Source: Planctomycetota bacterium
GTDB taxonomy: Bacteria; Planctomycetota; GCA-002687715; DRQF01
DNA length: 31,202 nucleotides
Reading direction: 5' to 3'
NCBI GenBank assembly: GCA_036479435.1
Contig: JAZGFI010000097.1
Coordinates: 1-31,202, forward strand
Part shown: positions 1-31,202 of the stretch, piece by piece
Numbering within the stretch: the stretch's first letter is position 1
Layout of the letters: the number at the start of each line of letters is the position of its first letter
Notes under the pieces: model-generated
What the model was told of the DNA's origin: nothing
The model's database searches: none
What the model saw: only the letters and a program-made list of their open reading frames with translations
Program-made: the position numbers and the translations under genes

Positions 1-121
1 CTTGCTCAGACTAGTCTCGGCGATGCTCGCTGAGAAAAGCGAGGAATGGGAGACCGGGACAATCTATTTGGCGATGGGATCGGAATGACTCGCTCGTGGA
101 AATTACAGAAGAAATGTTGCG

Positions 122-1000
122 TCATCCCTCCCGAAATTTGCCCTTGCCGTCGCCGATGAACAAGAAGTCGCTTTGCGCGTAGTGTGCCTCTGGATCGATG
201 TCGACGATGTTGTCGGTGATGTGGCCGTTTGCAACAAAGACATCGAGGTTTCCGTCATTGTTGTAGTCAAAAGCCCGCGCGCCAAACCCCACGTAGGAAT
301 TGGAGTTCGCTCCCATTCCGCTACTGCGGGCCTTCTCTTCAAAGACCCCGTCACCCGTATTCATGAACACATTATTGAGTTCATTGTTTAGGTTCGTCAC
401 GATGATATCGAGGTGGCCATCACCGTTGAGATCGGCGAAGTCCGTGCCCATGCCCGCCTCCGCAACCCCAGACTCATTGTAAGCGGTTCCGGATTCGGCA
501 CCGACTTCCTCAAATCCTCTTCCGCCTCGATTGCGAAACAGGAAATTGGCTGCCTCATCGTTCGCGACGTACACATCGGGCCACACGTCGTTGTCGAAAT
601 CGCCAATAGCTACGCCCAGTCCTCTCCGCGGTGACGTCCGTGAAAGAACCGCGGGTTCTCTGTAGGTGCAAGCGATTCGTAACGCCTTCAGTGTCACTAG
701 GGTTTGCCAGCGACACTTGATTTACGATGTAGACATCCAAGCGACCATCGCCATCGAAATCCGCCAAAGCGCCGCCCGAACCCAGAGATTCTGGCAAGTA
801 CTTTTTAGCGCTGGAACCGCTGACGTGTTTACGGGCCATGCCACAGTCCTTGGCGATATCGCTAAACCACTTGCCATTTGGGGAGCTGGAGTCTTGCCTT
901 GGCCGTTCTCCACCGATTCGGATGAGCCGCCAGAAGAATTCGATGGGGAACAGGTGACGCTAACCACAATGGCCGCAGCGAGGAGAATCCGAGTGAGCAT
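122..1000 (-). pseudogene. Disrupted CRTAC1-family (FG-GAP repeat / ASPIC-UnbV type) exported protein
   Basis: Family motifs are split across frames. The signal peptide (MLTRILLAAAIVVSVTC) is in frame 722..1000. WFSDIAKDCG..HVSG..KKYLPESLGSGGALADFDGDGRLDVYIVN..NRL..FTDVT is in frame 555..839. GLGVAIGDFDND..DVYVAND..NFLFRN..GMGTDFADLNGDGHLD..FDYNNDGNLDVFVANGH is in frame 122..697. There is a frameshift between about 960 and 870, an apparent out-of-frame internal deletion near 625, and a stop at 122 before any ASPIC/UnbV C-terminus. Confidence 0.8.
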
Positions 1001-2307
1001 TAGTTGCTTTCCTTGTTCTCGCCGGCCTCGATCGCCGCTCGACTTCGATACAGTTTTTCTCGGCCGGGCAGATTCAGTGCCTTCGCGGTGTCAGCAAGAA
1101 GAGCGGCCAAGCCCGGGAAATTGGGATCAAGCTGTTCTAGCAACAGCAGTTTCGAAAGCGCTTCCTTGGGCCGGCCCAGCAGCAGCAACAGCTGGCCGTT
1201 GGCGACCCAGTTCTTGAGGATCTTGGGGTTGTTGGCCACAGAAAGCTCGGCGCTGCGGAGTTTTTGGTGCAGCGGCTGGATTCTCTTGTGAAAGGCAAAT
1301 GCTGCTTTCGCTTCTGGCTTGAGTTTCAGCCGCTGCAAAGTTTGGCCCAACTTGTACCAAGCGTTCTGATGGAATGGGTCGATTGCGATGGCCTTGTCGA
1401 GGTGAACCCGTGCCGGCTGGTAGCGCTTTTCCCGGCAGGCGATGAGGCCCAAGGAATAGCGGGCCGTGGATTGAGCCGCGCGGTCCCCAGCTTTGGACTT
1501 GATTGACGGAGCCCCAAGCGCTTGTTGGTAGAGCGCCTTTGCCCGCACAAAATCGTCGCGTTCGTAGGCCAATCGCGCCAACTCATTGAGCGCCTCGGCG
1601 CGCACAAATCCGCCGTCTACTGTCTCCTGAAGCATCTTCTCGCCCCGCTCTAGTGACGAAGCCATCACTAAGGAAGCGGCCAACTGATAGAGCAGACGGG
1701 GTCGCTTCGGATCTTTCGGTGGCAGACTTGCAACCAGGACCTCGAGGTGTTGGGCGGCGACGGCGTGCCGTTGGCGTCCAAATTCAACAATCGCAAGGTA
1801 CTCCAGGCCTTCGGGAAGTGCTCTCGCGAGCTGGAATTCTGCAAGCGCTTCGGAAATCCTCTGCAAGGCGTAGAGCGCTTTGCCAAGGTGAAGATGGGCG
1901 TCGGGATACTGGGGCGCAATCTGGGTGGCTTTTCTCAAGAAACGAAGGGCTTTAGTGGGCTTCCGGGATCTCAGCATCAAGATCCCAGCACCGAGGTTCC
2001 CGTTCAAGTCGGCGGGATTGCGAACCATCGCGTTCTGAAACTGCGTTCCGGCGGCCCGCGCGTTGGCAAAGGGCGGGTCCATCAAGATCATGCCGAGGAT
2101 TGAGAAAGACTCTGCGGAGGCACCCTTCGATTTCGTGATGCGCTCGAGAATGTTCTTAGCTTCGCGGCGTTTTCCTTCGGCGTATAGAGCCTTGGCTTTT
2201 ACCAGCTCTGTGCTCTGAGCCTGACCCGTTCCCGCTAAAAGCGATAGGCAAACGAAAGCCCCTATCCAGATCCCAAGGCATTTCGGCCGTTTCAACTGCA
2301 CTCTCAT
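1000..2307 (-). CDS. Exported tetratricopeptide-repeat protein
   Basis: N-terminal signal peptide (..LLAGTGQA|Q) and several TPR-like units (PQYPDAHLHLGKALY, ARYSLGLIA, HQNAWYKLGQTL). A strong SD (GGAGGGGGAGG) lies upstream. Its TAA overlaps the ATG of the CRTAC1 remnant (TAATG). Confidence 0.85.
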   Translation of the reverse strand: MRVQLKRPKCLGIWIGAFVCLSLLAGTGQAQSTELVKAKALYAEGKRREAKNILERITKSKGASAESFSILGMILMDPPFANARAAGTQFQNAMVRNPADLNGNLGAGILMLRSRKPTKALRFLRKATQIAPQYPDAHLHLGKALYALQRISEALAEFQLARALPEGLEYLAIVEFGRQRHAVAAQHLEVLVASLPPKDPKRPRLLYQLAASLVMASSLERGEKMLQETVDGGFVRAEALNELARLAYERDDFVRAKALYQQALGAPSIKSKAGDRAAQSTARYSLGLIACREKRYQPARVHLDKAIAIDPFHQNAWYKLGQTLQRLKLKPEAKAAFAFHKRIQPLHQKLRSAELSVANNPKILKNWVANGQLLLLLGRPKEALSKLLLLEQLDPNFPGLAALLADTAKALNLPGREKLYRSRAAIEAGENKESN

Positions 2308-2509
2308 GCCCTCCCCCTCCTAATCGGCATTTGCTGACCCGCCATGGCGGTTAAACTCATCAAACGGCGCTGCCGCAAGCACGCTTCATCATAAGGTAAT
2401 TCTCTCTCTTTCCAGGTCGTGAATTGCCCGGGTAGTCACTGGGTGCCGATCTTGCTCTGGGCGGCGCAAAGGGTGGAATCCAGCCCCACCGAGGCGATAG
2501 ACTCTATCG

Positions 2510-3475
2510 ATGACTGACGACCGAGGATACTACGCCAAGCACTTGGGAGACCTGGACAAAAGGCTCCGGGACGCGCTAGGCGACACGTCGTTGCGGGCGG
2601 TTCACCAACGAGAAGCATGGCGACATGCCTTGATTGCGCTGCGCCATGGGGGTCTTTTTGCGCTGGTCGCCTACGGGCTGTTTCAGATCGGGAACCCTTG
2701 GATTTGGATTCCGCTTGCCGCTTTACAGGGTTTTCAGATTCTCGGCTTCATCATCTTGCTCCACGAGGTCATCCACGGGGTGGTCAGCGCAAGACCTTTA
2801 TCTGGAGCGGCCAAGCGAGTCTTGGCGGCCCTTTATGCCCTGCCTAGTGCCATTGCCCCTTCTCAGTTCGAGCGTTGGCACTTGGATCATCACCGCGGTC
2901 TGGGCAGCGACAGCGAAGACCCCAAGCGGGCTCAGCTCTCGCCAAAAAGGAATGCGCGCTGGCTGAAGCTGCTCTACTTCACTCCGGCTTTGTTTGTCAT
3001 CTATGCTAAAGCCGCGGCGCGAGCCGCGAAGGACTACAGCCCGGGTCTAAGACGGCGGATCTTATTCGAGCGCCTGTTTGCGATCGTCATTCACTTAGGC
3101 GTTGGGATCGCGCTTTGGAAGGTCGGCCCCGAGGTCTTACTGCGCGTTTATTTGGCACCGCTCTTCGTCTTTTTCCCGGCCGCCTTTTTCTTGAACCGCC
3201 TCGGCCAACACTACGACGTGGACGCCAGCAAGGTCGAAGCCTGGAGTACGCGGGTCGATGGCAATCCGCTGGTGAGGTTTTTGTTTTTGGCTTCCAACCA
3301 TCACATCGAGCATCACTATTATCCTGGCGTGCCGCTGTACCATTTGGCGGCGCTCAATTCTGCCTTGCGCCCCTTCTTTGATCAGCAGGGCATACGCAAC
3401 CGCGGCTACCTTTCTCTGCTTAAAGGTTGGCTGATTGACAATCACAAACCGCACAGCGACTGGCGCGAGAACTAA
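2510..3475 (+). CDS. Membrane-bound fatty acid desaturase/hydroxylase superfamily protein
   Basis: Three His boxes (HEVIH, HLDHH, HHIEHH) with hydrophobic segments between them. Confidence 0.9.
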   Translation: MTDDRGYYAKHLGDLDKRLRDALGDTSLRAVHQREAWRHALIALRHGGLFALVAYGLFQIGNPWIWIPLAALQGFQILGFIILLHEVIHGVVSARPLSGAAKRVLAALYALPSAIAPSQFERWHLDHHRGLGSDSEDPKRAQLSPKRNARWLKLLYFTPALFVIYAKAAARAAKDYSPGLRRRILFERLFAIVIHLGVGIALWKVGPEVLLRVYLAPLFVFFPAAFFLNRLGQHYDVDASKVEAWSTRVDGNPLVRFLFLASNHHIEHHYYPGVPLYHLAALNSALRPFFDQQGIRNRGYLSLLKGWLIDNHKPHSDWREN

Positions 3476-3488
3476 ACCGACTGTCGAT

Positions 3489-4466
3489 CTAGTCGGTCGG
3501 GATCAGGTAGACAATCACGAGGCCGACTTGGGCCACGATCATGAGCCCGTACATGTGCGTCCAAGAGGGGTGGTTTTTCTCTTGCGCCAAAGCATCGGGG
3601 TCGCGAAGAATCAGACTAGCCGTAAAGGCGCCGTAGGCTGCCAAGACGAAAGCCAAAGCCACGAGCCCGGGCAAGGACGCCGAGAGCAGCGGATTGTTGC
3701 CCAGCGCACCCAGCGGCAGCAACAGCCAAGGCAAAACGAAAAAGGGTGCCATGATCTGCGCGGCCTTTTTCGTGCCAAAGCGCAGCGGCCAAGTTCGGCA
3801 ACCGGCGGCGCGGTCACCGTCCATGTCGGCAAAGTCTTTAGTCGCCGTCGCGCCAAACAGAAACAAAGCGATCACCCCGCCTAAGTACCAGGGTTCGGCG
3901 TCGTCCAAGACTCCCGCTACGCAAGACCAACCCGCGACTTTCAGCAGACAACCGCGTGCGATGGCGATGGTCAGGTTGGCCCAAGTCCCAAAGCGCTTGG
4001 TCCGCACCGGTGGGACCGAGTAGGCCAAGGTCAGTAGCAAACCGGCAAGCACTACGATCAAAGTGTGCCAGCGACCCTCGGGGCGGATGGCGGCGGCCAG
4101 CCCCAAAGCCAGAGCGTAGAACAAGGCAACTAGAACAAAGATCTCTCGCAAGGTCACTTCGCCGCGAGGTAAAGGCCGATGCGGCTTGTTGATCTTGTCG
4201 TTGGCGAGGTCCGTCCATTGATTGAGGATGTTGGAGCCGACGTTGAGTGCTGCCGCCAAAAAGGCCCCCATCAGCACGTTCCCCAACAGCTCTCCTGGCT
4301 GTAGTCGCGCCAAGGCCTCGCCCAGAGTTACGCCAAGACTTGCGCCGTCGTGACGTCCTAAGACCAAAAGGGCCGTCAAAGCCCCACTCACCATGCCGAG
4401 CATCGGGGCGAGGAGCGTAAAGGGTCGGGCGAGGCGTCGGTAAATTCTCAAGCGGGCGAGGAGCAA
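3489..4466 (-). CDS. UbiA-family prenyltransferase, homogentisate phytyl/solanesyl-transferase-like
   Basis: Asp-rich motifs LNQWTDLANDKINKPHRPLPRG and KDFADMDGD, the YSVPPVRTKRF motif, and many TM segments. The TTG start is 3 nt after the DUF92 stop. Confidence 0.88.
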   Translation of the reverse strand: MLLARLRIYRRLARPFTLLAPMLGMVSGALTALLVLGRHDGASLGVTLGEALARLQPGELLGNVLMGAFLAAALNVGSNILNQWTDLANDKINKPHRPLPRGEVTLREIFVLVALFYALALGLAAAIRPEGRWHTLIVVLAGLLLTLAYSVPPVRTKRFGTWANLTIAIARGCLLKVAGWSCVAGVLDDAEPWYLGGVIALFLFGATATKDFADMDGDRAAGCRTWPLRFGTKKAAQIMAPFFVLPWLLLPLGALGNNPLLSASLPGLVALAFVLAAYGAFTASLILRDPDALAQEKNHPSWTHMYGLMIVAQVGLVIVYLIPTD

Positions 4467-4469
4467 GGC

Positions 4470-5174
4470 TTAGATCCAAAACGCCGCCGCGCCGGCGAGG
4501 GTCGCGCCAACGAGCGTGTTGATGAAATTGAGGCAAGCGTTGCGCCTCAGAAAGCCGGGTAAGTCCAAGACCCCTAGGACGCTCTCTAACCAAGATCCCA
4601 TTCCGGCGGCGAGGGGCAAGATCCAAAACGCAGACCAGGGCAAAAGGCCGGTCAACACTGCAAGAGCCGCCATGAGCCCTGCCGCGACCAGGCCAGCCAC
4701 CGTACCGGCGGCAGAAATCGCGCCCTCAAAGCCCGCGGCGAGGGGCCGAAGAGTCAAAGGATGCCGCGCGCGAGGCGCCAAGAGCGGTCCAAGTTCACTG
4801 GCGGTGGTATCGGCAAGGGCCGTCGCCAAAGCCCCGGCAAACGCGAATACCGGCCAAGCTGAGGGAATTCGCAAGGTGAAGAAAGCCGCGGCGAGAGCGA
4901 TGCCGGTGTTAGCTAGGGCCTCGGGCCAGCCGCGACGCCCGCCTTCAGCCTGAGCGGTCCCCATCGCCTTTTTTTTGTGGTACCCGCAAGAACTCAACAG
5001 CGAGCCCCCGGCGACAAAGAACAAAAACAGAATCCAGCCCGACGCGCCCAAGAGTCCCCAGATCAGCGTGCCGATGAGAACGCCAGACAAAAAACCGCTG
5101 GGCTTAAGGGCTCCACCACGAAAAGCTGCGAAGCCCGCCACCAGGTTTAGGGCGAGGCCGATGAGCCAACTCAC
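4470..5174 (-). CDS. DUF92 (TMEM19/VTE6-family) membrane protein, putative prenyl-phosphate kinase
   Basis: DUF92 motifs GGRRGWPEALAN, ALADTTASELG, GFEGAISAAGT, LESVLG and NACLNFINT. The start is taken as GTG 5174 (GTGA overlap with the upstream stop); 5198 is an alternative. Confidence 0.85.
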   Translation of the reverse strand: MSWLIGLALNLVAGFAAFRGGALKPSGFLSGVLIGTLIWGLLGASGWILFLFFVAGGSLLSSCGYHKKKAMGTAQAEGGRRGWPEALANTGIALAAAFFTLRIPSAWPVFAFAGALATALADTTASELGPLLAPRARHPLTLRPLAAGFEGAISAAGTVAGLVAAGLMAALAVLTGLLPWSAFWILPLAAGMGSWLESVLGVLDLPGFLRRNACLNFINTLVGATLAGAAAFWI

Positions 5175-5785
5175 ATCCACACCGTTTTCGTGCTCCACGC
5201 AATCATGAAGCCGAGGCTAGCTCCCACCACCACGCGGAGGTTGTCGTTGTCGTAGGGTTTTGAGATCCCAAGACCACAGCTAATGCCTTCCGCTAACGCG
5301 CCGCCAACAGTCGCGGCTCCCGCCAGCCACAGGGCCTGATCGCTCAAGGTCCCGCCGTAACACAACAGCCCATAAGCTGCCGGGAACCCGAAAAGAAAAA
5401 ACGACAAACTTCCCGCGTAAGTCTTAGACTTCGCCCCTGGCAACTTGGGTCCTCCGATCGCTCGCCCCAGGATGCTGGCAACAACATCCCCCACCGCCAG
5501 AACCGCCCAAACCGCCAACGCTGCGCTAGGGTACGGAAGCCATAAAATGACGAGAAGAATCGACAGGGGGTAAAGGATGATGCCACCGGTCAGAGATTCG
5601 CCCGCTCGAAAAAAACGCCCGCTTCGGTCCCAGCGCCGCCACACGAGATTCCCAGCTAATGCAGCCCCGGCCATCGCCGCGGCTTCGTAGCGCGTCAGCA
5701 TCGGGAGCAGAAAAGCCGGCGACAAGGCGGCGAGGTGCAGGAGTTTTCGGGGCCATTCGTAAAAGCCCTTGGACTTCGAACTCAC
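5171..5785 (-). CDS. CTP-dependent prenol/phytol/dolichol kinase family (VTE5/SEC59-like)
   Basis: Motifs RKLLH, LAVGDVVASILGR, KSKTYAGS and AE..DNDNL. The start is re-called to GTG 5785, which overlaps the TGA of the TPR gene. The longer ORF to 5968 lies inside the TPR gene. Confidence 0.82.
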   Translation of the reverse strand: MSSKSKGFYEWPRKLLHLAALSPAFLLPMLTRYEAAAMAGAALAGNLVWRRWDRSGRFFRAGESLTGGIILYPLSILLVILWLPYPSAALAVWAVLAVGDVVASILGRAIGGPKLPGAKSKTYAGSLSFFLFGFPAAYGLLCYGGTLSDQALWLAGAATVGGALAEGISCGLGISKPYDNDNLRVVVGASLGFMIAWSTKTVWM

Positions 5786-6735
5786 CGTGGCAACCCGGGC
5801 CTGGGGCTCGCGGAGTTTCTCTTCATCTCCGCCAGCCGCCGCCGAATCTTGGCTCGCATGGCTGCGTGCTTTTTGTCTTTGCCCAATTTCTGCAAGATGC
5901 TGTGGACGCTCTTTCTTGCACTCGGATGACGCGGAGCGGTCTTGAGCCCCGCCTCGATGTAGGCCCAAGCCTCGTCAAAACGATGTGCCCTAAGCGACTT
6001 GAAGGCCAAGGCGAGCAGAGAGAACAGGCGTTTCTCGGCTCGCAGCCTTGCGCTCTGCGCGGCTTCCGCCTCCCGCCATTTCGCCAAGCAGGCTTTTGCC
6101 TGAACTCGATTTTTCGCGCGAGCGTAGTTCCTGGACAAAAGGAAAAGGGATCGCACGCGCCGCGGCTCTGCTTTGAGAATGGACAACAGGCTCTTTTCGG
6201 CTTGTGGCCATTTTCCCGCTCGAGAATCTAGCGCAGCGATCTCTTCCCTCGCCCCGGTAAGCGCCGGGCTTAGCTTCAGACTGCGTTCAAAATCGCTACG
6301 CGCATCAAGGGTCTTCCCAAGACCTAATCGAGTGCGGCCCCGGTGAAGCCAGGCCTCGGCATTGTTCGGAGCCAGCTCGACCGCGCGTTGCAAGGCAAGG
6401 TTAGCTGCCTCAGGCTGTGAATGAGCTTCCAATGTAATGCCGTAGTGCAAGTAGACTTGAGCGTTGACATCCGAGGCCTTCAGGGCGCGCTCAAAATTTT
6501 TGAGAGCCGAGGGTAGCCGTGCCGTGCGCACTTGGCAGAGAGCGAGGCCAAAGTGTCCTCTGGCCGACTGGGGATTTGCCTTAGCGACGCGCGCAAAGTG
6601 CAGCTCCGCGTCGAAGAATTGACCATCGCGAAAAGCCGTGGTCGCCCGCGTGTAGTCTTGATGAGACCTTTGCCCGAACAGGAGCCCCGCTCCGAACAGC
6701 AAGAGAATCAGCAACTGCCCGAAGCGCAGGATCAC
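5782..6735 (-). CDS. Exported tetratricopeptide-repeat protein
   Basis: TPR units (PQSARGHFGLALC, NAQVYLHYG, PNNAEAWLHRGR). The start is re-called to GTG 6735 (in frame, gives signal peptide MILRFGQLLILLLFGAGLLFG|Q, avoids overlap with the FHA gene). Confidence 0.8.
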   Translation of the reverse strand: MILRFGQLLILLLFGAGLLFGQRSHQDYTRATTAFRDGQFFDAELHFARVAKANPQSARGHFGLALCQVRTARLPSALKNFERALKASDVNAQVYLHYGITLEAHSQPEAANLALQRAVELAPNNAEAWLHRGRTRLGLGKTLDARSDFERSLKLSPALTGAREEIAALDSRAGKWPQAEKSLLSILKAEPRRVRSLFLLSRNYARAKNRVQAKACLAKWREAEAAQSARLRAEKRLFSLLALAFKSLRAHRFDEAWAYIEAGLKTAPRHPSARKSVHSILQKLGKDKKHAAMRAKIRRRLAEMKRNSASPRPGLPR

Positions 6736-6757
6736 GGTGTTTTTTCCGGCGAGGAAG

Positions 6758-7222
6758 TCAGACCGACGAAATCGAGTGAGAGACACTCGAGACGCTACCG
6801 GCAGCGGCGCGACCGTCGGTCGGGCGAAACTCAACGACCTCACCGTCCCCGAATTCAACGACGACGCCTTCGATGCGCGAACGAAAATCCGTGATCATGC
6901 GGCGGTCGATTCGAAAGCCATCGACGACGGTTCCGTTGGTGGAGAGGTCTTCAATCTCAAGATGGTTGGGACTCAGCAAGCTAACCTTGATGTGCTGCCG
7001 ACTAATCTTGCGATAGCTGCTGTGCTGCTCCAAGGCGTCTTTCCCGAGACGAAGACAGGCAGCGCTGCGGGCCACCGAAAGGCCACAGGTTCGAGAGCGC
7101 CCGATAACGAGGCTCTGCCCGACGCAAATTTGCGCATTCTCGCCACGAAACAGGCCCGCTTGCCCCAAAGCCTCGGCCCCGGTGCGCGTGTCGTAAGGTT
7201 GATCTTCGATATCCATGGGCAT
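6758..7222 (-). CDS. Stand-alone FHA-domain protein
   Basis: FHA signature VIGRS ... ISRQH ... EDLSTNGTVVDG. A GAGGGG SD lies upstream. Confidence 0.85.
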   Translation of the reverse strand: MPMDIEDQPYDTRTGAEALGQAGLFRGENAQICVGQSLVIGRSRTCGLSVARSAACLRLGKDALEQHSSYRKISRQHIKVSLLSPNHLEIEDLSTNGTVVDGFRIDRRMITDFRSRIEGVVVEFGDGEVVEFRPTDGRAAAGSVSSVSHSISSV

Positions 7223-7371
7223 CCCCTCGTCTTGTCTGCCAGATTATCGGGAATTCACCCGTCTCGTCGCAAGTAGGGAACTCGAGCATCGCCGTTTTTT
7301 TTGCGAACAACCCACCGCAAGCACATGGCTAGACTGAGTTTATCCGCGATCGCCACCCGGAGTCAACCGCC

Positions 7372-10300
7372 TCAGTCTTGGGGACGAATCGCGCCCTCGG
7401 CTTCAATATTCATCAGGCGGTGGGCCCTGGGCGCTCGGATCTCAACAAGATCTGATTGGGGTTTCCAAGGCCCAAGGCCTTCTTCCAGGAGTAGTTTTCG
7501 GTCGCAGAAAACGCGCAGGCGGCGCGCTTTGAAATCAAGGACCACTCGAAAATCGAAGGCCTGGCCGGCCGTCAGAGGAGCGGTTGCAGCGTCGGCGCTG
7601 AGTCCCCGAAATGCGAGGCGCCAGTTGCTCAGCTCACCGCGCCAGCTCGCGAGTTTGCCCACAGAGATGAGTAACTCGAGATCGCGCTCGAGACCGTGCC
7701 AGGCGAGATCCAGGCGGTGATCACGACGCTGCAAGCGGCTGAGAAGCAACAGGTGCTGCCCAAAAACGGAAACGCCCAACCAACGCGGTTCTTCACCTCG
7801 TTCGGCGGAGGCGACGTAGCGAAACCGCAGTTCGAAGGGGCCGTGGTTGGGAGCAATGGGAAACGTCAAGCGAAAGGGCTCAATCTCGCTAGGAATGATG
7901 TGACCTTTTTGTGCGCCGACTCGAAAGGCTTTGCCATTTGGTTCCGCAACCACAAATGGCGATAGCTGCAAACCCTCCACGCCGTTTTTAGGGTCGACGC
8001 GCCATAGGACGCGCGCACGAAGCTGGTCGCTGATCTCGACTTCGGCCGCGCGCGGCGCAAAGAAAGCGAGGATGGCCGCGACTTGATTCGCGCGCACCAA
8101 CATGGCGAGCACGTCACTTTTTTGTCGCTCCGCCCAACTGCCCTCAATGCCGCTAGCCTTGCTCAACTCCACCAGATGGGCGCGTCCCTTAGCCCACTTT
8201 CCGCGCGCAATCAAGCTCGATGCCAGGCGCCATTGTGCAAGTTGTTCGCGGTCGGCGTCACTGTGCACGCCCGCGAGGTCTCGCATGGCAACCTTGTTCA
8301 AAGGCTCAAGCCACCGCCTAAACGAATCCGCGGCGTCGAGCTTCTCTAAGTACCCGCTCGCGCTGAGGAAGTCCCGATCGCCATAGGCCGCCAGAGCCAA
8401 GGCCGGTTGATTTTCAGGCAAAGAAAGGTCAACGGCGAGGAGGGCGATCCGGCTTTCGAGGACAATATCTGCGATGGGAAAACTCTCGACTCTCCCCTCT
8501 TTCGGATCGCGCAATCGAATCTCATCACTTCCCGAACTGAGGAAACCGACAAACACGAGGCCCGACAGTTCGCGGCCGGATTGAAGCCGCAGGTGAAAAA
8601 CTCGGCCCTCCGGCATGGCGGATAACTTCTGCTTTAGATCGCTTTGCCAGTGCGAAACCCGTCCTTGCGCTTTTTGAACTTGGACCAAGCGCGCCAGGTC
8701 GGTTTGTAGTTCTTCCAACTCTTCGGGTTGTTGAGAGAGTTCTGCAATGAGGTCCTCGGTCGATTGAGTTGAGGCTGGAGTTGGAGTGAGGGCCGCAAGG
8801 CTCCTTTTGTCGAAACTCCTGAGACTCCGCTGCAGCCGGACGCGCACTTCGTTTTTTGACGTCGTAAGAAACTGCTCCAGGGCCCTGAGTCCTTGCGCCA
8901 GCTCTGAGTCCCGGGCTTCGAGGCCAACGGCTCTGAGTCTCTGCAGACCCTTTGCCGCCGAGCGAAAAGACCTTGCCTTCACTTGGCTTTCGCATGCCTC
9001 CAAGTTCGCCCTGACACGCACTGATGCCTGCTGCCGGTGAGCCTTCACCACACCACGACGCATCGCGGCGAAAGCGGCGCGATCGTCGGCGTCCAAGGAT
9101 GATTGCTCACCCTCGCCGATGCCGCCGAGCCGCACTTCAAGCTCGTCGAGCGATGCCAAAGACTGAGCTAGACTCAAAGTTGCCAGGGAAGCTCCTATCT
9201 TGAACTCCGCCGACTCGCGATGATCCAAAACGAAACTTCGGTAACGCGCGTGGAGTCTGCGGCCCGCATCGAGCCGGCGCTCCTCGAACTCTAGTTGGAT
9301 CTCCTTTGGCAACTCGACCCAGCGGAATCCAAGCGCCAAGGCGAAATCGTGACGCCTTCGATCGCCCAACTGACGCTGCGCTCCTTTGAAGTCTCGAGCG
9401 TTCGCGCGCTCATCGGATTTTTCGAGTTCTGCGGCGATCGCGGCGTCCACCCGTCTTGCCAATTCCAGCTCGACGGAGCGGCGCAGCTCAAAATCGTTCT
9501 TGTTCTCCCCTAACCACGCCAAAAGATCCGAGGCTGACGCGCGGTCGAGATCCAGGACGGCGGCCTTAGCTAGAACGGTGGTGCTGTCATTAAGAGACTC
9601 TTCAGGATCGCTCGCTTGCTGCCAAAGCACCAGGCCGATCGTTCCGATCAAAGTGACGAGCGCCGCCCCAGCCCAAGCCATGCGCGAAAAACTGCGTACT
9701 TCCTCAACGGGCTCAGAGCCGAGGGCCCGCAAAAGCTCAGCGGAAGACTGAATTCGATCTTGAGGTCGCTTTTGCACCAGCTCTTCGATGATGCCGGCGA
9801 AATCCGCCGAGATCTCGGGGTTCATGAGACGCAGGGGCTTGGGATTGACGTAAAGGATCTTGGTGATGACTTCCGCTACGGTCCTGGCTTCAAATGCGGA
9901 CTCACCGGTAACCGCGTGATAAAGCGTGGCCCCTAAGGAGAACAGATCAGAACGGATGTCGATCTTTTCGGGATCACTCGCCTGCTCGGGTGACATGTAG
10001 GCGGGAGTACCAACGGTTCTGGTCTTGGTGTGATAGCGGGTGTCGACGGGAATGGTCGCCAATCCGAAATCGCCCAAGAGGATGCGACCGTCGGCATCGA
10101 TGATGATGTTGCCCGGCTTCACGTCGCGATGAACGACGCCCTCGCGATCGATAGCGCCCAAGACTTCGGCGATCGTGATCGCAATGCGGCGCGCTTCGTC
10201 TTCGCTCAGAGGACCGTCGATTTCGAGAATTTGTTTGAGCGTGCGCCCCTCATGGCAGTCCATGACGAGGTAGCAAATCCCCTCGTGTCGGGCGGCATCA

Positions 10301-10551
10301 ATGATTCGGATGACGTTGGGGTGGTTGAATCTCGCGGCGAGGCGGGCCTCGCGAAGGAGGCGTTCGACGGATTTCTCGTCGGAGCACAAGCCCCGTCGCA
10401 ACACCTTGACCGCGACGGGACGGTTCATACCCAGCTGGACGGCGCGATAGACAACCGCCATCGAGCCGCGCCCGAGGATGCTCTCGAATCGGAAACCCGG
10501 AATCGTGGGAAACGACTCCGGGTTGTCGCGGCTACTTGAGTTTGGAGGCAT
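7372..10551 (-). CDS. Membrane-anchored Hanks-type Ser/Thr protein kinase with large C-terminal region
   Basis: Kinase motifs LGRGSMAVVY, VAVKVL, HRDVKPGNI, DFGLA, GTPAYMSPEQ and DLFSLG. A TM helix (WAGAALVTLIGTIGLVLW) follows at about aa 293-311, then about 750 aa that I cannot assign. Confidence 0.93.
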   Translation of the reverse strand: MPPNSSSRDNPESFPTIPGFRFESILGRGSMAVVYRAVQLGMNRPVAVKVLRRGLCSDEKSVERLLREARLAARFNHPNVIRIIDAARHEGICYLVMDCHEGRTLKQILEIDGPLSEDEARRIAITIAEVLGAIDREGVVHRDVKPGNIIIDADGRILLGDFGLATIPVDTRYHTKTRTVGTPAYMSPEQASDPEKIDIRSDLFSLGATLYHAVTGESAFEARTVAEVITKILYVNPKPLRLMNPEISADFAGIIEELVQKRPQDRIQSSAELLRALGSEPVEEVRSFSRMAWAGAALVTLIGTIGLVLWQQASDPEESLNDSTTVLAKAAVLDLDRASASDLLAWLGENKNDFELRRSVELELARRVDAAIAAELEKSDERANARDFKGAQRQLGDRRRHDFALALGFRWVELPKEIQLEFEERRLDAGRRLHARYRSFVLDHRESAEFKIGASLATLSLAQSLASLDELEVRLGGIGEGEQSSLDADDRAAFAAMRRGVVKAHRQQASVRVRANLEACESQVKARSFRSAAKGLQRLRAVGLEARDSELAQGLRALEQFLTTSKNEVRVRLQRSLRSFDKRSLAALTPTPASTQSTEDLIAELSQQPEELEELQTDLARLVQVQKAQGRVSHWQSDLKQKLSAMPEGRVFHLRLQSGRELSGLVFVGFLSSGSDEIRLRDPKEGRVESFPIADIVLESRIALLAVDLSLPENQPALALAAYGDRDFLSASGYLEKLDAADSFRRWLEPLNKVAMRDLAGVHSDADREQLAQWRLASSLIARGKWAKGRAHLVELSKASGIEGSWAERQKSDVLAMLVRANQVAAILAFFAPRAAEVEISDQLRARVLWRVDPKNGVEGLQLSPFVVAEPNGKAFRVGAQKGHIIPSEIEPFRLTFPIAPNHGPFELRFRYVASAERGEEPRWLGVSVFGQHLLLLSRLQRRDHRLDLAWHGLERDLELLISVGKLASWRGELSNWRLAFRGLSADAATAPLTAGQAFDFRVVLDFKARRLRVFCDRKLLLEEGLGPWKPQSDLVEIRAPRAHRLMNIEAEGAIRPQD

Positions 10552-11548
10552 GCGCCTTAACGGCCCGGTCGACTTCGACTAGCGACATGTTGAAAACCGC
10601 CTTGAAGGCCTTGGCCTGTGCGGTCACTTGGCTCTTGTGGAAAGCCGTGTTGATTTCGGAAGGCCAATACCTCTTCATCGACCGCACGAACTTCGAATAC
10701 TTGCCGGGTTGCGAGCGCATCCAATCGATGATGGCATAGCCCTTTTGGACGTCGCGATAGCTCAAGTCTCCCAACCTTGGCTTCATGAGCCCTTTCAAAT
10801 TCTTGAAGCGGCCGTTCTTCAGTCCCCGCTTGGTACCCGACATGAACTTCTTGAATACTTCGGTCGGCTTGTCGGTCACTTTGAATGGTGAATCGCCATA
10901 ATTGGATCGCGTCGTGAAGCAGAGCAGTCTTCCGGTTGCCTTCGCTTCAATCCAAGCCGCAGTGCTCTCTTCAAACCAAGGCGGGCAAAAATTCTGGTGA
11001 AAATGAAGCCGATTCGCAGCCAAAAAACCGATCTGATTAGGAACAACTTGACCGATGAAATCCACATCGTGCGGCTTCAAGTGGCACGCGATGACCCGGC
11101 GACACTGGATCTCTGTAAACCAATCGTTGTTTGAGTGCGACTTGACGAATTCTTGTTTGGACCAAACGGCGTAGGTCTCGGAGTACCAGCGGACGTATCG
11201 CTTAAAGTCCGACTTGTTGGCGAAAATACAGATCATCGCCTTTTGATCGCCCCAAAGCCGGCGCGTCCCGGTGATCTTGGCGTCCTTGGCAAAAACCTGG
11301 TAGGCCTTGTCGGCGTGTTTGATCACCTTTTTCAATACACCTTCTGACTTAGAAGTGCACCAGGTGAAGTACTTCGATTCAAAGTAGTTGAGTTTTTTGC
11401 CGACGGCCTTGCTGATCAGCCCAGATTCTTTTTGGGCCTTGAGGTCTTTGAACTTCGAGGCGGCGGCCTCTTGCGCCGGCAAGATGGCCCAAGTTCCGGC
11501 AACGAGCAACAAGACAGCGCAGCGCGCCGCCGTGGTCAGAAACGACAT
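10532..11548 (-). CDS. Exported hypothetical protein, possible degenerate gluzincin/DUF1570-like fold
   Basis: Signal peptide (..WAILPA|QE) and a Lys-rich body. PPWFEESTAAWIE resembles the PxWxxEGxAxxxE helix, but no HExxH precedes it. It overlaps the kinase start by 20 nt. Confidence 0.7.
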   Translation of the reverse strand: MSFLTTAARCAVLLLVAGTWAILPAQEAAASKFKDLKAQKESGLISKAVGKKLNYFESKYFTWCTSKSEGVLKKVIKHADKAYQVFAKDAKITGTRRLWGDQKAMICIFANKSDFKRYVRWYSETYAVWSKQEFVKSHSNNDWFTEIQCRRVIACHLKPHDVDFIGQVVPNQIGFLAANRLHFHQNFCPPWFEESTAAWIEAKATGRLLCFTTRSNYGDSPFKVTDKPTEVFKKFMSGTKRGLKNGRFKNLKGLMKPRLGDLSYRDVQKGYAIIDWMRSQPGKYSKFVRSMKRYWPSEINTAFHKSQVTAQAKAFKAVFNMSLVEVDRAVKAHASKLK

Positions 11549-11563
11549 GGGGGTTTCCCTTTC

Positions 11564-13507
11564 TCAGGCGAGATCCTGGGGATCGACGCCGTACTTATCC
11601 AATTTCCTTTGCAAAGCGAACCGGCTAATGCCGAGGAGCTTCGCGGCTTTGGTCTTGTTTCCCTTGACGCGCCGCAGCGCTTTGGAGATCTCACGGGTCT
11701 CAATCGACTCGACGAGTTCATTGAGGTCGTGGAAACTCGATTCTTCGCCCACGAGTAATTCTACCTGCTCGTGGATGTGGTTCGGGATATCCTCTACTCC
11801 GAGAACATCACCTCCGAAGGCCGACATGGTCTTAAGTACGTTTTCTAGCTCCCGAACGTTGCCCGGCCAGCCATAAGATTTGAGATTCTCTACGGTTTCT
11901 TTGCTGATCGTCTTCACCGCCGTGTGTTGCTCGGTGGCGAACTTGGCGAGGAAGTGGTCAATCAGCAGCGGAACGTCGTCTCGACGCTCCTTTAGGGTTG
12001 GAACCCGGATCGCCACGACCTTGATACGGTAGTAAAGATCTTCGCGAAAGTCGCCTTGTTTGATGAGCTGGGCCAAATCCTGGTTCGTCGCGGAAATGAG
12101 CCGAATGTCGATCTTTTTGGGTTTGTCGCTGCCGAGGCGGCGTACTTCGTTTTCTTGTAGCACTCGCAGAAGTTTCGTTTGAAGACTGCCGCTCATGTCG
12201 CCGATTTCGTCCAAAAATAAAGTGCCGCCTGAAGCGGCTTCAAGCAGTCCCCGCCGCGCGCTGGAAGCGCCGGTAAAGGCTCCCTTTTCGTAGCCGAAGA
12301 GTTCCGACTCCAACAAGTTCTCAGGGATGGCGCAGCAGTTTTCTGCTACGAGACCGCGTTGGCGACGCGATGACATCAGGTGAACACAACGGGCGACGAC
12401 TTCTTTCCCGGCCCCGCTTGGCCCGGTGATCAACACCGGCAGATCTGAGTCCGCTACTTTTCTAATGAGTGCTTTGAGTTCACGCACGGGCGCCGACTCG
12501 CCGACGAAAAGATCTTCCGGCCGTTTGGGGCCATCTTGTCCTGCGGCGCGAAGCCTGGAATCTTGCTCTTCAACTTGACGATGCAAACTGTGGTTCATCG
12601 CCTCGAGTACGCCTTTTTGTTCCACGACTTCACGGTAAAGGCGTGCGTTTTCCAAAGACACGGCGGCCTGGTCGGCGAGCATCTGAAGGATGCGAAAATC
12701 GGTAGTCGAAAATGCGCCTTTGTGCAAACGGTTGTCGAGATACAAAACCCCGAGAACCCGGGTCTTCACCTTAAAGGGAACGCACATCACCGAGCGTAGC
12801 CCTAGGCTCAACACACTCTCTTCGGTCCCGAATCGCTCATCCTCGGCCGCATTGACGCAGAGAACGGCATCGCCCGTCGTCGAGACCTGCGTCGCAATCG
12901 ACCAAGAAATCGCAAACTCCGGCGCACTGACCGACTGTTGCTCGAAGTTTCTCGCGACCCGAAACTCCATCGAATCTTTGCCGACCAAGATCAAGTAGCC
13001 GCGCTCAGCCCCGGTGAGTTTGATCGCGCTATCGATAATCAGGTTGAGGAGTTTTTCGAGATTGAGTTCCGAGTTCATGGCCGCGGCAGTGCGCTGCAAA
13101 TGAAGCAAGGTCTCGGTGTGGAGCGGATCGGCACCCTCTTCTTCGAGGGCCGAATTGAGGTCCGTGAGCGTGACACTGAGGTCCGTCGGCTTTTCACTTA
13201 GGACACAGCGATCAAGCTCAAGCCGAGCGGCACCGATTTGAACGATGTCACCGATTTGGAGCAAGGACTTTCGAATGCGCCGACCGTTTAGGTAGGTGCC
13301 GTTTTGGCTCCCCAAGTCGACGACCTGCCACCCCGCCTCCGCCAATTCGAATCGGCAGTGGCAGCGCGAAGCTCGTCCGTCCTGGAGCACCAAGTTGTTG
13401 TCTTTGCCGCGGCCCACCGTGATCGGTTCACCGCGCAGTTCGTAATCCTCCCGGCGTTCGCCGCATTGGACTTTGAGCTTAATTCCGTCACTAGTCTGCG
13501 TCGTCAT
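11564..13507 (-). CDS. Sigma-54 enhancer-binding protein with N-terminal FHA and GAF domains
   Basis: FHA (VGRG..ASRCH..DLGSQNGTYLNG), GAF (LRSVMCVP..GVLYLDN), AAA+ (GPSGAGKE, ESELFGYEKGAFTGA, LFLDEIG, FREDLYYR, WPGNVRELEN) and a Fis HTH (GNKTKAAKLLGISR). AAGGAG SD upstream. Confidence 0.95.
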   Translation of the reverse strand: MTTQTSDGIKLKVQCGERREDYELRGEPITVGRGKDNNLVLQDGRASRCHCRFELAEAGWQVVDLGSQNGTYLNGRRIRKSLLQIGDIVQIGAARLELDRCVLSEKPTDLSVTLTDLNSALEEEGADPLHTETLLHLQRTAAAMNSELNLEKLLNLIIDSAIKLTGAERGYLILVGKDSMEFRVARNFEQQSVSAPEFAISWSIATQVSTTGDAVLCVNAAEDERFGTEESVLSLGLRSVMCVPFKVKTRVLGVLYLDNRLHKGAFSTTDFRILQMLADQAAVSLENARLYREVVEQKGVLEAMNHSLHRQVEEQDSRLRAAGQDGPKRPEDLFVGESAPVRELKALIRKVADSDLPVLITGPSGAGKEVVARCVHLMSSRRQRGLVAENCCAIPENLLESELFGYEKGAFTGASSARRGLLEAASGGTLFLDEIGDMSGSLQTKLLRVLQENEVRRLGSDKPKKIDIRLISATNQDLAQLIKQGDFREDLYYRIKVVAIRVPTLKERRDDVPLLIDHFLAKFATEQHTAVKTISKETVENLKSYGWPGNVRELENVLKTMSAFGGDVLGVEDIPNHIHEQVELLVGEESSFHDLNELVESIETREISKALRRVKGNKTKAAKLLGISRFALQRKLDKYGVDPQDLA

Positions 13508-13558
13508 GGCGCTCCTTGCGGTCTCTCACGCCGCGGTCTGCGCCCACCTCGAACCCAC

Positions 13559-13587
13559 ATTCTAAAAACCGACGCGTGCGATGTCGA
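13559..13587 (-). promoter_or_regulatory. Sigma-70-type promoter for the enhancer-binding-protein operon
   Basis: Minus strand TCGACA-N17-TAGAAT (-35 at 13587..13582, -10 at 13564..13559), about 50 nt upstream of the ATG at 13507. Confidence 0.6.
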
Positions 13588-13612
13588 ACAAAAACTGATC
13601 GCTTTCGCACAA

Positions 13613-13643
13613 ACATAAGTCATTTATTCTAAATGGCTTATGT
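13613..13643. repeat. AT-rich inverted repeat (operator or terminator-like hairpin)
   Basis: ACATAAGTCATTTA-TTC-TAAATGGCTTATGT, with 13 of 14 arm positions matching. It lies 4 nt downstream of the waaF stop and about 25 nt upstream of the predicted -35. Confidence 0.7.
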
Positions 13644-13647
13644 CCGG

Positions 13648-14703
13648 TCAACTCTGTGCCAGCAGTTCGAAGGCCGCCTGAAGAACCTGATTCGACCCGA
13701 TGCTCTTCATGCAAGCATGGTGTTTCAGGGGGCAAACGGGACGGTTGCAAGGTCGGCAGGGAAGATCTTCTAGGAGCAACCGCGACCCTTCGTTGTTGGC
13801 GGCCGTGAGCCCCGGGTCATAAGGCCCCAAGATCACTACCGTAGGGACGCCCAAGGCCTGGGCCACGGCGCGAGGTCCCGTGTCATTCGTCACCATCAAG
13901 TCCAATCGCGCCACTAGAGCCTTTAGGTCACCGAGCCCTAAGATGTCGCGGCCACTATCGATCACGCGCCCGGAAGTGAGCGCGGCGATTTTGGCAAGCA
14001 GTGCTTCCTCTCCGGGGCCACCCAACAAGATCGCCGCGCCACCGAAAGCCTCGGTGAGGCCATCGGCGACCGCGGCGAATCTTTCTGGCAACCACAACTT
14101 GGAGGCGCCGGCCTTAGCTCCCGGATTGAGGGCAAACAGTGGCGTGGTTTCCGCCAAGCCCTGTCGCTCTAGCCAAGCGTCGACGGCCTGGTCTTGATCT
14201 GAGGCGATGTCTAATCGGTAGCGGCGGTCGAAGCTTGTTGGATCCGCGCCGACGAGTTTCAGCAGGCCCAGATAGTAGTCCACCATGGGCCGCAGGGCGC
14301 CCTTCGCATCCCAGCGCAAAGACTTAGGCAGAGATCTTGTGAGCAAAGGCCGCCGCCCGTCGCCAGCGTAACCAAGACGGTTTGGGATACGCGCGAAGTA
14401 CATCTCAAGCGCGGTTGTCATCGAATTGCTGAGGGAAAAGGCGAGGTCAAAACGCTCGCCACGCAAACGCCTTCCAAAACGCCAAGCCCCGCGCCAGCCC
14501 TTCGGATCTCCGGGAGTGTGCGTGATGATTTCATCCACCAAAGACGAGCCGCGCATCAGATCAACGGCGTAGGGGCGAATGGCGAGGCATAGATGCGATT
14601 GGGGGTAAAGCGCACGCAGCGCCGAAAGGAAGGGCGTTGCCATGACAACGTCCCCTACCCAATTCGGCGCGCGAACCAGGATCTTGCGCGGTACGGCGTC
14701 CAC
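13648..14703 (-). CDS. waaF: Lipopolysaccharide heptosyltransferase II (GT9)
   Basis: ILVRAPNWVGDVVMATP, LNPGA..GASKLW..ERFA, VTNDTGP and CRPC....CPLKHHACM. Confidence 0.88.
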   Translation of the reverse strand: MDAVPRKILVRAPNWVGDVVMATPFLSALRALYPQSHLCLAIRPYAVDLMRGSSLVDEIITHTPGDPKGWRGAWRFGRRLRGERFDLAFSLSNSMTTALEMYFARIPNRLGYAGDGRRPLLTRSLPKSLRWDAKGALRPMVDYYLGLLKLVGADPTSFDRRYRLDIASDQDQAVDAWLERQGLAETTPLFALNPGAKAGASKLWLPERFAAVADGLTEAFGGAAILLGGPGEEALLAKIAALTSGRVIDSGRDILGLGDLKALVARLDLMVTNDTGPRAVAQALGVPTVVILGPYDPGLTAANNEGSRLLLEDLPCRPCNRPVCPLKHHACMKSIGSNQVLQAAFELLAQS

Positions 14704-14709
14704 GGCCGA

Positions 14710-15228
14710 CTACATCTTAAGGCGGCGAATTCTCTGAATGAGCTTACTCGTCGCGTGATCTTTCGCATCGCCGACGATCACAATCTTGCCGCCGAAGCCT
14801 TCGATCGTCTCACGCTCTGGCACCGTCTCTTCGGTGTAGTCGGTTCCCTTGGCGACGATATCGGGCTTCACTGTTTCAAGAATGGCATCGCAAGTGACTT
14901 CATCGAAACTCACGATGTAGTCGACCCAGCGCAAAGAAGCCAGGATTTCCATGCGATCGTCGATGCCTTGGATCGGCAACTTGGGGTTTTTGTACTTTTT
15001 GACCGACGCGTCTGAATTGACGGCCACGATCAAATAATCGCCGCGGCTCTTGGCGTCGCGAAGGCAACGCACATGCCCGACATGCAACAAGTCAAAGGCA
15101 CCATTCGCCATCACGACGGTTTTGCCTTCAGCCTGAAAACACTCGACGAGTTCACGCAGTTCATTGGCGTCGTGAATGATGACGGCGGGATCTGTGGAAA
15201 CGATCCTCTTTTTCGTGCCTCGAGCCAT
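14710..15228 (-). CDS. hldC: D-glycero-beta-D-manno-heptose 1-phosphate adenylyltransferase (stand-alone RfaE domain II)
   Basis: VVMANGAFDLLHVGHVR, LIVAVNSDASV, KPDIVAKGTDY and VPE. It sits in the LPS cluster. Confidence 0.85.
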   Translation of the reverse strand: MARGTKKRIVSTDPAVIIHDANELRELVECFQAEGKTVVMANGAFDLLHVGHVRCLRDAKSRGDYLIVAVNSDASVKKYKNPKLPIQGIDDRMEILASLRWVDYIVSFDEVTCDAILETVKPDIVAKGTDYTEETVPERETIEGFGGKIVIVGDAKDHATSKLIQRIRRLKM

Positions 15229-15279
15229 GACGCTAATTCTCCCTCGTTCCTTGACCGGGCTTTTGCCCGGTGATTATCT

Positions 15280-16284
15280 CTAACTATAGTTTATAGTCGC
15301 AGCTTTGAGCAGCTCCGCCGGACTGACGGTAGCAGCACCAAGTTTTCCCACCACGACTCCGGCCCCGTAGTTCGCCAATTCTGCGGCCTCCGCAAAATTG
15401 GCTCCCGCGATCAGTGCCAGGGTAAAGATGCCTACGACAGTGTCGCCAGCGCCGCTCACATCCGTGACCTCACCCGGCGAATCGGCCGCGGCGATCAGGA
15501 TGGAATCGCATCCTTGTTGTGAAAGCATCATACCCTTGTTGCCACGGGTCAACAGCAAAGCCTGTGATTCCAAGGACTTTAGAAGCTCTTCGCCAGCGCG
15601 GATCGCATCCGCATCGCTCCGTACGGGAAAACCCACAAGAGCTTCGGCCTCGTCATGATTCGGCTTGGCAACGGTCACGCCGCGCATCTTTGAGAGTTCG
15701 TAGCGAGAATCGCCCGTCGTCAACTTGTCGCCAGCGAGGTCAATGACGGTTCGAGACGTCGATTTGTCGAGCGTCCCGTAGCCATAATCTGAAAGCACCA
15801 GGGCATCGACAGACGGCAACAGGGCCTCAACGCGCTCCAAAAGGGCATCTCGCGACGTTTTTGACATCAACCGCTCGGGCTCTCGATCGATCCGCAGGAC
15901 TTGCTGACGGCTGCGGTTCTCGGCTCCAACCATGACGCGCGTCTTGGCCACCGTGTCGTAGTCGGCTTGGGGCACGACCCCCTCAAGCCCGAGCGTGTGT
16001 TCTTCAAAGAACGACTTAAGCATCTGACCCGCCGGATCTGCACCAAGGACGCCAATCGGCTGCACTTGGGCGCCCAACGCTACGAGGTTGTTCACCGCGT
16101 TGGCGGCGCCACCGGGAATCATGCGCTCGCCTTGATAGCGAACGACCATGACCGGAGCTTCACGACTTAGACGTGCGGGCCGTGCGTTGAGATAGACATC
16201 GGCCATGAAGTCTCCCACGACGGCAATTCGGGCCTTGGCAAAGCCCTCCATCAGCTCACTGGTTCGTCGCGCGCTCAGCGCCAT
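15280..16284 (-). CDS. hldA: Heptose-7-phosphate kinase-like PfkB kinase (RfaE domain I), SREAP variant
   Basis: VVGDFMADVY..RLSREAPV, PGGAANAV, KTR, LSDYGYG, KPN and DVSGAGDTV. Confidence 0.8.
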   Translation of the reverse strand: MALSARRTSELMEGFAKARIAVVGDFMADVYLNARPARLSREAPVMVVRYQGERMIPGGAANAVNNLVALGAQVQPIGVLGADPAGQMLKSFFEEHTLGLEGVVPQADYDTVAKTRVMVGAENRSRQQVLRIDREPERLMSKTSRDALLERVEALLPSVDALVLSDYGYGTLDKSTSRTVIDLAGDKLTTGDSRYELSKMRGVTVAKPNHDEAEALVGFPVRSDADAIRAGEELLKSLESQALLLTRGNKGMMLSQQGCDSILIAAADSPGEVTDVSGAGDTVVGIFTLALIAGANFAEAAELANYGAGVVVGKLGAATVSPAELLKAATINYS

Positions 16285-16360
16285 CGTCGTTGTTCTCCAA
16301 TCCCTGCGGCCAGCGTATACGGCGCGGGGTTCACGATCTGGCGGATCTTGGTGACCGGGA

Positions 16361-17335
16361 TCAAAGGTCGGCCAGTTCCGCCAGGCTTATCGCGGTCGTA
16401 TGAGGTCGACTCACCGCCACCGCCCCCGCCGCCATTCCCAAACGACAAGAGGAGCTCAGGTCGAGTCCACCGCTGAGTCCTCGCGCGATAGCCGCCGCGG
16501 TGGCATCGCCCGCGCCGGTCACGTCGAAGACATCTTGGCGGTACGCGGCAAAAAACACGTGGCCTTGCGAGCCGCTCCGGCCAGGTGCGATGAGCAGGGC
16601 GCCTTCCGCGCCCAAGGTCACCAACACCGGGGCATCCCCGGCCGCGCCGGAATAGGCCAATGCCGCGAGTTTTGCGGAGGCGGCGTCGACGATCTGGGTG
16701 CCCGCAATGAGTTCGCATTCGCGGCGATTCGGCGTGATAAGCGCAGCGCCTCGGTAACGCCCTGGGTCAATGCCGGCCGCGGGATCGACCACGAAAAAGC
16801 CCGAGACTTCGCCGGCGCGCGCGCGCACCAGCTCCAAAAGCTCATCGCTCACCACACCTTTGCCGTAATCCGACACCAAGATCGCCACCGGCGCGGACGC
16901 GATGCCCTCGCGATAAAACGTGATCTCCGGCGCACTCGCCGGGCGGCGCTCTTCTTTGTCGACGCGGAGCAACTGCCGGCCCGCGGACAAAAAGCGCGTC
17001 TTACGGGTCGTGGTGATCTGCGGGTCCCGGTAGACCCCTTGAGTTTTCACTGCCGCCGCAGCCAAGCTATCGAGGACCTCCTTGGCGGCATCATCTTTGC
17101 CGAGGCGTCCGAAAAGACTGACGTCGGAACCCAAATCGCGGGCGCGCAAGGCCGCATTGGCGGCCCCACCCGGAGTGCACACGGAAGTCTGTTCGGCGAG
17201 AATCGGGACGGGGGCTTCCGGCGACATCCGCTCCACGACCCCCTCGACGAAAACGTCGAGCATGAGGTCACCCGCGACCGTCAACGCCGAAGGCCCCAAG
17301 TCAGGCAGCAAGTCTGCGACCTTAAGTTCGCTCAC
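16361..17335 (-). CDS. hldA: Heptose-7-phosphate kinase (RfaE domain I), SPEAP variant
   Basis: VAGDLMLDVF..RMSPEAPVPI, PGGAANAA, KTRF...RQLLRVD, SDYGKGV, ITPNRRE and DVTGAGD. The GTG start overlaps the end of lpxK. Confidence 0.82.
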   Translation of the reverse strand: MSELKVADLLPDLGPSALTVAGDLMLDVFVEGVVERMSPEAPVPILAEQTSVCTPGGAANAALRARDLGSDVSLFGRLGKDDAAKEVLDSLAAAAVKTQGVYRDPQITTTRKTRFLSAGRQLLRVDKEERRPASAPEITFYREGIASAPVAILVSDYGKGVVSDELLELVRARAGEVSGFFVVDPAAGIDPGRYRGAALITPNRRECELIAGTQIVDAASAKLAALAYSGAAGDAPVLVTLGAEGALLIAPGRSGSQGHVFFAAYRQDVFDVTGAGDATAAAIARGLSGGLDLSSSCRLGMAAGAVAVSRPHTTAISLAELADL

Positions 17336-18380
17336 GTTTTGCCTCCTTTAGACTTTGTTCCAACAGACTGGCGAACCGTGCGCCATCATCGCCAAAATCG
17401 ATGTCGATGCGCAGCACACTGAAACCAGTGGCGGCACCGCCGAGAGCTGCGAGCTTGGCGCGGTCTTTCTCGGTGACCAAGATCTCGTCCACGGGATCGA
17501 CCTCGGCGTGCGCCAGAATACGATCCAAGTCATCTCGATGGTACAGATAATGGTCCGGAAAGGACTCGTGCCAGGAGACACTGGCACCTAGTTGCTGCAC
17601 GAGGTCGGCAAAAGAGTTCGGATCGGCGATGCCCGACACCAAGCCGACACGACGTTTCGCCAATTCGCTTAGATGGCGAGGACGGTCCTTGGGGCCAAGC
17701 GCCAGTGGCACGAGGTCTCGAGCGACATGCCGGCACCTAAAAACGGGTACTTCGGGTGCCAACTCACTCAGCTCAGCCTCGATCTTGGACAGGGCGCTCG
17801 CATCCACTCGGTCGGTCCGCGTCAAGACCAAGGCATCAGCTCCCCGCGCCGCCGCCAAACTTTCGCGCCAAGGGCCCGCGGGCAAAATGCCCCTGGGCTT
17901 CAACAAGGAGCGCGCATCAAAAAGCAGGATCTCGACGTCGCGCTGGATCTGTAAGTGCTGGGCGCCATCGTCCAAAACGATCACCGCCGGGGGGGGGTCC
18001 CCCACAACCCTCAGAGCTGCGGCCACGCGATCGGCGCCTTGAACGTGCAGGTGATTGGGATGCCGAGACCGCAGCAGGTGCCCCTCGTCATTCAGCTCAA
18101 CCCTCTCGTGGACGAAGCTCGCGCCGTAACCGCGCGCCAGCACCAATGCCGGTCGAAACTCGGGTGGCAACAGATCCAAAATGGCGCTGACGACGGGGGT
18201 CTTACCCGTGCCCCCTACCGTGAGGTTGCCAACGCTGATAACCGGCTGCGAAAAACGATGAGAATCGAGGTAGCCCTGGTCGTAGAGCCTTCGCCGCAGC
18301 GCCATGGCACTTCCGTAGCCCCATCCGAGGGGTTTCAAAAGCAAACGCAGCCAGGCGGATTCCCAAAATCGCTTGAGCAT
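17322..18380 (-). CDS. lpxK: Tetraacyldisaccharide (lipid A) 4'-kinase
   Basis: PVISVGNLTVGGTGKTP, RGYG, DEG, LDDGAQH, PAGPWRE, SGIADP, FPDH and TEKD. Confidence 0.95.
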   Translation of the reverse strand: MLKRFWESAWLRLLLKPLGWGYGSAMALRRRLYDQGYLDSHRFSQPVISVGNLTVGGTGKTPVVSAILDLLPPEFRPALVLARGYGASFVHERVELNDEGHLLRSRHPNHLHVQGADRVAAALRVVGDPPPAVIVLDDGAQHLQIQRDVEILLFDARSLLKPRGILPAGPWRESLAAARGADALVLTRTDRVDASALSKIEAELSELAPEVPVFRCRHVARDLVPLALGPKDRPRHLSELAKRRVGLVSGIADPNSFADLVQQLGASVSWHESFPDHYLYHRDDLDRILAHAEVDPVDEILVTEKDRAKLAALGGAATGFSVLRIDIDFGDDGARFASLLEQSLKEAKRERT

Positions 18381-18576
18381 GAACGAAAGCTAACAAGACC
18401 CTGTGCCGCCTCGCTTGAATCAAGTGCTTACGAGACCTACCCTCACTCCGACTAAGGTTGGCAAAACTCATGTGGCCGCCAGCTACAAAGAGGCTCCAAC
18501 GAGCCTTTACGGTCGGGCGCCCGCGGATCGGCGACGCTCATTCAGCATTAGGCCATGCTTGCCGACGAGGAACCCA

Positions 18577-20334
18577 GTGCGCAGCTTCTTGTTTCACCCT
18601 CGAGTTCGAAGACTGCTCGCACCCGAGCGCCAGCGCATCGTCATCGCTTTGGTCGCTATGACCTTACGCGGCTTGTTCGGCCTTGGCGTACCTTTTTTCT
18701 TCGGCCGCACCATCGGCCTCATCGCTGATCGCGCGCCGTCGGAAGAGGTCTGGACGAGTGCCGGTTGCCTCGTTGCGGTTTCCGCCACCACCGCCTTTGC
18801 GCAGTTTTGGATGCGCTGGCTCTATATCAGTTCAAGTCGCCGATTCGAAGAACGTCTACGCAACGAGGTCTTTGAGCATCTGACTCGCCTGTCTTATTCC
18901 TGGTTTAATCGCGCGCGCACCGGCGACCTCATGTCGCGACTAACGGCAGATGTCGAAGCCGTTCGGATGGGTGTCGGCCCCGGTGTCATGCACCTGTATC
19001 AAACCAGCACCATGGCGATCGCAGCCTTTAGCATCATGCTCATCGTCTCTTGGCAGCTCACGTTATTCGCCGTCCTCCCGCTGTCGCTGATCTTTCTCAA
19101 TATCCGGGCCATCATGCCGGCCATGCACCGCGCTTCGACCCGGGTGCAAGATCAGCTCGCCGCCGTCTCGGCGACCGCACAGGAAAGTTTTTCTGGCGCC
19201 CGCGTCGTGAAGGCTTTTGCGCGCGAAGGTCATGAGATCGAGCGATTCCAACGCGAGGCCAGCCACTACATCGACGCCTCGATGAACATGACGATGGTGC
19301 GAGGCCGCATGCACGCCGTCACCGAGTGGATGGCCGGCTTGGTCACCGTGGCCCTGATCTACTTCGGCGGCCAGCGCGTGATGAGCGGTGCCCTAGAACT
19401 CGGGTCTTTCGTGTCGTTCTTTGGCTACTTCATGATGCTGATCTGGCCCATGATCGCGATCGGCTGGACCATGGCTTTGTTCGAGCGCGCCAAAGCTGCC
19501 TTGATACGGCTGGAGTCCGTTTTGGACACCGAACCCGAAATCCAAAGCGGCCACCTTCGCGATTTTGCCGCCAACGGCGACTGGAAGGTGCGAAACCTCA
19601 GCTTTAGGCACGACGAGAGCGATCAAGATGCGCTCTGTGACATCAGCTTCGATCTTCCCGCCGGCAAGTCACTCGCCGTCGTCGGTCCCACGGGTTGCGG
19701 AAAATCGACTTTGGCCCAGCTTTTCGCGAGGTTGTTCGAGCCGCCCCCGGGGACTTTTTACTACGACGGGCATGACCTGCGCGACCTCGCCTTAGGCGAG
19801 CTTCGAAGCCGCGTGGCGATGGTTCCGCAGGAGACGTTTTTGTTCTCTGACACCATTCAAGCAAACATTGCCTACGGCGTCGACAACCATGAAACGTCCG
19901 ACGTTGAGGCGGCCGTCCACGCCGCCGCCGAAGCGGCTCAGGTCAAAGAGGCCATCGAGGGTTTTCCGCGCGGCTTCGACGAAGTCATCGGCGAGCGCGG
20001 CGTCACTTTGTCCGGCGGCCAAAAGCAGCGCGTCGCCATTGCGCGCGCCCTCATGTCCAAGGCACCTACCCTGATCCTCGACGACTGTCTTTCCGCCGTC
20101 GACACCGGTACCGAAGAGCGCATTTTAGATCATCTTCGCCAAGCCATGACCCAACGTAGTTCGGTGATCATCGCGCACCGCTTGTCTAGCGTGCGCCACT
20201 GCGATCGCATCCTCGTTTTGATCGACGGCGCCATCGCCGAAGAGGGAACCCACGAAGAGTTGATGAGCCTCAACCAGTGGTACGCGGATACCTTCCGTCA
20301 ACAGCAGCTCAAGTCCGAACTGGACGCAGCCTGA
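18577..20334 (+). CDS. ABC exporter fused TMD-NBD, heterodimer subunit A (MdlA/YheI-like)
   Basis: TGDLMSRLTAD, Walker A GPTGCGKS, LSGGQKQR, and non-canonical Walker B LILDDCLSAVD. The start is re-called to GTG 18577 with a GAGG SD 6 nt upstream. Confidence 0.9.
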   Translation: MRSFLFHPRVRRLLAPERQRIVIALVAMTLRGLFGLGVPFFFGRTIGLIADRAPSEEVWTSAGCLVAVSATTAFAQFWMRWLYISSSRRFEERLRNEVFEHLTRLSYSWFNRARTGDLMSRLTADVEAVRMGVGPGVMHLYQTSTMAIAAFSIMLIVSWQLTLFAVLPLSLIFLNIRAIMPAMHRASTRVQDQLAAVSATAQESFSGARVVKAFAREGHEIERFQREASHYIDASMNMTMVRGRMHAVTEWMAGLVTVALIYFGGQRVMSGALELGSFVSFFGYFMMLIWPMIAIGWTMALFERAKAALIRLESVLDTEPEIQSGHLRDFAANGDWKVRNLSFRHDESDQDALCDISFDLPAGKSLAVVGPTGCGKSTLAQLFARLFEPPPGTFYYDGHDLRDLALGELRSRVAMVPQETFLFSDTIQANIAYGVDNHETSDVEAAVHAAAEAAQVKEAIEGFPRGFDEVIGERGVTLSGGQKQRVAIARALMSKAPTLILDDCLSAVDTGTEERILDHLRQAMTQRSSVIIAHRLSSVRHCDRILVLIDGAIAEEGTHEELMSLNQWYADTFRQQQLKSELDAA

Positions 20335-22226
20335 TGGCTAAGCCCGCAAGGAGTGTGCACGAAGAAGAAGTGACCGGACGGATCTTCGACGCCGGAATCT
20401 ACGCTCGCTTGCTGCCCTTCGCTCGGCCCTACTTTTGGCGATTCGCGGCCTCAGTAGTGCTGCTCCTGTTCTTAGCGGCGGCCGCGATCCTCGTTCCCTT
20501 AGCGCTCAAGTTCACCCTCGACCGCATCATCAAGCCCGATCTCAGCGCCCATGACCCTTCAGCGGCGAAGCCCTTTTTCGACTGGCTCTACGAGCGAATC
20601 AGCACCGTCTCCCAAGACCCATCGCATCAGCTCATGGTGGTGGCAGGAATCCTCGTCGCCGCGGGAACCATCACTTTTGTCTGTCGACTGAGTCAGATTT
20701 GGATCGCCAACCTCACCGGCCAGCGCATCATCTACGACGTTCGCGATCGGGTGTTCCAACACATCCAGCGGCGCAACCTACGGTTTTTTGATCAAAACCC
20801 CGTCGGGCGCTTAGTGACGCGCGTGACTTCAGACATCGAAGCCGTCGCTGAGATTTTCACTGCGGGTATCGACATCATCTTCTACGACCTCATGATGATC
20901 GGGGTCACGCTCGGAATCCTGTTTTGGCTGAGCCCCAGCCTCGCGCTCATGACCTTGGCCGGCATCCCCTTTGTCGCCGCCTGGTCGTTCATTTTCAAAC
21001 GCCAAGCCCAAGAGTTGTTCCGTACGGTTCGCGCTCGGGTCAGCCGCCTCAATAGCTACATCAACGAGTGCATCACCGGCATCCGTGTCATCCAGGTCTT
21101 CGGCACCGAGGCCCGCACGAACGCGCAGTTCGAGAGTTGGAACCGCGAACTCCGCGAAGCGCACCTAAAAACGGTCAAGAACTTCTCGATGTTTTATCCC
21201 GGCGTTGAGCTCTTCTCCGCCGGCGCCGCCGCGGTGATTCTCCTCTTCGGCCACAAGCTGTTTATTGGCGGCGACATCACGATTGGCACGATGCTCGCGT
21301 TTTGGTTTTTGCTACACAAGTTCTTCGAGCCGCTACGGCAGATCTCTGAAAAATACAACGTTCTACAATCCGCCATGGCCTCGGCCGAGCGCATCACCCG
21401 CATCCTCGACGACGCATCTGAGATTCCAGAAGCGGCCAACCCTGCCGCACTCGATGTCAGAAAAGACGGACCGATTATTGAGTTTGACCACGTTCGTTTT
21501 TCATACGACGGTCGCACCGAGGTCCTGCGAGACTTGAGTTTCGTGGTGCAACCCGGCGAAAAAATTGCGATCGTCGGCCACACCGGCGCTGGCAAGACTT
21601 CGATCATCAACATCTTGGCGCGCTTTTATGACGTACAGCAGGGTGAGGTGCGAGTGGCTGGTCGCAATGTGCGCGAGTACTCCAAAACCGAGTTGCGCCG
21701 CGCCATTGGCATCGTTTTGCAGGAGGTCTTCCTTTTTGCCGACACGCTGCGAGAAAACCTCCGGCTCGGCGACAAGAGCATCAGCGACGCTTCGCTCATG
21801 GAAGCCTGTCGCCGGGTGCGAGCGGATCGTTTGATCTCCGGTCTCAGCGGAGGTTTGGATCACCAAGTCAAAGAGCGCGGCGCCAGCTTCTCGATGGGCG
21901 AAAAACAACTGTTGGCTTTCGCGCGCACGCTGGCTCACGACCCGCCTATTCTCGTCCTCGACGAGGCGACCGCGAACATTGACACCCAAACCGAAATCCT
22001 GATTCAAAACGCACTCGAAGAGCTCATGGCCGACCGCACCGTCATCGTGATCGCACACCGCTTATCCACGATCAAAAAGGCCGACCGTATCATCGTGATG
22101 CACCACGGCGAACTTCGAGAAGTGGGCACTCACGCTGAATTGCTGAAGGCGGATGGCCTTTATCGCCGCCTCTACGAGCTACAGTACCGCAGCCAAGAAA
22201 CGGCTGACCCTGGACGTGGAGCCTGA
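20334..22226 (+). CDS. ABC exporter fused TMD-NBD, heterodimer subunit B (MdlB/YheH-like)
   Basis: PVGRLVTRVTSD, GHTGAGKTS, degenerate signature FSMGEKQL, and canonical Walker B LVLDEATANID. The ATG at 20334 overlaps the TGA of subunit A (TGATG). Confidence 0.9.
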   Translation: MAKPARSVHEEEVTGRIFDAGIYARLLPFARPYFWRFAASVVLLLFLAAAAILVPLALKFTLDRIIKPDLSAHDPSAAKPFFDWLYERISTVSQDPSHQLMVVAGILVAAGTITFVCRLSQIWIANLTGQRIIYDVRDRVFQHIQRRNLRFFDQNPVGRLVTRVTSDIEAVAEIFTAGIDIIFYDLMMIGVTLGILFWLSPSLALMTLAGIPFVAAWSFIFKRQAQELFRTVRARVSRLNSYINECITGIRVIQVFGTEARTNAQFESWNRELREAHLKTVKNFSMFYPGVELFSAGAAAVILLFGHKLFIGGDITIGTMLAFWFLLHKFFEPLRQISEKYNVLQSAMASAERITRILDDASEIPEAANPAALDVRKDGPIIEFDHVRFSYDGRTEVLRDLSFVVQPGEKIAIVGHTGAGKTSIINILARFYDVQQGEVRVAGRNVREYSKTELRRAIGIVLQEVFLFADTLRENLRLGDKSISDASLMEACRRVRADRLISGLSGGLDHQVKERGASFSMGEKQLLAFARTLAHDPPILVLDEATANIDTQTEILIQNALEELMADRTVIVIAHRLSTIKKADRIIVMHHGELREVGTHAELLKADGLYRRLYELQYRSQETADPGRGA

Positions 22227-22228
22227 GC

Positions 22229-22855
22229 ATGCCTCATTTCATCGCGATCGAAGGCTTGGACGGATCTGGGACATCCACTCAAGCCCAAGCTCTAGCCCAA
22301 GCGCTCAATGAGCGCGGGGAAGCGGCTGACGCCACTTTTGAGCCCAGCGAAGGTGCGGTCGGACGGCTGATTCGAAAGTACTTGGTTGGCGACCTAAAGA
22401 GCGCCGACGAAGAAAAAGCCGACCGAAACTTCTTGGCCTACCTGTTTGCGGCCGACCGTCAGGATCACCTCGAAAACCAAGAGTCGGGCATCAAAGCGGC
22501 CATCGCCGCGGGTCGGCACGTCGTCTGCGCCCGCTACGTGATGTCCTCTTACGCCTACGAAGGAGACGATGCCGCCGAATTGGAGTTCGTGAAGAAACTC
22601 AACGACTCCTTTTTGCTGCCCGACCTCGTGCTCTATCTCGACTGCCCAGTGGAAGTCTCTTTGGCCAGGTTGCAAAGCACCCGCGACCGCCTCGACATCT
22701 TCGAGAACCGACAAAAACTCGAGCGAGTCCGCGCCGGATATCTTCGCGCCATGGAATCTTGGCCGGGCCCAGTCTTGGTGTGCGATGCCACGCGCGAAGC
22801 CGCCGCCATCACCGCAGAGGCCCTAGAGGTTTTGGATTTGGGCCACTCTGAGTGA
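22229..22855 (+). CDS. tmk: Thymidylate (dTMP) kinase
   Basis: FIAIEGLDGSGTSTQ, TFEP, LFAADRQDH, RYVMSSYAY, PDLVLYLD and DIFE. Confidence 0.85.
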   Translation: MPHFIAIEGLDGSGTSTQAQALAQALNERGEAADATFEPSEGAVGRLIRKYLVGDLKSADEEKADRNFLAYLFAADRQDHLENQESGIKAAIAAGRHVVCARYVMSSYAYEGDDAAELEFVKKLNDSFLLPDLVLYLDCPVEVSLARLQSTRDRLDIFENRQKLERVRAGYLRAMESWPGPVLVCDATREAAAITAEALEVLDLGHSE

Positions 22856-22918
22856 ATTTTGAGCCCTGCAGATCCTCTTCGGTTTCCCCTGTGAGGCCCG
22901 GCGGGTTATAAATCCTGC

Positions 22919-23833
22919 ATGCTCGGCGGGTTTCAAATATTTCGACTGCGGGGGGTTCCGGTTCGAGTCCACGCAAGTCTGTTGGCTCTCGCGGGGCTCT
23001 TGTTGGTGCTCGCGGTTGCCGCTGGCGGCACGCCCGCAGAGATCGCCTTGCGGCTCTTGGCTCCGCTCATGCTTTTCTTGACGGTGATCGCCCACGAAGC
23101 TGGACACAGCTTGATGGCGACGCGGATGAACATCCCAGTCCTCGATGTGGTTCTGACGCCCTTTGGCGGTGCTGCGCGCCTCGCGGGCCGCTTGGACGAC
23201 GGCAAAAAAGAAGCGGTCATCGCCGCCGCTGGGCCCCTCGTCAATCTGTGTTTGGCCGCGGCCGCCTTCGCCGGCATTGAGGCCGCGGGGCTCCGCGACG
23301 AACTCAACATGCGCGAGATATTCCTGCTCGAGGAAACGGAAGATGGCTTTTACGCCCGCCACCCGCTTGTCGCATTTTTAGGATTCAACCTTCTGCTCGG
23401 CTGCTTGAATCTGATCCCGGCCTTCCCTTTGGACGGCGGGCGCGTGCTACGGGGTTCTTGCTCGATTTTTTGGGGCCGGCGCGTCGCCACGCGCTTCGCC
23501 GCCCGAGTTGGTTTTTGGATTGCGGTGATCTTCTGTTTTGCGCCGTTTTTCCTCGACGGCAGCCACTGGTGGTTGCTGCCTTTTATTGGCTTTTTCATCA
23601 TCTACTCCGGCTTCAAAGAACGCCTAGTCGTGGAGGCCCAGGCGATCGTCATGGGTGGCTCTTTCGGGTCGGCACCTGTTAGCGAGGATGGGAACCGTGA
23701 GTATCGAAGCGATGGCTCGGCCGACGTCATTGACGTCGAAGGGGAGGTCGTCGAACATGACGAACCCAGCTCGCGACCGCGACTCGATTCGATTGACCCG
23801 ACCCGGCCCGCGAGTTTCGATGACCAGCCTTGA
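22919..23833 (+). CDS. Site-2 protease (peptidase M50)
   Basis: HEAGH, PFGG, AAAGPLVN and NLIPAFPLDGGR, multiple TM segments, and an acidic tail. Confidence 0.92.
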   Translation: MLGGFQIFRLRGVPVRVHASLLALAGLLLVLAVAAGGTPAEIALRLLAPLMLFLTVIAHEAGHSLMATRMNIPVLDVVLTPFGGAARLAGRLDDGKKEAVIAAAGPLVNLCLAAAAFAGIEAAGLRDELNMREIFLLEETEDGFYARHPLVAFLGFNLLLGCLNLIPAFPLDGGRVLRGSCSIFWGRRVATRFAARVGFWIAVIFCFAPFFLDGSHWWLLPFIGFFIIYSGFKERLVVEAQAIVMGGSFGSAPVSEDGNREYRSDGSADVIDVEGEVVEHDEPSSRPRLDSIDPTRPASFDDQP

Positions 23834-25143
23834 TGACGGCCAGCACTGAACATTCCGCGGCTTCCAAGCGCGAGATCGTCTCGTGGGCATTTTTTGACTT
23901 CGCCAACTCGTCGTTCACCACGGTCATCATCACCGTGGTCTACGCCCTGTATTTCAAGGGTGTCGTAGCCGCGCCGCCGGAGACACTCGGCGAGATCATG
24001 GATGGATCTTTGGATTCACTCATTAGCGGGTACGCCGCGCAACTTGGTGAAGGCGGCGCGTTTTTGTGGAGCGTCGCTCTCGCCCTCTCCAATGTTTTCA
24101 TCATTTTCACCGCGCCTTTGATCGGCGCGGCGGCTGACCGCCGCGGTCGCAAGAAGCGCTATCTTTTCATCAGCTACCTCTGCTGTAGCCTCGCCACCGC
24201 CGGGCTGTTCTTTGCCGGCTCTGGCGATGTCACGTTGGCCTTGTTGATGTTCATGGTTGCCAACATTGCCTTCGCCTCCGGCGAAAACCTCGTAGCTGGC
24301 TTTTTGCCGGAACTCGCGACGCCCGAAAACATGAGTCGGGTCTCGGCCTTGGGCTGGGGTATTGGTTATCTCGGCGGACTCGCAGCGCTGGCCATGGTGC
24401 TACCACTGGCTCAGGGTGGCAGCGACTTTCAACTTCGAAGCATCTGCCTCGTCGTCGCCGGCTTCTTTTTGATCGCAGGCCTACCCACCTTTTTGTTCGT
24501 CCGCGAGCGGGCGGTCGATCGCGGTCCCTTGCCGCGCAGCAGCTTCGACCTCGCCATGGACCAAGTTAAAGAGACTTGGCACGCGCGCCGCCGGCACCCC
24601 GACTTGTTTCGCTTTTTATTCGCGCTGTTGTTTTTCAGTATTGGGGTGTACGGCGTCATCGGCCAAGCGGCGCTGTATGCGGAGTCCTTGTTTGGGCTCG
24701 CGCGCGAGTCGATCATCCTGATCTTCATGGCCAGCCAGATCGCAGCCGCAGTTGGCGCTTTGGCCAGTGGAAAACTCGGCGATCGTTTTGGAAGCCAGAA
24801 GGTCTTGGGCGCCACCTTGATCCTTTGGATTATCACCGGGCTGATCGCGCTCCTCGCGTCGTCACCCGGCGCCTATTGGGTCATCGCCATGACCGCAGGC
24901 TTCGCGATGGGAGCAACGCTTTCGATTGCAAGGGCCATCGTGGGCCGCCTCACCCCCGCAGGCCAAAGCGCCGAGACTTTCGGCTACTGGGGCTTATTCG
25001 GCCGCCTCGCCGCCTGTCTAGCTCCCGCCGGCAACGCCGTCGCCATCTTTTTTACCGGCAGCCTTCGCACTGGGATCGCCTACTTCACCCTCTCCTTTGC
25101 GATCGGCTTCCTGCTCCTCTTCCGAGTCAAAACCAAACTCTAA
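23833..25143 (+). CDS. MFS transporter (UMF1/ATG22-like)
   Basis: SWAFFDFANSSF, GAAADRRG, RVSALGWGIGYLGG and GKLGDRFG, with about 12 TM segments. The ATG overlaps the upstream TGA. Confidence 0.9.
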   Translation: MTASTEHSAASKREIVSWAFFDFANSSFTTVIITVVYALYFKGVVAAPPETLGEIMDGSLDSLISGYAAQLGEGGAFLWSVALALSNVFIIFTAPLIGAAADRRGRKKRYLFISYLCCSLATAGLFFAGSGDVTLALLMFMVANIAFASGENLVAGFLPELATPENMSRVSALGWGIGYLGGLAALAMVLPLAQGGSDFQLRSICLVVAGFFLIAGLPTFLFVRERAVDRGPLPRSSFDLAMDQVKETWHARRRHPDLFRFLFALLFFSIGVYGVIGQAALYAESLFGLARESIILIFMASQIAAAVGALASGKLGDRFGSQKVLGATLILWIITGLIALLASSPGAYWVIAMTAGFAMGATLSIARAIVGRLTPAGQSAETFGYWGLFGRLAACLAPAGNAVAIFFTGSLRTGIAYFTLSFAIGFLLLFRVKTKL

Positions 25144-25231
25144 CCCAAAACCTCCGCCAAACCCTGAACACTCGGGTCAGACCAAAGTCACCACCCTTTG
25201 GCGCCGCTACCATTGCCTCAACTCAAAAGGG

Positions 25232-25726
25232 TTAGTTCAGCGCCAAGGCGTACCAGGCCAGAATGAAGAACCCCAAGCCCAGGGCCATGGCCACCAAGCG
25301 CCAAGTCTTTCGGCCTTGCAGCACCCGCTCGTAGTCGCGTCTTTCCGCCCTCACTTCTAAACGCTGGAGAGCGCCCAAGGACGCTGCGGTCATGCCGTCA
25401 ACTTTGCGGTGGAGATTGTCGACTTGGATTCGCAGATGTGTCAGGGCTTGGTCGAGGTTGTGATGGCGCGACAAGAGGGTTTCGAGGGCGCTGCGGTCGA
25501 CTCCTCCGAGGTAAGCGCGGAACTGCGGCTCAAGTTCTGGGCTTGGCGATGCCAGGGTTTCGGAGTCGAGTCTGGGCTCGCGCGATGTCGTTGATCTCAA
25601 TTCACTTTCCGCCGTTTCGAGTTGGCGCTCAAGCTCTTCCATGTCGCGCTTGCGCTCGACGAGCCGGCGCTCAAGGAGCTCCAAGTCGGGGTTCTCTTCG
25701 GGGGCTTGCGATGGCTTCGGAGTCAC
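25232..25726 (-). CDS. Hypothetical coiled-coil protein with C-terminal TM anchor
   Basis: Charged heptad-like stretches and a C-terminal WRLVAMALGLGFFILAWYALA. The GTG start overlaps the upstream TGA (GTGA). Confidence 0.7.
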   Translation of the reverse strand: MTPKPSQAPEENPDLELLERRLVERKRDMEELERQLETAESELRSTTSREPRLDSETLASPSPELEPQFRAYLGGVDRSALETLLSRHHNLDQALTHLRIQVDNLHRKVDGMTAASLGALQRLEVRAERRDYERVLQGRKTWRLVAMALGLGFFILAWYALALN

Positions 25727-27402
25727 GATGTCGCCCTCTTCGCGGTGAAGACAAATCCCATACCGGGCGCGGTTTCGACCGCCTCGACCTCCAGCCCCAC
25801 GCCGACCAAGATCGATCGAAGAAGCTCAGGACTCGGTGCCCGACCCGCTTCAACTTCAGCTTCGTCGACAACTCCCGCCACCAGGCCGCCCGGCACGAGC
25901 ACTCGCGCTATTTCTTTCATCGTTTCCAAAGCAGGGCGAGCGAGGATAGAGAATCCGTCGCTCAAAAAGACGGCGTGCACCTCGCTGACACCGAAAGGTA
26001 GTGCGGCATGCTGCGCCAAGGCTTCGATGCGAACGCCAGTAAGGCCTCGCAGGCGCTCGCGCGCTTCGGACGAAACGACGGCCCCCGGGAGCAGCACCCG
26101 GGTTTGTTCTCGTGCCACGGCAATGCGCGTCGACTCGCGAAAACTCCCGTTCGCGGCCGCGATCTCGACGGCCAAACCAGAGCCCGCGTAACGGCTTCGA
26201 ATGAGAGCCTCAATGAGGTCCTCAGGGACGCGCCGGGGACGGCCCGAACGGTCGCCATTTGCAACTGAATCCTCTGCGAACGACAGGTCCGGCAACTCAA
26301 CGAAATTCAAGGTCGGCACCGGAGCCAGTCCCAAGCGAGCATTCCAGACATCGATCGACGGAGCGATGTCTCCCAAAGTCGAAGCCGGTGGTCCTTCGGG
26401 CCAAGCCGACACCGCCACTCGCCACAGCAACAACGGGACCAACAAGGCAAGTCCCAAGGCCGCAAGAGGCGCCGCCTGCAAGGCGGCTGACGACCCGGCC
26501 AGGGGAATCACCAGCACGGAAATAGCCTGCCAACCCGCGGCAAAAACTCCGTAGCGAAGAACCACTCGACGTTGGCCCGCACCGATGGCCAAGTCCAAGG
26601 CCACCGCCAGTAGGCCCAACAAGACGAGGGCGATCGCCAACAGCCAAGTCAAGGTCGACGAAGCAACTCCGTTCCGCGCAAAGAGTGCAGCGACGACGAT
26701 TTGCCCCGGCCCAACTTCAGTCCAAGCTCGGGATTGGGGTCCAATGAGCCCAAACAAGATGCTCAGTGCCGACAAGCCGACATAGGGGAGGTAGCTTCGC
26801 CAGTGATGTTGTCGCCAGCGGAACTTCTGATCGCGATCCAAAAGGACCAGGTCGGCGACGATAAGGAGAGGCCCGAAAAGATAGGCCTGGCTCGTCAGAA
26901 ACAGCGCCAGGAGAAAAACTGCGAAGGCCCTCGGTCGAAATCGAGATGGCCCACGGTTCGGAAAGCGGCCCGAAGTGGGGGCCGCGCCAAATTGAAAGGC
27001 GAGGGCCCAGGCCGCCAAGGCGGCCCCGAGCCGATCGTCGAAACCCTGACTTTGAAAAGCCGTCAGGAAGACGGGGTGTACCGAGTACAAAATGCCCGCC
27101 GCCGTGGCCACGGCCCGATTCCGTGTCAAGCGCCAGGCGCCGAGGAATAAACCCCAGCCGCCAATGGCGGTGATGAAAAGACCGACCACCTCGTCTCCGC
27201 TGAGACCGCCGGCCGAGGGCATCGCCGACGACAAGAAAGTCAGCAGTCGCAACAACACGAGAGCACCAAAACCGTTCGAGTTGGCCTCAACCTCAGGCAG
27301 CATGAACAGGGCGCGTAGCCCCCAGGGAATGACAAGAGCGCCGATGGCCACCGCCATCAGCGAAGTGCCGTGCCGGCGCGCCAATGCCTTGATCTTTGAC
27401 AT
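25723..27402 (-). CDS. Polytopic membrane protein with C-terminal SAM-methyltransferase-like domain
   Basis: The N-terminal ~330 aa are highly hydrophobic, with AAGILYSVHP (GT-C/TMTC-like). The C-terminus has LPFGVSEVHAVFL...MKEIARVLVPGGLV, typical of class I methyltransferase motifs. Confidence 0.7.
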   Translation of the reverse strand: MSKIKALARRHGTSLMAVAIGALVIPWGLRALFMLPEVEANSNGFGALVLLRLLTFLSSAMPSAGGLSGDEVVGLFITAIGGWGLFLGAWRLTRNRAVATAAGILYSVHPVFLTAFQSQGFDDRLGAALAAWALAFQFGAAPTSGRFPNRGPSRFRPRAFAVFLLALFLTSQAYLFGPLLIVADLVLLDRDQKFRWRQHHWRSYLPYVGLSALSILFGLIGPQSRAWTEVGPGQIVVAALFARNGVASSTLTWLLAIALVLLGLLAVALDLAIGAGQRRVVLRYGVFAAGWQAISVLVIPLAGSSAALQAAPLAALGLALLVPLLLWRVAVSAWPEGPPASTLGDIAPSIDVWNARLGLAPVPTLNFVELPDLSFAEDSVANGDRSGRPRRVPEDLIEALIRSRYAGSGLAVEIAAANGSFRESTRIAVAREQTRVLLPGAVVSSEARERLRGLTGVRIEALAQHAALPFGVSEVHAVFLSDGFSILARPALETMKEIARVLVPGGLVAGVVDEAEVEAGRAPSPELLRSILVGVGLEVEAVETAPGMGFVFTAKRATS

Positions 27403-27517
27403 GAAGAACTCTTCGGAAGAAAAACGTCAGCCGCGGCCCGCTACCGCGGCACATCGGCACCGAAAGATCTCGGTGTCGCAGCGGGACGAACCAAGCTTGC
27501 TACCATAGGATGCCTCA

Positions 27518-29029
27518 ATGGACAGTCAAGAAAGGTGCTGCGGCATGATCACGAGGGCCTTGGTTTGCTGTTTATTGATGAGCTCAGCCCTATTGAGTCA
27601 GAGCTATCACTGGTTTGACGATTCCGGAGTTGCCAAAAGCTCAACTCGATTTCAGGACGTTCCGCGCTCGGTATGGTCTCACATGAGGTGTGAGGTCCCG
27701 CGAGCTCGGGTCCTCAGCGGCGATACGATAGAAGTCTCCGGCGGCCACGCAATCCGTTTAATCGGAGTCGATGCTCCGAACGACCGTTCCGTCGATGGTC
27801 CCAAGGCGATAGCTGCCGCGCGCGAATATTTGCGGCAACTCATCCAAAATCAGGCCTTGACGCTTCGATTTGATCGGCGGATGAAATCCGAGACCTACGA
27901 GACTTACGCCTATGTCTATGCCAAATCGAAGCTGCTGAACGAAGAGATGCTGAATAGCGGCCTCGCGCGCGCCATTCGAAAGCCCGGTACAACCCGCTTG
28001 CTGACGCGGCTTGAGAACGCGCAATCCCTCGCAAGGGCCGCCCGCCGGGGAGTTTGGTCAAAGACTGGGCACACCCCAATTCCTCGCCGCGACACAAAGC
28101 TGCCGTTCCGGGGGTTTTCCCTCGGGCTCTACTCGTCGGAACGCAATTTCGACTACCGTCCCTTCATTCGCGAAATGAAGGCCATGGGTGCCCGCGACTT
28201 GATGCTGATCACGCCTTGGTTCATGGCCACGCCCGACGTCTATTCCATCAAGCCGCGGAAGGGTCGTTCGACGCCGCTCCCAGAAGTTGCGCGCGTCGTG
28301 CGCCAAGCTCGCGAGGCGGGGTTCTCGGTCACCCTGATGCCCATCGTCTTGTTGACGAAAGCTCCCGACGACAAATGGCGCGGCAACATCAAGCCGGTTG
28401 ACCACGACGCTTGGTTTGGCGGCTACAACGAGTTCATCTGTCAATTCGCGGACTTGGCGGAGCTATCCGGCGTCGATGTCTTTTGTGTTGGTTCAGAGCT
28501 TTCGTCGATGGAGCACCACGAGGCGAAGTGGCGCGAGGTCATCGGCAACGTCAAGAGCCGTTACCGCGGTCAACTCAGCTACAGCGCCAACTGGGACCAT
28601 CTCAAGACCATCAAGTGGTGGGATCTAATGGACTACGTCGGGATGACCGGCTACCACTCGCTGACCAAAAAAAAGGACCCCAGCGTTGCCGAAATCGCCA
28701 CCGCTTGGTCCAGAATTCGCGACAACTTGGTGAAGATTGGCGAGGGCATCGGCAAGCCCTATTTCTTCACGGAACTCGGCTACGCCAGCCTCGATGGCAT
28801 CAACATGAATCCCTGGGACTACGTAAGCCCGCCCGATCTCGACGAAAAGGAACAGGCAGACTGCTACCGCGCCTGGATTAGCGCCTGGGGTCGCAAGGGC
28901 GGGCTGTTTCGCGGGGCCTTTTTCTACACTTGGTGGCGCAACAACGACGACAGCGACGCCCGCGAGTACAGCGTTCACGGCAAGCCCGCTGAGAAAATCC
29001 TCCGCGATTGGATGAAATCTGCCAAATAA
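27518..29029 (+). CDS. Exported fusion: staphylococcal-nuclease-like OB domain + glycoside hydrolase family 113-like TIM barrel
   Basis: Signal peptide, then SNase-like VLSGDT..IRLIGVDAP..AYVY..LLNEEMLNSGLA..ARRGVW, then GH113-like WRG.I, WF..Y, FCVGSEL, YSANWD, FTELGY, PWD and EQA..Y. ATG 27545 is an alternative start. Confidence 0.8.
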   Translation: MDSQERCCGMITRALVCCLLMSSALLSQSYHWFDDSGVAKSSTRFQDVPRSVWSHMRCEVPRARVLSGDTIEVSGGHAIRLIGVDAPNDRSVDGPKAIAAAREYLRQLIQNQALTLRFDRRMKSETYETYAYVYAKSKLLNEEMLNSGLARAIRKPGTTRLLTRLENAQSLARAARRGVWSKTGHTPIPRRDTKLPFRGFSLGLYSSERNFDYRPFIREMKAMGARDLMLITPWFMATPDVYSIKPRKGRSTPLPEVARVVRQAREAGFSVTLMPIVLLTKAPDDKWRGNIKPVDHDAWFGGYNEFICQFADLAELSGVDVFCVGSELSSMEHHEAKWREVIGNVKSRYRGQLSYSANWDHLKTIKWWDLMDYVGMTGYHSLTKKKDPSVAEIATAWSRIRDNLVKIGEGIGKPYFFTELGYASLDGINMNPWDYVSPPDLDEKEQADCYRAWISAWGRKGGLFRGAFFYTWWRNNDDSDAREYSVHGKPAEKILRDWMKSAK

Positions 29030-29118
29030 CATGACGGGCTGAAAAGACCGGTCCGAGTCGCAGATGAGTTTCAAAAGCTGGCGAATGCCAGACCCCCAAA
29101 ACTGTTAGAGTCCTCGCC

Positions 29119-30156
29119 ATGGCGGATGGAAGACCCAAGTCGAATAGCCCCTTCGACTCCAAGGAACGCGGTTTTTTGAGCCGCCTCTTTCGGCGTGGGC
29201 ATGTCTTGGAAGCTGGCGACCGCATCACGGGTCGCGGCGTCTACAAGATCAAAAGGGTTATCGGTGAAGGCGGCATGGGCCGCGTCTACTTGGCCGAAAA
29301 GCTTGGGGCCCATGGCTTCTCAAAGCTCATGGCGATCAAGGTCCTGCGCAAGGACCGCATTCGTCACCACTACGATGCTGCCCTGTTTTTTGAAGAAGCT
29401 CGACTAACCGGCAACCTCGTCCACCCCAACATTATCCAGACCTACCAGATGGGTGAGAAGCGCCACTTCTACTTCATCGTGATGGAGCACGTCTTTGGCG
29501 TAACGCTTCTTGAGTTCATCGAGCGCCACGCTGAACTCGGTCGCTCAATACCCATCGGCTACGGGGCGTGGATCATGAATCGCGTGCTGAGCGGTCTTCA
29601 CTACGCCCACAACAAGCACAGTCGCGACGGCGAACATCTCGGCATCGTCCACCGCGACATTTGCCCCAGCAACATCATGATTTCTTTTCGCGGAGTGCCG
29701 AAACTCTTCGACTTTGGTGTCGCGAACTTCACCGACTCCCCCGTCGACGAGAAAGTCGTCAACTTCGGCAAGTATCCCTACATGGCGCCCGAGCAGGTCC
29801 AACGCCGCGGCACCGACGCCCGCTCAGACCTCTACTCCTTAGGCCTCGTCATGTACGAGTGCTTCACCGGCAAGCTCGTTCACGAAGTCGAAAACACCGC
29901 CATGCTGCTCGAAGATTTCGAGCACAAAAACATTGTCCCACCGCACGAGCTCATTCCGGACATCCCCCAGGACTTGTCCGACCTCATCCTCAAAGCCATC
30001 AAACTTGAGCCCGAAAAGCGATTCCGCAGCGCCAAGGTCATGCGCCAAGCTTTGGACAACGTGATGTTCGCCAACTTCCTCTTCCCCGATCCGGACGACT
30101 TCGCCGACTACCTCACGGGCCTTTTCCCCGCCGCCGCCAAGCACCGCTGGTGGTAA
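29119..30156 (+). CDS. Soluble Hanks-type Ser/Thr protein kinase
   Basis: IGEGGMGRVY, AIKVL, HPNIIQ, HRDICPSNI, DFGVA, GKYPYMAPEQ and DLYSLG, with no TM segment. Confidence 0.92.
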   Translation: MADGRPKSNSPFDSKERGFLSRLFRRGHVLEAGDRITGRGVYKIKRVIGEGGMGRVYLAEKLGAHGFSKLMAIKVLRKDRIRHHYDAALFFEEARLTGNLVHPNIIQTYQMGEKRHFYFIVMEHVFGVTLLEFIERHAELGRSIPIGYGAWIMNRVLSGLHYAHNKHSRDGEHLGIVHRDICPSNIMISFRGVPKLFDFGVANFTDSPVDEKVVNFGKYPYMAPEQVQRRGTDARSDLYSLGLVMYECFTGKLVHEVENTAMLLEDFEHKNIVPPHELIPDIPQDLSDLILKAIKLEPEKRFRSAKVMRQALDNVMFANFLFPDPDDFADYLTGLFPAAAKHRWW

Positions 30157-30269
30157 CCCGCTAAATTCTGAGCTCGAGGGGGGAGACGATCGTCCGCAAT
30201 CGGCCCGCAGTCGGGTCGCGACGAGGGTGGTACTGGAAAGTGACGGCGTGGTGCCTGGCACCGAGCATG

Positions 30270-30301
30270 AAAAAGGCGCCCGCTGGGAGGCGGACGCCTT
30301 T
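30270..30301 (-). terminator. Intrinsic terminator of the selenoprotein gene (possibly bidirectional)
   Basis: Minus strand AAAGGCGTCCGC-CTCCCA-GCGGGCGCCTTTTT, a GC-rich stem ending in a U-tract about 25 nt after the TAA at 30325, between convergent genes. Confidence 0.7.
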
Positions 30302-30324
30302 AGGTTTTGCGAAGAAAGAGGCGC

Positions 30325-31197
30325 TTACAGTTCTTTTAGAGCGCTTCTTGCTTTGTCTTCGAGGCCGGTGCCCTTCAGCTTGCCCATGAGCCGCGCAAGG
30401 TTGCGCTTTTTCTGGGGGCTGTCGGAGCTAAGGACGTCGTCCAGGGCCTGCGAGGCGGCTTCGACCACAGACTTGGAGGCCGCTTCGATTTGGGCGATCA
30501 AGTCTTTGTGGAGCTTTTGCGAATTCACCTTTTTGAGCGTGGACAGGGCTTTGGCGAAGTCGCCCTTGGCCACGAGCGCTTCTGCGCTGGTCCTCGCACC
30601 GTCAATCTTTTTGACGGTCTTGCGAGCAACACCCTTGCCGTGCTCTTTAACGAGGGTCTTCCGGAAACCAGTAACGGCGTCTTCGATCGCGCCCTTGCTG
30701 CGGTAGCCCTTGCCGAACTCTTTCAGCGTGTGCGGGTTGATGATCGAGGTGTAGGGAATCGAGCCGGTGGTGTTGTACCTTCCGGCCGGACTCGACTGAA
30801 GCGCCTCGATGTCGTCGATCGTGAGGTTAGGCCACTCGACCATGTACTCTTTGTCGTCACCTTTTTTCTTGTAGGTGCCAGCCTTGGCGGCCTTTTTGTC
30901 CATTGCGGCGCGCACGCCACCGATGGACAGGACTTCGACAGTGTTCTTGTTCGCGAACTTGATGTAACCTTTATTCTGCATCACGGCAGAATGCATACCC
31001 CAGCAGGGCGGTCATTTGTAGCCGTGCGAGTGCAGCACGATCGGGACGTTGAGAAGTTTCGCTTCGGCGACGGCCGCATCCCAGCTGGTCGCGAAAGTCA
31101 CCGTTGGTTTCGGCTTGTCGTGTTTTTGGGCGGCGGCGGTGCCCGCGAGCCCACCCAGGGCCACGGCGGCCGCGAGAGCCAAAAAGATTTGACGCAT
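30325..31197 (-). CDS. Exported thioredoxin-fold selenoprotein (UxxC; in-frame TGA at 31012..31014 read as Sec62), 290 aa
   Basis: The ORFs 31012..31197 and 30325..30996 are in the same frame, joined by TGA CCG CCC TGC TGG GGT. Read through, this gives a signal peptide + SWDAAVAEAKLLNVPIVLHSHGYK-U-PPC-WGM and later GSIPYT (cis-Pro loop), a Thioredoxin_7-like pattern. A SECIS-like hairpin follows the TGA. Confidence 0.85.
30973..30992 (-). promoter_or_regulatory. Putative bacterial SECIS element
   Basis: Minus strand ATTCTGC-CGTGAT-GCAGAAT is a perfect 7-bp stem with a 6-nt loop and G at loop position 2. The stem starts after a 19-nt spacer from the in-frame UGA, and the loop starts at nt 27. 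Confidence 0.7.
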
Positions 31198-31202
31198 GTA
31201 GA

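Follow-up and report, generated by a model that had tools for sequence, protein, structure and literature searches.

Several kinds of exported thioredoxin-fold selenoprotein with a UxxC motif are known, namely the thiol:disulfide interchange protein (PF13098) and the DsbA-like, DsbG-like and TlpA/redoxin-like proteins (PMC13188914). They share the thioredoxin fold, the UxxC motif, a SECIS element within the open reading frame, Cys homologues and a presumed periplasmic redox role (PMC13188914); a C-terminal helical domain is not described for any of them. In the published lists, the sole family linked to Thioredoxin_7 is the Trx7/PDZ selenoprotein NF041199 (PMC13188914, Table 1; PMC9312934), a predicted bacterial selenoprotein that pairs a Thioredoxin_7-type domain and a CxxU motif with a PDZ domain. 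TsoB (NF045694) is a 572-position fusion in which a DsbD-like thioredoxin segment is joined to a rhodanese domain and the motif is UxxxxU. DsbH, the periplasmic disulfide reductase of Chlamydia (2ju5; NF043050), is grouped with DsbD-gamma and AGR2/AGR3 among the Thioredoxin_7-group relatives; it is exported, its two-residue redox motif opens helix 1, and it has Cys instead of Sec and lacks a C-terminal helical domain. In the YbbN/CnoX-type proteins (3qou, 3qdn) a thioredoxin domain is followed by an all-helical repeat. YbbN is cytoplasmic and is not known to have a CxxC pair.

The locus described here is from a Planctomycetota family whose genes are routinely divided by gene callers. The window, by which we mean the whole 31,202-nucleotide stretch of Planctomycetota DNA that was analysed, carries on its minus strand a 61-aa ORF (31197..31012) and a 223-aa ORF (30996..30325). 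The initial annotation had proposed that the two are one frame of 290 residues, and ORF layout and translation bore this out: minus-strand positions 31197..30325 form a single 290-codon frame whose sole interruption is the TGA at 31014..31012, with no other frame disruption along its length. The read-through product, ...VLHSHGYK-U-PPCWGMHSAVMQN..., has 290 residues and places the TGA in the context ...HSHGYK-U-PPCWGMH.... We propose that the two short ORFs are one gene for a predicted exported, thioredoxin-like selenoprotein, a reading to which we assign a probability of about 0.9. The features of the gene are as follows.

30325..31197, minus strand: the whole selenoprotein gene, with the ATG at 31197..31195, 290 codons and a TAA at 30327..30325.
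31129..31197, minus strand: predicted Sec-type signal peptide, residues 1-23, read off the sequence (MRQ, a hydrophobic core, then AAA before a QK).
30703..31101, minus strand: thioredoxin-fold domain, residues ~33-165, from the alignment, the AlphaFold2 model and the DsbH match.
31012..31014, minus strand: in-frame TGA, codon 62, the U of U-P-P-C (motif 31014..31003); 60 TGA and 23 Cys at this column, and TGA in contigs of 3 studies.
30973..30992, minus strand: SECIS-like hairpin of type A, A-UUCUGC / loop CGUGAU / GCAGAA-U, nucleotides +23..+42 counted from the U of the UGA.
30748..30765, minus strand: cis-Pro loop G145-S-I-P148-Y-T150 in the thioredoxin-fold domain, with P148 invariant.
30328..30702, minus strand: C-terminal domain of six helices (residues 166-290), for which a separate model had a pLDDT of 94.4.
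30277..30292, minus strand: terminator-like hairpin followed by a T-run, 33 nt past the stop codon (1 found against a shuffle mean of 0.3).

Contig C97, at 31202 nt, is the window itself and extends only 5 nt beyond the ATG, which leaves the promoter and the ribosome-binding site outside the assembly.

A search of one genome per GTDB species yielded, together with the window gene, 83 distinct homologous genes. The column of codon 62 was TGA in 60 of them and a Cys codon (TGC or TGT) in the other 23; a TGA that recurs at one column in this way, with Cys as the only substitute, is not placed there by chance. The homologue records that name a phylum were all from Planctomycetota (Planctomycetia and Phycisphaerae), a few titles reading just "bacterium". 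In an alignment of 63 family members (A1), conservation extended to both sides of the column: upstream of it W39, A42, E45-A46, P52, V54 and H56 were conserved, and downstream of it C65 (at least 90%), Y78, V87, V89, P148 and P155. H56 and P148 were invariant, H58 and H69 were kept in at least 90% of the 63 members, and H56, H58, U62, C65, W66 and H69 were all invariant or near-invariant in the thioredoxin-fold domain. Most members have U-G-P-C as the redox motif; the window protein has U-P-P-C. These comparisons agree with what had been read from the window by itself, that is, a TGA in place of the first Cys of a CxxC motif, a hydrophobic leader running to the AAA and QK residues with the W39/A42/E45-A46/P52 pattern behind it, and a downstream part that supplies C65 and a GSIPYT loop, whose P148 proved invariant. 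They also return what the initial annotation had looked to homologues for, namely Cys or TGA at column 62 and conservation on both sides.

Protein databases contain the family largely in pieces. A search of 5.8 billion proteins returned 81 relatives, of which 50 were full-length (~300 residues) and carried H-x-H-G-x-x-C-x-x-C, 30 were C-terminal pieces that start right after the redox motif, typically with MHSAVMQN..., and 1 was neither. Among 144 further identifiers from a library of 50%-identity representatives, 62 were C-terminal pieces starting right after the UxxC, 20 were short N-terminal pieces stopping just before the U, 11 were full Cys forms and 51 were other fragments or divergent sequences. 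Recurring N- and C-terminal pieces of this kind are what is expected when the same stop codon interrupts one family member after another. At the level of genomes, a six-frame search of 41 related genomes gave a match in 16, with TGA at the first position of the UxxC in 16 of the 17 distinct motif-bearing loci, and the family occurred in 45 of 401 genomes sampled evenly across the phylum, where 44 of 58 match rows had an in-frame TGA. Tandem pairs of Sec and Cys paralogues were observed at loci L026, L027/L048, L066 and L076, and tandem Sec and Sec paralogues at L032/L072. Both redox residues are missing from a few divergent relatives.

The window genome (92% complete) contains the genes for selenocysteine decoding for which the initial annotation had recommended a search. 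We recovered selA (462.9 bits), a selD gene with its own in-frame TGA at the canonical GG-U-AAK site, a tRNA-Sec gene (selC, anticodon TCA) directly downstream of selD on contig C117, and selB as a 676-codon frame with a SelB winged-helix domain on contig C237. TGA is also the commonest ordinary stop codon of this genome, where 663 of the 1511 ORFs that are 400 codons or longer end in it, and many genes of the family themselves terminate in TGA; both facts argue against a genome-wide reassignment of the codon. Across the phylum, SelA was found in 290 of the 401 sampled genomes, in 37/37 sampled genomes that have a Sec form of the family and also in 8/8 that have Cys forms only. As all eight Cys-only genomes have SelA, its presence fails to separate them from the genomes with a Sec form.

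We examined the TGA for assembly error in Logan contigs rather than raw reads. Contigs from runs of three studies span positions 30985-31105 in two alleles (one run may be the source sample, and run X7 covers only part of the stretch). The alleles differ at 31015, 31045 and 31075 and are identical at 31012-31014, and the contigs of all three studies retain the TGA. A loose end in one Logan run reads as another relative with TGA at the same place. The public runs that carry the site include no RNA run.

In each of the 60 TGA forms, a hairpin lies within the coding sequence at +21..+42 from the UGA, about 20-40 nt downstream. A bacterial SECIS, as reportedly described for bSECISearch, is a stem-loop a short way 3' of the UGA whose apical loop contains G/U, and the loops of these hairpins read xGU.... 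We distinguished two designs, type A in 36 Sec forms and type B in 22, with a 4-bp version of type B in the remaining 2. The type A consensus is (A)UUCUGC, loop CGUGNU, GCAGAA(U), and the stem sequence is the same in 35 of the 36, including the window; in the lone variant (UUCCUC/GAGGAA) two pairs are altered on both sides, and the encoded residues are altered too. Type B consists of GCACS, a loop of GGUC (or GUUC, GUGC or GGGC) and SGUGC. Its fifth pair (25:30) is C-G in 12, G-C in 7, A-U in 3 and other or unpaired in 2. Of the type B cells, 98.3% were paired, compared with 17-58% in slid controls, and the observed covariation score was reached by 0 of 500 column shuffles. Compensatory changes are thus present in both types. 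Among the 23 Cys forms, 17 had neither hairpin, four had a B-like stem with other loops and two had four pairs.

Codon choice in this region was compared between 25 Sec forms and 10 Cys forms of the first locus set. CAT encodes the His that follows the redox motif in 20 of the 25 Sec forms (all type A), and CAC encodes it in 10/10 Cys forms; at the two His codons immediately upstream, CAC is used in 21/25 and 23/25 of the Sec forms. In the type A Sec forms Ser is TCT (20/20) and Ala is GCC (20/20), and the Val codon in the hairpin region is GTG in all 25 Sec forms. In the window genome at large, CAT makes up 31% of His codons and TCT 10% of Ser codons. Synonymous codons that are frozen in Sec forms only indicate a constraint that acts on the RNA.

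Folded by itself, the hairpin region of the window was not significantly better than its shuffles (z = -1.36), so that the case for a SECIS is a comparative one. The mean folding energies of Sec and Cys forms were little apart (-8.8 vs -8.0 kcal/mol), and Rfam (positions 30300-31202, E <= 10) returned no SECIS family, its two rows being chance hits to microRNAs. In the selD gene of the window genome the UGA is followed by a stem whose loop reads GGUCU; the window loop, CGUGAU, is unlike this and the GGUC loop of type B. On the comparative evidence the hairpin, conserved and covarying, is consistent with a bacterial SECIS, in keeping with the suggestion made from the window alone that a redox selenoprotein is encoded here.

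Non-selenium explanations of the interrupted frame have to be weighed against these data. The UGA might be read by a near-cognate tRNA (Trp or Cys) or be reassigned, giving a full-length protein without selenium, and a frame that is open and conserved across the TGA would be equally expected, since that observation alone leaves the inserted residue unspecified. We consider this very improbable, given that the column holds Cys in 23 homologues and never Trp, that TGA remains the commonest ordinary stop and ends many family genes, that the Sec machinery is complete and its selD has a UGA at a known Sec site, and that the constrained hairpin is peculiar to the Sec forms (the 4/23 Cys forms that keep a B-like stem have other loops). 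It is hardly credible that the two ORFs are translated independently, the first into a secreted peptide of 61 residues and the second, from Met68, into a protein of 223 residues, although these are exactly the pieces that gene callers give. The 223-residue piece would be left with neither a signal peptide, nor strand 1, nor the first redox residue; the break always falls at the redox position, which full-length Cys forms span in 23 genes; and Met68 is not universal, its position being taken by Val, Ile, Ala, Leu or Glu in other members. The stop codon itself is all that speaks for a pseudogene or an assembly error in which a Cys codon suffered a one-off nonsense change. This last candidate was rejected, with practically no probability left to it: TGA is found in 60 independent homologous genes across many genera, it is kept in two alleles and in the contigs of three studies, and the frame has no further disruption. 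From comparative sequence evidence we regard the locus as very probably a genuine Sec-decoded gene.

We modelled the protein with AlphaFold2 using the family alignment (pLDDT 93.5, pTM 0.84). The model begins with a low-confidence N-terminal helix that corresponds to the leader (pLDDT 60-64 over residues 1-20), places U62 at the N-terminus of helix 63-73, forms the cis-Pro loop from GSIPYT and has six helices over residues 168-289. The predicted order beta-alpha-beta...beta-beta-alpha, the redox pair at the start of helix 1 and the cis-Pro loop together indicate a thioredoxin fold. Structure prediction thus returned the anticipated thioredoxin fold followed by a helical domain; the tail is helical, as had been noted from the sequence, but it is about 125 residues long rather than the ~90 first estimated. 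A crude script test for a leader (a charged start and a hydrophobic core before the conserved Trp) was passed by 57 of the 63 members; three of the six misses were regex artefacts and three lacked only K/R. The mature protein would be exported to the periplasm after cleavage of the signal peptide.

Comparison of the model with solved structures gave 56 chains with Z >= 8, and among the 50 listed almost all were thioredoxin-fold proteins. The best match to the thioredoxin domain was DsbH (VIA Z 12.6, rmsd 3.0, 122 residues aligned; Foldseek E 2.9e-5), followed by AGR3 (3ph9, Z 11.2) and an exported cytochrome-c-biogenesis thioredoxin (3f9u, Z 11.0); DsbD-gamma (1uc7) was matched by Foldseek at E 5.5e-4. 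DsbH resembles the window protein in the position of its two-residue redox motif and in the export that is predicted for the latter, and differs from it in the absence of both Sec and the helical domain. The YbbN/CnoX-type proteins have the same domain order and matched the whole model at a Foldseek E of 9.1e-4, but with a TM-score of 0.26 and an rmsd of 13. The helical domain alone was assignable to no family and gave only generic helical-repeat or TPR-like matches in VIA and Foldseek (best Z 7.9, which is below the stated noise level of the tool for helical folds; best E 0.31). A sequence-profile search of the PDB gave nothing significant, with AGR2 at E ~0.3 across the redox site and otherwise helical-protein noise.

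The window protein passed no Pfam or NCBIfam cut-off, and the initial annotation had likewise been unable to assign its architecture to a named family. Its score against Thioredoxin_7 (PF13899) was 12.9 bits (E 0.12) against a gathering cut-off of 27, while 23 of the 63 members matched that model at E <= 0.01 (best 1.1e-6); such subthreshold matches mark a distant relative in the same fold group and not a scored member. The DsbH model NF043050 did not match the window protein and matched one of the 63 relatives (E 8.8e-4). NF041199 has its motif and partner domain as CxxU and PDZ where the window protein has UxxC and helices; none of the 63 members matched it, and Pfam gave no PDZ match. PF13098 (Thioredoxin_2) was matched by one of 63 members (E 7e-4), and PF01323, PF08534, PF00578 and NF041057 by none at E <= 0.01. 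For TsoB, 17 of the 63 matched the thioredoxin segment round the redox site (best E 4.2e-5); the window protein scored 10.4 bits over 61 residues against a cut-off of 805 and is unlike TsoB in both domain partner and motif.

A 2026 review tabulates 119 families of prokaryotic selenoproteins and gives a domain identifier for each (PMC13188914, Table 1). No identifier of the 119 was matched above threshold, the "thioredoxin-like" entries being compared by identifier and description only. Our search of the openly accessible literature on Planctomycetota and thioredoxin-like selenoproteins found no description of this UxxC-helical family. A study of Porphyra Planctomycetes reports, without sequences, two "thiol-disulfide isomerase-like thioredoxin" candidates split into two genes (PMC4807772); the members of our family are labelled "hypothetical protein" at JGI, which suggests that those two candidates are probably not this family. 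The Trx-helical UxxC selenoproteins appear to be a new and well-populated family of a kind that is itself well known, the thioredoxin-fold UxxC protein with a SECIS inside the ORF.

We placed 77 members in a maximum-likelihood tree (six short rows dropped, no outgroup, midpoint rooting). The Sec/Cys label requires 8 changes on this tree, of which well-supported branches force no fewer than 6, compared with a mean of 20 for shuffled labels; none of 500 shuffles was as low. With midpoint rooting the deepest groups are all Sec with type B hairpins, the Cys forms lie within groups of Sec forms, and the window gene falls with the type A Sec forms. A tree without an outgroup gives no direction for the Sec/Cys change.

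We propose the following mechanism. The UGA at codon 62 would be read as selenocysteine, with the hairpin 20-40 nt downstream acting as a bacterial SECIS that recruits SelB with Sec-tRNA(Sec), itself presumably made by the genome's own selA, selD and selC. In the periplasm, U62-x-x-C65 would form a selenenylsulfide/selenol-thiol redox couple in a DsbH/DsbD-gamma/Thioredoxin_7-like domain, with U62 as the putative nucleophile and C65 as the putative resolving residue. The six-helix domain probably binds a partner or substrate, and a DsbD/CcdA-type electron carrier in the membrane may recharge the protein; the window genome encodes one protein with a DsbD_TM domain. We scanned 93 adjoining ORFs at 16 loci against Pfam and found no gene partner conserved across the phylum. 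Neighbours recur among close relatives only, namely a divergently transcribed cyclophilin-type isomerase, a Ser/Thr kinase and an S9 peptidase / GH113; in the window the Ser/Thr kinase is convergent (29119..30156). With no phylum-wide partner, the operon context assigns no function, and the functional assignment draws solely on fold similarity. On the model, we give roughly even chances that the protein is a periplasmic oxidoreductase that reduces or isomerises disulfides, or reduces other oxidised sulfur species, on exported substrates.

Another possibility, which we regard as rather unlikely, is that the protein is a selenoprotein but no disulfide reductase, with H56, H58 and H69 together with U62 and C65 binding a metal or metalloid, or reducing peroxide or sulfenic acid, in a periplasmic handler or peroxidase-type enzyme. 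The histidines are conserved to a degree that suits such a site (H56 invariant, H58 and H69 in at least 90% of the 63 members), but H56, six residues before U62, would correspond to Asp26, the buried acid/base residue in thioredoxin of E. coli, and may simply serve redox catalysis. The gene has no conserved DsbD-type neighbour, and at locus L051 its neighbours include a ZIP transporter and an ArsP-type permease; metal-related neighbours were, however, seen at that one locus only. Moreover, the best fold matches are all thiol-disulfide reductants and the U-G-P-C of most members is the thioredoxin motif, both of which speak against this reading. We suggest tentatively, with odds slightly short of even for the picture as a whole, that the family is undescribed and so far confined to Planctomycetota, that Sec is its usual and possibly ancestral state, that an exported DsbH-like thioredoxin domain (H-x-H...U-x-x-C...H) is joined in it to a helical domain of its own, that two SECIS solutions within the ORF have arisen, and that its chemistry may reach beyond disulfide reduction, for example to the periplasmic handling of a metal, metalloid or peroxide.

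To our knowledge, few selenoproteins have been described from Planctomycetota, and the family is a well-supported addition to the list of prokaryotic selenoproteins. Gene callers have split it into "hypothetical proteins" of 55-75 and 220-240 residues in dozens of genomes and metagenomes, and all of these annotations could be mended by a family model that allows for a Sec exception. The finding is useful for annotation and for the study of Sec/Cys exchange, and would hold little surprise for a selenoprotein specialist. The family has Sec forms in 60 genes and Cys forms in 23, includes tandem paralogues and uses two SECIS designs, which makes it a natural set in which to ask why Sec is retained or replaced, and the same set suits the question of how a SECIS constrains the protein sequence that it overlaps.

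We located part of the selenocysteine (Sec) machinery of the host genome on another of its contigs, where a minus-strand cluster (C117:33644-36014, loci L001 and L003) comprises selA, selD and tRNA-Sec. The selD gene itself encodes a selenoprotein, with an in-frame TGA at GG-U-AAK and, downstream of it, a GUCCCA/UGGGAC stem with a GGUCU loop.

The selenoprotein gene of the window occurs as two alleles among contigs from three public studies. The T>G change at 31015 replaces Lys61, the residue adjoining the Sec codon, with Asn; this residue is Tyr, Lys, Asn, Ser or Thr in many relatives. The allele differences and the neighbouring genes are as follows:

Window 31015, 31045 and 31075, also 30547-30697 and others: allele differences in the selenoprotein gene.
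Window 29119-30156, plus strand: Ser/Thr protein kinase gene (345 residues), convergent with the selenoprotein gene.
L046:5336-6418 (genome G039), plus strand: AIR-synthase-related gene (SelD/ThiL/HypE-type) and CBS-domain gene, directly upstream of a Sec form.

The same kinase adjoins the family gene at three loci from same-family genomes (L040, L043 and L045), accompanied by a cyclophilin-type isomerase that is divergently transcribed relative to the family gene. In another genome (G137), two successive ORFs of 96 and 114 codons (L050:9949-10653, plus strand) lie at a distance of about 1 kb from the family gene, and the 114-codon ORF aligns with the second half of the AhpC/TSA model only. 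This ORF pair may be another, peroxiredoxin-like selenoprotein split by a TGA.

Several genomes carry two copies of the family gene. A Sec form adjoins a Cys form at L048 (G212:C4), L026, L066 and L076, a tandem pair of Sec forms is present at L032/L072 (G146), and the Sec and Cys copies at L046 are separated by 7 kb. In the Cys copy at L068, the stem of the type-B SECIS-like hairpin is still kept but the loop reads GCUC. Both redox residues are lost in four full-length divergent relatives (P0068, P0112, P0127 and P0163; e.g. ...HAHAWGSAVSWDMH...), which look like redox-inactive paralogues. Two Sec-form genes (L014/L069 and L017/L077) are seemingly disrupted, one by a TAA after 115 codons and the other by a frame break after ~213 codons; pseudogenes and misassembly in fragmented MAGs are both possible explanations.

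Across our sample of the phylum, SelA was present in 290 of 401 Planctomycetota genomes, and Sec use therefore looks common in the Planctomycetota.
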